From positions 64,001 to 128,000 of IMG/VR virus record IMGVR_UViG_3300043446_003702: DNA of 64,000 nt, one strand, 5' to 3'. This DNA is from a virus. This document shows positions 1 to 64,000 of the stretch, piece by piece; the first letter of the stretch is position 1; every line of letters begins with the position of its first letter. A program made the translations under genes and the position numbers. Below the pieces are notes generated by a model. That model worked only from the letters and a program-made list of their open reading frames with translations. It was not told the DNA's origin and made no database searches.

Positions 1-924
1 CCAGCCTTCTTGCTCACGAATAACATCTATCTCTCTAGTCATTACACCACGATTTTGCCAGTTACTGAGATAATGTTGTTTGAAAAAACGGCTTTGTTCA
101 CCTTCATAAATCATCATTGGTAAGTCTAATTGATGATATAATTCATCTGCCACACGTCCTGCCAGCAACCTTGGATCACTATCCTCTACAGTTTTCCAAA
201 TTTCTGCCAAAGCGTCAAAGTCTTGTACTTCACGATGGTCCCAGTTGGTAAGCATGGTCATGTATGTGCCCTGTCTAGCACCGGCCATGGCCCACTGTCC
301 GTTGTTGACGTCAGCACCGATGTTGTGCCATATGGTAAGGTTGTCCAGATTACGTTGATGCACACGATCTTGAAACTCAGACACTGTGGGTCGAGCGCCT
401 TTGTTGAGACACATTTTTACCCCTTCGCGGAATCCTGCACGCCAGGCTTGAAAAGGTGAACCATTGGGATATGTGGTTGAGTAGCAATCATGCATGGCCC
501 AGTACAATGGATCAAAACAAAACTCAACTTCTGTTTCAGTTCTGCCATCTGTGGCTTCGTGTGTGCGCATGTTCTTTACAAATTCTCGTGTCCATGAACT
601 TAGGCCACCATTGCCATACCTAAGTCCATTGATGTGATTGCGGGCACGCCAACGGTACACGGCTTGCTCCCACTCTGGAGTCTCAAATGTCAATGTTTGA
701 TTGAAAAACTCAGCAGTGGGCAAATTGTCACCATCAATCAAGATAAATCGTTCAGTGGCACTGGCAGCGGCAGCGGCTTTGTGTGCTGCATCTGATCCTT
801 TGACACCATCTACTCTGGTGGCCCAGGGCACCATGTTCTTGATCAATAACCAATTTTCTTCTCGATCAGGCTCATCATAAGTTAGATAAATGCAGTCTAA
901 ATCTGCAACGTCAATTTGATTCAT
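1..924 (-). CDS. Glycosyltransferase-like protein (GT-A fold), runs to the left window edge
   Basis: Absent from the ORF track; translated by hand from ATG at 924: MNQIDVADLDCIYLTYDEPDREENW...DGVKGSDAAHKAAAAASATERFILIDGDN...IREQEGW. DxD-type IDGD motif after a hydrophobic strand; start overlaps the end of the preceding ORF. Confidence 0.65.
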   Translation of the reverse strand, partial: MNQIDVADLDCIYLTYDEPDREENWLLIKNMVPWATRVDGVKGSDAAHKAAAAASATERFILIDGDNLPTAEFFNQTLTFETPEWEQAVYRWRARNHINGLRYGNGGLSSWTREFVKNMRTHEATDGRTETEVEFCFDPLYWAMHDCYSTTYPNGSPFQAWRAGFREGVKMCLNKGARPTVSEFQDRVHQRNLDNLTIWHNIGADVNNGQWAMAGARQGTYMTMLTNWDHREVQDFDALAEIWKTVEDSDPRLLAGRVADELYHQLDLPMMIYEGEQSRFFKQHYLSNWQNRGVMTREIDVIREQEGW

Positions 925-1246
925 AAGTTCTTTTGCTCCAGCGAGTATGAGGTTGGTCCTCGGCAACGATTACAGCGACATTGTCAGGATGACAAGGGGT
1001 GCCACTGTTGCCGGGGACCAATTTTGCAGTGGTTGCCCATGTTACTTCAATTATCTTTCCATCACGTACACGCACATTGGAATTGCGGCGACGATATTCT
1101 TCTGGTGTTACCTCAATATATGTACCGGGCTCATCAGCCATGCTGTAGAATAGTGGAACACCATTGTCATTGTAGTATAATCTATAAAATGGTTGTTGTG
1201 GTTCAGGCACGGCTTGAAACAGTGCAATTAATTCTTCAGAAGTCAT
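911..1246 (-). CDS. Hypothetical protein (111 aa) in the glycosyltransferase operon
   Basis: Track ORF 911..1330; start moved to the ATG at 1246, which forms an ATGA overlap with the stop of the upstream gene. Confidence 0.7.
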   Translation of the reverse strand: MTSEELIALFQAVPEPQQPFYRLYYNDNGVPLFYSMADEPGTYIEVTPEEYRRRNSNVRVRDGKIIEVTWATTAKLVPGNSGTPCHPDNVAVIVAEDQPHTRWSKRTYESN

Positions 1247-2010
1247 GCTTGCCACTCTTTGACATGGTAATGAAACGCACCTGTTTGCGGCACAGTTTGT
1301 ATACGTAGTCTCCAGTCCTGGTATTCCCAAACAAGTTCATTGAGCCAGGCTTCGGTGTTGGTACCTGCTATGTGTCTTTTCATGTGTGCAATTTTTGGGT
1401 ATGTGCTAAATGGCATTGTAACTCGTTCTGGTCCCATGATTTGGGCAACCATGGCATATACCAAATCAGTAGATGGCACTTCATCGGCAAACTTTAGCAG
1501 TTTCTTGAACTCTGGCCAATTGGCAAATATTTGTTTCACCCAACCAAAAAATTCATGAGCAGTTTCACTGCGTCGCCAGTATGTAATGGCATTGTACACA
1601 TCAGGCAAATTGTTGATATCAAACACACGTCGATAGTGTCGTGCTGTGCTGACGTTGTCTTTCCAATCTCTACAGCCTGTGGATATCACGACATCACGAT
1701 GTCTAAATTGTGTCCACCAGTGGTCAATGGGACTCACTATCAGCATGTCTGCTTCTAGTTTGATGGTTTCGCGAAATGGTGTGAGAGCAAACAGTTGTGC
1801 ATCATTGGCATAGGGATTGGCCATGGGTATAATCTGTCTGTGATGATCAAACAAGGAATCAATGTCGGGACTGTCTGTGATTAGACAAATCCTCGCATTT
1901 TTATCCCAGTAGCGTATGGTCTTGGCCAAGGTGCGGGCACAGTCAATATAGTTCACTGTGTCGCTGTTGACTGCTACAATCACATAACCTTGTTCATCCA
2001 GTGGCTGCAA
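1243..2010 (-). CDS. GT8-like nucleotide-sugar transferase
   Basis: GYVIVA...NYIDCARTLAKTIR...ICLITD...LTPFRETIKLEADM: GT-A/GT8 layout with an EAD variant of the DxD motif. Confidence 0.65.
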   Translation of the reverse strand: MQPLDEQGYVIVAVNSDTVNYIDCARTLAKTIRYWDKNARICLITDSPDIDSLFDHHRQIIPMANPYANDAQLFALTPFRETIKLEADMLIVSPIDHWWTQFRHRDVVISTGCRDWKDNVSTARHYRRVFDINNLPDVYNAITYWRRSETAHEFFGWVKQIFANWPEFKKLLKFADEVPSTDLVYAMVAQIMGPERVTMPFSTYPKIAHMKRHIAGTNTEAWLNELVWEYQDWRLRIQTVPQTGAFHYHVKEWQA

Positions 2011-2848
2011 CTATGGCCTCCAGGTGCTTTTTACACATAGCATGAAAGTCTATGCCTGCCCAACTCATGGTTTTGAGTCGGCCTTCTGTGTTGGTGTACG
2101 TAACTTCATAATGATCCTGTTCAACACAGGTCAACCCGTGTTCTGGCATGACGTTCATCATGGGCATGAATATCTCATGCACTGATTGGTCGGCACCTGC
2201 TACCAGCCCAAGAGCAATGCTCAATGCATAGTCATTACGATAGTTGGTTTCATGAATACCATATAAGTCTCGGTAGTGCTGCCAGTTGTTTCGTATCATT
2301 TGCATTGAATCAAATATGTATTGGCTAATATTGCCACGACGAAACATCATCACAGTTGCCCACCACATGGGCATGTTGTGTGCGCCAAATGTGGCAAGAT
2401 TCATCATGCTGGCAGGATCAAATGATTCCCGGAAGGCTGCAAATTGTTGCGGTAGTGCCAACAAGTCCAATAACTTATTGCTGGCCACAACATAGTCAGC
2501 ATCCAGTACTATGGTTTGATCAAACGGAGATAACTCATAGGCATTGATTCGTCCAGCATTGTGCCAGGTCACCGTGGTGCCGTAGTCTGCAAAATGTCTT
2601 GTACCGCCGGTGTCTGCCACAGTTGCAATGATATGTTCAAATTCATATTGTGCAGCCGCTCCGGGAGCATCTGTGATCACTGCCACAGGCAAGTGTAAAT
2701 GGCGACGAACGTTCTTTGCACTCCATGCTGCCATGGCAATGTAGTCTGTGGCTTCATTGTTGAATGCAAAGATTACAACACCTTGACTCAGCGTTTTTTG
2801 TTTAGTTCGTCCCATTCCACTTTCCATGCGTTCATTTGTTCTTGCCAA
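1994..2848 (-). CDS. GT8-like nucleotide-sugar transferase (true start probably nearer 2790-2815)
   Basis: GVVIFAFNN...DYIAMA...PVAVITD...YELSPFDQTIVLDADY (DAD motif)...YRNDYALSIA; paralogous to the next gene. Confidence 0.7.
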   Translation of the reverse strand: MARTNERMESGMGRTKQKTLSQGVVIFAFNNEATDYIAMAAWSAKNVRRHLHLPVAVITDAPGAAAQYEFEHIIATVADTGGTRHFADYGTTVTWHNAGRINAYELSPFDQTIVLDADYVVASNKLLDLLALPQQFAAFRESFDPASMMNLATFGAHNMPMWWATVMMFRRGNISQYIFDSMQMIRNNWQHYRDLYGIHETNYRNDYALSIALGLVAGADQSVHEIFMPMMNVMPEHGLTCVEQDHYEVTYTNTEGRLKTMSWAGIDFHAMCKKHLEAIVAATG

Positions 2849-3096
2849 CGTTCGTGCGCTAGAGCAAACAAGTCTGTCACTGTGATCCGTACCGGAGTTT
2901 CATACAAGTCCAACAACACAACATCTTTATCTTGTGCGCAGGCCAGCAGTGTGGTCAGCAAGTCGGGACCAGCACGCCACATGCCACCCCCGTGTGCAAA
3001 AACCATTTTTGACTCGTATTTTTCTTTGAGCACCCGTCTTGCGGCTGCATGATCAAATCGTGCTCGTGCGTGAGCTACTAGGGCTTCAGTATCCAT
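2788..3096 (-). CDS. Hypothetical protein, first gene of the glycosyltransferase operon
   Basis: Clean 102-aa ORF directly behind a sigma70-type promoter. Confidence 0.75.
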   Translation of the reverse strand: MDTEALVAHARARFDHAAARRVLKEKYESKMVFAHGGGMWRAGPDLLTTLLACAQDKDVVLLDLYETPVRITVTDLFALAHERWQEQMNAWKVEWDELNKKR

Positions 3097-3101
3097 AGTG
3101 T

Positions 3102-3130
3102 ATTATATAGAGAAAGTGGGAAAAAGTAAA
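3102..3130 (-). promoter_or_regulatory. Sigma70-type promoter TTTACT-17-TATAAT
   Basis: Minus strand: TTTACT (3130-3125), 17-nt spacer, TATAAT (3107-3102), 5 nt before the ATG at 3096. Confidence 0.7.
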
Positions 3131-3148
3131 GGGGCTGTTGCCCCTTTT
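3121..3148 (-). terminator. Intrinsic terminator after the fibre genes
   Basis: AAAGGGGC-AACA-GCCCCTTT hairpin followed by ACTTTTT on the minus strand, immediately after the stop at 3151. Confidence 0.75.
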
Positions 3149-3150
3149 GG

Positions 3151-4119
3151 TTACACTGTTGTGGCAGCCACTGTGGGAGTTCCCCAGGTGTTGGTAAGAT
3201 AGGTTGTTTCTGGTGGAAAATACGTCACAATAGTACAAGGAGCTGTGCCTGGGGTGGCTCCTGTTGGCGCTGTACCACCAGTAATTGGATCAGGATTGCC
3301 CGGGCCCACATCATTAGCTGACCAAAGTGTGGTGATTACTAGAGTGGTTGAAGCGGCACCTTTGGCAATGCTGTGCTGAATGAAATTGGTAGTATAAGGT
3401 GCTGTGTCAGCAAACTGTTTATATACAATTGTAGCAGCAGCGCCGGCTACCAAAGCATCCCATCCGGTAGCGGTCAACAGTGTGTTTGGGGTACCTGTGC
3501 CACCAATTTTTGTGGTACCAGTATAGGCCACACCGGCAATGGTGTGACTGGTACCCAAACCAGAAATATAGATGTCACCGCATAAGTTGCCGGCCAAGTC
3601 ATTCCATTCGGGATCACCAGTGGCTCCTGTAGAACTTTTTGCTACGTCAATTTTAACTGTACCGCCTGCGTTGAAAAAATTTGTAGCCGCGGTGGCATTG
3701 GCAAATGTCACTGTGTTGGTAAAGGTAATAGTCCATGCAGCCCCCGAAGTGGCAGTGGTTTTAGAGTTGGTGCCAGTCCATGCAGTGTATTGTGTGCCTT
3801 GTGCATAGGCATTATAGCGATTGGTATAACAACTGGAGATGTCAGTGTTAACGTTGGCTAAAATATTAACGGTATTGCCTGCCTGAGGGGCTGTTCTTGC
3901 AGTGACAGTTGTGGGTTGATGCGCTGCCATGTTGGTTACGGTATTGACCAAAGTGGCCCATTGTGTTGCTGTCACTGTGTTGGCCGCTGCGGTAACAGTT
4001 GCCAGTGCGGTTTGCCCATATGTGGTGTTCCATGTGGCATTGATGTTGGCGCCAACAGTGTCGTTTACAAAACCATTGTAATCTGCTGCAAGAATTGTGC
4101 TACCTGATGAATATGTCAT
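3151..4119 (-). CDS. Virion structural/fibre-associated protein
   Basis: Thr/Ala/Gly-rich, beta-type composition; last gene of the baseplate/fibre operon. Confidence 0.6.
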   Translation of the reverse strand: MTYSSGSTILAADYNGFVNDTVGANINATWNTTYGQTALATVTAAANTVTATQWATLVNTVTNMAAHQPTTVTARTAPQAGNTVNILANVNTDISSCYTNRYNAYAQGTQYTAWTGTNSKTTATSGAAWTITFTNTVTFANATAATNFFNAGGTVKIDVAKSSTGATGDPEWNDLAGNLCGDIYISGLGTSHTIAGVAYTGTTKIGGTGTPNTLLTATGWDALVAGAAATIVYKQFADTAPYTTNFIQHSIAKGAASTTLVITTLWSANDVGPGNPDPITGGTAPTGATPGTAPCTIVTYFPPETTYLTNTWGTPTVAATTV

Positions 4120-4132
4120 ATCTCGTTCCTAA

Positions 4133-5917
4133 TTATTTGATCGTTACAATCGCTTCGATCGTTCCCAGTTCAGGTGTGTGTTTGTTTTCTAGTGAACGCC
4201 CAATCACATTAAATGCTGTGGCTTCTCCAGGCTTGGCTGCTCTTGCAACACCTTTGCCAGCACTGACCAATCTGTCACCTTTGTGAACTGCGCCCACACA
4301 TTTTACAGGAACTCGACCTGTCATTGCAACAGCTGGATGGGTGTCGTCTTCCCCTGCTCCACCGTTCATTGTATAGGCTGGTCTTGTACTTATAACGCCA
4401 AATACATTGTCGCTTAAATCTTGAGTTGATCTGGTAATTTCTTTGGTACCACCTAATTCTACCACTGTACCTGGTTCTAACAGTTCATCTGCGGCAAAAC
4501 GTTCTGCAACGTCAGCGTAGAGTGCAGTGGTAGCAGTGGCAAACACACGGTTGAAATAATTAGAACTTGAGCCAATATTGCCTGAGGCATTTGGACCATA
4601 TTTGTCTATGGTATTCACACTTATGTTGGCGTACAATGTTGAGGAGTCAATGACCACAACATTACTGGTACCACCCACATTGAAGTTAATATTGCCATCA
4701 GGCACGCCAATGTTGCCTTGTGTGTTCCCATTCACAAACTTGGTTACACTGACAGCAGCACTGACCCCAGTGAGTTGTGATCCGTTGCCAATAAAATACT
4801 TGGTACCAATGTCCACATTGCCTTGTCCAGTGATGTTACCAGTTACCGATATCAATCCACTTGTGCGCAGATTACCTGCTTGTACATTGGCTGTGGCGCT
4901 GACTGTGGTTGCGGCCACCAACACAGTGTTGACGTTGCCACCAGTGACGTTGCCTGTGGCTGAAACCAAACCTGCTGTCAACAGGTTACCACCTGTGGTG
5001 TTGCCTGTGACACTGAGAGTTGTGCCCACTGTGGCAGCATTGCTGATGGCAAAGTTGCCAGATGCACCAAGAGCTCTGGCCACGTTGTACAGAGTTCCGC
5101 CAACATTGGCTTGAATTACTAGGTTGCCGTTTGACACTGTGCTCAATACATTTGCATCTGTGCTTGTGGTATTGACGCTGAATACATTGCTTACGCCTAC
5201 AAACATGCCAGTATTGTTTTGAACACGTAAAGTGCCTGTAGTGGCTGTGTTAGTATCTGAACGCATAAATTGGCTGCTGTCCAAGCTGTCTAACAACTGC
5301 GCATTGGTGGCTGACCCAGCAAACACCGCACCCGACACACTTGCGCTCAACGTGACGCCAGGGTAGATGGTTGGGAAAGCAGTGACCAGTGCTGCTTCAG
5401 GTGTGAAACTGGCACCATCATAAATTATAGCCACTCGCACATTGTTCACATACAAACTGGTAATATAGCGAGTTGCACCAACATTGTTTAAAATAGTTTC
5501 TGGAATAGCACCAGAAGTACCTTGAGCACTTGAATAACCTGGTCCAACCACTAAAAATGTTGAGCCAGTATACACTTTCAACTGTTGATTTGTGGTATCG
5601 TACCACAAATCGCCTGTGACGTTGCTACTGGGTGCGCTGGCAGAACTTGTGGCAGCACTGATTGTTTTAAAAATGGTGCCGTTGTAAACCTTGAGTAAAT
5701 TGTTGGTTTTATCCCACCACAATTGGCCTGTCAGAGGCGAAGCTGGAGCTGTGGTGTTTGAACCACTTTCCAATAAATGTATGAAGTTTTCGTCCAAAAA
5801 TTCACCGTAGCCGGCGTAGTTCTTACCCACCAAGATCATTGAACTTGATGTATTAATGGTACCATCAGCAATGGTAGCAAAAACTGTGCCGTCTGTGAGA
5901 TTGATTGTATATGCCAT
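4133..5917 (-). CDS. Tail fibre/spike protein with C-terminal intramolecular chaperone (peptidase G2-like) domain
   Basis: N-terminal LVGKNYAGYGE..ENFIHLLE...GQLWWD; central GNxTGGN repeats; C-terminal ALYADVAERF..D..LEPGTVV...GVIST.PAY.MN...VAMTGRVPVK...KGD.LVS. Confidence 0.7.
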   Translation of the reverse strand: MAYTINLTDGTVFATIADGTINTSSSMILVGKNYAGYGEFLDENFIHLLESGSNTTAPASPLTGQLWWDKTNNLLKVYNGTIFKTISAATSSASAPSSNVTGDLWYDTTNQQLKVYTGSTFLVVGPGYSSAQGTSGAIPETILNNVGATRYITSLYVNNVRVAIIYDGASFTPEAALVTAFPTIYPGVTLSASVSGAVFAGSATNAQLLDSLDSSQFMRSDTNTATTGTLRVQNNTGMFVGVSNVFSVNTTSTDANVLSTVSNGNLVIQANVGGTLYNVARALGASGNFAISNAATVGTTLSVTGNTTGGNLLTAGLVSATGNVTGGNVNTVLVAATTVSATANVQAGNLRTSGLISVTGNITGQGNVDIGTKYFIGNGSQLTGVSAAVSVTKFVNGNTQGNIGVPDGNINFNVGGTSNVVVIDSSTLYANISVNTIDKYGPNASGNIGSSSNYFNRVFATATTALYADVAERFAADELLEPGTVVELGGTKEITRSTQDLSDNVFGVISTRPAYTMNGGAGEDDTHPAVAMTGRVPVKCVGAVHKGDRLVSAGKGVARAAKPGEATAFNVIGRSLENKHTPELGTIEAIVTIK

Positions 5918-5938
5918 GTCAAAAGTTCCTAGTTGCTA

Positions 5939-5946
5939 TATTTATA
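5939..5946 (-). promoter_or_regulatory. T4-type late promoter TATAAATA
   Basis: Exact consensus upstream of the 5917 start; a gp55-like sigma factor is encoded in the window. Confidence 0.7.
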
Positions 5947-6550
5947 CAGCATTTATGTTGCTCAGCGTCTGTATACGCAGGGTATAATCAATTTGAATCT
6001 GTCGATTCAAACTTTTTTGTACAGGGTGAAAAATCACATGGGTAATCAAGCGTAGATTATCTACAGATCCGTTCCATGTTTTTAAGCCAAGTTCATCAAA
6101 CACAAATTCACCACTGAAATTTGTTGAATTGTCAAATGCTTGCTGTTCTGGTGGTTCACCGTAGTCCAACAAGCAACTCACAAGAATATCGCTGTAAACG
6201 TTGCCGCTGGTGTGTAGCGGGGTCATTTTGTTGTTTTCAGGGTCTGTGTCCGCTGCTGAATTATCGTTTACAACTTTGGAATAAGTTTGATTGTACAAGT
6301 CAGCATTTTGTCCTATGGTGTTTGGTGGCAAATAAGTGATCACTCCAGTAGGATCTACTGAACTGCCGCCATTACCAAAGGCCATTTCATATATGTAACC
6401 GGTGTTGCGATCGCTCAAGGTTTGAGCCATGGCCAAACTGATGTTTTCGTAGTGGATTGCGTTCTTTTTGTCCACCAACACTTCGCCAGTGTTAGGATCG
6501 TGTATCTTGACAAATCCTTCAATTTTGCACAGTCCGGGCTGTATTGTCAT
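5942..6550 (-). CDS. Baseplate/tail-associated structural protein
   Basis: MAFGNGG...FVFDELGL...LITHVIFHPVQKS.NR.IQIDYTLRI, typical of a myovirus baseplate fibre-attachment protein; operon position. Confidence 0.6.
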   Translation of the reverse strand: MTIQPGLCKIEGFVKIHDPNTGEVLVDKKNAIHYENISLAMAQTLSDRNTGYIYEMAFGNGGSSVDPTGVITYLPPNTIGQNADLYNQTYSKVVNDNSAADTDPENNKMTPLHTSGNVYSDILVSCLLDYGEPPEQQAFDNSTNFSGEFVFDELGLKTWNGSVDNLRLITHVIFHPVQKSLNRQIQIDYTLRIQTLSNINAV

Positions 6551-6696
6551 GCTCTGCCCTCCACATAAGTTTTTTGGGTTTTGGGGTCAAAAATCCTCAT
6601 GTGTGCCTGCACACTGATAGTGCCTGTTTCATTTGGGCGGCGCGGCACAGGCTGTTGCGCCTGCGGTTTTTTTTGATCTTGTGGTATATTTGCCAT
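6547..6696 (-). CDS. Small hypothetical protein (49 aa)
   Basis: Below the track cut-off: MANIPQDQKKPQAQQPVPRRPNETGTISVQAHMRIFDPKTQKTYVEGRA. Late-promoter-like GATAAATA at 6704-6711; ATGA overlap with the next gene. Confidence 0.65.
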   Translation of the reverse strand: MANIPQDQKKPQAQQPVPRRPNETGTISVQAHMRIFDPKTQKTYVEGRA

Positions 6697-6715
6697 GGTC
6701 ATTTATTTATCCGTG

Positions 6716-9700
6716 TTATCTGTCACACAAAAACCTTGCGGCTTGGGTATCAGTTTCTTGCAATGCTACACCGTTACTGGCAGAGTTTGTGCCTTGTTGA
6801 TACCAGGTCACACCACGACGTTGCAATATTGTAACTTCACTGCCAGCTGCCGGCGCAGAGTAAGTGCCATCAACAATAAACTCAATAGCCAAGGGATCAA
6901 ATAGCGAAACAATATATCGATATTGGCTATCAGCTGCGGTGTTGCTGTAATTGTACTGACGTATCCCGCCAACATATACTTCAATGCTTTCCACATACAC
7001 AGTGCTTGAATCACCAAAATCAGCAATGTCAATGTTGGGTGCATAGAATACCGCAGTGGTACCATCCCCAATGCCAGTATCCTTGACCACATAATCTTGA
7101 TAAGTGATGTTTAACAAATTACCCCGACCAAAATCATAAACTTCGGCGCCAGCCAAATGACTAGCAGCAGCAGTACCAGCAGTACCACGTTGTAATCCTG
7201 AAATCGTGTTCAGTGCCAGGTCACGATAACGATACATAATACGTTCGCCATCAATTGACACAACTCCAAATACACCCGCGGACAAATCAGGCTCAGATAA
7301 AGCTGCTGCTTGTTCCACATATATAATATCATCGGTGGCACTAAGTGCTTGTGTCAACACTGTGGTTGTGCCGGCAGTCATTCTATATGTGGCTTGTACA
7401 CCGCGCATGTCTTGGAAGATTCGGAAAGCTGCTGATTCGGGCACAATTGAATTTGTAAATTCAGTAACAATCAATGTTTGATTGGCGCCAATTACACCCT
7501 GTGCCAGTATCAAATATTGTCCTTGAATGGTATAATCAATGCCTTCAAACAATCTCATCCCATCCAATGTGACCCACAATCTACTGCCATTAATGTTTTC
7601 CCGCAGCAAGTCAAAATCATTGATGGGGATTGATATTCCTGTTTCTGCAGAAAAATCTCCAGGCAGTGGCTGCAATGGGTTGTTCAATGTAGGACTGTCG
7701 TAGTCAGTAGTGTCATAAGGTTGTGATATTACCACTCCTGTTTCAACTGGACCTTGGAAGGTCAATGTCGCAATATTTTGTTGTGTTGTGTCATTCCAAG
7801 TGATAACTGTGACAACATCATCAAGGTTCAACAGTGACCCAATTTGCAATGTAGAAGAAAATGCTGGGACGGATGCGTTGTAATCAAACAAACATTGGGC
7901 TAATGTGGATACTGCAATCAATATTGTATCGCCACTTTGTGGAGGATTTTCAAACACAACTTGTCGGCCTGGTGTGTTGCTGCCAGTCCAGTTTGTCACA
8001 CTGTACACACCATCTTCGGCACCAAATGCCTGTTTTTGCAACACACCGTTTACGTAGACTTGAACATCGTTGGGAGCATAAATGCTGCTTTGCAAGAAAC
8101 TAGAGCCCATACGTTGCGGCAGACCAAAACTGTTGGTGGTGCCATCCCCGACCCATTCAATACAACTTGGTCCCAGCAGTCGTTGTCCGTTGACCATGAC
8201 AATCATGTTGGCTGGATTGGTTGTAGTTGGTGGGCTCTCTAAAATCACGTTCTGATTGACAAGAATTCCTTGATCAACAATAAATGTTTCAATTACTGGA
8301 GTGCTCCAGCTTTGATAATTTGTAGGCACAAATTTTGCTGTTAATTCGCCAACCCAATTGGCTTGATCATTAATTAATGCAACTTCAGATATGCCATTTT
8401 CCGTGATCGTAATAGAGTCATCAACTATGCTGTGAATTGTATAATTTGTTCCAGTTACGACACCACCTAGACTGTAACCAGAGAATGTCACTGTTTGTCC
8501 AACAGACAAATTAGATGTTGATCCCAATAACACAACAGCATTACCTGAGGCTTCGGTGCCAGACACTACAATACTGGTAGCATTTCCTAGAACTACGACT
8601 GCTATTGCATCAGCTGCCGAAACAGTGGCAGTAATGGCCAGTCTAGTATTAATGGTTGGATTGTATGGCAACCAATAATTGGTATTGGTCAATGTTATTC
8701 CTGCAGGGACTGTTTGTAATGCTCTATAATAATTTCCTTGAGGAGAACCAGTCATTGATCCTGTTGCAGTAGACAACAAAAATGTAGTTGTGCTACCAGC
8801 GATCTCGCTGATGTAAAATTGTGTACTGTTTGCAATATTTTGCACATAGTATGTTTGGCCAGCAACAATGCCACCAAATACCGTGCCTGAAAACACAATA
8901 GGTTGCCCCACTGTCATTGCACTGGTGTTGTTACAAGTTAATACGTTATAGCCGCCAGTAGTGTTTGTAACTGTAATTTGATTATCATTAAAGATAATAT
9001 CCAAGGCCTGATATGTGTTATTCAAGTTCCATGATTGACTTGCGGCGTAAGGACGTAACTGAGGTTCAGCAACTAATTTGCCATTTATAAACACGTATGC
9101 CTGTACAATTTCTGCATAATTTACTGGTAGAATTACAATGTTGTCATTTGCCACCACTGTGGCACCATCATAATTTCCTCGGAACAACTGACTACCGCCA
9201 CCAACTTCATAAACATCGATGACAATAATGTCAAAGGCAGATACACTACCTACGTTAACAATGGTTACATATTGTTCGTTCCAGTTTACAGTATAATCAA
9301 TATCTTCAGTCAATACGTGTCCAGTGGTTAAATTAGAAACCACTATGTTGAATGGGTGTTCTACAACACCAGCCCAACTGTAGTCAAATGTAATCCCTGG
9401 CTCAAAAGTATAACGAATTGCACCAATTTGAAAACCGTGCCCATTAGAAGTCCAGTCAGCCCCTGGACGTGTGTACACACGTAAGTCCATGGTATCATAT
9501 TCAGCACCATTGATCAACTCTTCAGGCGCATGTCCTTCGTATGGTCCAATAAACTCACCGCCGTCAATATTGATGTCTGACGGACGTGTGCCAAGATAAA
9601 TGTCTGCAAATTCACTTTGGTAATTGGCATCTAATACTTGTGTACCAGTAAAATATTCGCCCCAAACTTGAACTCCTGGATAATCTACTCCGTCTACCAG

Positions 9701-12700
9701 CAGTGGTAATTCTAGACCAAATTCATTAGAGTTGGGCACATACAATCCCATAGTACGGTCAACACCAGTTAGGCCAGTGGCTTGTGTGCTGCCTGGATAG
9801 GTATATGTGGCTGGATTTACCAGGTTCCAATTTTCTAAATCAAATGTTGGGCCAACCACTGATGAACTGCCGTCAGCATTTTGCGCTGACCATACACGAT
9901 CATTGTAACGAACCAATGTTCCATTTTCGTAAGTGCCATCACTACTCCAAGTCTGAATCGTAGTTTGATATTGGAAGCGATCATATCTAATCACTGTACG
10001 AAATTGTCGTATCAACTCGTTGGTCATACGAGGATACGCCACAGCACCTGACCCATTACCGCCGTTAAACACAATAGTGGGTGTTGAACGATATCCAGCA
10101 CCGTTGGCAGTGACATTCACGCCAACTACTTGTCCTACGCTATTCAATACTGCTGTGGCTTGTGCTGCAACAGTTGGAGCAGGATCATTGGGGTTGGGAG
10201 TTATTTCAACTATAGGTGGCTCTGTGTATCCTGACCCAGTTTCAATTAATTCAATAGAATCAAGACTTAACAAATAATTATTAAACCATTGACTGTATGG
10301 CCAAGAGCTCCACACTGTGGAATTAGCTGGTAAGTCACTTAAATTGTTAGTTTCAGAATTAAAAGCAGTGCTGTGATCATATGGCAATAGTATTGGGCTA
10401 GTGAATCCAGGCACTGTCAAACTTGTGTTAAAATACGCTGGCAAGTCAAAGTCAGTCATATCTCCAAACCACTGATCAAAACCATTGTATCGCAAGTTGA
10501 ACTCGCGAATTTGCACATGATAGGGTTTAACTTCTTGAATATAATCTAACACAAATTCTTGGTTGTCTCGACTGTAGTTTTGAAATTCAGTCAAGCTACG
10601 AATTCTGTGTTCTACATCTATTAGAGAAGTCTTGATAAGCCATTCGGGTGCAGCAAATTCACTTAGTACAAAATTAAACATCAAAGTTAATTGGCGATTA
10701 CGTTCAATTGCTAAATTGTCAATAAACAATTCTTCATTGATGGCCTGTATAATCTTTCGTGTTTCAATTACTGGTTCTTGATCATAATACTGTGCGTCAA
10801 AAACTTCAAGGTCAAAGCCAAACCGTCCCAGTGCATAATCCCATAATTCTGCAGCAAACTCAATTGTGCCGTTTTGCAAACCCACACGATCAAATCCTGT
10901 GGCGCCTCGCAGGTAAATTTCAAAATTGCCCTGGCTGTTGGCACTGACTTTGACACTGCTGCCTACGGGAACATCCAATGTGTTTAGTCCGGAAACATTT
11001 GGAACTTCTGCAATAATTTTGCTGCTGCTGTTATATCCTGGTAGATACCAATTGACATAGTTCCAGTATTGCTTGGTATCGTAGTTTTGTACTTGAATCA
11101 GCTGCAATAATCTCACAGTACCATCAATGGTGACTTTTTCTTCAACAGTATAAATGGTCCATAATCCTCGATTGCTGGAATCGCTGACCACTAGATAATT
11201 GTATCCCAGTGGCACTGCATAGAGATTTTGGAATCCTAATATCTCTAAATTAGCTACACGTTTGTTCCATTTTCCAGATCCTGCATTTGGTTCAGGTTCG
11301 CTGCTGTTTAACAATACAAATTGTCTGCTTTCCGCTATAGGATACAGTGCCAACACTGAGTTGGCTCGTGTTAGGTAATTTTTCAATGCAGCGAATCTGT
11401 CCACAAACATGCTTTGGCGTGGCCGGAACTGTACCCCATAGCGTTCTGCTGGACTAAGATTTATATCTGGCACCAAATTGCCATTTGTATCAACTCCACA
11501 AAAACTGTCTTGCATCTTGCGATACAAATTACTGCTGATAAATGAATCTTCACGGTCTTGAGCAACTAATTCGTATTCAACGTGTACATTGTCATCTGTA
11601 AGCTGTTTGTCAAATTCGATACTGAGAATAGTATCTTGTGCTTGGATATAATCACCAGCATTGTACAGCGCAATTGTGCTGGCATTGATGGGTGCAATGT
11701 ATGTTATGCCTGAGGCACGGGGGTTTTCAATGTAGTTGGCCACTGTGCTCACTGGCAGAGTTTTTCCTTTTTGTGTAGCAGTGGCAGTGATGCCACGAAC
11801 CCAAAAATAGTATTCAGTGTTGAAAATGCCTTGCGGACTCAACACAGTATTGATCACGTAGCTCAGTGTGGTCAAAGGTATACCTGGGCCTGTGTAAGTG
11901 GCAGGAGGTGTGGCACTGACTATCCATTGATAAACATCTACGCTACTGCCAGGGAATGTTTGTCCCCAACGTCGACTCGCATATACAATGTCATCTTGAT
12001 TGGGGTCAATGAATCTCACTGTACTGGTATTCCACCATACTTGCCCAACCTGTGTTTGTCCCCATGTTGTGCCACGAATACCAACTGGACCAACATTGTA
12101 GCTGGCAGGATCTACTGCACCAATAAAGTCTATGTTTTGACGTGCAGCTCCAAGAATTTTACCTTGCAGTGGATTGAAGAAATCAAAGTATTGAGTAACT
12201 GATGAAGTTACCCGATCGTAACTGTACACTGAGTTTAGAAGTCTAATATCTACAACCGGTTGTTGTACTCGCAACACTGTCCATGCAGGTGTAAGGTCAG
12301 GATTGACGCTGACAAACACTCGACCATAGTTGGCCAACATGGTACTGTCTTCTAGTTCATTACCTGGTGCGCCAGTAAACAATACTCCGTCAGTGTAGTC
12401 AACTGCAACACCATATTGATCTTGTGTTTGAACATTTGGATTGTCGATTTGCTGACCAAACACAAACTTATCAGGGTTGGTAATTGATGAACTAGAACTT
12501 GGCAATAGATCATATGTATAAACTGATCCACTTTGAATTACTTGATCAAAAAAGTCAGTGGCTCCTTCGTCAAAGTCTGTGGCATTCAAATCAAACATTG
12601 TGATTAGGTACAGTGTACCACGCGGCGCACCAACCACTAAATTCACAGCCGAATCATCAATGCTGACACTGGTACCAAATCCAGCAAAGTCCACAGGGTA

Positions 12701-15700
12701 AGGACTTACAATGGTTTGAGTAAACCTGTAAGTGGTAAAATCAATGTCATAAAAAGCTGTTCCTACACTGCCGGGCAATACAGAAAGTTTGGCCCCAACG
12801 GGTGCTGCGGCAGAATTTTTTACAGAAATGGTTAGATAGTTTTGGTCATCCACAGATGCTGTTACATTGGGCACGTCAATGTTGATCTGTGCTGCTAGAG
12901 CACGATAATCCACTGATGCCAACACAGTGGTTGTGTCAACCACACGCCAGTAACTTGTATTGGTCAACGCAGTGCCAGCCGGCACACTTTGCAAGCTGGC
13001 GTATATGGTTGTAACAGAAGTCAAGGTGGCGTAAACCACAGTATTGACAGGATAGGCAATGGTACTGCTCCATGCACTGGGTACTGTCACATCTTGATTG
13101 TTTACTCGCAGGGTGTCGCCATTGTCTAGGTCTGCTCCAGGATTGCCAGATTGTGTGATTCCGTATGTCAAACTTTGATTGACCAATCGCTCCACTGCAC
13201 CAGCTTTGAATTGCTGCACACTGCTGTTGGGTACGCCCACATACAGACTGCAATTGTAACTGCACAAGTCGGTGGCATAGCCATAACTTGAAAACTCTTC
13301 AACTGTGCTTTGATTTACAGCTTGTACCAATTGGAAGTCATTGGTTTCAATTTCAATAATGTCACCTATCTGCAGGTCAGCAAAAATAGTGATAGTGTTG
13401 CCATTTACGGCAAATGTGTTGCTTTGATTAGGAGTTGCTGATTTTTCATTGACCAAGAATGTACCATTCACCAATACACCCACTGGTTCAGACACTGAGC
13501 CTAGCACTGTGAATGTTACACTTGATGCATCAGTGCCGTAGATAAAGCGTTGCACATTTCTATCATATACATACACGGTGCCTGCTTGCGATTTACCATT
13601 GACTGTTTTGTTGGGTGCGCCAATCAACACTTGACGTCCATCTGTACTGGTGCTGACTGAGTAGCCAAAGTTATCTCCTGCCGCACTGCCAGCATTGGTG
13701 ATTGCACCAGCATACTGGAAGTATCCTTCAGCACGCACTAGAATACTTGACCCGGCTGGTGGAGAATTTAAAAATGTCAAGTCATTGCCCAAGGTGCTGT
13801 CGCCACTGAAGATGTAGTCAATTTCGGGCCGTTGTAGTACATCGTCAACTATTACACTGAAGCTGTAGAGATTATCTACCGTGTAGAAGTATTCATTTAG
13901 TGAAAATGACACTGTCAGTGGCGGCGGAGTGTAACTTGGTGTGCCGTTGATGGCTATAATGACTCCACTGTTTGCTGTAACGATAAATGTGATGTCATTG
14001 GTTGGGCTTGAGCCCCCATCAAAACTTGCTGCTGGAATTGTTATGGTGTTGCCAGTGGTATATCCTGTGCCGCCATTTTCCACACTCACGGTCACTGTGC
14101 CTCGAATTCTTGTTACCACAAAAGTTGCATTGGAACCTGTACCGCCAGTGCCTGCTAGTCCGTAGTAGACTTGATAGTCTAGCAGTTTACGACTGGTTCT
14201 AATGATTTCAATTGCATCCCCTGCCGCAGGTGCTGTGGCAAACTCTACCATGGTAAATGAATTGACCACTGTGTAGTCTATGCCAAGGATTTGTTCGTCG
14301 CCGGCCACACTCACCGTAAGCTGCGTATCAGCGTCAATTTTAATATCTGCGCCAATGGCATAAGAAGTCGTTACGCCATCACCCAATGCTTGCACACGCT
14401 GTGTTTCCCAATCAACTCGTCCGTATGCGTACACAGCATTGGCACCTGGTGCACCAACGTACAACCAACGTTCGTCAAGACTTACTGCTACACTCTGTCC
14501 AAATTTTTCTGGGGCAGTTATTGAATTTGGTGATGTAAGCAGTTGCCATTGTCCATAAGGTATGTTGCCAGGTGCGGCCAATTGTGGGTCTTTAAAGATA
14601 ACCACAGCATAGCCGTTGTTGGGTATGCCATCTGCGCCCAAGCTGCCCGGTGCACCAGCGGCTGCCCAGGTTTGATTGCCAAAATCCACGCTGGTACCAT
14701 ATTCTCTTGCTGCTGATTGGCCATTATATGGACCGCCGCTCTTGTCAGTGATAGTCAGACTCAGGACTGAGTCAGCAGGAGCCAATGGACTGGCTGGCGT
14801 ATAATTATTATTGTCACTCTTCACATATACATACACACCGCCACGGCGGGGCAAACTATTCAACGAGTACGGGGTCCAATATGCAGTATTGTAGATGCTG
14901 ACACCTTGTGGCACTGGTGCAGGTGTTCCGCCAACATTGGCAATGTAAAATTCAGTTTGATAAGGATCAGAAACATATACAATAGCATCTTCTGCGTATG
15001 CATTAGCAATGTTCCATTGTGTAGCGCCTACTGGGAATCGATATCGTGGGCTACCAACCAAAGCAGCAAAGCGATTTTGAGCTTGCGTTACACTGCTGCC
15101 GTACTGCTCACCTTCGTCTACTTGACCTGGGGCAAGGCTCAATAATTCAGTGAATACTTCTTGCTTTTCCAGCACGGTCCATAAGTCACTGCCATTGTTG
15201 TCAACCCAAACTCTAGCGCCAGGTTCAATAGTGTTGGCATAAGGCAAATTTAAAATATCGCTGGCTTGAGATACTCGTTGAGTTTTCAATGTGAAACCAA
15301 GACCTGTGCCATTGACTACTGTGCGATCGCCTGTAAAACTAAAAGCAATGGTGACTGTGTCAAGACTCACTACATTAAGTACTGTGTATACACCGTTTAC
15401 TTCTGAGTCAAAAAATCTTATCACTAGTTTGTCGCTTGCAGCAAGGCCATGTTGTTTAGAAAATATAACCAAGCTGGTCCCATCTAGATTGTCACACACA
15501 TGCGCAATTACACCAGGAACAGATTCAGCTCGATAAATTGCCCAATCGTATGCATTGACTTTTGCTACCCAAATAGTTGTGCCAACACCAATGTTGTTGA
15601 TGTTTGCTGCTAAACTATCCGTATTGTCAATATCAAAAACTGTGATGTTGACATCATTAAAATTCACATAACCTGCTGTAGGTAACGCAATGTCTGTGGG

Positions 15701-18700
15701 CAAGGTAGTGGTTACAGGCAATATATCTGGAGAAGTAATGTTGTAACTTTTTTTCCAAATATCAGATACCAAAATAGTTTGATCGGCTTGACTAGATTCC
15801 TGTGGATTGATAATTTGTACCAATCCAGGATTAGCGTCAAGTAATGCTCGATTTAAGCGCAACTGAAAGAAGCTGCGGTTGGCATTGGCTCCATAAACTG
15901 CACGTTGTACTGCCCAGTTTTCATAGATGCTGTAATCTGCAGACTCCTTGCCAAGATTGGCTTGAGAGAATAATTCAGCACTGAGTATGGTTCCTTTGCT
16001 GCCAAGGAATTGTCTATACACATTCAATTGACTGACGTCGTCAAGATTCAGTGATGTCATGTACTGACGTGGTCGGAATCCGATCAAACCATAACTCAAT
16101 AGGTCATTATCGCCTTCAAGATTTGCTGTGTTTATATTGTAACTGTTTTGTAATTGATTGGCTTTATTGGCCAAGTTAGGCAGCAATCCCAATTCAATCT
16201 GTGTATAATCACTTGTCAACCAGTCGTTGGCATTGAATACTGCTGTGGGTTGTATAATGCTGCCAGCAGACCAGTAAGCACCTTTGTATTTGACAATTTG
16301 GCCTTTGGTATACGTAGTGTATGAATTCCATTCCTGTATATTGTCTTGATTAAGAATAAATCCTTGAGCATCAACATAACCATTCCACTCAGTGGTGGTC
16401 ATCGCAACCAAATTCAAACGACTTTGGCGGGCACCAGTTACTGGTTGATAGATCAAATCACCAAATACGCTGGCATTGTTGAACACAATCATGTGTTCGT
16501 AAGATGTATATTTTAAATCAATATAACTCAGTATTTGATCAGTTGCAGGTTCTACTGTGAATGTGTTGTCTAATCTAGTGATAATTAAATTGCGTGTGGG
16601 CAATTCTTTACGGTTTTGATCTAACAATATATTTTCAGCAGTTTGTGCAGAAATACTATCTACCACAGCTTGTTCACGAGAGATGCTGAGTCTAAATGCC
16701 AAGGGATTTAAATTGATCAGTGCATTGTCATCCCAACCTTGCTGACTCCAGTACAAGAATTCATTAACCATTTGCGACCAGTTTAGTTCATAACCATTAT
16801 CTTGAGTGTCAAAAACCAGTCCTTGTCTCTCTAGATATTGTCCATAACTCAACAAAAAATCACTCACGGCGGTTTCGCTGGCAAAAATAAAACCATAAGG
16901 AACCTGTGTAATAGTGTCTGTGTAAAATGTGGGGACTTGCACACTTATGCCACCTGCACTGTAAGTTTGTAAACGACCAGCGTATAGACTTTGGATTACA
17001 TTGAAATATGGTTGTGTGGTGCTGTAACCAAACACAGCGTATCCACCTGCGACTTTTTGTAGCACCACTGATGAATAGCTGGCACGATCAAACGGTTGAT
17101 TTTTATACAAAACAAGGTCATAGCTTTCATCTGGAATCAAAAAAGTAGTATTGGTTGAATTAGGACTAGATTTTTCAGTGTAAATTTTGATATATTGTTT
17201 GTCTGAAAAGCTGGCCATGCGATAACACAGTCTCACATCCAGTGCGCCAAGGTCAGCAGTTAGGTCAGCGGTGCTGTTAATTCCGCTTTGACGATTGTAG
17301 TCCACAATCCAATTGATGTAACTGGCCTTGCTGACACCATTGCCATAAACTTCAATGTCTTTGGCATTGAGTCTGTAGCGTCCATTGTACACATATTGAT
17401 CAAAATCAGTGTTGAATTTATATAGGTCACGATCCGCAAACAGTGCAAAAAACTTTGCTGGACGCGTCAAGGCAAGCAATCTCATTACAGCAAAGGGGTA
17501 CGCACTGCTGTTCCACCATGATGCTTCAACGGGACCGCCGTCGCCGACACTCCAACTTTTACGGAATGTGGTATCTTGGTAAGAGCCAACCACTGAATAA
17601 AATGGACTGAGTAATTCACCTTCTGTGCCTGTGGGTATTACTTTTGTTAGACCAGGTCTTGCATATTCTGGTAGGTAGTAGGGAGCCACAGGATCAGCTA
17701 CATAACCTGCTTCAAGGTCATCCCATAGAACCAAGTTGTCTTGTGTATACGGACCAGGACCATAATTGTCTTGCCACCATGTGGGCTCAATTGTAAATCC
17801 CAGCATTTCCCAAGGTGTTAATTCAGGTTGTTGAGTGTCATAATAATAACGATAGATACCACGCCAGGCCCCCAACAGTTGGTCGTTATCTAACTTGCTT
17901 TTACTGCCACTGTAATTCCATGAAAAGTCATTGGTAGCTGAGTAATCTTGCGTTTTATAATCAAGTTTGTTCCAAGCAACATAACTCAAAAAGTCAGTGC
18001 TCAAAATATTGGTAATGTCCTGTGAACTGTATCCAGTGTCTCTAAATTGACCTGGAAGAACTTCAGTTATGCTAATTGGCACAGGATTTCCATCTAATTT
18101 CAAGTTGTTGAATATTCTAGTTTCAAATTCTAACAACACATCATCTCGAATATCGCCAAATGTTCTGGTGATGCTGCCGTCATGTCCTACAATTACTGTT
18201 TGTGTCCCTGAACTGGTTTTTTGTGTAATGATTTTTGGCCGGTATGCCGGATACAGTCCCAATTTGGTAGGTGTGTTTGGAACAAAACTGCCATAGGTCG
18301 GAAAATATTCATTTATAATCAGTGTGTCGCCCAGCGTCAGCGGTGATAATACAACAATTCGAGGACCATCAGTGGCCACGGTGTAGTCCAGTCCCCTAGT
18401 GAGTATTACATCATTTAAATATACATTCATTCCTTGATAGTTGGCTGATGTATAATTGTAAACATTAATGGTATCAAATGTGTTATTAGTGGTATTTGAT
18501 ATAGTGTATGTTGTGGTCTGATACACTGCACCAGCAGGTATCATGTCACTCCAATAAAACGGTTGTGATTCTACTCGGCCTAGAGTAATTTCTGCTAATG
18601 CAGTATCTAATATTTCACCAGCAGTTTGATACTGAACAACTTGTTGAATTGCAGTGTTTAACAATTGACCTTTGAATTTCAAATATTCATTGCTGTTAAA

Positions 18701-21700
18701 TTGCAAACTTGAAAATATATTGTATGCTTCGCTACGTAAAAAGTACCCAGCCAGAGTCAGAGGTGCGCTTTGCTGTAGTATGGTTAGTCCATAGGGCACT
18801 AAATTTCCCAAATCTCTAGTGTTATTTGCTCCGTTGATTGGACCAGAAAGCGTTGATAAATTTTCACAAATAGTTTCGTATTGTGTACGAATTGTACCTA
18901 GTGTAAAACTAGGGCTATTGGTGTTCAGTGGATTATTTTGTAAATTTATTGGTACTTGAAAAAATCCAATTTTGCTAATTTGGTCACTCAGTACCAGTAC
19001 TTCAATTGCATCAGTAGGCAAGTAAGTGTCAATCAACGTGATTGTCGTACTGGTGGTATCTACACTGTAGGTGTATTGGCTTGGTTGGATAAATTTTGAT
19101 CCTACATAGATTTTGATGGCAGGCAGCACCGAGGCAGTACCCACAGCAACATCTAGTTTCAGTGTCTGCCCACTATAGGTGAATTTAAATTGCTGATATT
19201 GTTGACTGGTTGCAGCAGCCGTTTGCCACCCAATGAGTTTAGCAAAGGTGGTGCGGTTCGCATATTCTCTGGCCACCCCAGAACTGATATCTGAAGTAAT
19301 TGACACATTGTCTTGCACGTACAAAAAAGTATCTTTGTACAAGTTGTTTTCAAACACAATGTCACCGACGTTGTTGATGTTCAAATACTGCAAAGGAAAT
19401 TGTAATATAGGATCAAGTATGCCGGTGTCGCCTACAGCATAACTAAACAATTTGCTGCCTATAAACGTGCTTGATGGATACTTGGCACGATTACCAAAAC
19501 TGATGCCGGCTGAGTCATAAACGTTGAACAATGGTGCTTGCTGCACTCCAGTTTTTTGTTGTGCTTCAGTCCATTCAATACCATCGTACCAAAATGACAC
19601 ACCCTTTTGTGTGTTTCCTTCAAGACTCACCACACATTGATCAATCAGTACTACGCCATCATCGGCCACTGCTAAATGTATAATAGGCTGTGCAATCAAT
19701 GGTGGCACACTGTCTGGAGTAATGAACTGTACAACATAAACTTTGTTTCGTACTTCATAATCTGCATCAGCAGCAAAAATTACCCGTGAACCATCGGTAA
19801 ACACATAACCATCAACACTGTATCCAGTACTTCCTTCTATGTTGCTCAAAGCATCTGTTTCTGAGAAGTCAATAATGTCAACTGGTTGCTTGCCTTCGGT
19901 TCCCATGTTGTACAAACGAAGACCTGGTCTAAAATTGATAATAGGTCTCTTGGCTCGAAAATTATTGTCTAAAGAAATTTGAGTATTGTTGTATCTGGCA
20001 GTGGCTTGAATGACGTCAATATGAAACCAGCGATTACTACGAGTCCATGCATTTAAATCTTTGCTGGCACGATCAATTGTAAGATAATCTACTTCACCAG
20101 GTTCAGATGCAATAGTACTGTCACGAGCATCAACCACGTAAGTTTCAGGTGTGACAAAATTGCGAACTGGCAATAGCTCAATAGCTGTGCCCACCCCAGC
20201 TACATAAAATTCATTGTTAGCAAATGCCACAGCAGTGAACCCTGCCACAGTTGCAGTGCTCAATTCAAAAGTTGCTCCATCAACCACAGTGGCTATGGAA
20301 AATTGTGTACCATTGGCTGAAATAGTTTTGATGTAATAACTTTGTCCAACTACAATACCACCGGCTGTGGTACCTGAAAAAATAATTTCTTCACCTTCGT
20401 ACAGTCCAGCAGTTGAGCTGCAGGTAATATAGTTGCTGCCTGCTTGGGTGGCTGTGCAAGTAAATGTAGTTGTACCGGACCCATATGAAACTGGTAACAC
20501 ATCACCAGTAAATCTTACTTTGAGCCCGTTGGTAAATGTTACTCCATTGGGACTGACATAATTTTTTTGTCCAATGATTTGATCGATAAAAATTGTGCTG
20601 GTTTCTGTTTGATCCAGTAGCCGTATTTTTCCAAAAATCTCTGGATCAGTTGCATCTTGATACCATAATTCATTAAGCACTGCTGTCAGCAAAGGTATGC
20701 GTTGGAAATATCCTGTGGAGTTTTTATACCAACTGGTATTGCTGTATGTGGTGCCGTAACTGATGGTAAACTTTTGATTTAGCCCAATATCAGCAATTTT
20801 AGCCAAACTGATGTAGTCAATACCACTGCGATTTACAACACTGATTTGCCAAACCTGATAGCGGTCTGCCACGGGTACAACATCAGTCTGATCATATGTT
20901 ACGGTATCATAACTGCCCACCTGACCATTTTGTGAATCTAATCGAGGTAGTGGGTCATAAAATGATGTTATCAACCAGCCACCATCAGTGTCATCTGCAA
21001 TGGGATTTGTAAACACCAGAGTACGACCGTCAAGATATGTGGTCCCGTCAATGCCGCCGTAAGTGGCAATAAACTGTTCCAATGATTGATTGTTGATTTG
21101 ATCAAATTTTAAATCAGTCAACAGATCAATTGGTCCTACGTCAGGAAGATCATAATAAAATTGTTGGGCTGTTTTTTGTGGTACATTAAAAGAAACAACA
21201 CCAAGATCTTCACCATTGTCAGTAACACCATACACATCTCGATTGCTGATATTAGGTGTAGTAGGAACTACCCCTGCTACTCCTGGTGAAGTTTGAATCC
21301 AAAAGCCTGGGCCAGTTCCTGGAGTACCATCAACAATATTAATGGTACCACGTAGGTTGGTTTGATTTTGACTAACGTAGTACAAGGTGTCGGGAGCATC
21401 TTGCGGCACAGTAAACGTCACTAGACCAAAACTGCTCCCGTTGCGCGACACCCCTGAATTGTATGCATCGCCGGTTCCGAGACTCACGGCAGTTTTAATC
21501 CAGAAAGGATAAACGCCATTTAGTGTGATATTGAAAACATAGGTATTGCCACGTGCCAAGGTCAGTGTAGGATTGGCCTGAAAATCAATCAAGTACGAGG
21601 AAGTTCCATTGTTGGTAACCCGATAGTTCACAGTTTCTTTGGCATTTTGTGCTACTTGAAACGTGTAACTACCTCCACGCACTAGATCAATTGTGGGATT

Positions 21701-22219
21701 ATTTCCGTTTAGGCCTGAGAATGTATAAACCCCATTTTCTCTGGTTACCACAAAGTTATTGGCAGTGGGAGTACCAAGAGATTTTACATCAACAGTTTCT
21801 GGGCCACTGGGCAACCAAAAATACTGACTAAAGTTAATAAAACTATCATAATCAATAAATGGATCCCATGTGTAGTATTCACTGTTGTACAGTTGATCTG
21901 GTTTGTTTTGATTACCGCCTTGAAAACCAATGGCATCATTCATGCCTGGGTAAGTTATAACATTTTTTACATCTTGGGTGTCAGGTTTGAGGCTGACGAC
22001 TCCGGCCTCGAGTTGATAATTTTGTCTTGTTGCACTGGGTTCTACAACATAACTGTCGTTGGGGTTGACGCCTGGTCCCACAGTACGGCCAATAAAACCT
22101 TGTGTTTTTTTAAACTTGGGTTCCTGAACCATTTGATCCAGTGTGGCCGCCAAGAATTGTTTGTTAACTGGGGTCTGAAATATCTGTGGAAGAAAATCAA
22201 CTGATCTTGTGCGTGCCAT
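6716..22219 (-). CDS. Giant multidomain baseplate wedge/virion structural protein (5167 aa)
   Basis: Single ORF coupled by TAATG to the gp6-like gene; FG-GAP-like repeats (FGYSVSTSTDGRQVLIGAP, FGQSVAVSLDERWLYVGAPG); aromatic W....Y..G..V.Y modules; YIQEVKPYH motif. Confidence 0.8.
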   Translation of the reverse strand: MARTRSVDFLPQIFQTPVNKQFLAATLDQMVQEPKFKKTQGFIGRTVGPGVNPNDSYVVEPSATRQNYQLEAGVVSLKPDTQDVKNVITYPGMNDAIGFQGGNQNKPDQLYNSEYYTWDPFIDYDSFINFSQYFWLPSGPETVDVKSLGTPTANNFVVTRENGVYTFSGLNGNNPTIDLVRGGSYTFQVAQNAKETVNYRVTNNGTSSYLIDFQANPTLTLARGNTYVFNITLNGVYPFWIKTAVSLGTGDAYNSGVSRNGSSFGLVTFTVPQDAPDTLYYVSQNQTNLRGTINIVDGTPGTGPGFWIQTSPGVAGVVPTTPNISNRDVYGVTDNGEDLGVVSFNVPQKTAQQFYYDLPDVGPIDLLTDLKFDQINNQSLEQFIATYGGIDGTTYLDGRTLVFTNPIADDTDGGWLITSFYDPLPRLDSQNGQVGSYDTVTYDQTDVVPVADRYQVWQISVVNRSGIDYISLAKIADIGLNQKFTISYGTTYSNTSWYKNSTGYFQRIPLLTAVLNELWYQDATDPEIFGKIRLLDQTETSTIFIDQIIGQKNYVSPNGVTFTNGLKVRFTGDVLPVSYGSGTTTFTCTATQAGSNYITCSSTAGLYEGEEIIFSGTTAGGIVVGQSYYIKTISANGTQFSIATVVDGATFELSTATVAGFTAVAFANNEFYVAGVGTAIELLPVRNFVTPETYVVDARDSTIASEPGEVDYLTIDRASKDLNAWTRSNRWFHIDVIQATARYNNTQISLDNNFRAKRPIINFRPGLRLYNMGTEGKQPVDIIDFSETDALSNIEGSTGYSVDGYVFTDGSRVIFAADADYEVRNKVYVVQFITPDSVPPLIAQPIIHLAVADDGVVLIDQCVVSLEGNTQKGVSFWYDGIEWTEAQQKTGVQQAPLFNVYDSAGISFGNRAKYPSSTFIGSKLFSYAVGDTGILDPILQFPLQYLNINNVGDIVFENNLYKDTFLYVQDNVSITSDISSGVAREYANRTTFAKLIGWQTAAATSQQYQQFKFTYSGQTLKLDVAVGTASVLPAIKIYVGSKFIQPSQYTYSVDTTSTTITLIDTYLPTDAIEVLVLSDQISKIGFFQVPINLQNNPLNTNSPSFTLGTIRTQYETICENLSTLSGPINGANNTRDLGNLVPYGLTILQQSAPLTLAGYFLRSEAYNIFSSLQFNSNEYLKFKGQLLNTAIQQVVQYQTAGEILDTALAEITLGRVESQPFYWSDMIPAGAVYQTTTYTISNTTNNTFDTINVYNYTSANYQGMNVYLNDVILTRGLDYTVATDGPRIVVLSPLTLGDTLIINEYFPTYGSFVPNTPTKLGLYPAYRPKIITQKTSSGTQTVIVGHDGSITRTFGDIRDDVLLEFETRIFNNLKLDGNPVPISITEVLPGQFRDTGYSSQDITNILSTDFLSYVAWNKLDYKTQDYSATNDFSWNYSGSKSKLDNDQLLGAWRGIYRYYYDTQQPELTPWEMLGFTIEPTWWQDNYGPGPYTQDNLVLWDDLEAGYVADPVAPYYLPEYARPGLTKVIPTGTEGELLSPFYSVVGSYQDTTFRKSWSVGDGGPVEASWWNSSAYPFAVMRLLALTRPAKFFALFADRDLYKFNTDFDQYVYNGRYRLNAKDIEVYGNGVSKASYINWIVDYNRQSGINSTADLTADLGALDVRLCYRMASFSDKQYIKIYTEKSSPNSTNTTFLIPDESYDLVLYKNQPFDRASYSSVVLQKVAGGYAVFGYSTTQPYFNVIQSLYAGRLQTYSAGGISVQVPTFYTDTITQVPYGFIFASETAVSDFLLSYGQYLERQGLVFDTQDNGYELNWSQMVNEFLYWSQQGWDDNALINLNPLAFRLSISREQAVVDSISAQTAENILLDQNRKELPTRNLIITRLDNTFTVEPATDQILSYIDLKYTSYEHMIVFNNASVFGDLIYQPVTGARQSRLNLVAMTTTEWNGYVDAQGFILNQDNIQEWNSYTTYTKGQIVKYKGAYWSAGSIIQPTAVFNANDWLTSDYTQIELGLLPNLANKANQLQNSYNINTANLEGDNDLLSYGLIGFRPRQYMTSLNLDDVSQLNVYRQFLGSKGTILSAELFSQANLGKESADYSIYENWAVQRAVYGANANRSFFQLRLNRALLDANPGLVQIINPQESSQADQTILVSDIWKKSYNITSPDILPVTTTLPTDIALPTAGYVNFNDVNITVFDIDNTDSLAANINNIGVGTTIWVAKVNAYDWAIYRAESVPGVIAHVCDNLDGTSLVIFSKQHGLAASDKLVIRFFDSEVNGVYTVLNVVSLDTVTIAFSFTGDRTVVNGTGLGFTLKTQRVSQASDILNLPYANTIEPGARVWVDNNGSDLWTVLEKQEVFTELLSLAPGQVDEGEQYGSSVTQAQNRFAALVGSPRYRFPVGATQWNIANAYAEDAIVYVSDPYQTEFYIANVGGTPAPVPQGVSIYNTAYWTPYSLNSLPRRGGVYVYVKSDNNNYTPASPLAPADSVLSLTITDKSGGPYNGQSAAREYGTSVDFGNQTWAAAGAPGSLGADGIPNNGYAVVIFKDPQLAAPGNIPYGQWQLLTSPNSITAPEKFGQSVAVSLDERWLYVGAPGANAVYAYGRVDWETQRVQALGDGVTTSYAIGADIKIDADTQLTVSVAGDEQILGIDYTVVNSFTMVEFATAPAAGDAIEIIRTSRKLLDYQVYYGLAGTGGTGSNATFVVTRIRGTVTVSVENGGTGYTTGNTITIPAASFDGGSSPTNDITFIVTANSGVIIAINGTPSYTPPPLTVSFSLNEYFYTVDNLYSFSVIVDDVLQRPEIDYIFSGDSTLGNDLTFLNSPPAGSSILVRAEGYFQYAGAITNAGSAAGDNFGYSVSTSTDGRQVLIGAPNKTVNGKSQAGTVYVYDRNVQRFIYGTDASSVTFTVLGSVSEPVGVLVNGTFLVNEKSATPNQSNTFAVNGNTITIFADLQIGDIIEIETNDFQLVQAVNQSTVEEFSSYGYATDLCSYNCSLYVGVPNSSVQQFKAGAVERLVNQSLTYGITQSGNPGADLDNGDTLRVNNQDVTVPSAWSSTIAYPVNTVVYATLTSVTTIYASLQSVPAGTALTNTSYWRVVDTTTVLASVDYRALAAQINIDVPNVTASVDDQNYLTISVKNSAAAPVGAKLSVLPGSVGTAFYDIDFTTYRFTQTIVSPYPVDFAGFGTSVSIDDSAVNLVVGAPRGTLYLITMFDLNATDFDEGATDFFDQVIQSGSVYTYDLLPSSSSSITNPDKFVFGQQIDNPNVQTQDQYGVAVDYTDGVLFTGAPGNELEDSTMLANYGRVFVSVNPDLTPAWTVLRVQQPVVDIRLLNSVYSYDRVTSSVTQYFDFFNPLQGKILGAARQNIDFIGAVDPASYNVGPVGIRGTTWGQTQVGQVWWNTSTVRFIDPNQDDIVYASRRWGQTFPGSSVDVYQWIVSATPPATYTGPGIPLTTLSYVINTVLSPQGIFNTEYYFWVRGITATATQKGKTLPVSTVANYIENPRASGITYIAPINASTIALYNAGDYIQAQDTILSIEFDKQLTDDNVHVEYELVAQDREDSFISSNLYRKMQDSFCGVDTNGNLVPDINLSPAERYGVQFRPRQSMFVDRFAALKNYLTRANSVLALYPIAESRQFVLLNSSEPEPNAGSGKWNKRVANLEILGFQNLYAVPLGYNYLVVSDSSNRGLWTIYTVEEKVTIDGTVRLLQLIQVQNYDTKQYWNYVNWYLPGYNSSSKIIAEVPNVSGLNTLDVPVGSSVKVSANSQGNFEIYLRGATGFDRVGLQNGTIEFAAELWDYALGRFGFDLEVFDAQYYDQEPVIETRKIIQAINEELFIDNLAIERNRQLTLMFNFVLSEFAAPEWLIKTSLIDVEHRIRSLTEFQNYSRDNQEFVLDYIQEVKPYHVQIREFNLRYNGFDQWFGDMTDFDLPAYFNTSLTVPGFTSPILLPYDHSTAFNSETNNLSDLPANSTVWSSWPYSQWFNNYLLSLDSIELIETGSGYTEPPIVEITPNPNDPAPTVAAQATAVLNSVGQVVGVNVTANGAGYRSTPTIVFNGGNGSGAVAYPRMTNELIRQFRTVIRYDRFQYQTTIQTWSSDGTYENGTLVRYNDRVWSAQNADGSSSVVGPTFDLENWNLVNPATYTYPGSTQATGLTGVDRTMGLYVPNSNEFGLELPLLVDGVDYPGVQVWGEYFTGTQVLDANYQSEFADIYLGTRPSDINIDGGEFIGPYEGHAPEELINGAEYDTMDLRVYTRPGADWTSNGHGFQIGAIRYTFEPGITFDYSWAGVVEHPFNIVVSNLTTGHVLTEDIDYTVNWNEQYVTIVNVGSVSAFDIIVIDVYEVGGGSQLFRGNYDGATVVANDNIVILPVNYAEIVQAYVFINGKLVAEPQLRPYAASQSWNLNNTYQALDIIFNDNQITVTNTTGGYNVLTCNNTSAMTVGQPIVFSGTVFGGIVAGQTYYVQNIANSTQFYISEIAGSTTTFLLSTATGSMTGSPQGNYYRALQTVPAGITLTNTNYWLPYNPTINTRLAITATVSAADAIAVVVLGNATSIVVSGTEASGNAVVLLGSTSNLSVGQTVTFSGYSLGGVVTGTNYTIHSIVDDSITITENGISEVALINDQANWVGELTAKFVPTNYQSWSTPVIETFIVDQGILVNQNVILESPPTTTNPANMIVMVNGQRLLGPSCIEWVGDGTTNSFGLPQRMGSSFLQSSIYAPNDVQVYVNGVLQKQAFGAEDGVYSVTNWTGSNTPGRQVVFENPPQSGDTILIAVSTLAQCLFDYNASVPAFSSTLQIGSLLNLDDVVTVITWNDTTQQNIATLTFQGPVETGVVISQPYDTTDYDSPTLNNPLQPLPGDFSAETGISIPINDFDLLRENINGSRLWVTLDGMRLFEGIDYTIQGQYLILAQGVIGANQTLIVTEFTNSIVPESAAFRIFQDMRGVQATYRMTAGTTTVLTQALSATDDIIYVEQAAALSEPDLSAGVFGVVSIDGERIMYRYRDLALNTISGLQRGTAGTAAASHLAGAEVYDFGRGNLLNITYQDYVVKDTGIGDGTTAVFYAPNIDIADFGDSSTVYVESIEVYVGGIRQYNYSNTAADSQYRYIVSLFDPLAIEFIVDGTYSAPAAGSEVTILQRRGVTWYQQGTNSASNGVALQETDTQAARFLCDR

Positions 22220-25200
22220 TAAATTACTCCGCTGCCTGGTGCAGTACGTAGGTTGGTACTGGTCAGTGCTTCTATTACATCTATGTTGTCAATGACAGCA
22301 CCATTGGCAAAAATTTCATTGGGCTGACTGCGTATCTCGTACAAGTCGCCAAAACTTTTTTGTTGATTCAATGGCACCAACACCACCGAGCTAATAATTG
22401 TTCCCAACTGCCTGTGTAAGTATGCTGCCAGTTCTGAAAAGTAAAATGTATCACCAAAATTCCATTTGTCAATTGAAAAATAATTATTCATTTCGGCCAG
22501 CACCAAACTCTTGATTTCACTAGTGCTGGCGGTAGAATTTTGAGCACGAATCACTTTGATTGTACCACGGAGTTCTGCTGCGGCCTTGGGACCAAACAAG
22601 GGTTTGAACACCACTGAATTTACCACAATGTTGTCTGAGATCATTTTATAATCTTGCAATGCTTGATATTCGGTTGTCAGCTCATCAATTGTGGGCATGT
22701 CTGGTTCAATCACAGTACCTGTAGTATCGCGCAACCAATTTTGATAAGCAGTGTAATAATTCAAAGTAACCACATACATGTCAATAATATTGGTGGTACC
22801 TGGATCAATTCTGTTGGTAAGGGGCGAGTTGTGACGATACTGGAAGTACAAACTTTGTCTACCAGTTTTCGCAATCCAACCTGACACACTGACAATGGTG
22901 CGTACTCCTGTTACTGAAATGCTGAGTTGATAAAATGCATTTTCGTCGTAGGCATAAAATACCTGTCCCGGAGTCCACTCAGTTTTGGCCAATTCAATTT
23001 CTTCCAAGGTGCCGTAGAGATAAACAACTCTACCAGGCTCTACCAAGAGATATCGTTGCAGGTTGTCAAAGTCCACTGTTTGCTGCAAGAACACATAAGG
23101 CCCAGCAGTTGTAGCAGGTCCCACAATTTCGTCAAAGAAATCTGGATTATCTGGCACCCCGTCATTGTCGCTATCTCTAAAACTGACCAGGACTTGAAAG
23201 TCGTCTACATAGCCGTCGCTTTCCACAGGTTGCCCAATGATTGTGGTATAGATATCGCCCGGCAGGGGTTCTGTTGAGTTGGGTTGTGTGTTCACTGCCA
23301 ACACATTGATAAAGTCTTTGATGATTGTACCTGTACGGCTGTCATATACCAATTGATCTTCGTAGAAGAAGAAACGTGTCTGCAACACTGATCCAAAGTT
23401 GTAGGACAGTCCCCGAAATGTAATGGTGTAATTTTGATTTTCTACAACAAACTGTATTAGCCAACTAGCATCAAGATTAGTACCTGATGTGTTACCAGCA
23501 TATTGTTGACTCCATGTTGCAGGATTGCTTTGGGAATACGCATCAAGATTGGTGCTGGTTATGAGATACCAAGTGTAAGGTGTACCAGTTATATCACCGT
23601 TGTTATCATATCCCAATCCAAAATTTCGATACAATAGAATCTGCTCACTCATTTGCTGTTCAATAGTGGTGGGAAGATCAGTAACAAACAATGGAATAAT
23701 ACTGTCTACCAAGGCACCAGTGGGCACAAAGTTATTGATGGTTACAGGTCCTGATCCACTGGCTAGATTTCCAACACCGTTGTTGTATCCATCCCCCACA
23801 ATGGCCTGAGGGCTGGCCCAAATTTCCATGCGTTCGTCTGCTCGCATGGGTGTGCCTTGAACCAATCGGTTGTTGCGATCAAAATAATAGCCTGTGGGTG
23901 GCACAAATTTTATCAAGCTGCCTACAATGGCATACCTAAACATTGTGGTGGTTGTATCGCCAATGGGAATCGGCGTTCCTGTGGCATTGGTAAAGTATCC
24001 AGTGGTTTCATTGGCCAATGTGGTACTTTGGTGCCATTGATAACCGGCCAACCATGTTATACCATTGGGCGTTGTGGTTGATGTAATACGTGGGAAGTTA
24101 GCATAATAAAACTGTTTTACGGTGTAACCACCAATACTTGGTTGCACCTGGTTGGTGATAATATCTGCAATATCGTTACGATTGATATAGGAAAACAATA
24201 TGGTAGGTAAAATATTTTGGCGCCAAATTGCGCCGTCACTTGAGAATGTGTTTGTTGAGCTGTACTTGCCAGTGTTATCCACAAGGTCAAGATAACGACT
24301 AGTGCCAATTGACGCACGATTCAATGCTTTGCTCTTGATGATACTGTTGTATTGTGTATAAGGGAAAAGATTGTAGTCTTCTCCATTGACCATGCGGTTT
24401 TGTGTGTAGTACCGTGCAGGAGCACGTTGTTTGATTTCAGCAATGGGTTCACGTGCTTGGCTGTTGCTCACTGGACGAGTAATGCCGCAAGTGAATGTGA
24501 TGGTTTGTAAGTTTCCGTTGCGGTCAGTGTAGCTGATGGGCAGCACAACGTTTTGCATTTCTTCAGGATTGATAATGTACTGTAATCCATTTGATGCACG
24601 AACATAGGCACGAAATATACCCACAGGAATTTCACTAAACACACCATCCCCAAAAATCATGGTGATTTGATCATTGGCTCTTGATGTTACTGAGTAAATG
24701 GGTTGCAGCACATTGTTGCGTTGTTCGGCTGCTGTGTAAACATTTTCCACGTATTTCCACTCACGGCTGATATTACCAATGTTGTCTAACTGAAATAACC
24801 ACCGGTCGTCGTTGTTTACTCCCTCAATATTGATGTCTACTGTGCGATTAGCAATTCGCTCAGTCAAATTAAAATCTTGATTTTGCAAGATACCTTGTTT
24901 GAAGAAAAAGAAATATCCAGTATTGGCTGACTGAAATCCCAATTGGTCATTTCTAAACAATATGTTAAACACAGTATTGGGAGTAGGGGCTGGTTCGTAT
25001 ACGTAATCCTTTCCTACACTGGTAGAAGTAGTGGCTTCAAACGGCATATTGATACCGTCCACAGTGGCAGTGTAAGGAATCACCGGCAAAAATCCTGACA
25101 CCAAATTGATACCATATTCAGCAGTATCTACGCCCAGTATGGTTTGTCGATTGCCCGGGCGTCCTACTTTTTGACTGTCTACCAATGCAGCATTGATAAT

Positions 25201-25674
25201 AGCAGTAAATTGTTCTTGCCAGTCATTATTGGTAGGATCAGCCCAGTTCACCGTGACGTTGGAAAGATTTACGCCATTGTAGTCAACAACATTTTCAGTT
25301 GTTGTGACATTGAACACTTTGAGAAACCCTTCGGCTGCGGTGTTACGTTTGGCAGTGTAACTCACCAAATTTGCAAGACGTACCACTGAATCTCTGCGTT
25401 CAGCAGTGTCCATGTAGTTTTCGCGTGTGTTTAGATCAGTGCGAAATGCCAGTGCTTGGCCCATAAACGCCATAACGTCCAGCAAGGCAATAAATTCTGA
25501 CGACTCAATGTAGTCATTGAAAGTTTCGGGGTAGTACAAACGCAGATAGTCAATGAAACTTTTGCGAAGTGTCTCAAAGTCATAGCTCTGAAAATCAGCT
25601 TCGCGGTAGGTTTGATAGATCTGTTTCCAATCTTCTACACCAAATATTGCTGTTTGTCTTGTGGTTGTTGCCAT
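22219..25674 (-). CDS. Baseplate wedge subunit, T4 gp6-like
   Basis: DFQSYDFETLR...FNDYIESSEF..LLD.MA...EN..DTAERRDSV.RLA.L..Y; EPIAEIKQRAPARYYTQNRMVNGEDY. Confidence 0.85.
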   Translation of the reverse strand: MATTTRQTAIFGVEDWKQIYQTYREADFQSYDFETLRKSFIDYLRLYYPETFNDYIESSEFIALLDVMAFMGQALAFRTDLNTRENYMDTAERRDSVVRLANLVSYTAKRNTAAEGFLKVFNVTTTENVVDYNGVNLSNVTVNWADPTNNDWQEQFTAIINAALVDSQKVGRPGNRQTILGVDTAEYGINLVSGFLPVIPYTATVDGINMPFEATTSTSVGKDYVYEPAPTPNTVFNILFRNDQLGFQSANTGYFFFFKQGILQNQDFNLTERIANRTVDINIEGVNNDDRWLFQLDNIGNISREWKYVENVYTAAEQRNNVLQPIYSVTSRANDQITMIFGDGVFSEIPVGIFRAYVRASNGLQYIINPEEMQNVVLPISYTDRNGNLQTITFTCGITRPVSNSQAREPIAEIKQRAPARYYTQNRMVNGEDYNLFPYTQYNSIIKSKALNRASIGTSRYLDLVDNTGKYSSTNTFSSDGAIWRQNILPTILFSYINRNDIADIITNQVQPSIGGYTVKQFYYANFPRITSTTTPNGITWLAGYQWHQSTTLANETTGYFTNATGTPIPIGDTTTTMFRYAIVGSLIKFVPPTGYYFDRNNRLVQGTPMRADERMEIWASPQAIVGDGYNNGVGNLASGSGPVTINNFVPTGALVDSIIPLFVTDLPTTIEQQMSEQILLYRNFGLGYDNNGDITGTPYTWYLITSTNLDAYSQSNPATWSQQYAGNTSGTNLDASWLIQFVVENQNYTITFRGLSYNFGSVLQTRFFFYEDQLVYDSRTGTIIKDFINVLAVNTQPNSTEPLPGDIYTTIIGQPVESDGYVDDFQVLVSFRDSDNDGVPDNPDFFDEIVGPATTAGPYVFLQQTVDFDNLQRYLLVEPGRVVYLYGTLEEIELAKTEWTPGQVFYAYDENAFYQLSISVTGVRTIVSVSGWIAKTGRQSLYFQYRHNSPLTNRIDPGTTNIIDMYVVTLNYYTAYQNWLRDTTGTVIEPDMPTIDELTTEYQALQDYKMISDNIVVNSVVFKPLFGPKAAAELRGTIKVIRAQNSTASTSEIKSLVLAEMNNYFSIDKWNFGDTFYFSELAAYLHRQLGTIISSVVLVPLNQQKSFGDLYEIRSQPNEIFANGAVIDNIDVIEALTSTNLRTAPGSGVI

Positions 25675-25693
25675 TTTTGTCTCGTCCGTGCTT

Positions 25694-25701
25694 TATTTAT
25701 T
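25694..25701 (-). promoter_or_regulatory. Late-promoter-like AATAAATA
   Basis: Intergenic, upstream of the gp6-like start. Confidence 0.55.
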
Positions 25702-25720
25702 AATAATAAAAACGGCGTAG

Positions 25721-26095
25721 TTATACGTAACTGGCATTACGAGTTTGTTCGTCAAAGAATATGCTGAGAATTTCAGCGTTGGTGGTGTTTATAATGGTGA
25801 TCTGAAGTTGTATCAGTATACCATTTACTTGAGGAAACACTTGTATGTCATTGACAGTGAGTCTGGGATCGCCGCCTGCTACTCGCTGCACTTCGGCACG
25901 TATCTGTTGTGAAATTTGTTCAACTTGATTTTCAAACAAAAAATCATACAAAGTGGTGCCATATCCCGGGCGTCCAGGCAGTTCACCTTGACGAATACTG
26001 AAAGCATTAAGCAGGTCTCGTTGTATAAGATCAAAGTCAGTCAGTGTGAACTTTTTGTATTGATCAATGGTATTAAAGCCAATAAATGTGGTCAT
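25721..26095 (-). CDS. Baseplate wedge subunit, gp25-like
   Basis: DLLNAFSIRQGELPGRPGYGTTLYDFLFE...DPR, the gp25/GPW signature. Confidence 0.85.
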   Translation of the reverse strand: MTTFIGFNTIDQYKKFTLTDFDLIQRDLLNAFSIRQGELPGRPGYGTTLYDFLFENQVEQISQQIRAEVQRVAGGDPRLTVNDIQVFPQVNGILIQLQITIINTTNAEILSIFFDEQTRNASYV

Positions 26096-26100
26096 GTCAA

Positions 26101-26108
26101 TATTTATA
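26101..26108 (-). promoter_or_regulatory. T4-type late promoter TATAAATA
   Basis: Exact consensus 5 nt before the ATG at 26095. Confidence 0.75.
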
Positions 26109-26125
26109 GATTACTCACCCCTGCG

Positions 26126-27196
26126 TTACTGGGATGGTAGAACAGGTCCGGGATAGTCTAAATTAGGTATTTTGTCATTACCAAACACTCGAGTCACAGC
26201 AGCGTCCACCGTGGCACGATCTACTGTGTCTTCCGCTTCCCCTGGTGGCGCTAATTGTGCCACAGCATCGTTGAGTTTTTTGTCAGCAAAGTCCACAGCA
26301 AATGATGCGTCTTTGGCCACAGTGTCAAATTGAGATTTTACGTTTGCAGGCAGTTCACCTTTGGCCCAGGCCAGTGTGTCTGTCGGACTCTTGGCAGCAT
26401 TTAATGAGACTCCTGCCAATGCCTTGGGATTGAGTTTATCAATTGGAATCCCCAGTTGTTTAACTACGTTTAGTCCTGAGCTCATTAAATTTTGTTGTGT
26501 TAAATTTTGTACGGCTGGGTTGTTTAACAATCCATCAAGGTTGTTAATACCATCTTTGCCGGTCCACACTGCAGGACTTTTAAGTACGCTGGTCAATGAG
26601 TTGGTACCTTGATTGAGAAACGATGCCACTGTCCCAGTTTTTAACAAGCCGGCGTTTTCTAACTGAGACGCATTGAATCCAAATTTACCTACCCCTGCAG
26701 CGTCACTAAATTCTGATGTGGTTTGTCCTACCAAGGTTGATGCTTGCGACATGGCTGATCTTACATCAATGCCACTGAGTCCGCTGATAGAAGTCAACGA
26801 TGGTGTTTGTTTGGCAAAATCAGCCAAGTTTATGCCGTTTGTAACTGGGGTTCCACTGATGACTTTGGTTATACCTGACAATGTTTGTTGTGCCACAGAT
26901 GTTGCTGACCCCAGCACAGAGGAGAATTCTTTGCCTGCTGAACTAAATGCTGGACCCAATGCTCCTGAAGTCAATCCTGGAACGCCACTGAGTGCCTGTG
27001 ACACTTGTCCTGATGCAGCCGCAAGACCACCTTGAGCTTGTTTGGCTGCATTTATTACATCACCAGACTCTAGGCCAACCAGGGCACCAGTCTTTGACTG
27101 TTGTTCAAACACTGCGCGAGCCTGTGCTTCAGTAGCACCTGGTGGCCCTTGAATGTTGAATTTTTTTCCAAGATAATCAAAAACAAAATTGCTCAT
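26126..27196 (-). CDS. Baseplate-associated protein, possibly with a degenerate lysozyme-like domain
   Basis: Start moved to 27196 (ATGA overlap with the gp5-like stop); segment GVGKFGFNASQLENAGLLK...WTGKDGINNLDGLLNNPAVQN. Confidence 0.5.
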   Translation of the reverse strand: MSNFVFDYLGKKFNIQGPPGATEAQARAVFEQQSKTGALVGLESGDVINAAKQAQGGLAAASGQVSQALSGVPGLTSGALGPAFSSAGKEFSSVLGSATSVAQQTLSGITKVISGTPVTNGINLADFAKQTPSLTSISGLSGIDVRSAMSQASTLVGQTTSEFSDAAGVGKFGFNASQLENAGLLKTGTVASFLNQGTNSLTSVLKSPAVWTGKDGINNLDGLLNNPAVQNLTQQNLMSSGLNVVKQLGIPIDKLNPKALAGVSLNAAKSPTDTLAWAKGELPANVKSQFDTVAKDASFAVDFADKKLNDAVAQLAPPGEAEDTVDRATVDAAVTRVFGNDKIPNLDYPGPVLPSQ

Positions 27197-28695
27197 TTGG
27201 CTTGAATATTCCATCCTGCAGGCATAGGTACAGCACCTGGTGGTGGTGTGGGTTGTCCTGGTTCTAATTTTATTTTTACATCAACACCCTTGTTGTGATA
27301 CGGATATGGTTCATGTGTGGGTGCTCGAGGCACAATAGTTTTCAATGCTTTTTTGTCAACTTCCCAACCTTTGCTGGTATTAAATGTTGTGTCATCTAAT
27401 TCAATTGTGGCAATGGGGTCTGGTGCATCCACTGTGGGCGCAGTGGGACCATTAAGGTCAATGCCGCCGGCAGTGAACAACAAGGCGTCACCTCCGTTCC
27501 ATGATCCTGAAGCACTGTTCATGGCCAAAGAACCATCGGCCTTGACGCCTATGGTGTTTTTGCTGTAGATTTTAAATTCATTTTGTGCAGTAACACTGAG
27601 ATCAGTCATGGCCTCCACTGTCATGGCATTGGCAGTTTTGATCTGTATATTGCCACCTGAATACATGTTGATGTCGCGGTCAGCATGCAGGTTGATGTCA
27701 CCCTGTGTGCGAATGTTTACACTGTTGGTAGAGAACACATCCACTGTGCCTTCTTTGCCAAACTCCAACCAAGTCTGACCGTTGGCATGTGTAATATAGA
27801 AAAAGTCACCAGAGTCATTCATGGTAATCTGATGACCCTTGGGGGTTCGCAATCTAAACAAGGCATTGTTGCCGTCAAGATCACCATCGTCCATCACAAG
27901 GGTGTGCCCACCCATACGACCAATCACTTCGGCTTGATCAGGTCTGATCTCATTGGCCTGAATCTTTTTACGGATATCATTGGGACTCATACCTCCTTGG
28001 TACACAGGTATTCCCGGCGTACTAATACCAAACACAGCACTGGGCGTTTCCCGCTGGCTACTTGACCGTATTGGACCGCGTTCTATATCCTTGTTGAGTC
28101 CTTGTTGGAACAATACGCCAGCAGCCACAGCATGCACGGGTTTTTTTTGATCAAAAAATCTTCCATTGTTGACAATAGCAATATTATCCGTGTTGATTTC
28201 TGTCACTGGCAGCAGTTTGTCATCAGCAAAATATGTTTCTTGATTTTTGTTGCCTACCACATACTGAGTGGTGCTGCCAATAGCAGGAACCATGTGTCCT
28301 ATACCGTCATCAGGAACCACACCAATGTAATAACCCAGCTGCCGATCACCATTGGCAAAAACACACAAAATTTTAATACCAATGTCTGGTGGTGTAAACC
28401 ACATGCCGTATGCATTTTGATTTTGTGTATAATCACCCACTCCAGTGTTGGCTGTGTTGCCTTCGGGTGTGTAACCATAGAATCCTGGCAGATATCTCAC
28501 AGTGGTCCATTTAGATGAATCTTCGGGATCACCACTGGTAAATGTTTCAATATAAACTTGCAATCTTCCACTGCGAGTGGGATCAACATTGTTTTTGACT
28601 ATGCCCACAAAAGGTCCAAATTCCGTAGGTACGCCGCCACGATCTAATTTGTAGTTGGTTGGCCTACCTCTGCTGCGTTGTATATCTTCTGACAA
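27193..28695 (-). CDS. Baseplate central spike, gp5/VgrG OB-fold protein
   Basis: GIVKNNVDPTRSGRLQVYI...YGMWFTPPDIG..ILCVF.NGD; beta-helix region GHTLVMDDG...RTPKGHQITMND; C-terminal APTHEPY; TTG start with AAGGAG RBS. Confidence 0.85.
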   Translation of the reverse strand: MSEDIQRSRGRPTNYKLDRGGVPTEFGPFVGIVKNNVDPTRSGRLQVYIETFTSGDPEDSSKWTTVRYLPGFYGYTPEGNTANTGVGDYTQNQNAYGMWFTPPDIGIKILCVFANGDRQLGYYIGVVPDDGIGHMVPAIGSTTQYVVGNKNQETYFADDKLLPVTEINTDNIAIVNNGRFFDQKKPVHAVAAGVLFQQGLNKDIERGPIRSSSQRETPSAVFGISTPGIPVYQGGMSPNDIRKKIQANEIRPDQAEVIGRMGGHTLVMDDGDLDGNNALFRLRTPKGHQITMNDSGDFFYITHANGQTWLEFGKEGTVDVFSTNSVNIRTQGDINLHADRDINMYSGGNIQIKTANAMTVEAMTDLSVTAQNEFKIYSKNTIGVKADGSLAMNSASGSWNGGDALLFTAGGIDLNGPTAPTVDAPDPIATIELDDTTFNTSKGWEVDKKALKTIVPRAPTHEPYPYHNKGVDVKIKLEPGQPTPPPGAVPMPAGWNIQAK

Positions 28696-28704
28696 AATTA
28701 CTCC

Positions 28705-31380
28705 TTATGCTTCTCTAACTATGGTCTGTGTGCGTCCAGCATTGACGTAGGGGTTGGTATTCAACGGTATTGGCGCATTGTCACTGAATGCAACTGGAGT
28801 GACTCCTGACCCTGTGGGTGCTTGTGGGTAGGTTGCTGGGCCAATATTCAAGTTGTTGTTGTTCTGCAACGACGATGGTGCGCTTGATGCTCCGACACTG
28901 TTCAAAGGTGCGGATGCTATTGGTATTGTTCCAGTGTTTGTAAATGCCGCTGAAGTTTTTATATTGTTATATAAAGTGTTATTGAAATTTGTTGCCGCTG
29001 TTGTTTCTGCTGTAGCGGGTTCTGCCGAAGGTGATTGTGCATTTTGTCTGTTCAACTGAGCATTATCTGTTGTACCTTCGTTGCTTCCAGTATTGGCTGC
29101 TGCTGATTTGCCTACAGTGTTTGTGCCATCAGGTTTGGGAAACATGTACAATGCGCCCTCAATTGTTTGTTCAAATTTTCCTTGTCTAAATTCACTCACA
29201 ACCTTCTGTGCAGAATACACTGTGCTTTGTATTGGTAGTCGATCTTTTGTATTACCACCAGCATACGGATCTGCCAGTCCAGTGTTCAAATCATAATCTT
29301 TTGGACGTTGCCATGATATTTCAAACATCACTTGCTGTGCGTCAAAATTTATGCTGCCGTCAGGTAAAAATGCCGAGTAACTGAATTCTTTAAGACTCAC
29401 CCCACCAGACATACTGCCTTGTTGAATCCAAGCAGGATCACCAACAATTCGTAAATTACATGTGCCCATATCACCAGGACTGTAAAGATACTCAGCAGCA
29501 TTGGCCTGTGCTTCAAGTGCGCGGGCTTCTTCGCCTTGTCTATCTTCTGTACTACTGGGAGCATAGGTATAAAACGGAATTTCTCGCATGCTTGCAGTTG
29601 TTGCCTCCCGTATAACTTCTGCCCCACTTTCGCTTTTTTTAGTACCAGTCACTGTGATATTATACAAACTGTTAAAACTGGCAGTAAAATCTATCACTGC
29701 TGTATTTTGTCCAGTGAACCAGTAAGGATATGCTTTGTGTATGCCGCGAAACTCAGTCAATGGAAAATATTTTGAATTAAAATTTTGTAAAGGATACGGT
29801 GTGACAAAAAATACAATATCATAAGCAAAGTCATTGCGTTTTCGATCATACTTGCCCTGGTACGCTTCCATAGAAATTTCAAACCACATCATGGGCTTTT
29901 TTGTTGCATTTGGATTGGGAGCTTCTTTGTTTGTTTTGGCATCTATCACTGTCAACTGTTGATTGTAAATGTAACTGCTTTTCCTAATGGCTTGGTCAAT
30001 GACCTGTACTAATTGCATACCAGAAGTGACTGACCATTTACGTGCCACACTGTCCATGGGGTTTGTTTCTGGAGACAACGCTTGATTGGCGTTTTGACTA
30101 GGTGCGACCCCCATTGGAGTATTACTTTGAATTACAACATTGCCTGTTAATTTCAACAACGACTCGCCAATATCAAGTTCTGGATAATCTGGGTGCTTTC
30201 CAAATTCAATAGCGTAAGTGTCAGCCACGGTATAGATGCCGTCTTTGACCAATTTTTGTTGGTATTCATTCATGGCTCCTATGACACCTTGTTTGATAGT
30301 CAATGACGAAGTGGGTGCGGTTGATGCCTTGGGCGGCGGCGGTGTTGTTGACCCAGAAATTGCTGATGGTGAGTAGTTTGGATTGCCAAATACTCCACTT
30401 AAAGAATTGCCACCAGTGGTTGTGGTTGCTCCCGGATTATCAACAGGTGCAGTTGATGACACATACTTTAAATTGTCACCTAGTAATTCACTGACTGTTT
30501 TTGCAGAAAATTCTCCATCAAAAGGTATTGTGCCACGACGTGTGCTGCCAGCCACCCATTGACCTATGGGTGCACATTCAAAGTCATATGTGACCAGCCT
30601 TGAACTCACCTGCCAATTGATGTTTGTAATAATAAATGGTATAAATTTTTCTACCACAGCATTGGGGTCAGTCAATCCTGTGTTGGGGTCAGCAGCACCA
30701 ACAGCTATCTGATTACCGTTGATGTCATACCCATACCACCGTATGACCATGAGATATGCCGCGGCAGTGTAGTTTATGGGCTCATTGTTGTTGTCTACCT
30801 GAGCTACATCTTGTACAGCTCGATATAATCTATCCAATAATGTTATATTTCCTGGTTCTACCACAGTGAATTTTAAATCAGTGACAAAATGCGGGCTTTG
30901 TGTCAGTTTGCCAGGCAAGGCATTTTCTATAGTAATAGAATCAATGTAAAAATCTTGCGGGAATGCAGGATTGCGACCATAGTCTTCCTCCCCGTCATTG
31001 ACAAAATCTGCATTGGGATCTTGGCCGCCTACTGAGCCTGATCCTTTGCCCAAAAACCCACCTTTGTTGACCGGTGCGCCACCGCTTTGAAACAACAAAA
31101 AGTATCCGTTAAGGTTCTTTTTTGATCCTCGTAAAAACGTTTGATATTGCACATTGCTCATTAGATACACACTGGCAGAATAGGTGTAACTGGCAAATCT
31201 ATCTAAAACGTTTGGTTGCGGAGTAATTTCGTCAGAGGCTGAGAGATTGCCTGACACATTGGCCTGGGTTTGCGTAGCTGTAACCGTGACCTCACCCAGT
31301 GTACGGTCATCATCGTTATTGAGATTAGCCGACTGTGGTTGGTTGTCAGGATTGGACAGTTTGGGTGGAGCATCAGCCAT
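28705..31380 (-). CDS. Baseplate hub protein (gp27-like, tentative)
   Basis: Sits between gp53-like and gp5-like genes; LRIVGDPAWI motif and C-terminal Y....V.SEF..GKFEQT. Confidence 0.5.
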   Translation of the reverse strand: MADAPPKLSNPDNQPQSANLNNDDDRTLGEVTVTATQTQANVSGNLSASDEITPQPNVLDRFASYTYSASVYLMSNVQYQTFLRGSKKNLNGYFLLFQSGGAPVNKGGFLGKGSGSVGGQDPNADFVNDGEEDYGRNPAFPQDFYIDSITIENALPGKLTQSPHFVTDLKFTVVEPGNITLLDRLYRAVQDVAQVDNNNEPINYTAAAYLMVIRWYGYDINGNQIAVGAADPNTGLTDPNAVVEKFIPFIITNINWQVSSRLVTYDFECAPIGQWVAGSTRRGTIPFDGEFSAKTVSELLGDNLKYVSSTAPVDNPGATTTTGGNSLSGVFGNPNYSPSAISGSTTPPPPKASTAPTSSLTIKQGVIGAMNEYQQKLVKDGIYTVADTYAIEFGKHPDYPELDIGESLLKLTGNVVIQSNTPMGVAPSQNANQALSPETNPMDSVARKWSVTSGMQLVQVIDQAIRKSSYIYNQQLTVIDAKTNKEAPNPNATKKPMMWFEISMEAYQGKYDRKRNDFAYDIVFFVTPYPLQNFNSKYFPLTEFRGIHKAYPYWFTGQNTAVIDFTASFNSLYNITVTGTKKSESGAEVIREATTASMREIPFYTYAPSSTEDRQGEEARALEAQANAAEYLYSPGDMGTCNLRIVGDPAWIQQGSMSGGVSLKEFSYSAFLPDGSINFDAQQVMFEISWQRPKDYDLNTGLADPYAGGNTKDRLPIQSTVYSAQKVVSEFRQGKFEQTIEGALYMFPKPDGTNTVGKSAAANTGSNEGTTDNAQLNRQNAQSPSAEPATAETTAATNFNNTLYNNIKTSAAFTNTGTIPIASAPLNSVGASSAPSSLQNNNNLNIGPATYPQAPTGSGVTPVAFSDNAPIPLNTNPYVNAGRTQTIVREA

Positions 31381-31383
31381 GTT

Positions 31384-31683
31384 TTAGAATCCCAATACAG
31401 ATTTGAGTGTGGTGATTTTGGGCAAGTAAATTTTGGTACCCACTGTGAAATCCAAAGGCGGTTTAGTAAGTGTATTGGGATTGCGTTGATAAAACACCCA
31501 CCATAGTCGAGCATCGCCGTACAAGTCATGCGCCAACAAATCAGGTCTATATTGATAAGTGATATTGATACTAAAACTCAAATCGTCACTTTCTTTGGGC
31601 AAAGGCCGGTCCACCATGACGTCAAGATAAAATTGATTGTACCCTGTGGCAAAATAAGGACTGGTTGCATCATAATTGGCCAT
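31384..31683 (-). CDS. Baseplate wedge gp53/LysM-like protein
   Basis: YQYRPDLLAHDLYGDARLWWVF..RN...DF..G.KIYLP; start set at ATG 31683 (TAATG overlap). Confidence 0.8.
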   Translation of the reverse strand: MANYDATSPYFATGYNQFYLDVMVDRPLPKESDDLSFSINITYQYRPDLLAHDLYGDARLWWVFYQRNPNTLTKPPLDFTVGTKIYLPKITTLKSVLGF

Positions 31684-33035
31684 TACCAAAACCCTCCTTT
31701 GAGCAAATTACCATTGGCAAACTCTTTGACACTGAACTGTTGGCTGACTTGGTCCCGTGTTTGTACAGGCAGCAAACTGATTTGCACTGTAATTTTGGTA
31801 GGCACATAAGTTGAATTGTCTATGTTGTTGACACTTTGACTAACAGTTAATAATTCTTGCGGAGTGTTGGGCACTGCGCCCTTGGGTAGCAAAGCATTTC
31901 TCAGTCGATTTATCACAGCAGATATAGGATTGTTACCACTCTGTGTTTTGGGCAAAGTATTGTTGAAATTTACATTGTAGTTGTTGGGTTTGGTTCTAAT
32001 GTAATCTACATCATTGGGCAAGTTATAATTAAAACTGCGAATCACGCAAGGGTGTGCGTTGAACTGGTACTGTCCCAGCCCAAACAAATACACCAATGGT
32101 GGCGGAGTGCCGCGCTGGCTATCTTTGCCGCCATAAAACATTTTTGTGGCCGAACGAAAAAAATGTATCACTGCCAAAAGATAATTAGCTTCAGCTGTAT
32201 TTTGTGCAGTAAACACCCCAGTAATGGTAATGTCTCCCACATATGAATTTTTGTAAAAATATCCGCGATAGTTAGAATGTGTCAAATCTGTTGTGTCGTA
32301 ATTGGCATTGTATGAGGTCTGTATGTCAGGCATGTATGGGAATATTACACCATCACTGTCCGCCAATGGCGCTAAAATTGACCTTTGCGTATCATCTTTG
32401 TACAGATACGTGGCGCCCGGCGCCAACTTTAATTTCACACGCCAGTCGCCATTGGCTGGAGACTGAAACTGTTCTTTAATGGCTTGTTGTTCTCGAAGTT
32501 GTATTTCTGTTGCTCGCTGCTGAGCTGCTTCAGCAGCGGCCACTGCATCTGCTGCTGCTTCTGGATTTCTAGCAGCCGCGTTGTTAAAGGCAGCGCCGCC
32601 AAATGGGCTGGTGGCGCCTGGATCTTGGGCAGCATCAACTGGTGCAGGTTGCTGAACACCAATGGCTCTGAGAACGCTCTGATTGGTGTCCGCAACAGCC
32701 ACTTCACCCGGCGTTGATATTGTAATCTGGCCTTCGTTCGCTGTTGGGACTGCGGCGGCTGAACTAGGCACAGCAGGAGGTTGAAACACAGTGGGCGCAG
32801 CAGTATCTACAGGTGCGGCCACAGGCACTGCGGGATCAGGCGGATTGCTTTGCTGGGTGAAAGATGAAATTTCTTGTTGAACAACCACAAGATCATTTAG
32901 AGCCTGACTGCGTTGAATGATCAACGCTTGCTGTTGTTGTGGCGGCGTGTCAGCTGCTGATATCTGTTGTGTGAGCCGTGCAATCTGTTGTTCTAACAGT
33001 GCTGCCTGTGCCTGTAACTGAGCCGGTGTTGCCAT
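31683..33035 (-). CDS. Tail-tube initiator/baseplate junction protein (gp48/gp54-like, tentative)
   Basis: C-terminal GVIFPY.P.I..SY.ANY....LTHSNY...TGVFTAQN...GTPPPLVYL.G.G tube-like domain; N-terminus is low-complexity Ala/Pro/Gln. Confidence 0.55.
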   Translation of the reverse strand: MATPAQLQAQAALLEQQIARLTQQISAADTPPQQQQALIIQRSQALNDLVVVQQEISSFTQQSNPPDPAVPVAAPVDTAAPTVFQPPAVPSSAAAVPTANEGQITISTPGEVAVADTNQSVLRAIGVQQPAPVDAAQDPGATSPFGGAAFNNAAARNPEAAADAVAAAEAAQQRATEIQLREQQAIKEQFQSPANGDWRVKLKLAPGATYLYKDDTQRSILAPLADSDGVIFPYMPDIQTSYNANYDTTDLTHSNYRGYFYKNSYVGDITITGVFTAQNTAEANYLLAVIHFFRSATKMFYGGKDSQRGTPPPLVYLFGLGQYQFNAHPCVIRSFNYNLPNDVDYIRTKPNNYNVNFNNTLPKTQSGNNPISAVINRLRNALLPKGAVPNTPQELLTVSQSVNNIDNSTYVPTKITVQISLLPVQTRDQVSQQFSVKEFANGNLLKGGFW

Positions 33036-33052
33036 TTTATGTTCCTATCTCT

Positions 33053-33060
33053 TATTTACC
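33053..33060 (-). promoter_or_regulatory. Late-promoter-like GGTAAATA heading the baseplate operon
   Basis: TAAATA core upstream of an AGGA RBS and the ATG at 33035. Confidence 0.6.
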
Positions 33061-33090
33061 CAAATCAAAAACCACACACTTAAAGAAAGG

Positions 33091-33118
33091 TTGACAATTG
33101 TTGTAAATGTGCTACAAT
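33091..33118 (+). promoter_or_regulatory. Sigma70-type promoter for gp55
   Basis: TTGACA (33091-33096), 16-nt spacer, TGn-extended TACAAT (33113-33118). Confidence 0.75.
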
Positions 33119-33145
33119 AAGTACATATCTGGAGAACCCCTGCCG

Positions 33146-34042
33146 ATGACTTTAATCGCAAAACCCGCACCCAAGGTCAACTACCTTAACAACCGTGACA
33201 TCTTGAAGGAAATACATCTCAGCAAAAACACCTACTGTGCATTTAGAGATCCTGTGACTGATCATCAGTTTGACATGATCCTACCCAGTGTGAGCAAAAT
33301 CAATCAAAAGACCATTGCCGAAGCACGCCGCAATCGTGCTGACCGTCACAAACGTGAAACAGGTGTAGTGATTGACCCTAAAAAAATACCCAATACCGAA
33401 GTGGTTTTTCGTATCATGACCTGGGAACACATACCCCGAGCGCCCAAGAAAGTGCCTAAAACTGCACCCAAAAAGAAACGGATTGAGGACATCTTGGACC
33501 TTGATGATGTTACGGAAGACCCCTTGGCAGACTTGATTGACGATGTTGTGCTGGATCCCACACACATGCGAGTGAACTTTCCTCCGTTCTATCACTATCG
33601 TGTGGACGAAGACAAGAATCCTGTGCTGGTGGGCAAGAGCCACTGGCGGGGTGACTTAGACACCGGCGAATTCTGCAAGGACCACGGCAACATGACACGC
33701 AAGTTGGCCATGATGTTTTTGAAACTGTGCGAACGCTATGCCACTAGATCCAACTGGAGAGGCTACACCTACAATGAAGAAATGCGCGGACAAGCCCTGT
33801 TACAACTCAGTCAAATCGGACTGCAATTCGACGAATCAAAATCGCAGAATCCTTTTGCGTATTACACTGCTGCTATCACCAATAGTTTTACTCGCATCTT
33901 GAACATTGAAAAGAAAAATCAAAACATTCGTGATGACATTTTGGAAATGAACGGGCTCAATCCATCTTGGACACGTCAGAACTCTGGTAAAGCCAGCATG
34001 GAAGCCATGAGTGGTCCAGTTGTGACAACCTATGAAGAATGA
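33146..34042 (+). CDS. gp55: Late-transcription sigma factor, T4 gp55-like
   Basis: NYLNN...LCERYATRSNWRGYTYNEEM...FDESKSQNPFAYYT...NSF.RIL..EKKNQ; start moved to ATG 33146 behind GGAG and the sigma70 promoter. Confidence 0.85.
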   Translation: MTLIAKPAPKVNYLNNRDILKEIHLSKNTYCAFRDPVTDHQFDMILPSVSKINQKTIAEARRNRADRHKRETGVVIDPKKIPNTEVVFRIMTWEHIPRAPKKVPKTAPKKKRIEDILDLDDVTEDPLADLIDDVVLDPTHMRVNFPPFYHYRVDEDKNPVLVGKSHWRGDLDTGEFCKDHGNMTRKLAMMFLKLCERYATRSNWRGYTYNEEMRGQALLQLSQIGLQFDESKSQNPFAYYTAAITNSFTRILNIEKKNQNIRDDILEMNGLNPSWTRQNSGKASMEAMSGPVVTTYEE

Positions 34043-34929
34043 GTGGCACTGTTCCCATTGTGTACAATGCCGGGGCATACGGCACCTATGTTGAATGGTG
34101 TTTGACCACACTGTGTTCTAATCAAACCATAATTACACCATTCAATGCCAATGGCAACAGCCATGGATTCACCGGCAACTTCCTGTCAGGGCTGCAAGGT
34201 TGGCAACAGTACAAGGTCAATCGACCCCGGCACCAATTTGTCAGGCTTCACCCCAAAAATCTGGCCTCAGAATCTCTGTCTGCCAATTTGACTGAAATAT
34301 TACAGTCGGCGCCGGGCATGGTTTATCTGTATCCTGACCATGATCACATGCTGTTGGTGCTGAACAACTATTTGTCAAAGTGCCATGATGACTGGTGGCT
34401 TAAAAACTTTGCCGAGGACATTGATCAGTCAAAAATTTATTCAAACTGGCAAGTTGGCAACAAGAGCATTTCAGAAATTCCTTTGTGGGTGCGCAGAGAA
34501 TTTTTGAGTTTTTATCTCATGCCAGCCTGGCATGATCAAATTGAGTGGTATCATTTAGATACCTGGATGCATCCACGCTCACACAACATACTGATCAAAG
34601 ATTTGCTGTTTGATTTTGAGCGTGTCATGCGCCAATTACAACAGGCATTTGGTTTTAAGTTCGCAAGGCCAATTCAAGATTTGCTGCCCTATCATGAAAA
34701 AAACCTAGCATTGCAAGTGCATCAAACACAAGATCAGCTGTGTCAAAACATTGTTGACTCTGTGGTGCATGGCATTGATTTTGATTGGAGCAATCAACCA
34801 CTGCCCTTGGCCAGCGAGGCCTATGTTCAGTGGCAACTGAGAAATTTAGGTTATGAAATTCGATGCCATGAACTTGACAAGTTCCCCACTGATAGTGTAC
34901 ACTTGAAGGAACTACTCTATACCATATGA
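34039..34929 (+). CDS. Hypothetical protein, possibly sulfotransferase/P-loop-like
   Basis: N-terminal IVYNAGAYGTYVEWCL Gly-rich loop, GNSH and later HP motifs; ATGA overlaps on both sides. Confidence 0.45.
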   Translation: MSGTVPIVYNAGAYGTYVEWCLTTLCSNQTIITPFNANGNSHGFTGNFLSGLQGWQQYKVNRPRHQFVRLHPKNLASESLSANLTEILQSAPGMVYLYPDHDHMLLVLNNYLSKCHDDWWLKNFAEDIDQSKIYSNWQVGNKSISEIPLWVRREFLSFYLMPAWHDQIEWYHLDTWMHPRSHNILIKDLLFDFERVMRQLQQAFGFKFARPIQDLLPYHEKNLALQVHQTQDQLCQNIVDSVVHGIDFDWSNQPLPLASEAYVQWQLRNLGYEIRCHELDKFPTDSVHLKELLYTI

Positions 34930-35939
34930 ATCTATTTCGCAAAGCCGCAGTCTTCACAGACATACATTTTGGATTGAAGTCCAACAGCCAAACACACAAT
35001 GATGATTGTCTAGCATTTGTCAAATGGGCCACTGCCAAGGCCCGGGAACAAGGTTGCGAAACATGTTTGTTCCTGGGTGACTGGCACAACAATCGTGCCA
35101 GCTTAAATATTGTTACCCTGAACTTTAGTTTACAGGCCTTGGAGCATATGAATGACAATTTTGATCAGGTATATTTTATTCCTGGCAATCACGATCTTTA
35201 TTATCGAGACAAGCGCGATATACAAAGTGTGGAGTGGGCCAAACACCTACCGAACGTTGTTATATGTAATGATTGGTTCAGCAGTGGTGACGTTGTTATT
35301 GCCCCTTGGTTGTGTGGCGACGATCACAAGCGTATTCCAAAACTAACTGGTCGGTACATGTTTGGGCATTTTGAATTGCCCGGTTACTACATGAATGCCA
35401 TGGTGCAGATGCCAGATCATGGCACCATACAGCGTTCAGACTTCCAGGCCTTTGATCATGTGTTCACCGGACACTTTCACAAACGTCAAACTGCCAACAA
35501 CATCACCTACATTGGCAACTGCTTTCCACACAACTATGCCGACGCTGGAGATGACGAACGTGGCATGATGATCTTGGAATGGGGGCAGGAGCCCACGTAT
35601 CATGCCTGGCCTGATCAGCCCCGATATCGTGTGTATGGCCTGGCCAATCTCATTGACAATGCTGCCACACTGCTGGCTCCCAAAATGCATGTGCGTGTGA
35701 ACCTAGACATTGAAATCTCATACGAAGAAGCCAACTTTATCAAAGAAACATTTATCCGAGATTATGGTCTGCGTGAAATGGCGTTGATTCCTAACAAAAC
35801 TTCCGGTGTAGATGTAGACCTTGCGCCTGGCAATGTCAAATTTGAGTCAGTGGATCAAATTGTCACAGACCAACTCACCAACATTGAATCAGAATTCTAT
35901 GACAACAAACTGTTATTGCAGATATATCAAAATTTATGA
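34926..35939 (+). CDS. gp47: Recombination endonuclease subunit (SbcD/Mre11), gp47
   Basis: Metallophosphoesterase motifs DIHFG, GDWH, GNHD, GHFE, GHFH. Confidence 0.92.
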   Translation: MNLFRKAAVFTDIHFGLKSNSQTHNDDCLAFVKWATAKAREQGCETCLFLGDWHNNRASLNIVTLNFSLQALEHMNDNFDQVYFIPGNHDLYYRDKRDIQSVEWAKHLPNVVICNDWFSSGDVVIAPWLCGDDHKRIPKLTGRYMFGHFELPGYYMNAMVQMPDHGTIQRSDFQAFDHVFTGHFHKRQTANNITYIGNCFPHNYADAGDDERGMMILEWGQEPTYHAWPDQPRYRVYGLANLIDNAATLLAPKMHVRVNLDIEISYEEANFIKETFIRDYGLREMALIPNKTSGVDVDLAPGNVKFESVDQIVTDQLTNIESEFYDNKLLLQIYQNL

Positions 35940-37699
35940 TTCAAATTAAAAATCTTTCTGTTCGAAATTTCATGAGTGTGGGCAATGCCACACAGGGCAT
36001 TGACTTTGACCGTCAAGACCTTACCTTGGTCTTGGGTGAGAATCTAGACCTAGGCGGTGATGGATCACGCAACGGCACAGGCAAGACCACAATCATCAAC
36101 GCCTTGAGTTATGCTCTATATGGGCAAGCATTGTCAAACATTCGCAAAGACAATCTTGTAAACAAAACCAACAGCAAAGGCATGTTGGTAAGTTTGGATT
36201 TCAGTGTCAATGGTAAAAACTACAGAATTGAACGTGGACGCAAGCCCAATGTGTTGCGCTTCTATGTGGACAGTGAAGAACAAAGTGCCAGTGATGATGC
36301 ACAAGGTGACAGCCGAGAAACACAGGATGCCATAGAACGTGTCATGGGCATGAGTCATGACATGTTTCAACACGTTGTGGCCTTGAACACCTACACCTTG
36401 CCGTTTCTCAGTTTGAAAGCCAATGAACAACGCACCATAATTGAACAGTTGCTGGGTATCACACTGCTGAGTGAACGTGCCGATCGTATCAAAGAACTCA
36501 ACAAGGTTACCAAGGATGCCATCACCACAGAAGAATTTAGAATACGTGCTGTGCAAGAAGCCAACCGGCGCATTGAAGAACAGATAGAAAGTCTGCGTAA
36601 GCGACAACGACTTTGGACAGCCAAGCGTGATGAAGATGTTGAAAAACTTGGTCAAGCCATTGCGGACTTAGAACACATTGACATCGACGCCGAAGTGCAG
36701 GCGCACAGAGATTTAGAAACGTTCCATGTCAAACGCAAAGCCATAGATGAAGCCAATCATTGGCTAAGACAGATTGCTGCTGATGATGTCAAACAAAACA
36801 AATTGATAGAAAAACTAAAAAAAGAAATTGAAGCACTAGACAATCATCAGTGCTATGCCTGTGGACAAGATTTACACGACACCAAGCAAGATGAGATACG
36901 TGCCAGCAAGCAGGTCACGCTACAGGAAACTGCACTTCAACTATTGGCCAATGACACGCAACGCCAGGAACATCAAAACACATTGAGTGAACTAGGCGAG
37001 TTAGGCACAGCCCCCACTGTGTTTTACGACAGCCTCGAACAGGCACTGAATCATCGCAACACTGTGGAAACACTGCGCAAGGACTTGACCAGCAGAGCCA
37101 ATGACACTGATCCCTACGCTGAACAGATTGCAGACATGCAAAATCAAGCTCTGCAGTCAGTGGCATATGATGAATTAAACCGTCTCACAAGACTGCAGGA
37201 CCATCAAGAGTTCTTGCTCAAACTACTCACAAGCAAAGATTCGTTTGTACGCAAAAAGATCATTGATCAGAATTTGAGTTACCTCAATGCCAGACTCACA
37301 CACTATTTGGATCGCATTGGATTGCCACATACTGTGAAGTTCCAAAATGACTTGAGTGTAAGCATTGAAGAACTGGGCCGTGAACTGGACTTTGATAACC
37401 TCAGTCGTGGCGAACGCAATCGACTGATACTGAGCATGTCATGGGCATTCCGTGATGTATGGGAAAGTCTGTACAGCCCTATCAATATACTATTCATTGA
37501 TGAAATGATTGACTCAGGCTTGGACACACAGGGTGTGGAAAATGCCTTGGCCTTGCTGAAGAAGATGACTCGTGAACGCAACAAATCAATTTGGCTTGTG
37601 AGTCACCGAGACGAACTCACCAGTCGTGTGGAAAACATACTGAAGGTTGTCAAAGAAAACGGTTTTACCAGTTATAGCACAGATGTTGATATAAAATGA
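35936..37699 (+). CDS. gp46: Recombination ATPase subunit (SbcC/Rad50), gp46
   Basis: Walker A NGTGKTT, coiled coil with zinc-hook CYAC, signature LSRGE, Walker B LFIDE, VSH. Confidence 0.93.
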   Translation: MIQIKNLSVRNFMSVGNATQGIDFDRQDLTLVLGENLDLGGDGSRNGTGKTTIINALSYALYGQALSNIRKDNLVNKTNSKGMLVSLDFSVNGKNYRIERGRKPNVLRFYVDSEEQSASDDAQGDSRETQDAIERVMGMSHDMFQHVVALNTYTLPFLSLKANEQRTIIEQLLGITLLSERADRIKELNKVTKDAITTEEFRIRAVQEANRRIEEQIESLRKRQRLWTAKRDEDVEKLGQAIADLEHIDIDAEVQAHRDLETFHVKRKAIDEANHWLRQIAADDVKQNKLIEKLKKEIEALDNHQCYACGQDLHDTKQDEIRASKQVTLQETALQLLANDTQRQEHQNTLSELGELGTAPTVFYDSLEQALNHRNTVETLRKDLTSRANDTDPYAEQIADMQNQALQSVAYDELNRLTRLQDHQEFLLKLLTSKDSFVRKKIIDQNLSYLNARLTHYLDRIGLPHTVKFQNDLSVSIEELGRELDFDNLSRGERNRLILSMSWAFRDVWESLYSPINILFIDEMIDSGLDTQGVENALALLKKMTRERNKSIWLVSHRDELTSRVENILKVVKENGFTSYSTDVDIK

Positions 37700-38106
37700 A
37701 TTGCGTTGAGATTGCCAGTTTGACCAATTTGGAATATGTCAAAATCAGCATTAATCAACAGATTGTGCTAGAAACACACAATTGCAAAACATTGAACTGT
37801 AAGATAGTTACATTGCCAGCAACAGTCAATGTAGAATTTCGACCATTAAAAATTCGACCCATAGTAAGATATAACAATTTTATGTTGAATTATTGGTTGG
37901 CTGGCATACAGTTATTTGATCACCAACTTGAATTTACCATTACAGAAACGTTTTTTCAAGACTACAAGAATAAAAATATACAAGGACGGATTGACTCTCT
38001 CACTGAGTCTCAAAAAAAACTAGATCACTATTGGGATAAATATGTTGGCATTGACAATTTACACCCAGAAATAGTTCAAAAAATCAAAAGTCTTATCAGC
38101 AAATGA
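37696..38106 (+). CDS. Hypothetical protein, first gene of the radical SAM/PLP cassette
   Basis: 136-aa ORF with ATGA overlaps on both sides. Confidence 0.7.
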   Translation: MNCVEIASLTNLEYVKISINQQIVLETHNCKTLNCKIVTLPATVNVEFRPLKIRPIVRYNNFMLNYWLAGIQLFDHQLEFTITETFFQDYKNKNIQGRIDSLTESQKKLDHYWDKYVGIDNLHPEIVQKIKSLISK

Positions 38107-39635
38107 AAAATGTTGTATTTGTCGCCTTGCCCAAAATAGAAATAACATATCCTTCGGGAGCTATTGCTATTTTGTCAAGTGTGGCCAAAGCAAACCATTA
38201 TGAATCTGTTGTCTATGATTATAATTTAGATTTACATACATTGTTAACTGCCACAGAGTGGAATGAACTAGAACTGTGGAATACATTTGCGACATCTAGT
38301 ATTTCTACAGAACTTGAACACAAAATACATCAAATTTTTATAACAAATTTAAAAAAATGTATAAACCCACAGACAGAATACGTTTGTTTTTGTGTGTTCA
38401 GCTATTTTAGCAATCAGATTGCTCTTAAAGTTCTTAATTGGTACAAACACTTCAGCAACATACCTTCAATAGTAGGTGGCGCAGGAATATCAACTGATGC
38501 TAGTGCCACTAATAAAGAAATTTTTGGTAATCTATTGGTGCGTAACCAATTAGCCACTTATGTTGTTTTTGGCGAAGGCGAACTGTCATTTGACAGTATA
38601 CTAAAAAAACAATTTGACTTTCCAGGAATTAATGTGAACAATCCTCAACAGATTGAAGACCTCAGTGTATTACCTATTCCCACCTATGAGTACTTTGATA
38701 TGGCAAGATATCAAAATCAAAAAATATTGATCACAGGCAGCCGGGGTTGTGTAAGAAACTGCACCTTTTGTGACATTGAGTTGACTTGGCCAAAATTTAG
38801 ATATCGAAAAGCTGAACACATAGTTGAGGAAATAAAACAACATTTTTACGAGTACGGCATTACTGAATTTGAATTTACCGACAGCTTGATCAATGGCAGT
38901 ATGAGCAATTTCAATCGTTTTAATGAATTGTTGTACGAAGCAAAACAAAAAGATCCTGCATTGGAAACAATCAAATATCAAGGACAATTTATCTGTAGAC
39001 CCAGTGGATCTAACCAAGACAAGTCTTATGAACTCATGCACCTTGCAGGCTGTAATATGTTGATCACTGGCATTGAAAGTTTTAGTGAGAATGTTCGCAA
39101 TCACATGCGTAAAAAATTCAACAACAGCGATATTGATTACCACTTTGAACAATGCGCACGTTGGGGGATCCCCAACGTGCTTTTGATGATTGTTGGATAT
39201 CCAACTGAAACTGAACAAGATCACCTAGACAATATCAATGCCTTAAAAAAATACAAACCATTTGTGGACATGGGGACAATTTTTATGGTGCGTTGGGGAT
39301 TGACCATGCATCTTTACGAGCATACTCCCATCATGAACATGGTTAATGAATTAGGTATTAATTTCAGCAACGATATAAAATTTGACAGCGTTTACAGTTG
39401 GACGTCGGACAAAAATCCAACAAACACCTTGCAAGAACGCATACGTCGAAGATTAGAAATACACGAACTGTGTGTGGAATTGGGTTACCCTATGCCAAGA
39501 GTGTTGGAAGAATTACTGGTGTTGGTTAATTTGGCGGAAAAAAGTCGGGAACTAAAGAAAAAAACAATTTTTACACTAGAATTAGAGACACCATCTAGTG
39601 TGCCTGCTAATTTTAAAACAAACGCATATACCTAA
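38103..39635 (+). CDS. B12-binding radical SAM enzyme
   Basis: GSRGCVRNCTFC (CX3CX2C); N-terminal cobalamin-binding-type domain (IVGG, GEGE); DSLING, GIES, IVGYPTET. Confidence 0.88.
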   Translation: MKNVVFVALPKIEITYPSGAIAILSSVAKANHYESVVYDYNLDLHTLLTATEWNELELWNTFATSSISTELEHKIHQIFITNLKKCINPQTEYVCFCVFSYFSNQIALKVLNWYKHFSNIPSIVGGAGISTDASATNKEIFGNLLVRNQLATYVVFGEGELSFDSILKKQFDFPGINVNNPQQIEDLSVLPIPTYEYFDMARYQNQKILITGSRGCVRNCTFCDIELTWPKFRYRKAEHIVEEIKQHFYEYGITEFEFTDSLINGSMSNFNRFNELLYEAKQKDPALETIKYQGQFICRPSGSNQDKSYELMHLAGCNMLITGIESFSENVRNHMRKKFNNSDIDYHFEQCARWGIPNVLLMIVGYPTETEQDHLDNINALKKYKPFVDMGTIFMVRWGLTMHLYEHTPIMNMVNELGINFSNDIKFDSVYSWTSDKNPTNTLQERIRRRLEIHELCVELGYPMPRVLEELLVLVNLAEKSRELKKKTIFTLELETPSSVPANFKTNAYT

Positions 39636-41120
39636 ATGGACGCAGTTATTGTCAATATTCCTAGAATGGCTCCTAGTAGGCCCAGTGCGGGCACTGCCTT
39701 GATCAAAAGTTTGTTGAATAATATCAATGTATCAAATAAATTACTGGATATAAACATTGATTTCTTTAATTGTTTTGCTGAGCAATACGGCGCAGAACAG
39801 TTTCAAGAACTTGATAGATACTTGTACAACGACGACATTGTGTTGTCTGCTGCCACAAATCAAAGTTATCAAAATTTTTTGGAGTATTGGATCAAAAACA
39901 TTGTTGAGCTAGACCCCAAATGGATTTTGATTAGTATTTTTACATGGCAATGTCAAAACTTTGCTCGAGACTTTATTAGTAAACTGAGAACATATACCAC
40001 TGCCAAGATTGTGATAGGCGGGCAAGGCATGATCAAAAGTGAGAACACCAGCTTCAATGAAAATCCTTATTTTGCCAAAGAACTTTTGACCGCTGGTGTA
40101 ATAGATTATTACATACAAGGTGAAGCAGAAAAAGCGTTGCCCGAATTGTTACGTGGTAATGATACTTTCCCTGGCATCAACTCAGATATATTTGCCGAAC
40201 GCAGTGAAATGAGTACAGTCCCTGCATACGATTTTTCTGACCATGATATTACTGCATACCACAGTGGCTATTCAGATGGACAATTGCCACTAGAAAGCAG
40301 CCGTGGTTGCGTAAGATCTTGTTCGTTCTGTGATTGGCCTGTGTATGCCGGGGGCTTCCGCAGCAAGCCTGGAGATCAGTTGTTTGAAGAATGTATAGGC
40401 TATTATTACCAACATGGCACAACCAACTATTATTTCAACGACAGTTTGATCAATGGCAATTTGACAGACTTTAGACAATTCAATCATAGATTAGTTGAGT
40501 ATTACAAACAAAACAACTTGCCAGATCGCACAATCAAATACAGTGGCTGTTACATTGTTCGCAAGCCCAATCAATGGCGCGAGGAAGATTGGGAGTTGAT
40601 TGGTCGTGCAGGGGCGGATATATTGTTAATTGGGGTGGAAACAGGATCAGACCGTGTGCGTAAAGAAATGAAAAAAGGTTTCAACGCTGATGATTTAGAC
40701 TTTACTGTGCAGATGGCCAGTCGTTACAAAGTAAAATTGTATTTTTTAATGATTGTGGGCTGGCCTAGTGAAACTAGAGAAGAGTTTGATGAAACCTTGG
40801 ATTTATTGCGAAGATATCAACGCTATGTTGCTGACGGAACATTAATGGGCATAAACTTTGGTACTAGTCTTACCATAGGCGAAGGCACACCTATCTATAA
40901 AAATCCGGAAAAATTCAATGTTGTGGGAGTAAATGGTAAACGGCCCAACGATGTGTTTTGGATGCATCAACACAACCCTGCCCTCACGTACAAAGAACGT
41001 GTGCTACGCAGAATTGAGGCACAGGAACTGGCCATCAGCTTGGGCTACACATTCTGGAAAGGTGATGATCAGTTGAACTTTATTCGCAACAAATACGAAA
41101 GAATCTTGAATGAAAATTGA
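39636..41120 (+). CDS. B12-binding radical SAM enzyme (paralog)
   Basis: SSRGCVRSCSFC; IGG, GEAE, DSLING, GVETGS, IVGWPSET. Confidence 0.88.
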   Translation: MDAVIVNIPRMAPSRPSAGTALIKSLLNNINVSNKLLDINIDFFNCFAEQYGAEQFQELDRYLYNDDIVLSAATNQSYQNFLEYWIKNIVELDPKWILISIFTWQCQNFARDFISKLRTYTTAKIVIGGQGMIKSENTSFNENPYFAKELLTAGVIDYYIQGEAEKALPELLRGNDTFPGINSDIFAERSEMSTVPAYDFSDHDITAYHSGYSDGQLPLESSRGCVRSCSFCDWPVYAGGFRSKPGDQLFEECIGYYYQHGTTNYYFNDSLINGNLTDFRQFNHRLVEYYKQNNLPDRTIKYSGCYIVRKPNQWREEDWELIGRAGADILLIGVETGSDRVRKEMKKGFNADDLDFTVQMASRYKVKLYFLMIVGWPSETREEFDETLDLLRRYQRYVADGTLMGINFGTSLTIGEGTPIYKNPEKFNVVGVNGKRPNDVFWMHQHNPALTYKERVLRRIEAQELAISLGYTFWKGDDQLNFIRNKYERILNEN

Positions 41121-41667
41121 AATTTTGTTGCAGTGCGAAACACGACTGGGTGCACCAATGATACGTTGTACCATAGACGAAGGTGCGCCATTTTTTGACG
41201 GTCCAGCACAGGAACACATCTCAGCCACACTAGGTGTAGCACCAGGATTTCATGAACTGGTGATTAGTCATTATAACAAACAAGATCATGATCATGTGTT
41301 GGACAATAATGGGTGCATCATCATAGACAAGCATGTTGAAATCCTAGCTATTAGTATAGACAACCTTGAGTTCAGCATGGATGAACTAAGGCAAGCACAT
41401 TTTTATCCTGTGTACCAATCTGTTTATTATCAACAGCAGTTGGACCAAGGCCATAAGTTGCCTCCCAGTATTTCTCCAAATTTGTACTTGGGACACAATG
41501 GTATTTGGAAGTTGAACTTTCACACACCGTTTGTGGAATATATTATACAAAAACGTAAAAATTTGGCCATGAACTTGGACAACACTATTTTTCAAAGTGA
41601 TACTGAGTTGTTACGCCAAACCAAAGACTGGATACAGGCACAACCGGACATTGTATGGAACATATAG
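41110..41667 (+). CDS. Hypothetical beta-rich protein (paralog of 42670..43155)
   Basis: Shared pattern HY.K...NG.I..D...E...I..D...L(Y/F)(L/F)G.NG.W...F..P. Confidence 0.7.
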   Translation: MKIEILLQCETRLGAPMIRCTIDEGAPFFDGPAQEHISATLGVAPGFHELVISHYNKQDHDHVLDNNGCIIIDKHVEILAISIDNLEFSMDELRQAHFYPVYQSVYYQQQLDQGHKLPPSISPNLYLGHNGIWKLNFHTPFVEYIIQKRKNLAMNLDNTIFQSDTELLRQTKDWIQAQPDIVWNI

Positions 41668-42692
41668 GCAGACAGTTTGCCATGGCCATGGCCTTAGCAC
41701 AAAATCCCCATGCTGATTTTTGGGCAGTGAGATCTGCCATCAACGGATATTACATTGGCAGCAGGGTGGATCAGGATCCTGTTGTAGAAACATTGTTGAA
41801 TACAACTATTCGCATAGAAGATGTGGTTCGTGCTGCCAACAGCAATGATCAACTTATACAATTAGAGCAGCGGTTTGCCAGCTGGATATTGAGTCACCAA
41901 ACCAATACTATCACAGGACTGGAACAATACGAACCTGACTACAGTGAAGGCAGTACACAGGCCTTTGACAGTTTTTACTTTAGACACAGACACCGACGCT
42001 TTCGTTGCTTTGTAGGCGAATACTTTTATCACCCAAAAACTTGGATTAGCACCGGTGCTGATTGGAGTTTTATCACTGACAGAGATCCGCTTGGTTCTGG
42101 AGATGCACTGGTATTAAGTGTGCCATTTTGTGACACAGTTGGCGTAGTTGATAATTACGCTCAACTCATGCAGTGGTGCCAAGCAATGAATATTCCAGTG
42201 CTGTTGGACTTGTGCTATTGGCCTATTAGTCATGACTTACATGTTGATTTGTGTTACAATTGCATAGACACTGTGGCGTTTAGTCTCAGCAAAGCCTGGC
42301 CTGTGGGCACTGCCCGAATAGGCATGCGATACACCCGATCAGACACATTTGATGGACAGAAACTGCATCACAGCATGGGATATAACAACAATGTAGGTGC
42401 CATGATAGGCAACGTATTGTTAGATAATTTTGCTCCAGACTGGATTTATACCACTCGCCAAAGTAAATACAAAACTGTATGTAAAGTACTGAACTTACAG
42501 CCTACCCATAGTGTGAACTTTGGCATTGGTGACTCTTCTTGGGATCGCTACAATCGTAGAGAATTGTTAAAATCTTATCAATTAGACTTTGATCCCAATT
42601 TGTTCGTAAATCGTATTTGTGTGAACCGAGTGTATCAACACTGGGATTTGTTTAGGACTTTTTGTCGCCATGAACTTGACATTGAAATTTAA
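41655..42692 (+). CDS. PLP-dependent enzyme, fold type I
   Basis: GSTQAF, GEYFYH, SVPF, LLDLCY, FSLSK (Schiff-base Lys), RIGMR. Confidence 0.75.
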   Translation: MEHIGRQFAMAMALAQNPHADFWAVRSAINGYYIGSRVDQDPVVETLLNTTIRIEDVVRAANSNDQLIQLEQRFASWILSHQTNTITGLEQYEPDYSEGSTQAFDSFYFRHRHRRFRCFVGEYFYHPKTWISTGADWSFITDRDPLGSGDALVLSVPFCDTVGVVDNYAQLMQWCQAMNIPVLLDLCYWPISHDLHVDLCYNCIDTVAFSLSKAWPVGTARIGMRYTRSDTFDGQKLHHSMGYNNNVGAMIGNVLLDNFAPDWIYTTRQSKYKTVCKVLNLQPTHSVNFGIGDSSWDRYNRRELLKSYQLDFDPNLFVNRICVNRVYQHWDLFRTFCRHELDIEI

Positions 42693-43155
42693 AAATATAC
42701 AACCCTGCAACGGTCTACCCATGATTCACATTGTGATCAACGATGCCTTGGTATTTGAAAACTCTGTGCGTCCGGAGATCAACATACAATGCCATCCTGT
42801 AGACAACAAGATCAACTTGAGCATCCAGCACTACGGCAAAGACCCTACAACAGATACCGTGGTTGAGAATGGTGTGATTGTGCAAGACCGCAGTTGTGAA
42901 CTTGATAGCATTGAAGTAGACGGCTATGACCTACAAGAGTTGAAATGGTTGAGTACATATCACTGTGATGATGGCGCAGTTTTAGACAAGTGTCTGTTCT
43001 TTGGTAAAAATGGTACATGGCGGATTGCATTTGAATTGCCAGTATTGCAGTGGATACTGCGAACCAGGCACAACATCAATGGCAATGATCCCAACTGGTC
43101 TGAAGATTATGAAAGTTATGTGAGAGCATGCAGACTGCTGAACAAATCAATCTAA
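42670..43155 (+). CDS. Hypothetical beta-rich protein (paralog of 41110..41667)
   Basis: HYGKD...ENGVIVQD...FFGKNGTWRIAFELP. Confidence 0.7.
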   Translation: MNLTLKFKNIQPCNGLPMIHIVINDALVFENSVRPEINIQCHPVDNKINLSIQHYGKDPTTDTVVENGVIVQDRSCELDSIEVDGYDLQELKWLSTYHCDDGAVLDKCLFFGKNGTWRIAFELPVLQWILRTRHNINGNDPNWSEDYESYVRACRLLNKSI

Positions 43156-44189
43156 TACAACAAATCAGTTGGGCACTGGCCAAGGCCAGTGCCGAAGACT
43201 GCTTGGACACGCCTGGCGAGTTTGTGTGGGCCTATCCACAGAACTCGCAATTCTGGGAAGTACGAGCACGTAGCCATAGCATATTCAGTAGTGGCAATGC
43301 TATCAAAGACCAAATCGTTATCGATTTTGTCAACCATTTGAGTTTGAGTGAGCACCTTAGAGACTGCTGGATTGTCAACAAGTTTCAAGAAGCATTTCCT
43401 GCATGGATTGCTGCTGGCACTCGATACCGATTACATAACTTGGATCAGTTCCGGTATGTGGGCTTTTCACAAGGCACACAGGAATCATTTCTTAACTGGT
43501 ACATGATGCACAAGGACCAGCGACTGCGAGTGTTTCGTGGCGACTACTGGTGGCACATGGAGATCTGGCAAAAGGCCGGGTTCAACTGGCGGTACATCGA
43601 CGATGATTTTGATATCAAACCTGGCGATGCTTGTATATGCAGTCTGCCGTTTGCACTCACAGGTCAAGAACATGAACGCTTCAAGTGGTTGGTAGAACAG
43701 TGTGACCGCCAAGGTGTGGACCTGTTGGTGGACTTTATCTACTTGCCCAACAGCAACAATGTTGTGGACATTGACTTGAGTGCAGACTGTATCAAAGAAA
43801 TAACATTCAGTCTCAGCAAAACATTTCCTGTGCAAACAGCCAAGATTGCTGTGCGCATGCTAAAACACAAACCCAGCGATCCCATGCAGATGAGCAACGA
43901 TGAAAACATTTGCAACCGTTTGAGTAGCGGATTAGCATTGAGTCTAATACAGCAGTTCCCTGTGGACTACATGGTGAACAAATATCTAGATCAACAGACA
44001 TATTGGTGTGAACGCTTGGGATTACGACCCACCGGCGTTGTACATTTTGGACTGGGTGAAAACTATACTGCCACAGGCAGACAGCAAGAATTGAACTATC
44101 TAAGCAAATATAACGAGCAACAAAATCGCTATAATCTGGGCATGCTCTTTGAAAATCAAAATTTCCTGAAAAAACTTCAATTATACTAA
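43128..44189 (+). CDS. PLP-dependent enzyme, fold type I (paralog)
   Basis: GTQESF, GDYWWH, SLPF, LVDFIY, FSLSK, KIAVR. Confidence 0.75.
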   Translation: MQTAEQINLIQQISWALAKASAEDCLDTPGEFVWAYPQNSQFWEVRARSHSIFSSGNAIKDQIVIDFVNHLSLSEHLRDCWIVNKFQEAFPAWIAAGTRYRLHNLDQFRYVGFSQGTQESFLNWYMMHKDQRLRVFRGDYWWHMEIWQKAGFNWRYIDDDFDIKPGDACICSLPFALTGQEHERFKWLVEQCDRQGVDLLVDFIYLPNSNNVVDIDLSADCIKEITFSLSKTFPVQTAKIAVRMLKHKPSDPMQMSNDENICNRLSSGLALSLIQQFPVDYMVNKYLDQQTYWCERLGLRPTGVVHFGLGENYTATGRQQELNYLSKYNEQQNRYNLGMLFENQNFLKKLQLY

Positions 44190-44233
44190 AGGCAACATAA
44201 CTACAGCACGAAAGGCAGATCCCGCTCAAGCAC

Positions 44234-44662
44234 ATGACATGGTTATATCAAGACACCCCAGTTGAGACTTTACCTGAAGAATGTGTGGGTTTTGTTTATC
44301 AAATCACAAATAATCTATCTGGACGCAAGTACATAGGCAAAAAATTAGCAAAATTCAGTAAGACAACGTACAAGACAGTAAAACAAAAGAACGGCACAAA
44401 AAAGCGGAAGAAGATACGAACCAAAGTCGATTCAGACTGGCGTGAGTACTACGGGTCAAGCCCAGAATTAACCGCAGACGTAATCAAACTAGGCATCGAA
44501 AACTTCACCAGAGAGATACTCTTCTATTGCAAATCAAAGTCTGAATGTAGTTACATTGAGGCACGAGAACAGTTTGCACGTCGAGTATTGGAATCAGCAG
44601 ATTATTACAACGGCCATATACAAGTACGTGTACATGGCTCACATATCAAAGACAAAATTTAA
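44234..44662 (+). CDS. Stand-alone GIY-YIG endonuclease
   Basis: GFVY...KYIG...YYGS...F.REIL...E...YYN; a single catalytic domain with a Lys-rich insert. Confidence 0.85.
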   Translation: MTWLYQDTPVETLPEECVGFVYQITNNLSGRKYIGKKLAKFSKTTYKTVKQKNGTKKRKKIRTKVDSDWREYYGSSPELTADVIKLGIENFTREILFYCKSKSECSYIEAREQFARRVLESADYYNGHIQVRVHGSHIKDKI

Positions 44663-44664
44663 CA

Positions 44665-45025
44665 GGCAGTAACGACTCGCACAGGTCAACAACGTGTGCC
44701 CTGGACCTGGATCTTGGATCGCAGGGATGGAAGACTCACCGCGCCAGTGAGCACTCAGCAACTATCCTTGACAGGACGACGATCGCAAATTGCCGCGGTT
44801 TTGCTGTTTGAAAAGAATTCCCAGGCTAAAAAGACGCTGCCGCGGGGCAGCAGGTCAGTGCAATGTGTTAGCGTATGTTGTATTGATTGCCGTTGTAGTA
44901 AAGACGCAACTCGAGGTACAGGACAACCGCCTCTGTAATTGTTGTAACGCTAGGTGCTATCAGAACTCAGATGAAGCAGCCTTTGCCCTGTGCGGGCAAA
45001 GTGTGACTATAGAATCTAGATGAAA
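44665..45025 (+). ncRNA. Putative large structured non-coding RNA of unassigned class
   Basis: At least eight stems, a three-way junction, a 15-bp helix with 7 G-U pairs that forms only on the + strand, and a 6-bp pseudoknot; no credible ORF. Boundaries approximate. Confidence 0.75.
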
Positions 45026-45026
45026 C

Positions 45027-45099
45027 TGTTTCGCTTCGCTCGAAAGAAAACAATGAGTTGATGAGCATAGCGAAATCAACAGATCTACGAAGTAGATCT
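45027..45099. repeat. Cluster of three short hairpins at the junction of convergent transcription units
   Basis: TTTCG/CGAAA, GTTGAT/ATCAAC and perfect AGATCTAC-GAA-GTAGATCT. Confidence 0.75.
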
Positions 45100-45441
45100 T
45101 TAATCGTTGAGATTAGTATCTGGCCAATCTCTAAACAGTGCATGTTGAATGTTTCCTGAAACAAACTGATTGAAACTCTTGTGTTTGGTTTCAAGATCGC
45201 CTTTGAGTGGGGCAACTCGTTTGAATGCGCTGTCCATTTGAGCCATGTCTTTAAACTCCATGATGATCATCCATTCAGGCATGTCAGCTATGCTACGAAA
45301 TCCCATTTTGCAACGAGTGATCCTGTAGGTTTCCATGCGTCCTTCTTCAACAAGATGATCAAAGAAACTTTTCATACCGTTGACCCAATCTAGGTCTGAT
45401 ATGTCTCCCTCTTTGTCTGCCCATATTGTGTATAAATCCAT
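45100..45441 (-). CDS. DUF6614-like protein
   Basis: MDLYTIW.D....SDLDW...FFDHL..EG....YRITRCKMGF....PEW.I.MEF..MAQMD.AF, recognised from memory of the family. Confidence 0.6.
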   Translation of the reverse strand: MDLYTIWADKEGDISDLDWVNGMKSFFDHLVEEGRMETYRITRCKMGFRSIADMPEWMIIMEFKDMAQMDSAFKRVAPLKGDLETKHKSFNQFVSGNIQHALFRDWPDTNLND

Positions 45442-45443
45442 GT

Positions 45444-45884
45444 TTACTCCATTGGTCCTAGTATTTCAAATCCGTCTATTTCTTTTTTGTATTCGTGTGC
45501 TTGTTCAAGGTACAGGTACCTAAAGCCACGTGCTCGATAGATAGCACATTCTACCTTCATGGTTTCTATGCCCAGTCTCATGCGTGGATTATGATAGGTC
45601 CATGCAAACTGATCGCACAAGGCATTGTGTTCATCATAACGTTTAATCAGTGAAAAAGCCACCAACCGTCCATGGTCATAGTAACCTATGATGTCGGTCA
45701 TGGCATCAGTGTATCGCGAATCAAATATAGGCATTACACTGGTGAATTTTCTGTACTGACAGTACTGTCGATATATGCTATTCAACTCTGCAATGTTGGG
45801 GGTGGTCATGTACATCCATTCCACGGTCGTGGCTGAGTAGTTGGTTTTGGCAAGATCAATCCTGGCAAACTGATATGAACTCAT
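45444..45884 (-). CDS. ATE_C/Bpt-like aminoacyl-tRNA-protein transferase domain (GNAT fold)
   Basis: IYRQY..YR; GYYDHGRLVAFSLI; P..RLG..TM..E......GFRYLYL; YK....FEIL, colinear with ATE_C. Confidence 0.6.
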   Translation of the reverse strand: MSSYQFARIDLAKTNYSATTVEWMYMTTPNIAELNSIYRQYCQYRKFTSVMPIFDSRYTDAMTDIIGYYDHGRLVAFSLIKRYDEHNALCDQFAWTYHNPRMRLGIETMKVECAIYRARGFRYLYLEQAHEYKKEIDGFEILGPME

Positions 45885-46381
45885 CTGGGATCCTGTCTGT
45901 GATGAAAAAGGTCAGTGAGATACTGTTCAGGCCAGTCCTTGTAAAACCCCTTGGCAGCCAGTTGCTCAGCAGCGGCATTGAGTTTGCTCAAACTCTGTAC
46001 AAATATTATAGCATACTGACCTTGATTCATGATTACACCGTTGACATCCTCCACTGCGTTGGGATGATCTTCCAGGGCCAACATATCCTTGGCACACAAC
46101 AGCTCTTGATTGGCAGACTCTATGGCCGAGTGAAAACGTTCATAAGGCCATTCTGCAGGGTCGTACACATAGGCAATCACATCCCAGTGATACATGCCCC
46201 ATCGCGATCTCAGTCGGAGATCAAACCAAGGATCTGATCCCAACAATACCTGTACACGATTGCTGAGTCTGGCTTGTCTGGCATAGGGACAGGGAGGCCA
46301 TGCTCCCAGAGCAGGATGTGGTTGTTCTACAAAGCGTTCGCTCCAGGCCAATATGTCAGCAGTGACAGTTTCAATATTCAT
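45881..46381 (-). CDS. DUF1415-like protein
   Basis: ILAWSERFVE...PPCPYA..A....V; L.DHP; IFVQ...L..A. Confidence 0.55.
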   Translation of the reverse strand: MNIETVTADILAWSERFVEQPHPALGAWPPCPYARQARLSNRVQVLLGSDPWFDLRLRSRWGMYHWDVIAYVYDPAEWPYERFHSAIESANQELLCAKDMLALEDHPNAVEDVNGVIMNQGQYAIIFVQSLSKLNAAAEQLAAKGFYKDWPEQYLTDLFHHRQDPR

Positions 46382-46612
46382 TTAAAAGTACGGTAAGTTA
46401 GATTTCTTTGTGGTCTCAATATTTTCTTTGGCAAGTTCGTTGATTAGTTTTCGTTCTGCAGCACTCATTTGCATAACATCATTATAACTAGCGCCTCCAC
46501 GCATGTACCAAGCTAACCTGAGACTTTCTGCCCTGATTTGTCCAGCCTCCTGATCCAAGCGGTCTACATATGAACTGATTTGCTCAGGAGAAGAGACTAG
46601 GAGGCGGAGGCG
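46382..46612 (-). CDS. gp51-like/tail-chaperone extension, probably expressed by -1 frameshift from the upstream gene
   Basis: 76 open codons RLRLLVSSPEQISSYVDRLDQEAGQIRAESLRLAWYMRGGASYNDVMQMSAAERKLINELAKENIETTKKSNLPYF; fills the intergenic gap exactly; absent from the track. Confidence 0.7.
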   Translation of the reverse strand, partial: RLRLLVSSPEQISSYVDRLDQEAGQIRAESLRLAWYMRGGASYNDVMQMSAAERKLINELAKENIETTKKSNLPYF

Positions 46613-47439
46613 AAAAAATTTGCAATGTCCAAGTCTAGTGCTTGTTCATATTCGTGATCACACTCAGTGCATTTTATTTTCAATGGCGGTATATCACTCT
46701 GTTGTCTCAGAGACACCACATGTTCTCGTATTTGATTGTATATTTTACTTTCACAATTTCTTAAAAATTCTTCAATCTGTGCTGAGTCTGACACTACATC
46801 ATTGGGTGTTTTGATAATTGCAATGCTTTGGCAGATTATGTTTATTGTTAAATCAGTGATGATTTTCAATGCCTGAGTTAGTCGACTCATTTTTTCTTCT
46901 TCAGGCAATTCTGAAGTTGGCAGTGTAGACAAAATCTTTTGTTGCTCAAATTGTGCAATACTACTTTGATTTTGTTGTTCGTAGGTGACTGGTTTAAACA
47001 CAATTTCTAAATCACCATAGTGAACAGTTTCGGCAAAATTTGGAACACGAAGTTGATCTAAGATTGTGCGCAGATCCAGTGCGTATTCTTCTTCATGGCT
47101 GCATGACGGACATGTGGCATTTAGGCCCATTTCGTGTCCTTGGCTGGCAATACGTATGGCTATCAACAATGGACTGAGATCAATGTTGGGCACATGCCAA
47201 GCATTTTTGATAGCAGGAACACAACTTTGTATCACACTGATCACTGCTTGTCCGTTGAACAAGGCATCTGGTGTGCGATATGTTATTTCGTCAATGGCAG
47301 TCATGGGATATATTGGTACCTCTCCATTGGCGGGCAGGTCCAACGAGGCTGCTGGCCAATATCGTCCAGCACTGGGCAATTTTAGATAGATTGCAGGTTG
47401 TCTAAAAAATTGTCGTAACGGATTGGGTGATTGGGTCAT
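46597..47439 (-). CDS. Baseplate hub assembly/tail chaperone protein, gp26-like
   Basis: YLKLPS.G...PMTAIDEI...DALFNG...LLIAIRIAS.G; two CxxC pairs (CPSC, CTEC); ends ANFF. Confidence 0.75.
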   Translation of the reverse strand: MTQSPNPLRQFFRQPAIYLKLPSAGRYWPAASLDLPANGEVPIYPMTAIDEITYRTPDALFNGQAVISVIQSCVPAIKNAWHVPNIDLSPLLIAIRIASQGHEMGLNATCPSCSHEEEYALDLRTILDQLRVPNFAETVHYGDLEIVFKPVTYEQQNQSSIAQFEQQKILSTLPTSELPEEEKMSRLTQALKIITDLTINIICQSIAIIKTPNDVVSDSAQIEEFLRNCESKIYNQIREHVVSLRQQSDIPPLKIKCTECDHEYEQALDLDIANFFASAS

Positions 47440-47442
47440 TTT

Positions 47443-47476
47443 TGTACCTATAAATATAGTTCTACTTATAGGTACA
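47443..47476. promoter_or_regulatory. Palindromic pair of divergent late promoters
   Basis: 11-bp inverted repeat TGTACCTATAA/TTATAGGTACA carrying TATAAATA (+, 47449-47456) and TATAAGTA (-, 47470-47463). Confidence 0.7.
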
Positions 47477-47481
47477 CAACC

Positions 47482-49911
47482 ATGACACCAGAAGAAAATC
47501 TCGCCAGGATCACAGAAGAAGTAAACGAGCAGATGCGCCGGTTTGGATATATTTTGCCAGAAACCAATCGACGACTACTGGAAGCACAGACCGGCATACA
47601 AAACTTTGGATTCAAAGTACAAATAGCCACAAGTGTCATGGGCAATTTGGCTGATGCTGTAGGTGACTATACCAAGGCCATGTACCGTGGCGAACAGGGT
47701 GCCGCAGTATTCAATAGTTCAATGAGCAAAATGACCGATGCAGTATCAACGCTTGCTATTGGACTGAGTTTGTTGATGCCCGGCGGGCCTATCATGAAAG
47801 CGGTAACTGCCGGACTGACTGCATTGGGTGTGTATGCTTTAAAAACCGCTGAAGATTTGGCTGCAGTGTCAAAAACCCAGGCAGACACCATGTACTCGGC
47901 ATTCAGCCAGTTGGCCGAAAGTGGTGCTGTGGGAGCCGACGGTATTGAAGGGCTGTTCAACGACATACAAAAGTTGGGATTGAATGTTACCAAACTTGAC
48001 AGATTCTTGTCACTGGCTGGACAAAATGCTGACGCCATGGCTGCCATGGGTGGTACAGTGCTCAAAGGACGACAACAATTTGCCGAACTTGGTCGCAGCA
48101 TGGCTGGTTACAACGAGTCATTTCGCAAACTGGGAATGGATCAAGATGCACAAGCCGAAGCCATATTAGAGTACGCCACAATGCAAGCCAAAATCAGTCG
48201 CGGTACTATCAATGATTTTGGCCAATTGGGCAAAAGTGCTTATGAATTAATACTGCAACAAGATGCACTGACCAAAGTAACTGGACTCAGTCGTAAACAA
48301 CAACAACAAGCCCTGCAAGAAGCACAAAGAAACGAAAAGTTTCTAGCAGCCCAAAACAAAATTAGACGCCAATTTGGTGAGGGCAGTGATGCCATGAAGC
48401 AGTTGGCGGCGTTGACCACTCTTACAAAAGAGCTAGGTGATGACGTTTTCAAAGGCATGCAAGACATGATGAGTGGTGGTGCACCTACTCCTGAATCAAA
48501 AGCATTGTTGTCAATGGCTCCAGAAATGTTTCAATTGATACAACAATTAAAGGCTGGCAAATTTCAAGGAGATCAACAAGGGTTTGAAAAAGGATTTGAC
48601 GAAGTTCTAAAAAGCATGGCTCGCAGTAGCAAAAGCCAAGAAGAATTGGCCATGTTTGGAAAATCCGTGGGTGGAATGTATTCATCATTGACCAAGGCCG
48701 AGTCCATGATGAACCGTGGTGGCTTGCAGCAAAATCTTGAAGCGGCCCGACTAAATCAAGCAGCTCAACTGGGAGACAAAACTGGGCAAGTGGCAAAACA
48801 AGCAGAACTTCGTGCGGCTCAGAACGAAGTCATGTTGGCAGAACAAGCATTTATACAAACTGGATTGCCCAGTTTACTAAGAGATGCTTCAATGGTTGTG
48901 CAAAAAGACATACTTGATTTGGTAAAAAAGATTGGGCAAACTTTGGGAGAAGGTATAGTTGTGGGTCGTCAATCTAGCAGATTTGGCCCTGAAAGTGTTG
49001 GGGTCTTGGACAACTTGCCTGACAATGCTGATCAACGTTTGGATCGACGATTTATACGTAGCAATCCTGATGGTAGTCAGAGTTCAGCAGGTCCAGTTGG
49101 TCCAAACAATCCTAGAGTTGACAATCGACCAATGCCACCTTGGAGCCAAAGCAATCCTTTGCCAGTGATAATCCAGCCACCAGTACCGCCTATAACTACT
49201 GATGAGCAAACTTCGCCACCGCCACGCCCTCCACGCATGTATGACCAACTATTTCCGCCTCCAGTTCCGGCCAGAGAAGACGGCACAGCAGGAGTACTTG
49301 GTAAATTGTTTGAACCCAAAGACATCATTGCACAGTTGCACAAAGGCGAACGTGTGCTCAACAAAAATGAAAATACTGATTTGACCAAGTTGTTCAACAT
49401 GGTCAGTGGTGAAAAGTCGCAAAAGAAAATAATGGATGCTCAGGGCGAAATGCTCAAGGTAATTGACAAGATTACCAGTGGAATAAAACTCACTGCCAAG
49501 TCAGGGGGCAATAAAGAATTTTCCGCAGCCGCTGCAGACATGTCTTCACAAATTCCATCCACTGATACTGTACAAAAAACAATGATTGATCTGCAAGGAC
49601 AGATGCTGCAGAAAATGGAAAACTTTGCCATGCCTACATCAGCAGACAGTCAGGCAGCACTGTTGGGCGACATGCCCAAACTAGACATCAACAAAGAATC
49701 AGTGGAACAACTGGGGCAGAATATAAAAGACAGCATGGGTGAAGAGTTCAAGTCAGCTGTGACCAGTATTAACCGACTAGCCGAACAAATGCAGAGCCGC
49801 GGCGACACAGGGCTGCAACAGCAAATGGTAGGATTGTTGGAAGAAATTCGTCGCAGTCAACAAGCCACAGCCAAAGCCAGTGGGCGATTAGCACAGGTGG
49901 CCAGTAATTAA
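47482..49911 (+). CDS. Tail tape-measure-like protein
   Basis: Long helical Ala/Gln/Met-rich sequence; LTKVTGLSRKQQ and AQLHKGERVL motifs; start moved to ATG 47482 downstream of the late promoter. Confidence 0.65.
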   Translation: MTPEENLARITEEVNEQMRRFGYILPETNRRLLEAQTGIQNFGFKVQIATSVMGNLADAVGDYTKAMYRGEQGAAVFNSSMSKMTDAVSTLAIGLSLLMPGGPIMKAVTAGLTALGVYALKTAEDLAAVSKTQADTMYSAFSQLAESGAVGADGIEGLFNDIQKLGLNVTKLDRFLSLAGQNADAMAAMGGTVLKGRQQFAELGRSMAGYNESFRKLGMDQDAQAEAILEYATMQAKISRGTINDFGQLGKSAYELILQQDALTKVTGLSRKQQQQALQEAQRNEKFLAAQNKIRRQFGEGSDAMKQLAALTTLTKELGDDVFKGMQDMMSGGAPTPESKALLSMAPEMFQLIQQLKAGKFQGDQQGFEKGFDEVLKSMARSSKSQEELAMFGKSVGGMYSSLTKAESMMNRGGLQQNLEAARLNQAAQLGDKTGQVAKQAELRAAQNEVMLAEQAFIQTGLPSLLRDASMVVQKDILDLVKKIGQTLGEGIVVGRQSSRFGPESVGVLDNLPDNADQRLDRRFIRSNPDGSQSSAGPVGPNNPRVDNRPMPPWSQSNPLPVIIQPPVPPITTDEQTSPPPRPPRMYDQLFPPPVPAREDGTAGVLGKLFEPKDIIAQLHKGERVLNKNENTDLTKLFNMVSGEKSQKKIMDAQGEMLKVIDKITSGIKLTAKSGGNKEFSAAAADMSSQIPSTDTVQKTMIDLQGQMLQKMENFAMPTSADSQAALLGDMPKLDINKESVEQLGQNIKDSMGEEFKSAVTSINRLAEQMQSRGDTGLQQQMVGLLEEIRRSQQATAKASGRLAQVASN

Positions 49912-49912
49912 C

Positions 49913-49920
49913 AATAAATA
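49913..49920 (+). promoter_or_regulatory. Late-promoter-like AATAAATA
   Basis: 7 nt before the portal ATG. Confidence 0.65.
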
Positions 49921-49927
49921 ATCAACT

Positions 49928-51712
49928 ATGGCAGAATCCAAACAACCCGGCTGGCGCAAATATTTCAAAGTGGCAGACACTACAGGTGTCATGAGTCCTA
50001 TTTCAGGCAGGAACCAATTTGGACTCCCTGGCTACACCAAAAATGATGGCTCAGACACTGGTATGCCTGCAGACTTTATCTTTCGCAACTATGCGTCAAG
50101 ACTGCCCGAAGTGTACTCAGGACACCCCAATCGTATTGAACGCTACAATCAGTATGAAAACATGGACATGGACTCAGAAATCAATGCATGCCTGGACATC
50201 ATTGCTGAGTTTTCCACACAGATGAACGAACAAAACGGTACACCTTTTGAAGTTGATTATCGTGAAAAACCCACAGACAACGAAGTGTCAATCATCAAGA
50301 AGCAGTTACAACAATGGGTCAAACTCAACAAGCTGGATCAGCGCATATTCAAACTGTTCCGCAACACCATCAAGTACGGTGATCAAGTGTTTGTGCGTGA
50401 CCCAGAAACTTTTGAAATGATGTGGGTGGACATGAGCAAAGTTGCCCGTGTTATTGTAAACGAATCAGAAGGCAAGAGACCCGAGCAGTATGTGATTCGT
50501 GACATCAACCCCAACTTTCAAAACATGACTGTGGCAGCAAAAACCACCACAGACTACATGACCAACCCAGTGACAGGAACAATTTCAGGCAATGCCAACT
50601 ACACCATGCCCAATGGCGGCACTGGTGGCGGTGTGGGCAACAGTCGTTTTATAACTGCCATGAACGAAGTTTGCTTGGATGCCAAGCACGTGGTACACAT
50701 GAGCCTTAACGAAGGCCTAGACGTGTTTTGGCCTTTTGGACGCAGTATCCTGGAACAGATCTACAAGGTATTCAAGCAGAAAGAACTGTTGGAAGATGCA
50801 GTGCTGATCTATCGTGTGAGCCGTGCTCCTGAGCGCAGAATCTTCAAAATTGACGTGGGCAATATGCCATCACACTTGGCCATGGCTTTTGTAGAACGTG
50901 TGAAAAATGAAATGCATCAGCGAAGAATTCCTACCATGACCGGTGGTGGTAACAACATGATGGATGCGTCATATAACCCACTCAGTATTAATGAAGATTA
51001 TTTCTTTCCCCAAGGGGCAGACGGGCGTGGTTCAAGCGTGGATACACTGCAAGGTGGACAAAATCTGGGCGAAATTGATGACTTGAAATATTTCAACAAC
51101 AAAATGGCTCGTGGTTTACGTGTGCCCAGCAGTTATTTGCCCACTGGTCCAGACGATTCAGACCGTGCCATGACTGATGGAAAAGTAGGCACAGCACTGA
51201 TACAAGAGTACAGATTTAATCAGTATTGCGAACGACTACAGGCCTTGATTGTGCAGAAATTAGACGACGAATTCAAGATGTTTATGAAATGGCGTGGGTT
51301 TAATATAGACTCTAGCCTGTTTAATTTGAAGTTTAATGCACCTCAAAACTTTGCCAGTTATCGTCAAAGCGAACTAGATACCACACGCATTGGCGCATTT
51401 ACACAGTTGGAACAACTGCCGTACATGAGCAAACGTTTTATGTTGCAGCGTTTTTTAGGATTAACCGAAGAAGAAATTGCAGAAAACGAAGAAATGTGGC
51501 GCGAAGAACGCGATGATCCCAAGTTGGAAACCAATGCAGGACAGGATATGCGCAGTATTGGTATTACTCCAGGTGCATTAGAATCTGACATTGAAACTGG
51601 TGAAGAAGTTGCTGGCATGGCAGCAGCAGGAGCAGCACCTGCTGGCGCTGGTCCTGTGCCTGTAGTTCCTGGTGGTGCACCTGCCCCTGCTGCTCCCCCT
51701 GGTGCAGTATAA
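49928..51712 (+). CDS. gp20: Portal protein, gp20
   Basis: LLEDAVLIYRVSRAPERRIFKIDVGNMP, EDYFFP, TLQGGQNLGEIDD..YF..K...LRVP.S. Confidence 0.95.
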   Translation: MAESKQPGWRKYFKVADTTGVMSPISGRNQFGLPGYTKNDGSDTGMPADFIFRNYASRLPEVYSGHPNRIERYNQYENMDMDSEINACLDIIAEFSTQMNEQNGTPFEVDYREKPTDNEVSIIKKQLQQWVKLNKLDQRIFKLFRNTIKYGDQVFVRDPETFEMMWVDMSKVARVIVNESEGKRPEQYVIRDINPNFQNMTVAAKTTTDYMTNPVTGTISGNANYTMPNGGTGGGVGNSRFITAMNEVCLDAKHVVHMSLNEGLDVFWPFGRSILEQIYKVFKQKELLEDAVLIYRVSRAPERRIFKIDVGNMPSHLAMAFVERVKNEMHQRRIPTMTGGGNNMMDASYNPLSINEDYFFPQGADGRGSSVDTLQGGQNLGEIDDLKYFNNKMARGLRVPSSYLPTGPDDSDRAMTDGKVGTALIQEYRFNQYCERLQALIVQKLDDEFKMFMKWRGFNIDSSLFNLKFNAPQNFASYRQSELDTTRIGAFTQLEQLPYMSKRFMLQRFLGLTEEEIAENEEMWREERDDPKLETNAGQDMRSIGITPGALESDIETGEEVAGMAAAGAAPAGAGPVPVVPGGAPAPAAPPGAV

Positions 51713-51715
51713 ATA
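51708..51715 (+). promoter_or_regulatory. T4-type late promoter TATAAATA
   Basis: Exact consensus overlapping the portal stop, 5 nt before ATG 51721. Confidence 0.75.
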
Positions 51716-51720
51716 ACAAC

Positions 51721-51942
51721 ATGTTGTTAACTGAATTTTTTCGCAAAGACCCAGAAGCATTTCAAAACTTGTCGCAAGACAACAGTCAGCCACAAGAGAG
51801 TGATCTGCGCAAAACTCGTCTCACACTGCGTCAACTCAACAAGTTGAGAAAAATGAATGACGTAAGAATGTATGAGTTCAAAGAGAAACTCAAACTGGTG
51901 CGCAAACAATATGCACCACCTCCTGCCGCCCCGGCAATGTAA
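51721..51942 (+). CDS. Small prohead-associated protein
   Basis: 73 aa, RKTRLTLRQLNKLRKM; lies between portal and core genes. Confidence 0.7.
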   Translation: MLLTEFFRKDPEAFQNLSQDNSQPQESDLRKTRLTLRQLNKLRKMNDVRMYEFKEKLKLVRKQYAPPPAAPAM

Positions 51943-52001
51943 TAAATTTTTTACATTTATTGGCCTTTTGGCCCCTTAAACCACGTCTTTTTCTCCTTGT
52001 G

Positions 52002-52009
52002 TGTAAATA
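52002..52009 (+). promoter_or_regulatory. Late-promoter-like TGTAAATA
   Basis: Upstream of an AGGAG RBS and ATG 52041. Confidence 0.6.
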
Positions 52010-52040
52010 ACAGCACACTTTACCTATAGGAGTTTCCCAT

Positions 52041-52880
52041 ATGAACCGTTTTGAACAATTGATTGAATATGTAATCAATGACGAAGAGGCGAAAGCCCGC
52101 GAACTTTTCCACGACATTGTTGTGGAGAAAAGCCGTCAGATCTATGAAAATATCATGGCTGAAGAAGCCGAAGAAGATATTGAAGAAGCCAAAGAAGAAG
52201 AACTCGACGAAGGCGAAGAAGAACTAGACGAAGCCGAAGAAGACATTGAAGAAGGTGCCATGGGCGGCGATGCCAGTGACGACCTGATCGATGACGTGGA
52301 AATGGAAGAAGAATCTGACATGAACATGGAAGCCGAAGGCGACGAAGAAGAAGAATTTGACATTGGTGTCAGCGACGACGAAGGTGGCAGCGAACCAGCA
52401 ACCAAAGACGACATCATGAATTTAGAAGACAAACTGGACCAGTTAATGGCCGAGTTTGAAGACCTCATGGGCAGCGATGACATGGGTGACGGCGATGGCT
52501 TTGGTCCCGACGAAGGTGGCGACGCCATTGAAATAGACGACACAGACGAAATGGAACCCGGCATGATGGAAGCTGTGAGTCTCAAAGCAGCCCCAAAGCC
52601 CACAACCAGTGAAGAAGGCGGTGTAAACAAGAAGTCTACCTATGCAGCTAACAGCGGACAGGCAGGCATGGCCAGCCGTCCAGTTCACACTGGTGCCAGC
52701 GAAGGTGGACATCATGACACAGCCGCTTATAGAAACACCACAAAAGACTTGATCGGCAAAGTGGGTAACACACCTGCACAAGGCACACAAAAGCCTTCAG
52801 CAGCACCAAAGCCTAAAATGGGCGCCGGTAGCGAAGGTCAAAACAACAAGAGCCCACTTCCCGGCGGACGTAAGGGTTAA
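52041..52880 (+). CDS. Acidic prohead core protein (gp67/68-like position)
   Basis: Highly Glu/Asp-rich with many (I/L)-x-E motifs; between portal and protease. Confidence 0.65.
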   Translation: MNRFEQLIEYVINDEEAKARELFHDIVVEKSRQIYENIMAEEAEEDIEEAKEEELDEGEEELDEAEEDIEEGAMGGDASDDLIDDVEMEEESDMNMEAEGDEEEEFDIGVSDDEGGSEPATKDDIMNLEDKLDQLMAEFEDLMGSDDMGDGDGFGPDEGGDAIEIDDTDEMEPGMMEAVSLKAAPKPTTSEEGGVNKKSTYAANSGQAGMASRPVHTGASEGGHHDTAAYRNTTKDLIGKVGNTPAQGTQKPSAAPKPKMGAGSEGQNNKSPLPGGRKG

Positions 52881-52884
52881 TTAG

Positions 52885-53523
52885 ATGTCATCTAGATACC
52901 TTAGAGAAGATCTTACTTTTAGCCAAGCCAACATCCAAATCTTAGAAGAGGCGGATGTGGCTGGTAAAAAGCATCTCTACCTCAAGGGCATTTGCATTGA
53001 AGGCGACAAGCGCAATGCCAATGAACGTATCTACCCCCGACACGAAATTATCAAGGCAGTAGAAACCATTAACGAACAGATCCACAACGGTAACTCCGTA
53101 CTAGGTGAAGTGGACCATCCAGATGATCTAAAAATCAACTTAGATCGTGTGTGCCACACAGTTGAAGGCATGTGGATGGACGGACATGCTGGTTGCGGTA
53201 AGTTGAAGATATTGCCAACTCCCATGGGAGAATTGATTAAAACGCTGATCACGTCAGGTGTAAAACTTGGCGTCAGCAGTCGTGGCAGCGGCAACGTGGA
53301 CGACAGAACAGGACATGTAAGTGACTTTGAAATTGTCACTATAGATGTAGTTGCACAACCCAGTGCACCCAATGCTTATCCCACAGCAATTTATGAAGGC
53401 CTCATGAACATGAAGCACGGTCATAAGCTGATGGAAATGGCACGGGAGTCTGGCGAGAGCGACAAAGTGCAGAGATACCTCAAGAATGAAGTTAAAAGAC
53501 TCATTCGGGATCTCAAAATCTAA
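52885..53523 (+). CDS. gp21: Prohead protease, gp21
   Basis: RNANERIYP, LGEVDHP, GKLKILPTPMG, LGVSSRGSG, DVVAQPSAP.A. Confidence 0.95.
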   Translation: MSSRYLREDLTFSQANIQILEEADVAGKKHLYLKGICIEGDKRNANERIYPRHEIIKAVETINEQIHNGNSVLGEVDHPDDLKINLDRVCHTVEGMWMDGHAGCGKLKILPTPMGELIKTLITSGVKLGVSSRGSGNVDDRTGHVSDFEIVTIDVVAQPSAPNAYPTAIYEGLMNMKHGHKLMEMARESGESDKVQRYLKNEVKRLIRDLKI

Positions 53524-53535
53524 GGAGAACCAGGA

Positions 53536-54624
53536 ATGTTTGATGCAATCAAACCCCTGCTCGACAGCGGCCTAATTAACGAAGACGTTAGTAAAGAACT
53601 CAACGAAGCTTGGGAAGGAAAACTTAACGAAGCCCGTGAACAGGTACGTGCAGAACTCAGAGAAGAGTTTGCACAACGCTACGAGCATGACAAAACAGTG
53701 ATGGTAGAAGCCCTAGACAAGATGGTAACAGAAGGTTTGGCCGCAGAAATTGCGCAAGTGGCTGCTGAAAAGCAAGCACTGGCGGAAGATCGCGTTCGTT
53801 TCCAAGGCAAGATGAAAGAGTCAGCTACAAAGTTCAACAACTTTATGGTTTCTAAACTTGCAGAAGAAATTGGCGAACTGCGCAAAGACCGCAAGATGCA
53901 TACCGAAGGAGTGTCAAAACTTGAAAACTTCGTGGTGCAGGCATTGGCACGTGAAATCACAGAATTCGCCAAAGACAAACGTGATGTCGTAGAGACAAAA
54001 GTGCGTCTGGTACGTGAAGCCCGTGGCAAACTTGAAGCATTGAAGAGCCGTTTCGTAAAAGAATCAGCTGAGAAAATGAGTCAAGCTGTTAGTCGTCATC
54101 TCAAGGCTGAGTTGAATCAGTTACAAGAAGACATCAAAATTGCTCGTGAGAACAATTTTGGTCGCAGAATCTTCGAAGCGTATGCAGCAGAGTTCGGTGC
54201 TACCCATCTCAATGAGAAGGCAGAAGTCCGTAAACTGTATGATGTTATTGCTGAGAAAGATCAAAAATTGCGTAAAGCAATTGAACTCACCCAACACGCC
54301 AAAGTGGTGGTGGAGTCCAAAGAACGTGAACTGCGTATGATCCGAGAATCCAATGAGCGCGAAAGTACTCTGGATGAATTGCTGCGTCCCTTGAACCGGG
54401 AAAAGCAAGAAGTCATGCGTAATTTACTCGAAAGCGTTCAAACACCACGTTTGAAGTCAGCTTTTGAAAAGTATCTACCAGCAGTGTTGGAAGATAGATC
54501 TGTGAAAGCCCGTAAAGTAATTGCAGAATCTGTTACCGCAGTAACTGGTGATAAAAATACTGTACCCACGGTGTCGGAAGATCGCAGCAACGTGATTGAC
54601 CTCAAGCGCCTGGCAGGTCTTTAA
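53536..54624 (+). CDS. gp22: Prohead scaffold, gp22-like
   Basis: Long Glu/Lys coiled coil between protease and major capsid genes; TAAGGAG RBS. Confidence 0.8.
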   Translation: MFDAIKPLLDSGLINEDVSKELNEAWEGKLNEAREQVRAELREEFAQRYEHDKTVMVEALDKMVTEGLAAEIAQVAAEKQALAEDRVRFQGKMKESATKFNNFMVSKLAEEIGELRKDRKMHTEGVSKLENFVVQALAREITEFAKDKRDVVETKVRLVREARGKLEALKSRFVKESAEKMSQAVSRHLKAELNQLQEDIKIARENNFGRRIFEAYAAEFGATHLNEKAEVRKLYDVIAEKDQKLRKAIELTQHAKVVVESKERELRMIRESNERESTLDELLRPLNREKQEVMRNLLESVQTPRLKSAFEKYLPAVLEDRSVKARKVIAESVTAVTGDKNTVPTVSEDRSNVIDLKRLAGL

Positions 54625-54643
54625 TCTTAACAAGGAGACTTAA

Positions 54644-55840
54644 ATGTCACAAGAACTATTAGAAAGTCGTTGGGGCGAAACCAAAGAGGCACTGTTAGAA
54701 GGTCTTAATGGAACCAAACGCAATAGCATGAATGTAATCCTCGAGAATACACGTCGCTATTTGAAAGAGAATGCAAGTGCAGGTTCTACTGCGTCTGGCA
54801 ACATTGCCACACTTAACCGTGTGATTCTGCCAGTGATCCGTCGTGTGATGCCCACCGTTATTGCTAACGAGTTGGTTGGCGTTCAGCCTATGACTGGTCC
54901 AGTTGGTCAAATTCACACCTTGCGTGTGCGTTATGCCAACTCATTGACAGACAATTCAGCAGCCGCTACCAGCGTGAGTGCTGGTGAAGAAGCATTGAGC
55001 CCATTTAAAATTGCTCAAGCATATTCAACTGTGCCTGCAGGTACAAACACAGCTACTAACTATACTGGTAACAACACAGCTACCATGGAAGGTACTGGCG
55101 GTAAGCAAATTTCCGTTCAGATCTTGAAACAAGCCGTTGAAGCTCGCACACGTAAGTTGCAAGCTCGCTGGACATTTGAATCTGCTCAAGACGCACAAGC
55201 CATGCACGGTATTGACGTTGAAGCAGAAATCATGGCAGCATTGGCTCAAGAGATCACTGCTGAAATTGACCAAGAAATCTTGTTGTCATTGCGCTCATTG
55301 GCTGCCACTGAGTTCACATACAACCAAGCAACTGTTTCTGGTACAGCAACATTCGTTGGTGACGAACACGCCGCATTGGCAGTGTTGGTCAACCGTGTTG
55401 CTAACTTGATTGCTCAACGCACACGTCGTGGCGCTGGTAACTACGCTGTGGTTTCCTCTGCTGCTTTGACTGTGTTGCAAAGTGCAACAACCAGTGCATT
55501 TGCACGTACCACAGAAGGTACCTTTGAAGCACCCACAAACACCAAGTTTGTTGGTACATTGAACGGCTCTATGCGTGTGTTCGTTGACAGCTATGCTGCT
55601 GACACACAATCAGTATTGGTCGGTTACAAAGGTTCTTCAGAAGCTGACGCACCAGCATTCTACTGCCCATACATTCCCTTGATGAGCAGTGGTGTTGTGC
55701 TTGATCCAACAACCTTTGAACCAGTGGTGTCATTCATGACACGCTATGGTTACATTGAGTTGACCAACACTGCCAGCAGCTTCGGCAACGCTGGTGACTA
55801 TGTTGGTGAGATCGCAGTTTCCAACTTGTCATTCTCCTAA
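54644..55840 (+). CDS. gp23: Major capsid protein, gp23
   Basis: VIRRVMPTVIANELVGVQPMTGPVGQI, RKLQARWTFE.AQD..AMHG.D.EAE, FYCPYIPL, FMTRYG. Confidence 0.96.
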   Translation: MSQELLESRWGETKEALLEGLNGTKRNSMNVILENTRRYLKENASAGSTASGNIATLNRVILPVIRRVMPTVIANELVGVQPMTGPVGQIHTLRVRYANSLTDNSAAATSVSAGEEALSPFKIAQAYSTVPAGTNTATNYTGNNTATMEGTGGKQISVQILKQAVEARTRKLQARWTFESAQDAQAMHGIDVEAEIMAALAQEITAEIDQEILLSLRSLAATEFTYNQATVSGTATFVGDEHAALAVLVNRVANLIAQRTRRGAGNYAVVSSAALTVLQSATTSAFARTTEGTFEAPTNTKFVGTLNGSMRVFVDSYAADTQSVLVGYKGSSEADAPAFYCPYIPLMSSGVVLDPTTFEPVVSFMTRYGYIELTNTASSFGNAGDYVGEIAVSNLSFS

Positions 55841-55872
55841 TCAGAGAACAACTACCCAGGGATGGGAAGTTC

Positions 55873-55898
55873 AAAAAACCCGCTGAGGCGGGTTTTTT
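55873..55898 (+). terminator. Intrinsic (possibly bidirectional) terminator after gp23
   Basis: AAAAAACCCGC-TGAG-GCGGGTTTTTT. Confidence 0.9.
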
Positions 55899-55915
55899 GT
55901 TGGCTAAGTATTGCC

Positions 55916-56776
55916 ATGAGCAGATGGAACAATTTTTATAAAAACATTCGAGACCCCAGCTGGCCAGATTGTGCTAACGAACATGAGTTTACGACCCTAC
56001 CTAAACATATACAGCATGAAATTCTAAATAATTTTGGTGGCAGAGAATATGTTTACCTAACAACACAAGATCTATATCATTTGCCACTGAAATTGCCTGC
56101 TGATGATCTAGCCAGCAATGTTGATTATGATTTGGAATTTTTAGTGGCCAACGATTTTGTTGTATATTACAATCACTCTATAGAAGGCGGTGGAATTGAT
56201 ATAGGGCAAAATTTTCCTAGAATTATTCGTTGCCTGTACCCTGACAGAATTTTTGAACACGGTATGGAATGGGCAGCCGGGCACGGTGCCATTGGTTTTA
56301 GATTGTTGGCAGATGGTATTTGTAAAACCATGAACCTAGTAGAAAGCAACCAGTATGCAATAGATGCATGCAAAAAAACCATCAGCAACATGCCAGCAAG
56401 ATTTCAAGGCACAGTTTCAGTATCTCACACAGACACACTGAAAACACTAGACAACAAATTACAATTTGATTTAATTGTAGCCAATCCACCAACGTTTAAA
56501 ACTCATCTATATAATATCACCAATTTTGAACATGGCTCTATGCATGATTGGCATAGAATAAGTGTTGACAAAGACTGGCAAGCACATCAAGATTTTTTTT
56601 CTAATGTAAAAAAACACCTGTCGGCCAATGGTGTAATCTTGTTACAAGAACAAAAATTTGGATCCAGTGTGTTTGAGTTTGAAAAATTTATTGTTGACAG
56701 CGGATTAAAAGTTGTGTCAGCTTTTTTTGAAAAATTCAATCAGTACACTTGGTATTTGGAATTAACTCACAAATAA
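55916..56776 (+). CDS. SAM-dependent methyltransferase (NPP-motif, N-methyltransferase type)
   Basis: EWAAGHGAIG (motif I) and FDLIVANPPTF; start moved to ATG 55916, after the terminator and 5 nt after GCTAAGTA. Confidence 0.8.
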   Translation: MSRWNNFYKNIRDPSWPDCANEHEFTTLPKHIQHEILNNFGGREYVYLTTQDLYHLPLKLPADDLASNVDYDLEFLVANDFVVYYNHSIEGGGIDIGQNFPRIIRCLYPDRIFEHGMEWAAGHGAIGFRLLADGICKTMNLVESNQYAIDACKKTISNMPARFQGTVSVSHTDTLKTLDNKLQFDLIVANPPTFKTHLYNITNFEHGSMHDWHRISVDKDWQAHQDFFSNVKKHLSANGVILLQEQKFGSSVFEFEKFIVDSGLKVVSAFFEKFNQYTWYLELTHK

Positions 56777-56777
56777 C

Positions 56778-57950
56778 CTAAACTTTGAACCAGCTGAGAT
56801 ACTGTTCTATTTTCTTTGTGACAGACGCCCAGTCACCCATCGACGGTTGTCGGAATATTCTCACAGTGGGATACCATGGACTTGAATCACGGTCCAACAA
56901 CCAACGCCAATCAGTGGCAAACCACTGCAACATCAACCAAGTGGGTCTGCCCATGGCACCAGCCAGATGTGTGATGGCAGTGTCCACTGAGATCACCACA
57001 TCCAAGCAATTGATCAAGGCTGCTGTGTCTGCAAAACTTTGAATGGTGCCAGGATAGCGTGTTACTCCTGCTGCTGCCAGTGCTTCATCTTCCTCGCCCG
57101 CAACGTCTACTTGCAGGTTGATCCACTCATATTGTGGGTTGCGTCGTATGAGATCCAGCATGATCTCAAAAGGCACACCTTTGTGACGATTCAACCAGGC
57201 ATCTCTGCGACCGGACCATGAAAAGCCAACTCGCATGCGTGTTTTTGGACCCAGTCGCTTAAGCCAAGCAGAGGATTTGTCATGATCGGGTGATATGTAC
57301 TGCACTGTTTTAGGCAAGTTATCTAGGGTCACACCCAACACACCGGGTAAACTCATGATGGGAATCCAGTAGTCAAATTCAGGAGGTTCATCGGTGTAGG
57401 TGCCTATCCATGATATGACCTGGCTGGTGGCCAGCATGGGAATCAAACCCAGGGTGGTTTGGAACAGTACTCGTGCGCCTGCAGCATGAAGATTGCCCAA
57501 AAATCTGCAGAACTGTATGTTGTCACCATGACCCTGTTCACCTACCACCAGTATGGTTTTGCCTTTGAGATCCTCACCACTCCAGCGTGGTTGGCGGTGC
57601 TGAGGTTCTGTACCGGCTAGATGTTCATACTGCCAACGTGCTTCGTATGCTGGCCAACCACGAACATAGTCACCCATGATTAGATGGCTTACGGCCAGAT
57701 TAAATCGAGCAGTGGCATTGTTGGGATCCAGTATGATGGCATGTTCCAAAAATGGTATACCACGTCGGGGTTGCCCACACTCACGTAACACATTGCCATA
57801 ATTATTGAAAGCAGCAGCTGAGTCTGGGTCGTGGCACATGGCCAGCATGTAGCATTTGAGTGCTTGATCTGGACGATTTTCTCCGCGCAGTCGATTGCCT
57901 TCCTCAATGAGTCGAGCAGGATCTGTGATTATTTCGTTTGTGGATTCCAT
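56778..57950 (-). CDS. TPR-repeat glycosyltransferase (GT-B, GT9-like C-terminus)
   Basis: TPRs (AAAFNNYGNVL, ARFNLA); GW..YEARW, EQGHGDNIQF.R, FADTAALI..LD.VISVDTA..HLAGAMG.P, DWRW...SPWYP; start probably 57950 behind TGTAAATA (57963-57956). Confidence 0.85.
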   Translation of the reverse strand: MESTNEIITDPARLIEEGNRLRGENRPDQALKCYMLAMCHDPDSAAAFNNYGNVLRECGQPRRGIPFLEHAIILDPNNATARFNLAVSHLIMGDYVRGWPAYEARWQYEHLAGTEPQHRQPRWSGEDLKGKTILVVGEQGHGDNIQFCRFLGNLHAAGARVLFQTTLGLIPMLATSQVISWIGTYTDEPPEFDYWIPIMSLPGVLGVTLDNLPKTVQYISPDHDKSSAWLKRLGPKTRMRVGFSWSGRRDAWLNRHKGVPFEIMLDLIRRNPQYEWINLQVDVAGEEDEALAAAGVTRYPGTIQSFADTAALINCLDVVISVDTAITHLAGAMGRPTWLMLQWFATDWRWLLDRDSSPWYPTVRIFRQPSMGDWASVTKKIEQYLSWFKV

Positions 57951-57997
57951 GGACATATTTACAGTATACACTCAGTAGTTAAAGATTTCAACCTCTT

Positions 57998-58093
57998 CAT
58001 AAATATTTGTGACGCAATTCGGCGTCTTATGCAGTGCTAACCCTCTGCGTAGCGGCTAGAACCCGCATTGGGCTTCTTTAAGGAGAAATCAAA
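57998..58093 (+). promoter_or_regulatory. Late promoter plus structured 5-prime leader
   Basis: CATAAATA, then three adjacent hairpins, then TAAGGAG RBS. Confidence 0.6.
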
Positions 58094-58924
58094 ATGGGAA
58101 GAGCTCTCAAAATTGCAAAATACGGCACCGCTCAAGGTGTAACATATCCAACGTCAACTTCAGTTAACCAACCTGCAGCCGCAGTCAATGTTGATGTTGG
58201 TTATCCCAACTTTGGATCTTTAACTGATCCAGTATACAACGCACCTGTACAAACTCTTGATGCTGCACAATATCTTGGTGTTGTTGGTGGCAGTCCTGCC
58301 AGCAGTGTTGCAACTGCTACCAATCCGCAGATTGCCGCAGTAGTGAACATTGCATTGCAAGACGGTACCAGCACCACTGCTGGCGCCGGTCGCATCATCC
58401 GTCAAAAAGGTGCACACAAATTCTTGGTGGCTTACACAGCCAGCACCACAGCTGACGGTAGTTTTATTGTGGGACAAGCATATCAAATTGCTGTAGTGGG
58501 CACCACTGACTGGGCTGCTGCTGGCGCCAAAGGGAGTCCAGTGGCCGCTGGTGACATTTTTACTGCAACCAGCGTGGGCGGAGCAGGCACAGGTGAAGCA
58601 TACCCAGTGGACATCTGTGTGTTGAGCAACACTGCAACACCAGCTGCTGGTTACATGAGTATTGCTTACAGCACTGGTGACAGTTCAGCTGTTTACGCCA
58701 GCTACATCACCAACAAGTGGGTGCGTGACTGGAATGGCATGACCTATGGTAACTATGCTGATACCAACTATGGTACTAACACTCAAAGCAGTGAAAACTA
58801 CTATGCTGCCAACTTCTTCACAGACGAAGGCACAGTTACATGGAGTGGTGCAGAAATTGTCAACAGTGCTTATGCACAAAACGGCACAGTGCAATTGGCT
58901 CAAATTGCCAGCGTTACTTCTTAA
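58094..58924 (+). CDS. Virion structural protein (possibly head-associated)
   Basis: MGRALKI start, IIRQKG.HKFLV motif, Ala/Thr/Gly-rich, strong RBS and late promoter. Confidence 0.6.
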   Translation: MGRALKIAKYGTAQGVTYPTSTSVNQPAAAVNVDVGYPNFGSLTDPVYNAPVQTLDAAQYLGVVGGSPASSVATATNPQIAAVVNIALQDGTSTTAGAGRIIRQKGAHKFLVAYTASTTADGSFIVGQAYQIAVVGTTDWAAAGAKGSPVAAGDIFTATSVGGAGTGEAYPVDICVLSNTATPAAGYMSIAYSTGDSSAVYASYITNKWVRDWNGMTYGNYADTNYGTNTQSSENYYAANFFTDEGTVTWSGAEIVNSAYAQNGTVQLAQIASVTS

Positions 58925-58941
58925 TTTGTAAAGTGTTAGAG

Positions 58942-58966
58942 TCCTCCCAGCTACATACTGGGAGGA
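58942..58966 (+). promoter_or_regulatory. RBS-sequestering hairpin
   Basis: TCCTCCCAG-CTACATA-CTGGGAGGA; the 3-prime arm contains the GGAGGA RBS of gene 58973. Confidence 0.65.
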
Positions 58967-58972
58967 TTTCTT

Positions 58973-59560
58973 ATGAGTGCAGCATTTGTTTTGGGCAACG
59001 GCGTTAGCCGTTTGAGTGTTGATTTATCTGTGTTGAAACAGCGTGGGCGTGTGTACGGGTGCAACGCCTTGTACCGAGAATTTGCGCCAGATGTGTTGGT
59101 CAGTACCGACAAGGGCATAGCACATGCCATACAACACACTGGATATGCACAACAGCATGTAATGTACACACGCAAACCTTTACCAGGGCTGGGTGCAAGA
59201 TCAGTGCCGCAAAACTACTACGGATTCAGTTCAGGACCCATAGCAGTGGGCTTGGCAGCCCTGGATCAACATCTAGCAGTGTATCTCATAGGATTTGACA
59301 TGGGGCCCACTGCTACCAATCGTTTCAACAATGTGTATGCTGACACAGAATTTTATAAAAAAAGCTCGTCCAATCCCACGTTTACTGGCAACTGGGTGCG
59401 GCAACTAGTCACAATAGCCCGGGATTTCCCTACAACCAGTTTTCATCGAGTTGTTGGTGAATCAACAGCACAAATACAAGAGTTGCAGGGTATAAAAAAC
59501 ATGCAGCACATGGCCATGGCTGACTTCTTAGACCGTATAAATAACGTAAAGGATTTCTAA
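58973..59560 (+). CDS. Maf/DUF115-like nucleotide-sugar transferase-like protein
   Basis: AFVLGNGVSR, YGCNALYREF.PDVLV..D, SSGP.A, VYLIGFD. Confidence 0.6.
   Translation: MSAAFVLGNGVSRLSVDLSVLKQRGRVYGCNALYREFAPDVLVSTDKGIAHAIQHTGYAQQHVMYTRKPLPGLGARSVPQNYYGFSSGPIAVGLAALDQHLAVYLIGFDMGPTATNRFNNVYADTEFYKKSSSNPTFTGNWVRQLVTIARDFPTTSFHRVVGESTAQIQELQGIKNMQHMAMADFLDRINNVKDF
59536..59543 (+). promoter_or_regulatory. T4-type late promoter TATAAATA
   Basis: Exact consensus upstream of an AAGGA RBS and ATG 59561. Confidence 0.7.
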
Positions 59561-61033
59561 ATGAGTTCAGTCAAGCGTGTCAGTGGTGATTACACAATTG
59601 AAAGCGTCAATGCCACAGACGTTGTCAACATAAATTCGCCCTTTGTCAATATCAACGGCAATCTCACTGTGAGTGGCAATGCTGTGCTGGTGGGCAACAT
59701 CAATGCTGACAAGATTTTCAATGGCACAACCAGCGTGGAAATCCCTGTAGCCAGCGGCAATGCCAATGTCACTGTGGGCGGTACATCCAATGTGGCAGTG
59801 TTTGCCACAACAGGTGTTTTTATAACTGGATTGGCCAGTGTCACTGGTAACGTACAAGGCGGCAACTTGCGCACTGCAGGGCTGATCTCTGCAACCGGCG
59901 CAGTAACTGGCAGCAATCTCAGTGCCACTGGCAACATCATTGTCACACGAACCAGCAGCGCAACCAGTAATCCAATAATTCGATTCAATGACGCCAACAC
60001 TGCTGTGACCACACTGGGTGCCAATATAGGTGGTGTTGAGTGGTTTACAAACGACAGTACCGGCGCAGGAGCCAGAGTAACAGCAAGAATTCGAGCAGTG
60101 TACGAAGATACCAACGGTAATGCCAACATAGAGATTCAAACCGGCAGCACTGCCACACCCACTACAAGAATCACAGTGATTGGCAGTTCGGGCAACGTTG
60201 GCATTGCAAACTCAGCACCACTAGACACATTGGCTGTCACAGGTACCACATACATCAGTGGCAATGTGACCAGCGCAGCCAACATATCGGGTGCAAACTT
60301 GATCACAGGTGGCTTGGCCACTGTGACCGGCAACATTACCGGAGGCAATGTTCTCACTGCTGGTGTCATGAGCAGCACAGGCGATATCACTGGGGGCAAC
60401 ATCATTAGCCTAGGGGCTGTCAGCGCAGGTTCAGCAGGCATTACAGCCACAGGCAACGTGAGAGGCGGCAACGTCAACAGTGACAACTTGATTTCAGCAA
60501 CCGGGAATGTCACTGGTGCCAACGTCATTGCTGTGCAGAATATCAGCACCACAGGCAATGTGATCACTGCCAATATAAATGTCACTGGCAACAGCTACGG
60601 CAACGGTATTGGTGTAGAAAACATTGTATGGCAACCCACCACAGTGGCATTCAACAGCTCAGTACAAGCCAATGTGGGTGTGTTGGGATTCTTGGCTCTG
60701 GCAGGTTATAGTTACAAATACGAAGCATATTTGCCTATATTGCCCGATGGTGGTACAACCACTGGATTCAGCACATACTTTGATGCAGGTACCTGTTACT
60801 ACACTGTAGAAGCACAAACCACACAAACAGCCGCATTTTCCACCAGTACCAGCAATGTGTCAGGTACAGCAGCGGCTACCCAGGTCATGACTGGAACCAC
60901 GCCCAGAACCGTGAGAATTCAAGGCACAATCTACAGTGCAGGTAACGCCAACTTGGCCATACAAGCACAGACCAGCGCAGCCAATATCAATATTCAATCA
61001 GGCGCCTATCTAACCTACACCAGAATCAGCTAA
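59561..61033 (+). CDS. Fibre-like virion protein
   Basis: Repeated (S/T)ATGN(I/V)TGGN units and a GNVGI motif. Confidence 0.65.
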   Translation: MSSVKRVSGDYTIESVNATDVVNINSPFVNINGNLTVSGNAVLVGNINADKIFNGTTSVEIPVASGNANVTVGGTSNVAVFATTGVFITGLASVTGNVQGGNLRTAGLISATGAVTGSNLSATGNIIVTRTSSATSNPIIRFNDANTAVTTLGANIGGVEWFTNDSTGAGARVTARIRAVYEDTNGNANIEIQTGSTATPTTRITVIGSSGNVGIANSAPLDTLAVTGTTYISGNVTSAANISGANLITGGLATVTGNITGGNVLTAGVMSSTGDITGGNIISLGAVSAGSAGITATGNVRGGNVNSDNLISATGNVTGANVIAVQNISTTGNVITANINVTGNSYGNGIGVENIVWQPTTVAFNSSVQANVGVLGFLALAGYSYKYEAYLPILPDGGTTTGFSTYFDAGTCYYTVEAQTTQTAAFSTSTSNVSGTAAATQVMTGTTPRTVRIQGTIYSAGNANLAIQAQTSAANINIQSGAYLTYTRIS

Positions 61034-61045
61034 AACTGCAAACAA

Positions 61046-61072
61046 GTCCTTTTGGTAAATACACCAGAGGAC
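61046..61072 (+). promoter_or_regulatory. Hairpin carrying a late promoter and the RBS
   Basis: GTCCTTTTGGT-AAATAC-ACCAGAGGAC; GGTAAATA at 61054-61061, GAGGA in the 3-prime arm. Confidence 0.6.
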
Positions 61073-61083
61073 ATTGTAGATCT

Positions 61084-64000
61084 ATGGCACAACAGATTAT
61101 TGACATTGGTGCAGCAGCAAATGACGGCACTGGTGAACCGTTACGCGATGCATTTAACGCTGTAAATGAAAATTTCACTGAGATTTATACCGCTGGCCCT
61201 GTTGGCAGCAATGTTGTCATCTCTGGAAACACCATCACAGTAACTGGTACCAACAACAACCTGGTACTGCGAGCCAATGGAATTGGCAATATCCAAGCAA
61301 ATAGTTCAATCATGCCCAGTATTGATGCTGTGTATGATATTGGCGCCCCAACTCAACGAGTTGACACAGTCTATGCTGCCTATTTTGTAGGCAATGGTTC
61401 GGGCATTACCGGCATTACAACTGCTGGTACCAGCATTGATTGGGGAACTAGCAATGTTAAAATTGTAAGTTCAGGTGGCAATGTCACAGTAAGTGTGGGC
61501 GGCACCAGCAATGTTGCTGTGTTTGGTGCAACTTCTTCAAATATACGAGCCAATTTGGCTGTGGGCAATCTTTCAACTGCGGGACAAATTTCCGCTACCA
61601 GTAATATCACAGGTGGCAACATCACAACTGTGGGCTCGATCAGTGCCACAGGCAATGTTACAGGCAACTATATTTTTGGTAATGGTGCGCTGCTAACTGG
61701 TATCATTACCACAGTGGCCAATATCAACAACGGCAACAGCAATGTAAGTATTTTAAATGCTGGCAGCAATGTCATAGTCAGCGTAAATGGCGTGTCAAAC
61801 ACAGTGGTGTTTGGACCAAGTGCCACAACATTCTCAGGCAACATTGTTCCTGCAGCCAATAATGTATCCACACTGGGTACCAGTACACAACGATTTAAAA
61901 ATATCTACCTGAGCGGCAACACAATCACGCTTGGTGAGTCAACACTCACTGCTAATGCCGATGCCATAGTGTTGACCAATCCTGTTGGTGGTAGTTTTGT
62001 GGTACAAGGCACCAGTCAAAGTGACAGCACTGCCATTACCAATGGCACCAGTAGAATGGCCATTCCTGTAGCCAATGCCAATGTGCAGATCAATGTAGGT
62101 GGAATTGCCAATGTGTTTGTGGTATCTAGCACTGGCATTCAAAGTGCTGGTAATATTCGGGCCAATAGTCAAATCAGTGCCGTTGGTAATATCATAACTG
62201 ATGGATTCTTTGTGGGAACATTTGTTGGCAATGTCACTGGTAATATCAGTGTGCCAGGTGTCAACACACAAATACTTTACAATAACTTTGGCAATGCTGG
62301 TGCCAGTGCTGGATTTCGATTCAACAGTGTTGGTAATGTTCTCACACTCACTGGCAATGCTCAAGTTGGCAATGTCATAGCTACAGGCAATGTTTCTGGT
62401 GGATACATCTTAGGCAATGGCGCATTACTCACCGGTATAGCTTCCAGTTACAGCAATGCCAATGTGGCAGTGTATTTGGCCAGCGGCACCAACACATCAA
62501 ACATCATCACTACAGGCAACATTGCAGGCGGTAATTTATCTTTAACAGGTGCATTTGGTGCTGGTTCATTGAGCTCGTCAGGTAATGTCACTGGTGGGAA
62601 TTTGCGCACTCTAGGTATTGTAAGTTCAGCAGGCAATATTGTCACTGATGGTTACTTTGTTGGTACTTTTGCAGGCAACATCACAGGTAATTTAACTGTA
62701 CCGGGGTCAAACACACAGATCATTTATAACAATGCTGGCAATGCTGGTGCCAGTGCTGGATTGAGATTTGACACAGCAGGTCCCAACTTGCTCACAGTCA
62801 ATGGCAATATACAAACCATTGGCTTGTTGGCATCTGGCAATGTCTCAGCAGCCGGCAACATATTAGCAAACAATGTGGTCATAACTGGCCTGGTTAGTGC
62901 AGCAGGCAGCATATCAGCCACAGGCAATGTCACCGGTGACAACATCAATACTGCTGGTCAAGTTGTGGCTACTGATACCATCGCTGGTGGTAATCTACTC
63001 ACAGGTGGATTGATTTCGTCCACAGGTTCTATAACATCGGCAGCCAACATTACAGGTGCCAATGTCATTACTGCTGGGTCAGTCAGCGCCGGTGGTGATG
63101 TTAGTTTGGTAGGCAATGTGGATGGTGGAAATATTCGCGCAGTTGGTGTGGTCTCTGCAACTGGCAATGTCACCGGCAACAACATCAATGCTGTGGGATT
63201 GAGTCTCAGTGGCAATGTAATATCAGCATTGAACAGCACAGCCGCTGTCAATACCACGGCCAACATCACAGGTGGTAATGTAAATGCAACAATCAATGTC
63301 AACGCCACAGGGGATATCAGCGCCACAGGCAATGTCACTGGTGCAAATCTCATTGGTACTTTAGCAACGGCTACACAACCAAATATCACTTCAGTTGGTA
63401 CGTTAAGCAGCCTTTCAGTAACAGCCAATGTTAATGGCGGGAACTTACGCACTACTGGTTCAATTAGTGCCACAGGCAATATCACTGGTGGCACTATCAA
63501 TACCACATTAGTCAGCGCCACTGGCAATGTATTGGCCAGTGTATTGAGCGCATCAGGAAATGTCACTGGTGGTAATTTAAATACAGCAGGTGCAGTAGTT
63601 GCAACTGGTAACGTAAACACTCTGGCCAATGTCAACGGTGTCAACTTGGCCGCATCTGGATTGATCACAGCAGTAGGCAACATCTCTGGTGGCAACTTGA
63701 TCACTGCCGGTGCAATAAGTGCTGCCAGTGTGAGTTCTTCGGGCAATATCACCGGCGGAAACATACTTGGCGGGGCAAATGTCAATGCAACCACACACAC
63801 CGGTACCACAGTTTCAGTGACTGGCAATATCACTGGTGGTAATCTAAATGCTGCAGGATTGAGTTTGAGCAGCAACGTGGTTTCTGCTGTAAACGTTTCT
63901 GGCAATATTGCGGGCAGCAATGTCACTACTCCGGGACTGATATCTGCAACTGGTAATATCACTGGCGGCAACATCATTTCTGTAGCAGCTATCAGTGCAG
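61084..64000 (+). CDS. Long fibre protein, partial (runs off the window)
   Basis: Absent from the track; MAQQIIDIGAAANDGTGEPLRDAFNAVNENFTEIY (gp9/gp10-type N-terminal attachment motif), then >900 codons of GN(I/V)TGGN repeats still in frame at the window end. Confidence 0.8.
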   Translation, partial: MAQQIIDIGAAANDGTGEPLRDAFNAVNENFTEIYTAGPVGSNVVISGNTITVTGTNNNLVLRANGIGNIQANSSIMPSIDAVYDIGAPTQRVDTVYAAYFVGNGSGITGITTAGTSIDWGTSNVKIVSSGGNVTVSVGGTSNVAVFGATSSNIRANLAVGNLSTAGQISATSNITGGNITTVGSISATGNVTGNYIFGNGALLTGIITTVANINNGNSNVSILNAGSNVIVSVNGVSNTVVFGPSATTFSGNIVPAANNVSTLGTSTQRFKNIYLSGNTITLGESTLTANADAIVLTNPVGGSFVVQGTSQSDSTAITNGTSRMAIPVANANVQINVGGIANVFVVSSTGIQSAGNIRANSQISAVGNIITDGFFVGTFVGNVTGNISVPGVNTQILYNNFGNAGASAGFRFNSVGNVLTLTGNAQVGNVIATGNVSGGYILGNGALLTGIASSYSNANVAVYLASGTNTSNIITTGNIAGGNLSLTGAFGAGSLSSSGNVTGGNLRTLGIVSSAGNIVTDGYFVGTFAGNITGNLTVPGSNTQIIYNNAGNAGASAGLRFDTAGPNLLTVNGNIQTIGLLASGNVSAAGNILANNVVITGLVSAAGSISATGNVTGDNINTAGQVVATDTIAGGNLLTGGLISSTGSITSAANITGANVITAGSVSAGGDVSLVGNVDGGNIRAVGVVSATGNVTGNNINAVGLSLSGNVISALNSTAAVNTTANITGGNVNATINVNATGDISATGNVTGANLIGTLATATQPNITSVGTLSSLSVTANVNGGNLRTTGSISATGNITGGTINTTLVSATGNVLASVLSASGNVTGGNLNTAGAVVATGNVNTLANVNGVNLAASGLITAVGNISGGNLITAGAISAASVSSSGNITGGNILGGANVNATTHTGTTVSVTGNITGGNLNAAGLSLSSNVVSAVNVSGNIAGSNVTTPGLISATGNITGGNIISVAAISA

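What the first reader, a model, noticed from the sequence alone, without database searches (positions are those of the whole stretch)
44196..45025. Minimal GIY-YIG nuclease followed directly by a large ornate ncRNA: candidate nuclease-RNA system
Seen in sequence: right after the GIY-YIG stop (44662), an otherwise gene-dense genome keeps ~360 nt without a credible ORF that folds almost continuously. Stems: GCACA/TGTGC (44679-44699); CCCTG/CAGGG enclosing GATC/GATC (44699-44726); CTCAC/GTGAG (44735-44751); a three-way junction closed by CAGCAA/TTGCTG (44756-44806) with arms TCCT/AGGA and GATCGC/GCGGTT; GCTGCC/GGCAGC (44836-44851); a 15-bp helix 44853-44867/44874-44888; GCAAC/GTTGT enclosing GAGG/CCTC (44906-44945); CTTTGCCC/GGGCAAAG (44981-45001). 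The 15-bp helix has 7 G-U pairs, which would be C-A mismatches on the other strand, so the structure is + strand RNA, the same sense as the nuclease. Its loop TTAGCG (44868-44873) is complementary to CGCTAG (44948-44953), giving a long-range pseudoknot. I see no terminator or clear promoter between gene and RNA; a late-promoter-like CATAACTA (44196-44203) precedes the gene. Established: homing GIY-YIG enzymes such as I-TevI use a separate C-terminal DNA-binding domain. This 142-aa protein has none, but has a very basic insert (KTTYKTVKQKNGTKKRKKIRTK). Inference: protein and RNA are co-transcribed and may form a ribonucleoprotein (RNA-guided or RNA-scaffolded nuclease, by analogy to HEARO/OMEGA), or the RNA is an independent ribozyme or structural RNA. 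I do not recognise it as tRNA, tmRNA, RNase P, 6S or a group I/II intron.
Basis: partly seen in the sequence, partly recalled or inferred. Interest (0 to 1): 0.88.

Follow-up and report, generated by a model that had tools for sequence, protein, structure and literature searches.

The report
Extended Polynucleobacter-1 twin-box phage RNA
The gene-free stretch behind a small nuclease gene of this uncultured freshwater T4-like phage encodes a real, roughly 430-base, doubly knotted non-coding RNA. Its first third is the catalogued but unexplained Polynucleobacter-1 motif, nothing I could test ties its working to the nuclease, and its job is still unknown.

Summary
Window 44663-45100 (+) is a structured RNA. 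On 55 distinct relatives, 93% of cells in a 96-pair model pair (35-42% in slid controls), and 73 pairs show compensatory changes.

It is not unknown. 44674-44809 is Rfam RF01718, Polynucleobacter-1 (114.8 bits, cut-off 37). Weinberg et al. 2010 already noted that this motif lies downstream of PSSM2_218-like genes, and PSSM2_218 is a homologue of this GIY-YIG protein.

The uncatalogued 3' two-thirds hold one 7-nt word, AGATGAA, twice (44969-75 and 45018-24). The two copies change together at least 19 times among relatives. No complementary partner was found.

The nuclease-RNA particle reading is not supported:
- The protein family is common in cultured phages, and three examined loci have no RNA.
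- The RNA occurs in Polynucleobacter chromosomes and a few phage loci without the protein.
- Identical proteins sit before RNAs of different architecture.
- No protein column tracks the word.

Function remains unknown. My best guess is a trans-acting scaffold RNA that presents two identical boxes.

Earlier reports of this scan described the same family on other genomes many times ("twin-box RNA").

The parts
44234..44662 (+). Stand-alone GIY-YIG nuclease gene (142 aa; phrog_447; homologue of cyanophage P-SSM2 PSSM2_218). It is a neighbour of the RNA and has not been shown to be its partner.
   Evidence: PF19835 at 114 bits. phrog_447 E 9e-38. Model pLDDT 96; best fold I-TevI catalytic domain, Z 8.7. 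Y22, Y33, G35, E109 and N126 are invariant. 37% identity to PSSM2_218, E 6e-20.
44663..45100 (+). Full-length structured RNA (type A of the extended Polynucleobacter-1 / twin-box family). The 5' end is uncertain by about 10 nt.
   Evidence: Conserved over its whole length in relatives. 96-pair model: 93% of cells paired, 73 pairs compensatory, 0 of 500 shuffles as high.
44674..44809 (+). 5' domain, equal to Rfam RF01718 Polynucleobacter-1: P1 44679-99, P2 44707-24, P3 44735-51, and a three-way junction 44756-44806.
   Evidence: cmscan 114.8 bits against a gathering score of 37, model positions 1-141 of 141. Helices 1-7.
44836..44851 (+). Hairpin GCTGCC/GGCAGC with a GNRA-like loop.
   Evidence: 5 of 6 pairs compensatory (helix 8).
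44853..44888 (+). Long hairpin rich in G-U pairs. Its loop 44868-44874 forms pseudoknot 1.
   Evidence: 13 of 14 pairs compensatory (helix 9).
44947..44953 (+). 3' strand of pseudoknot 1, pairing with 44868-44874.
   Evidence: 7 of 7 pairs compensatory, 92% of cells paired (helix 10).
44892..44927 (+). Pseudoknot 2: GTTGT 44892-96 pairs with ACAAC 44923-27, which lies in the loop of the GAGG/CCTC hairpin 44913-33. This is the most conserved core.
   Evidence: 100% of cells paired, 2 pairs compensatory (helix 11). Type B has GTTGAC/GTCAAC at the same place.
44906..44945 (+). Helix GCAAC/GTTGT that encloses the core hairpin.
   Evidence: 5 of 5 pairs compensatory (helix 12).
44969..44975 (+). 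Twin box 1, AGATGAA, preceded by the invariant CTC.
44981..45001 (+). Hairpin between the boxes (CTTTGCCC/GGGCAAAG), followed by the conserved TGTGAC at 45002-45007.
   Evidence: helices 14-15. Types B and C and the bacterial copies have other perfect hairpins here.
45018..45024 (+). Twin box 2, AGATGAA, preceded by the invariant TCT.
   Evidence: 168 identical pairs and 2 pairs that differ at position 1 only. The top mutual-information partner of each box column is its twin.
45057..45080 (+). 3' hairpin with the conserved internal motif TGA-GC...GC-GAAA.
   Evidence: 6 of 6 outer and 2 of 2 inner pairs compensatory (helices 16-17). Shared by types A, B and C and by the bacterial copies.
45081..45099 (.). 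Terminator-like hairpin at the meeting point of the RNA and the convergent DUF6614 gene.
   Evidence: 7 of 8 pairs compensatory (helix 18). The scan flags it on the minus strand.

Best explanation
Window 44663-45100 (+) is a gene for a stable non-coding RNA of about 430 nt with two pseudoknots. It is a typical 'type A' member of a large family of uncultured freshwater T4-like phages. Rfam catalogues only the 5' third of that family, as Polynucleobacter-1 (RF01718).

Shown:
- The fold.
- The family.
- Conserved placement behind a stand-alone GIY-YIG gene in this phage group.
- Two identical 7-nt boxes that flank a hairpin and always change together.

Inferred:
- The RNA and the nuclease are neighbours by conserved gene order, in a stable-RNA/nucleotide-metabolism neighbourhood like the tRNA region of T4-like phages. 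They are not parts of one particle.
- The RNA is probably made by read-through from the upstream gene and trimmed.
- It acts in trans as a scaffold. Its shared 3' module shows two identical boxes to two copies of one reader, most simply a complementary nucleic acid that evolves along with the boxes.
- The exchangeable 5' two-thirds (types A, B, C) tune something else.

For: Family and fold:
- RF01718 at 114.8 bits.
- Covariation: 93% of cells paired against 35-42% in slid controls, 73 of 96 pairs compensatory, 0 of 500 shuffles as high, both pseudoknots supported.
- RNAalifold independently recovers most helices.
- The 3' module is shared by three architectures and by bacterial copies.

Twin boxes:
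- 168 pairs identical and 2 pairs that differ at position 1 only.
- Each box column's best mutual-information partner is its twin (0.85, 0.89 and 1.34 bits; next best 0.36-0.61).
- The word changes at least 19 times on the type-A tree. Box 2 followed box 1 in essentially all independent contrasts on supported branches (5.0, 3.0 and 4.9 of 5, 3 and 5) and never went the other way. Each position alone is too small a sample to reach p 0.05.

Independence from the nuclease:
- tblastn finds the protein in 503 cultured phage records. Blastn finds the RNA in none.
- Melnitz, S-SM2 and YB07 have the gene and no RNA.
- RF01718 occurs in Polynucleobacter and Oxalobacteraceae chromosomes with no GIY homologue nearby.
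- 5 of 101 RNA-anchored phage loci lack GIY.
- RNA type changes at least 16 times on the GIY tree, including behind 100% identical proteins.
- No GIY column tracks the word.

Expression, a weak hint only: metatranscriptome contigs from four studies hold relatives of the RNA.
Against: - No transcript ends, strand or abundance are shown. The RNA-library contigs could come from DNA.
- No partner for the boxes was found in the RNA itself, in flanks of 3-10 kb, or in this phage's 148-kb record. That record is only about 43% complete.
- Linkage to a nuclease gene is very strong in phages: 96 of 101 loci have GIY upstream, and 3 of the 5 exceptions have a PDDEXK endonuclease instead. A functional tie is therefore not excluded.
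- The boxes toggle mostly A/G at positions 1 and 5. A fixed partner with U at those places would tolerate either base without any need for concerted change. That fits direct box-to-box contact at least as well as a trans partner.
Confidence: 0.55

Rival explanations
1. Nuclease-RNA particle. The GIY-YIG protein lacks a DNA-binding domain, so it binds this RNA, which scaffolds it or guides it to targets. The twin boxes would be guide-like segments, by analogy with IscB/TnpB omega-RNAs.
For: - The gene and the RNA are adjacent and co-oriented, with about 16 nt between them.
- 96 of 101 RNA-anchored loci have GIY upstream.
- The protein is only the catalytic domain plus a basic beta-hairpin.
- The boxes are short, variable and apparently unpaired.
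Against: - The protein family is widespread. The three cultured-phage loci I examined have no RNA, and blastn finds the RNA in no cultured phage record.
- The RNA occurs without the protein in bacteria and in some phage loci.
- In about a dozen of the 80 protein-anchored loci and 15 of the 101 RNA-anchored ones, 0.3-1.2 kb (in several an extra gene) lies between the two.
- Identical proteins pair with RNAs of different architecture.
- No protein column co-varies with the boxes.
- No target of the boxes was found.
Confidence: 0.07
2. Homing-type association. The GIY-YIG gene is a Seg-like selfish nuclease gene lodged next to a highly conserved RNA gene. It cuts rival alleles nearby, and repair drags the flanking RNA allele along. 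That would explain both the adjacency and the frequent swapping of RNA types.
For: - The best Pfam family is SegE_GIY-YIG, and the closest fold is I-TevI.
- The RNA contains 19-nt stretches identical in over 120 contigs, which would make good homing targets.
- RNA alleles A, B and C are exchanged between otherwise 85-94% identical backgrounds, right beside the nuclease gene.
- A different nuclease family (PDDEXK_15) sits upstream in 3 loci.
- From my own knowledge: T4 segB lies inside the T4 tRNA gene cluster.
Against: - The gene is nearly universal rather than sporadic in this group.
- It keeps a conserved place in cyanophages that lack the RNA.
- It has no DNA-binding domain of the Seg type.
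- It is under strong conservation (73-96% identity).
Confidence: 0.18
3. The twin boxes contact each other rather than a partner. One form would be a short stretch of like-with-like base pairs between two parallel strands. Another would be a symmetric non-canonical internal loop. Identity would then be a structural requirement of the RNA's own fold.
For: - The covariation is by identity, not complementarity, at positions 1, 2, 4, 5 and 7.
- The only two exceptions are at the terminal position.
- No complementary partner was found anywhere I searched.
- A linker of about 43 nt containing a hairpin could bring the boxes into parallel register.
- A/G toggling would not need to be concerted if a U-containing partner read the boxes.
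Against: - To my knowledge no natural RNA has a 7-pair parallel stretch of like-with-like pairs, and I have no structural or probing data.
- Paired antiparallel to each other, the boxes would form only non-canonical pairs (my inspection of the words seen), which argues against the symmetric-loop form.
Confidence: 0.15
4. The element works at the DNA level or in cis. It could be a replication origin or recombination site, or merely a structured 3' UTR and terminator of the nuclease mRNA.
For: - It lies at a convergent gene junction next to baseplate genes. As I recall, that resembles the place of T4 ori(uvsY).
- It follows the upstream ORF directly, and no own promoter was detected.
Against: - The pairing is strand-specific, with G-U pairs and two covarying pseudoknots.
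- The gene persists in bacterial chromosomes with a TATAAATA box about 75 nt upstream of it (my reading of the sequence), far from any phage origin.
- 430 nt of conserved tertiary structure is far more than a terminator needs.
Confidence: 0.05

Closest known systems
Polynucleobacter-1 RNA motif (Rfam RF01718; Weinberg et al. 2010, Genome Biol 11:R31, PMC2864571)
   Same: Window 44674-44809 matches the whole model at 114.8 bits. The helices are the same. The gene context is the one reported in 2010, downstream of a PSSM2_218-like gene. The function is unknown there too.
   Different: The Rfam model ends at 44809. The conserved, covarying RNA runs on for about 290 nt. That part holds two pseudoknots, the twin boxes, a 3' hairpin and a terminator-like hairpin. 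The 2010 alignment carried parts of this only as flanks. Sister architectures B and C share the 3' module but do not match RF01718 at all.
HEARO / omega-RNA with IscB, and TnpB omega-RNA (OMEGA systems)
   Same: A structured RNA of several hundred nt lies directly beside a small nuclease gene, and it has short variable segments.
   Different: - There is no Rfam match.
- I noted no transposon ends around the phage locus, though I did not test for them specifically.
- Protein and RNA occur apart, do not co-evolve, and no target was found.
- The nuclease is GIY-YIG, not RuvC/HNH.
Large phage- and prophage-associated RNAs GOLLD (RF01998) and ROOL (RF03087)
   Same: A large, multiply folded RNA of unknown function carried by phages and mobile islands.
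   Different: No model match even at E up to 10. It is smaller, at about 430 nt. Twin identical boxes are not, to my knowledge, a described feature of those RNAs.
T4 tRNA-region stable RNAs (rnaC, rnaD) with the GIY-YIG gene segB among them (my own knowledge, not tested)
   Same: A Seg-type GIY-YIG gene sits beside stable RNA genes of unknown function in a T4-like phage. In cyanophages S-SM2 and S-RIM8 the homologous GIY gene lies just before the tRNA cluster.
   Different: This phage's 29 tRNA genes lie about 85 kb away. I did not compare sequence or structure with rnaC or rnaD. SegB has a DNA-binding domain, and this protein does not.
I-TevI catalytic domain and the SegE family of GIY-YIG endonucleases
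   Same: The fold (Z 8.7, rmsd 2.7 over 82 residues), the Pfam family and the conserved catalytic-type residues.
   Different: There is no linker or C-terminal DNA-binding domain. A 27-residue basic beta-hairpin is inserted after the YIG strand. The gene is conserved rather than sporadic.

Membership tests
Rfam RF01718 Polynucleobacter-1 RNA | Covariance-model score at or above the gathering score, over the full model | tested here: met
   114.8 bits against a cut-off of 37, model positions 1-141 of 141, E 8e-26.
Rfam RF01718 Polynucleobacter-1 RNA | Consensus helices kept by compensatory changes | tested here: met
   In helices 1-7, 23 of 31 pairs have changes on both sides. Cells paired range from 79% to 100%.
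Rfam RF01718 Polynucleobacter-1 RNA | Gene context reported by the authors: downstream of a gene related to P-SSM2 PSSM2_218 | tested here: met
   The supplement text is quoted. PSSM2_218 against the window protein: 37% identity, E 6e-20.
GIY-YIG nuclease superfamily (PF19835 SegE_GIY-YIG) | Profile match above the cut-off, and the GIY-YIG fold | tested here: met
   114.1 bits against a cut-off of 25, profile positions 1-123 of 123. The four top structural matches are all GIY-YIG enzymes, Z 8.7-5.6.
GIY-YIG nuclease superfamily (PF19835 SegE_GIY-YIG) | Conserved catalytic-type residues (Tyr of GIY, Tyr-x-Gly of YIG, Glu, Asn) | tested here: met
   Y22, Y33, G35, E109 and N126 are invariant and R93 nearly invariant in 46 diverse homologues. 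Assigning roles to these residues is inference.
GIY-YIG nuclease superfamily (PF19835 SegE_GIY-YIG) | DNA cleavage activity | not testable with these tools
   This needs the purified protein.
Free-standing homing endonuclease of the Seg type | Separate C-terminal DNA-binding domain | tested here: not met
   The protein is 142 aa and the domain spans residues 3-129. Over 8000 clusters are of similar length, against 8 longer forms.
Free-standing homing endonuclease of the Seg type | Sporadic presence among closely related genomes | tested here: not met
   Present in 96 of 101 RNA-anchored loci and in 503 cultured phage records.
RNA-guided nuclease systems (OMEGA/HEARO, CRISPR-like) | Obligate co-occurrence and co-evolution of the protein and its RNA | tested here: not met
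   Each occurs without the other. The RNA type switches at least 16 times on the protein tree. No protein column tracks the boxes.
RNA-guided nuclease systems (OMEGA/HEARO, CRISPR-like) | A variable guide segment that matches identifiable targets | tested here: inconclusive
   The boxes are variable, but no matching site stands out in cis, in the flanks, or in the 148-kb record. Host genomes were not testable.
tRNA, tmRNA, RNase P, 6S, group I/II introns, known ribozymes, GOLLD/ROOL/HEARO | A match to the family's model | tested here: not met
   ARAGORN finds none in the window. cmscan at E up to 10 gives only RF01718 plus chance-level hits.

The most novel reading that the evidence does not exclude
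The twin boxes mark an undescribed principle: covariation by identity. One possibility is that the two copies form a short stretch of like-with-like base pairs between parallel strands inside the RNA. The other is that they are two identical reading heads that hold two copies of one fast-evolving nucleic-acid partner, for example in a conflict between phage and host. Under either reading, the exchangeable 5' domains and the neighbouring nuclease gene would belong to a new kind of phage RNA system.
Probability: 0.12. Interest if true: 0.9.

Novelty: new variant of a known kind. Interest (0 to 1): 0.6.

Why it matters
Large RNAs with several pseudoknots are rare, and most of them turned out to be ribozymes or the cores of important machines. 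This one is abundant. The linked protein family alone has over 8000 sequence clusters in metagenomes. The RNA appears in hundreds of viral contigs and in cultured Polynucleobacter strains, so it can be studied at the bench today.

The catalogued entry, RF01718, covers only a third of the molecule and misses the most unusual feature: two identical boxes that mutate in step. A corrected full-length model would improve the annotation of freshwater phage genomes. It would also give structural and genetic work a defined target.

For the question asked here, the useful result is negative. The tempting "RNA-guided GIY-YIG nuclease" story is not supported.

Tried and rejected
1. Thermodynamic excess: none (z +0.14 and -0.32).
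2. tRNA or tmRNA: ARAGORN finds none in the window. The phage has its tRNAs, and a possible tmRNA, about 85 kb away.
3. Other Rfam families for 44810-45100: only chance-level hits at E 4-10.
4. Cultured phages: blastn of 44100-45200 finds no match. Melnitz, S-SM2 and YB07 have the gene but no RNA.
5. A complementary partner of the boxes:
   - No constant place inside the RNA.
   - No tracking site in flanks of 3-10 kb.
   - 7-mer counts in the own genome are at chance, and every other copy lies inside an ORF.
6. The best match is 5 contiguous pairs with the anticodon loop of one tRNA-Met. The frequent box ending in T would need an A at tRNA position 32, which is rare. Generic T-loop matches need wobble pairs and a mismatch. 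Rejected as unsupported.
7. Kink-turn or box C/D reading of GATGA...TGAC. The G-to-A change at box position 5 and the lack of flanking helices argue against it (inspection).
8. The boxes as a small ORF or as stop codons. Spacing is not a multiple of 3, and the words AGACGAA and AGCGAAA break both ideas.
9. A 'YAGGCA' promoter motif: 264 copies, almost all inside ORFs.
10. A canonical late promoter before the gene or the RNA: none within 6 kb.
11. DUF6641, the bacterial neighbour of the RNA: not found in this phage record. The same search also rang in none of the control genomes, so this says little.
12. Metatranscriptome contigs. They show that relatives are present in four RNA libraries. They cannot show ends, strand or level. 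One contig with the 5' domain had depth 185 against 5-18 for GIY contigs. I treat that as a hint only.
13. The genome contigs pattern scan gave mostly chance hits. Only the Polynucleobacter-like ones were confirmed by Rfam.
Full report
**What is there**

The window is part of a 148-kb IMG/VR virus record. It is a T4-like phage: a baseplate hub gene lies at 46597-47439, and the record has 29 tRNA genes elsewhere.

ORF 44234-44662 (+) is a 142-aa GIY-YIG protein. It matches PF19835 SegE_GIY-YIG at 114 bits, with the profile matched end to end, and phrog_447. The next gene, DUF6614, is on the minus strand at 45100-45441. The 437 nt in between therefore sit at a convergent junction.

**Known part**

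cmscan places Rfam RF01718 (Polynucleobacter-1 RNA) at 44674-44809. The score is 114.8 bits against a cut-off of 37, over the full model.

The only paper in the library that names this motif is Weinberg et al. 2010. Its supplement says the motif is usually downstream of genes related to PSSM2_218 of cyanophage P-SSM2, and that it was not seen in any purified phage. PSSM2_218 is a 145-aa protein mis-annotated as 'NAD synthetase'. It is a homologue of the window's nuclease (37% identity, E 6e-20). So both the 5' motif and its gene association were already reported, although the neighbour was not described there as a nuclease.

**Unknown part**

Relatives fetched through the protein (80 loci) and through a conserved 19-mer of the RNA (120 loci) show conservation far beyond the Rfam model, up to the hairpin at 45081-45099.

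I tested a 96-pair model on 55 distinct type-A sequences.
- 93.0% of cells pair, against 35-42% when partners are slid by 1-3 columns.
- 73 pairs carry changes on both sides.
- The covariation score is 0.423, against 0.045-0.086 for the slid controls.
- None of 500 shuffles reaches the observed values.

RNAalifold independently finds most of the helices.

One example is TAGCGT/ACGCTA becoming TAGCAT/ATGCTA or TCACGT/ACGTGA. A second pseudoknot (44892-96 with 44923-27) is 100% paired and covaries: GTTGT/ACAAC, GTCGT/ACGAC, and GTTGAC/GTCAAC in type B.

The minimum free energy is not better than shuffles. The case therefore rests on evolution, not on energy.

**Family structure**

At least three architectures occupy the same genomic slot.
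- Type A has the RF01718 5' domain. The window is type A.
- Type B has a different 5' domain. None of the 20 type-B and type-C loci I scanned matched any Rfam family.
- Type C has another one.

All three share a 3' module, in this order:
- an invariant CTC plus a 7-nt box;
- a hairpin;
- (T)GTGAC;
- an invariant TCT plus the same 7-nt box;
- an A-rich spacer;
- a hairpin with a TGA-GC...GC-GAAA core;
- a terminator-like hairpin.

**Twin boxes**

In the window both boxes read AGATGAA (44969-75 and 45018-24). Across the loci, 168 pairs are identical and 2 pairs differ at position 1 only.

Words seen in phage loci are AGATGAA, AGATGAT, AGATGAG, AGATAAT, GGATGAA, GGATGAT, GGATAAT, ACATGAA and AGACGAA. 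Polynucleobacter rarus has AGCGAAA.

Each box column's strongest statistical partner in the whole RNA is its twin. Within type A the word changes at least 19 times on a tree built without the boxes. In the independent contrasts on supported branches (5, 3 and 5 for the three variable positions) box 2 went the same way as box 1 in essentially all and never the other way. Each position alone is too small a sample to reach p 0.05.

No complementary 7-mer sits at a constant place in the RNA. None tracks the word in the flanks. None is enriched in this phage's record, where every other copy lies inside an ORF. Phage tRNAs give no convincing match.

**Is the nuclease part of it?**

For:
- In RNA-anchored phage loci with enough upstream sequence, 96 of 101 have the GIY gene upstream on the same strand. 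It is adjacent in 81 of them, and in 15 an extra 0.3-1 kb lies in between.
- Three of the five exceptions carry a PF24608 PDDEXK endonuclease gene instead.

Against:
- tblastn finds the protein family in 503 cultured phage records, 339 of them Synechococcus phages. Blastn finds the RNA in none.
- The closest cultured homologue, in Methylophilales phage Melnitz (50% identity), is followed by a late promoter and small ORFs, not by the RNA.
- In S-SM2 and S-RIM8 the gene precedes tRNA genes. In S-SKS1, ACG-2014f and P-SSM2 it precedes ordinary genes.
- RF01718 occurs in chromosomes of Polynucleobacter isolates and an Oxalobacteraceae genome, with the full 3' module and twin boxes. There is no GIY homologue nearby. 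A DUF6641 gene lies divergently adjacent, with an integrase or an IS3 transposase close by.
- GIY proteins that are 100% or 98.6% identical precede RNAs of different type. The type switches at least 16 times on the protein tree. Pairwise comparison shows that the RNA body is the replaced cassette, inside backgrounds that are otherwise 85-94% identical.
- No column of the protein, and none in the basic hairpin, tracks the box word.

**The protein itself**

It is a well-formed GIY-YIG catalytic domain.
- The model has pLDDT 96.
- The four best structural matches are all GIY-YIG enzymes: I-TevI catalytic domain Z 8.7, PD-T4-3 Z 7.2, UvrC N-terminal domain Z 5.7 and T4 EndoII Z 5.6.
- Y22, Y33, G35, E109 and N126 are invariant.
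- The 'basic insert' is a beta-hairpin of about 27 residues and is part of the family profile.

The family is almost always a stand-alone protein of 130-190 aa. Lack of a DNA-binding domain is therefore a property of a very large family, and several members I examined have no such RNA next to them.

**Transcription**

No sigma-70-like or canonical late promoter lies between or just before the gene and the RNA. Only about 16 nt separate the stop codon from the first helix. In all phage loci the RNA follows a same-strand ORF closely. Read-through plus processing is my inference. In P. rarus, a TATAAATA box about 75 nt upstream suggests the gene has its own promoter there.

Metatranscriptome contigs of four studies contain relatives of the gene, the RNA and the downstream gene. 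They cannot prove transcription or define ends.

**Verdict**

The headline interpretation is not supported. The thing is a typical member of a family that is only partly catalogued.

Function is unknown. I commit, at moderate confidence, to a trans-acting scaffold RNA whose conserved 3' module presents two identical boxes. Direct box-to-box pairing and a homing-type link to the nuclease are the main rivals.

Earlier reports of this scan reached the same description on many other genomes. I treated them as leads and re-derived the twin boxes, the independence from the nuclease and the bacterial copies here.

Noticed in passing
window 58010-58096 (+): A second catalogued orphan RNA, Rfam RF02980 freshwater-2, at 68.6 bits (cut-off 49.9).
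   Followed up: no
G000 C1 11170-24162 (outside the window): 29 tRNA genes, plus an ARAGORN permuted-tmRNA call at 12802-13187 with tag ANDELFALAA. The surroundings of the tmRNA call look coding, so it needs checking.
   Followed up: partly
L255 3073-3573, L223 1518-1991, L266 5705-6217: In all three bacterial loci I examined, a DUF6641 (PF20346) gene lies divergently next to the 5' end of the RNA. A phage-type integrase (L266) or an IS3 transposase (L255) is close by. DUF6641 is a candidate bacterial partner of the RNA. It was not found in this phage record, though that search rang nowhere, including the controls.
   Followed up: partly
L183 11831-12352, L122 338-853 (-), L133 9425-9925 (-): In three of the five phage loci that lack the GIY gene, a PF24608 PDDEXK_15 endonuclease gene lies upstream of the RNA. 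A second nuclease family occupies the same neighbourhood.
   Followed up: partly
L086, L122 and L183, the 60-90 nt before the RNA: Two to four tandem repeats of about 10 nt (TAGGCACA / CACACTTAGG-like) stand directly in front of the RNA in loci without the GIY gene.
   Followed up: no
window 45031-45041 and 45063-45073: TCGCTTCGCTC is complementary (11 pairs with a 2-nt bulge) to the loop GAGCATAGCGA of the 3' hairpin. This is a possible alternative pairing or third pseudoknot. Many relatives lack the element, and in others it forms its own small hairpin.
   Followed up: partly
window 41655-42692 and 43128-44189: Two paralogous ORFs of about 350 aa (26% identical) upstream of the nuclease gene have no Pfam or PHROG match. 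In other loci, unrelated ORFs of 240-340 aa are inserted between the nuclease gene and the RNA.
   Followed up: no
cultured cyanophage records, e.g. L307 26712-27149 (PSSM2_218): Members of this GIY-YIG family are annotated 'NAD synthetase' in many cultured phage records and in phrog_447. This appears to be a propagated mis-annotation.
   Followed up: partly
L203 2501-3274 (S-SM2), L205 1765-2483 (S-RIM8): In two cyanophages the homologous GIY-YIG gene sits just upstream of tRNA genes (downstream of nrdA-nrdB in S-SM2). The gene may generally mark a stable-RNA neighbourhood. In S-SKS1, ACG-2014f and P-SSM2 it does not.
   Followed up: partly
window 44917-44924: The window's conserved core reads GGTACAGG where 54 of 55 relatives have GGTACCGG. 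This is a private C-to-A change in an otherwise nearly invariant stretch.
   Followed up: no
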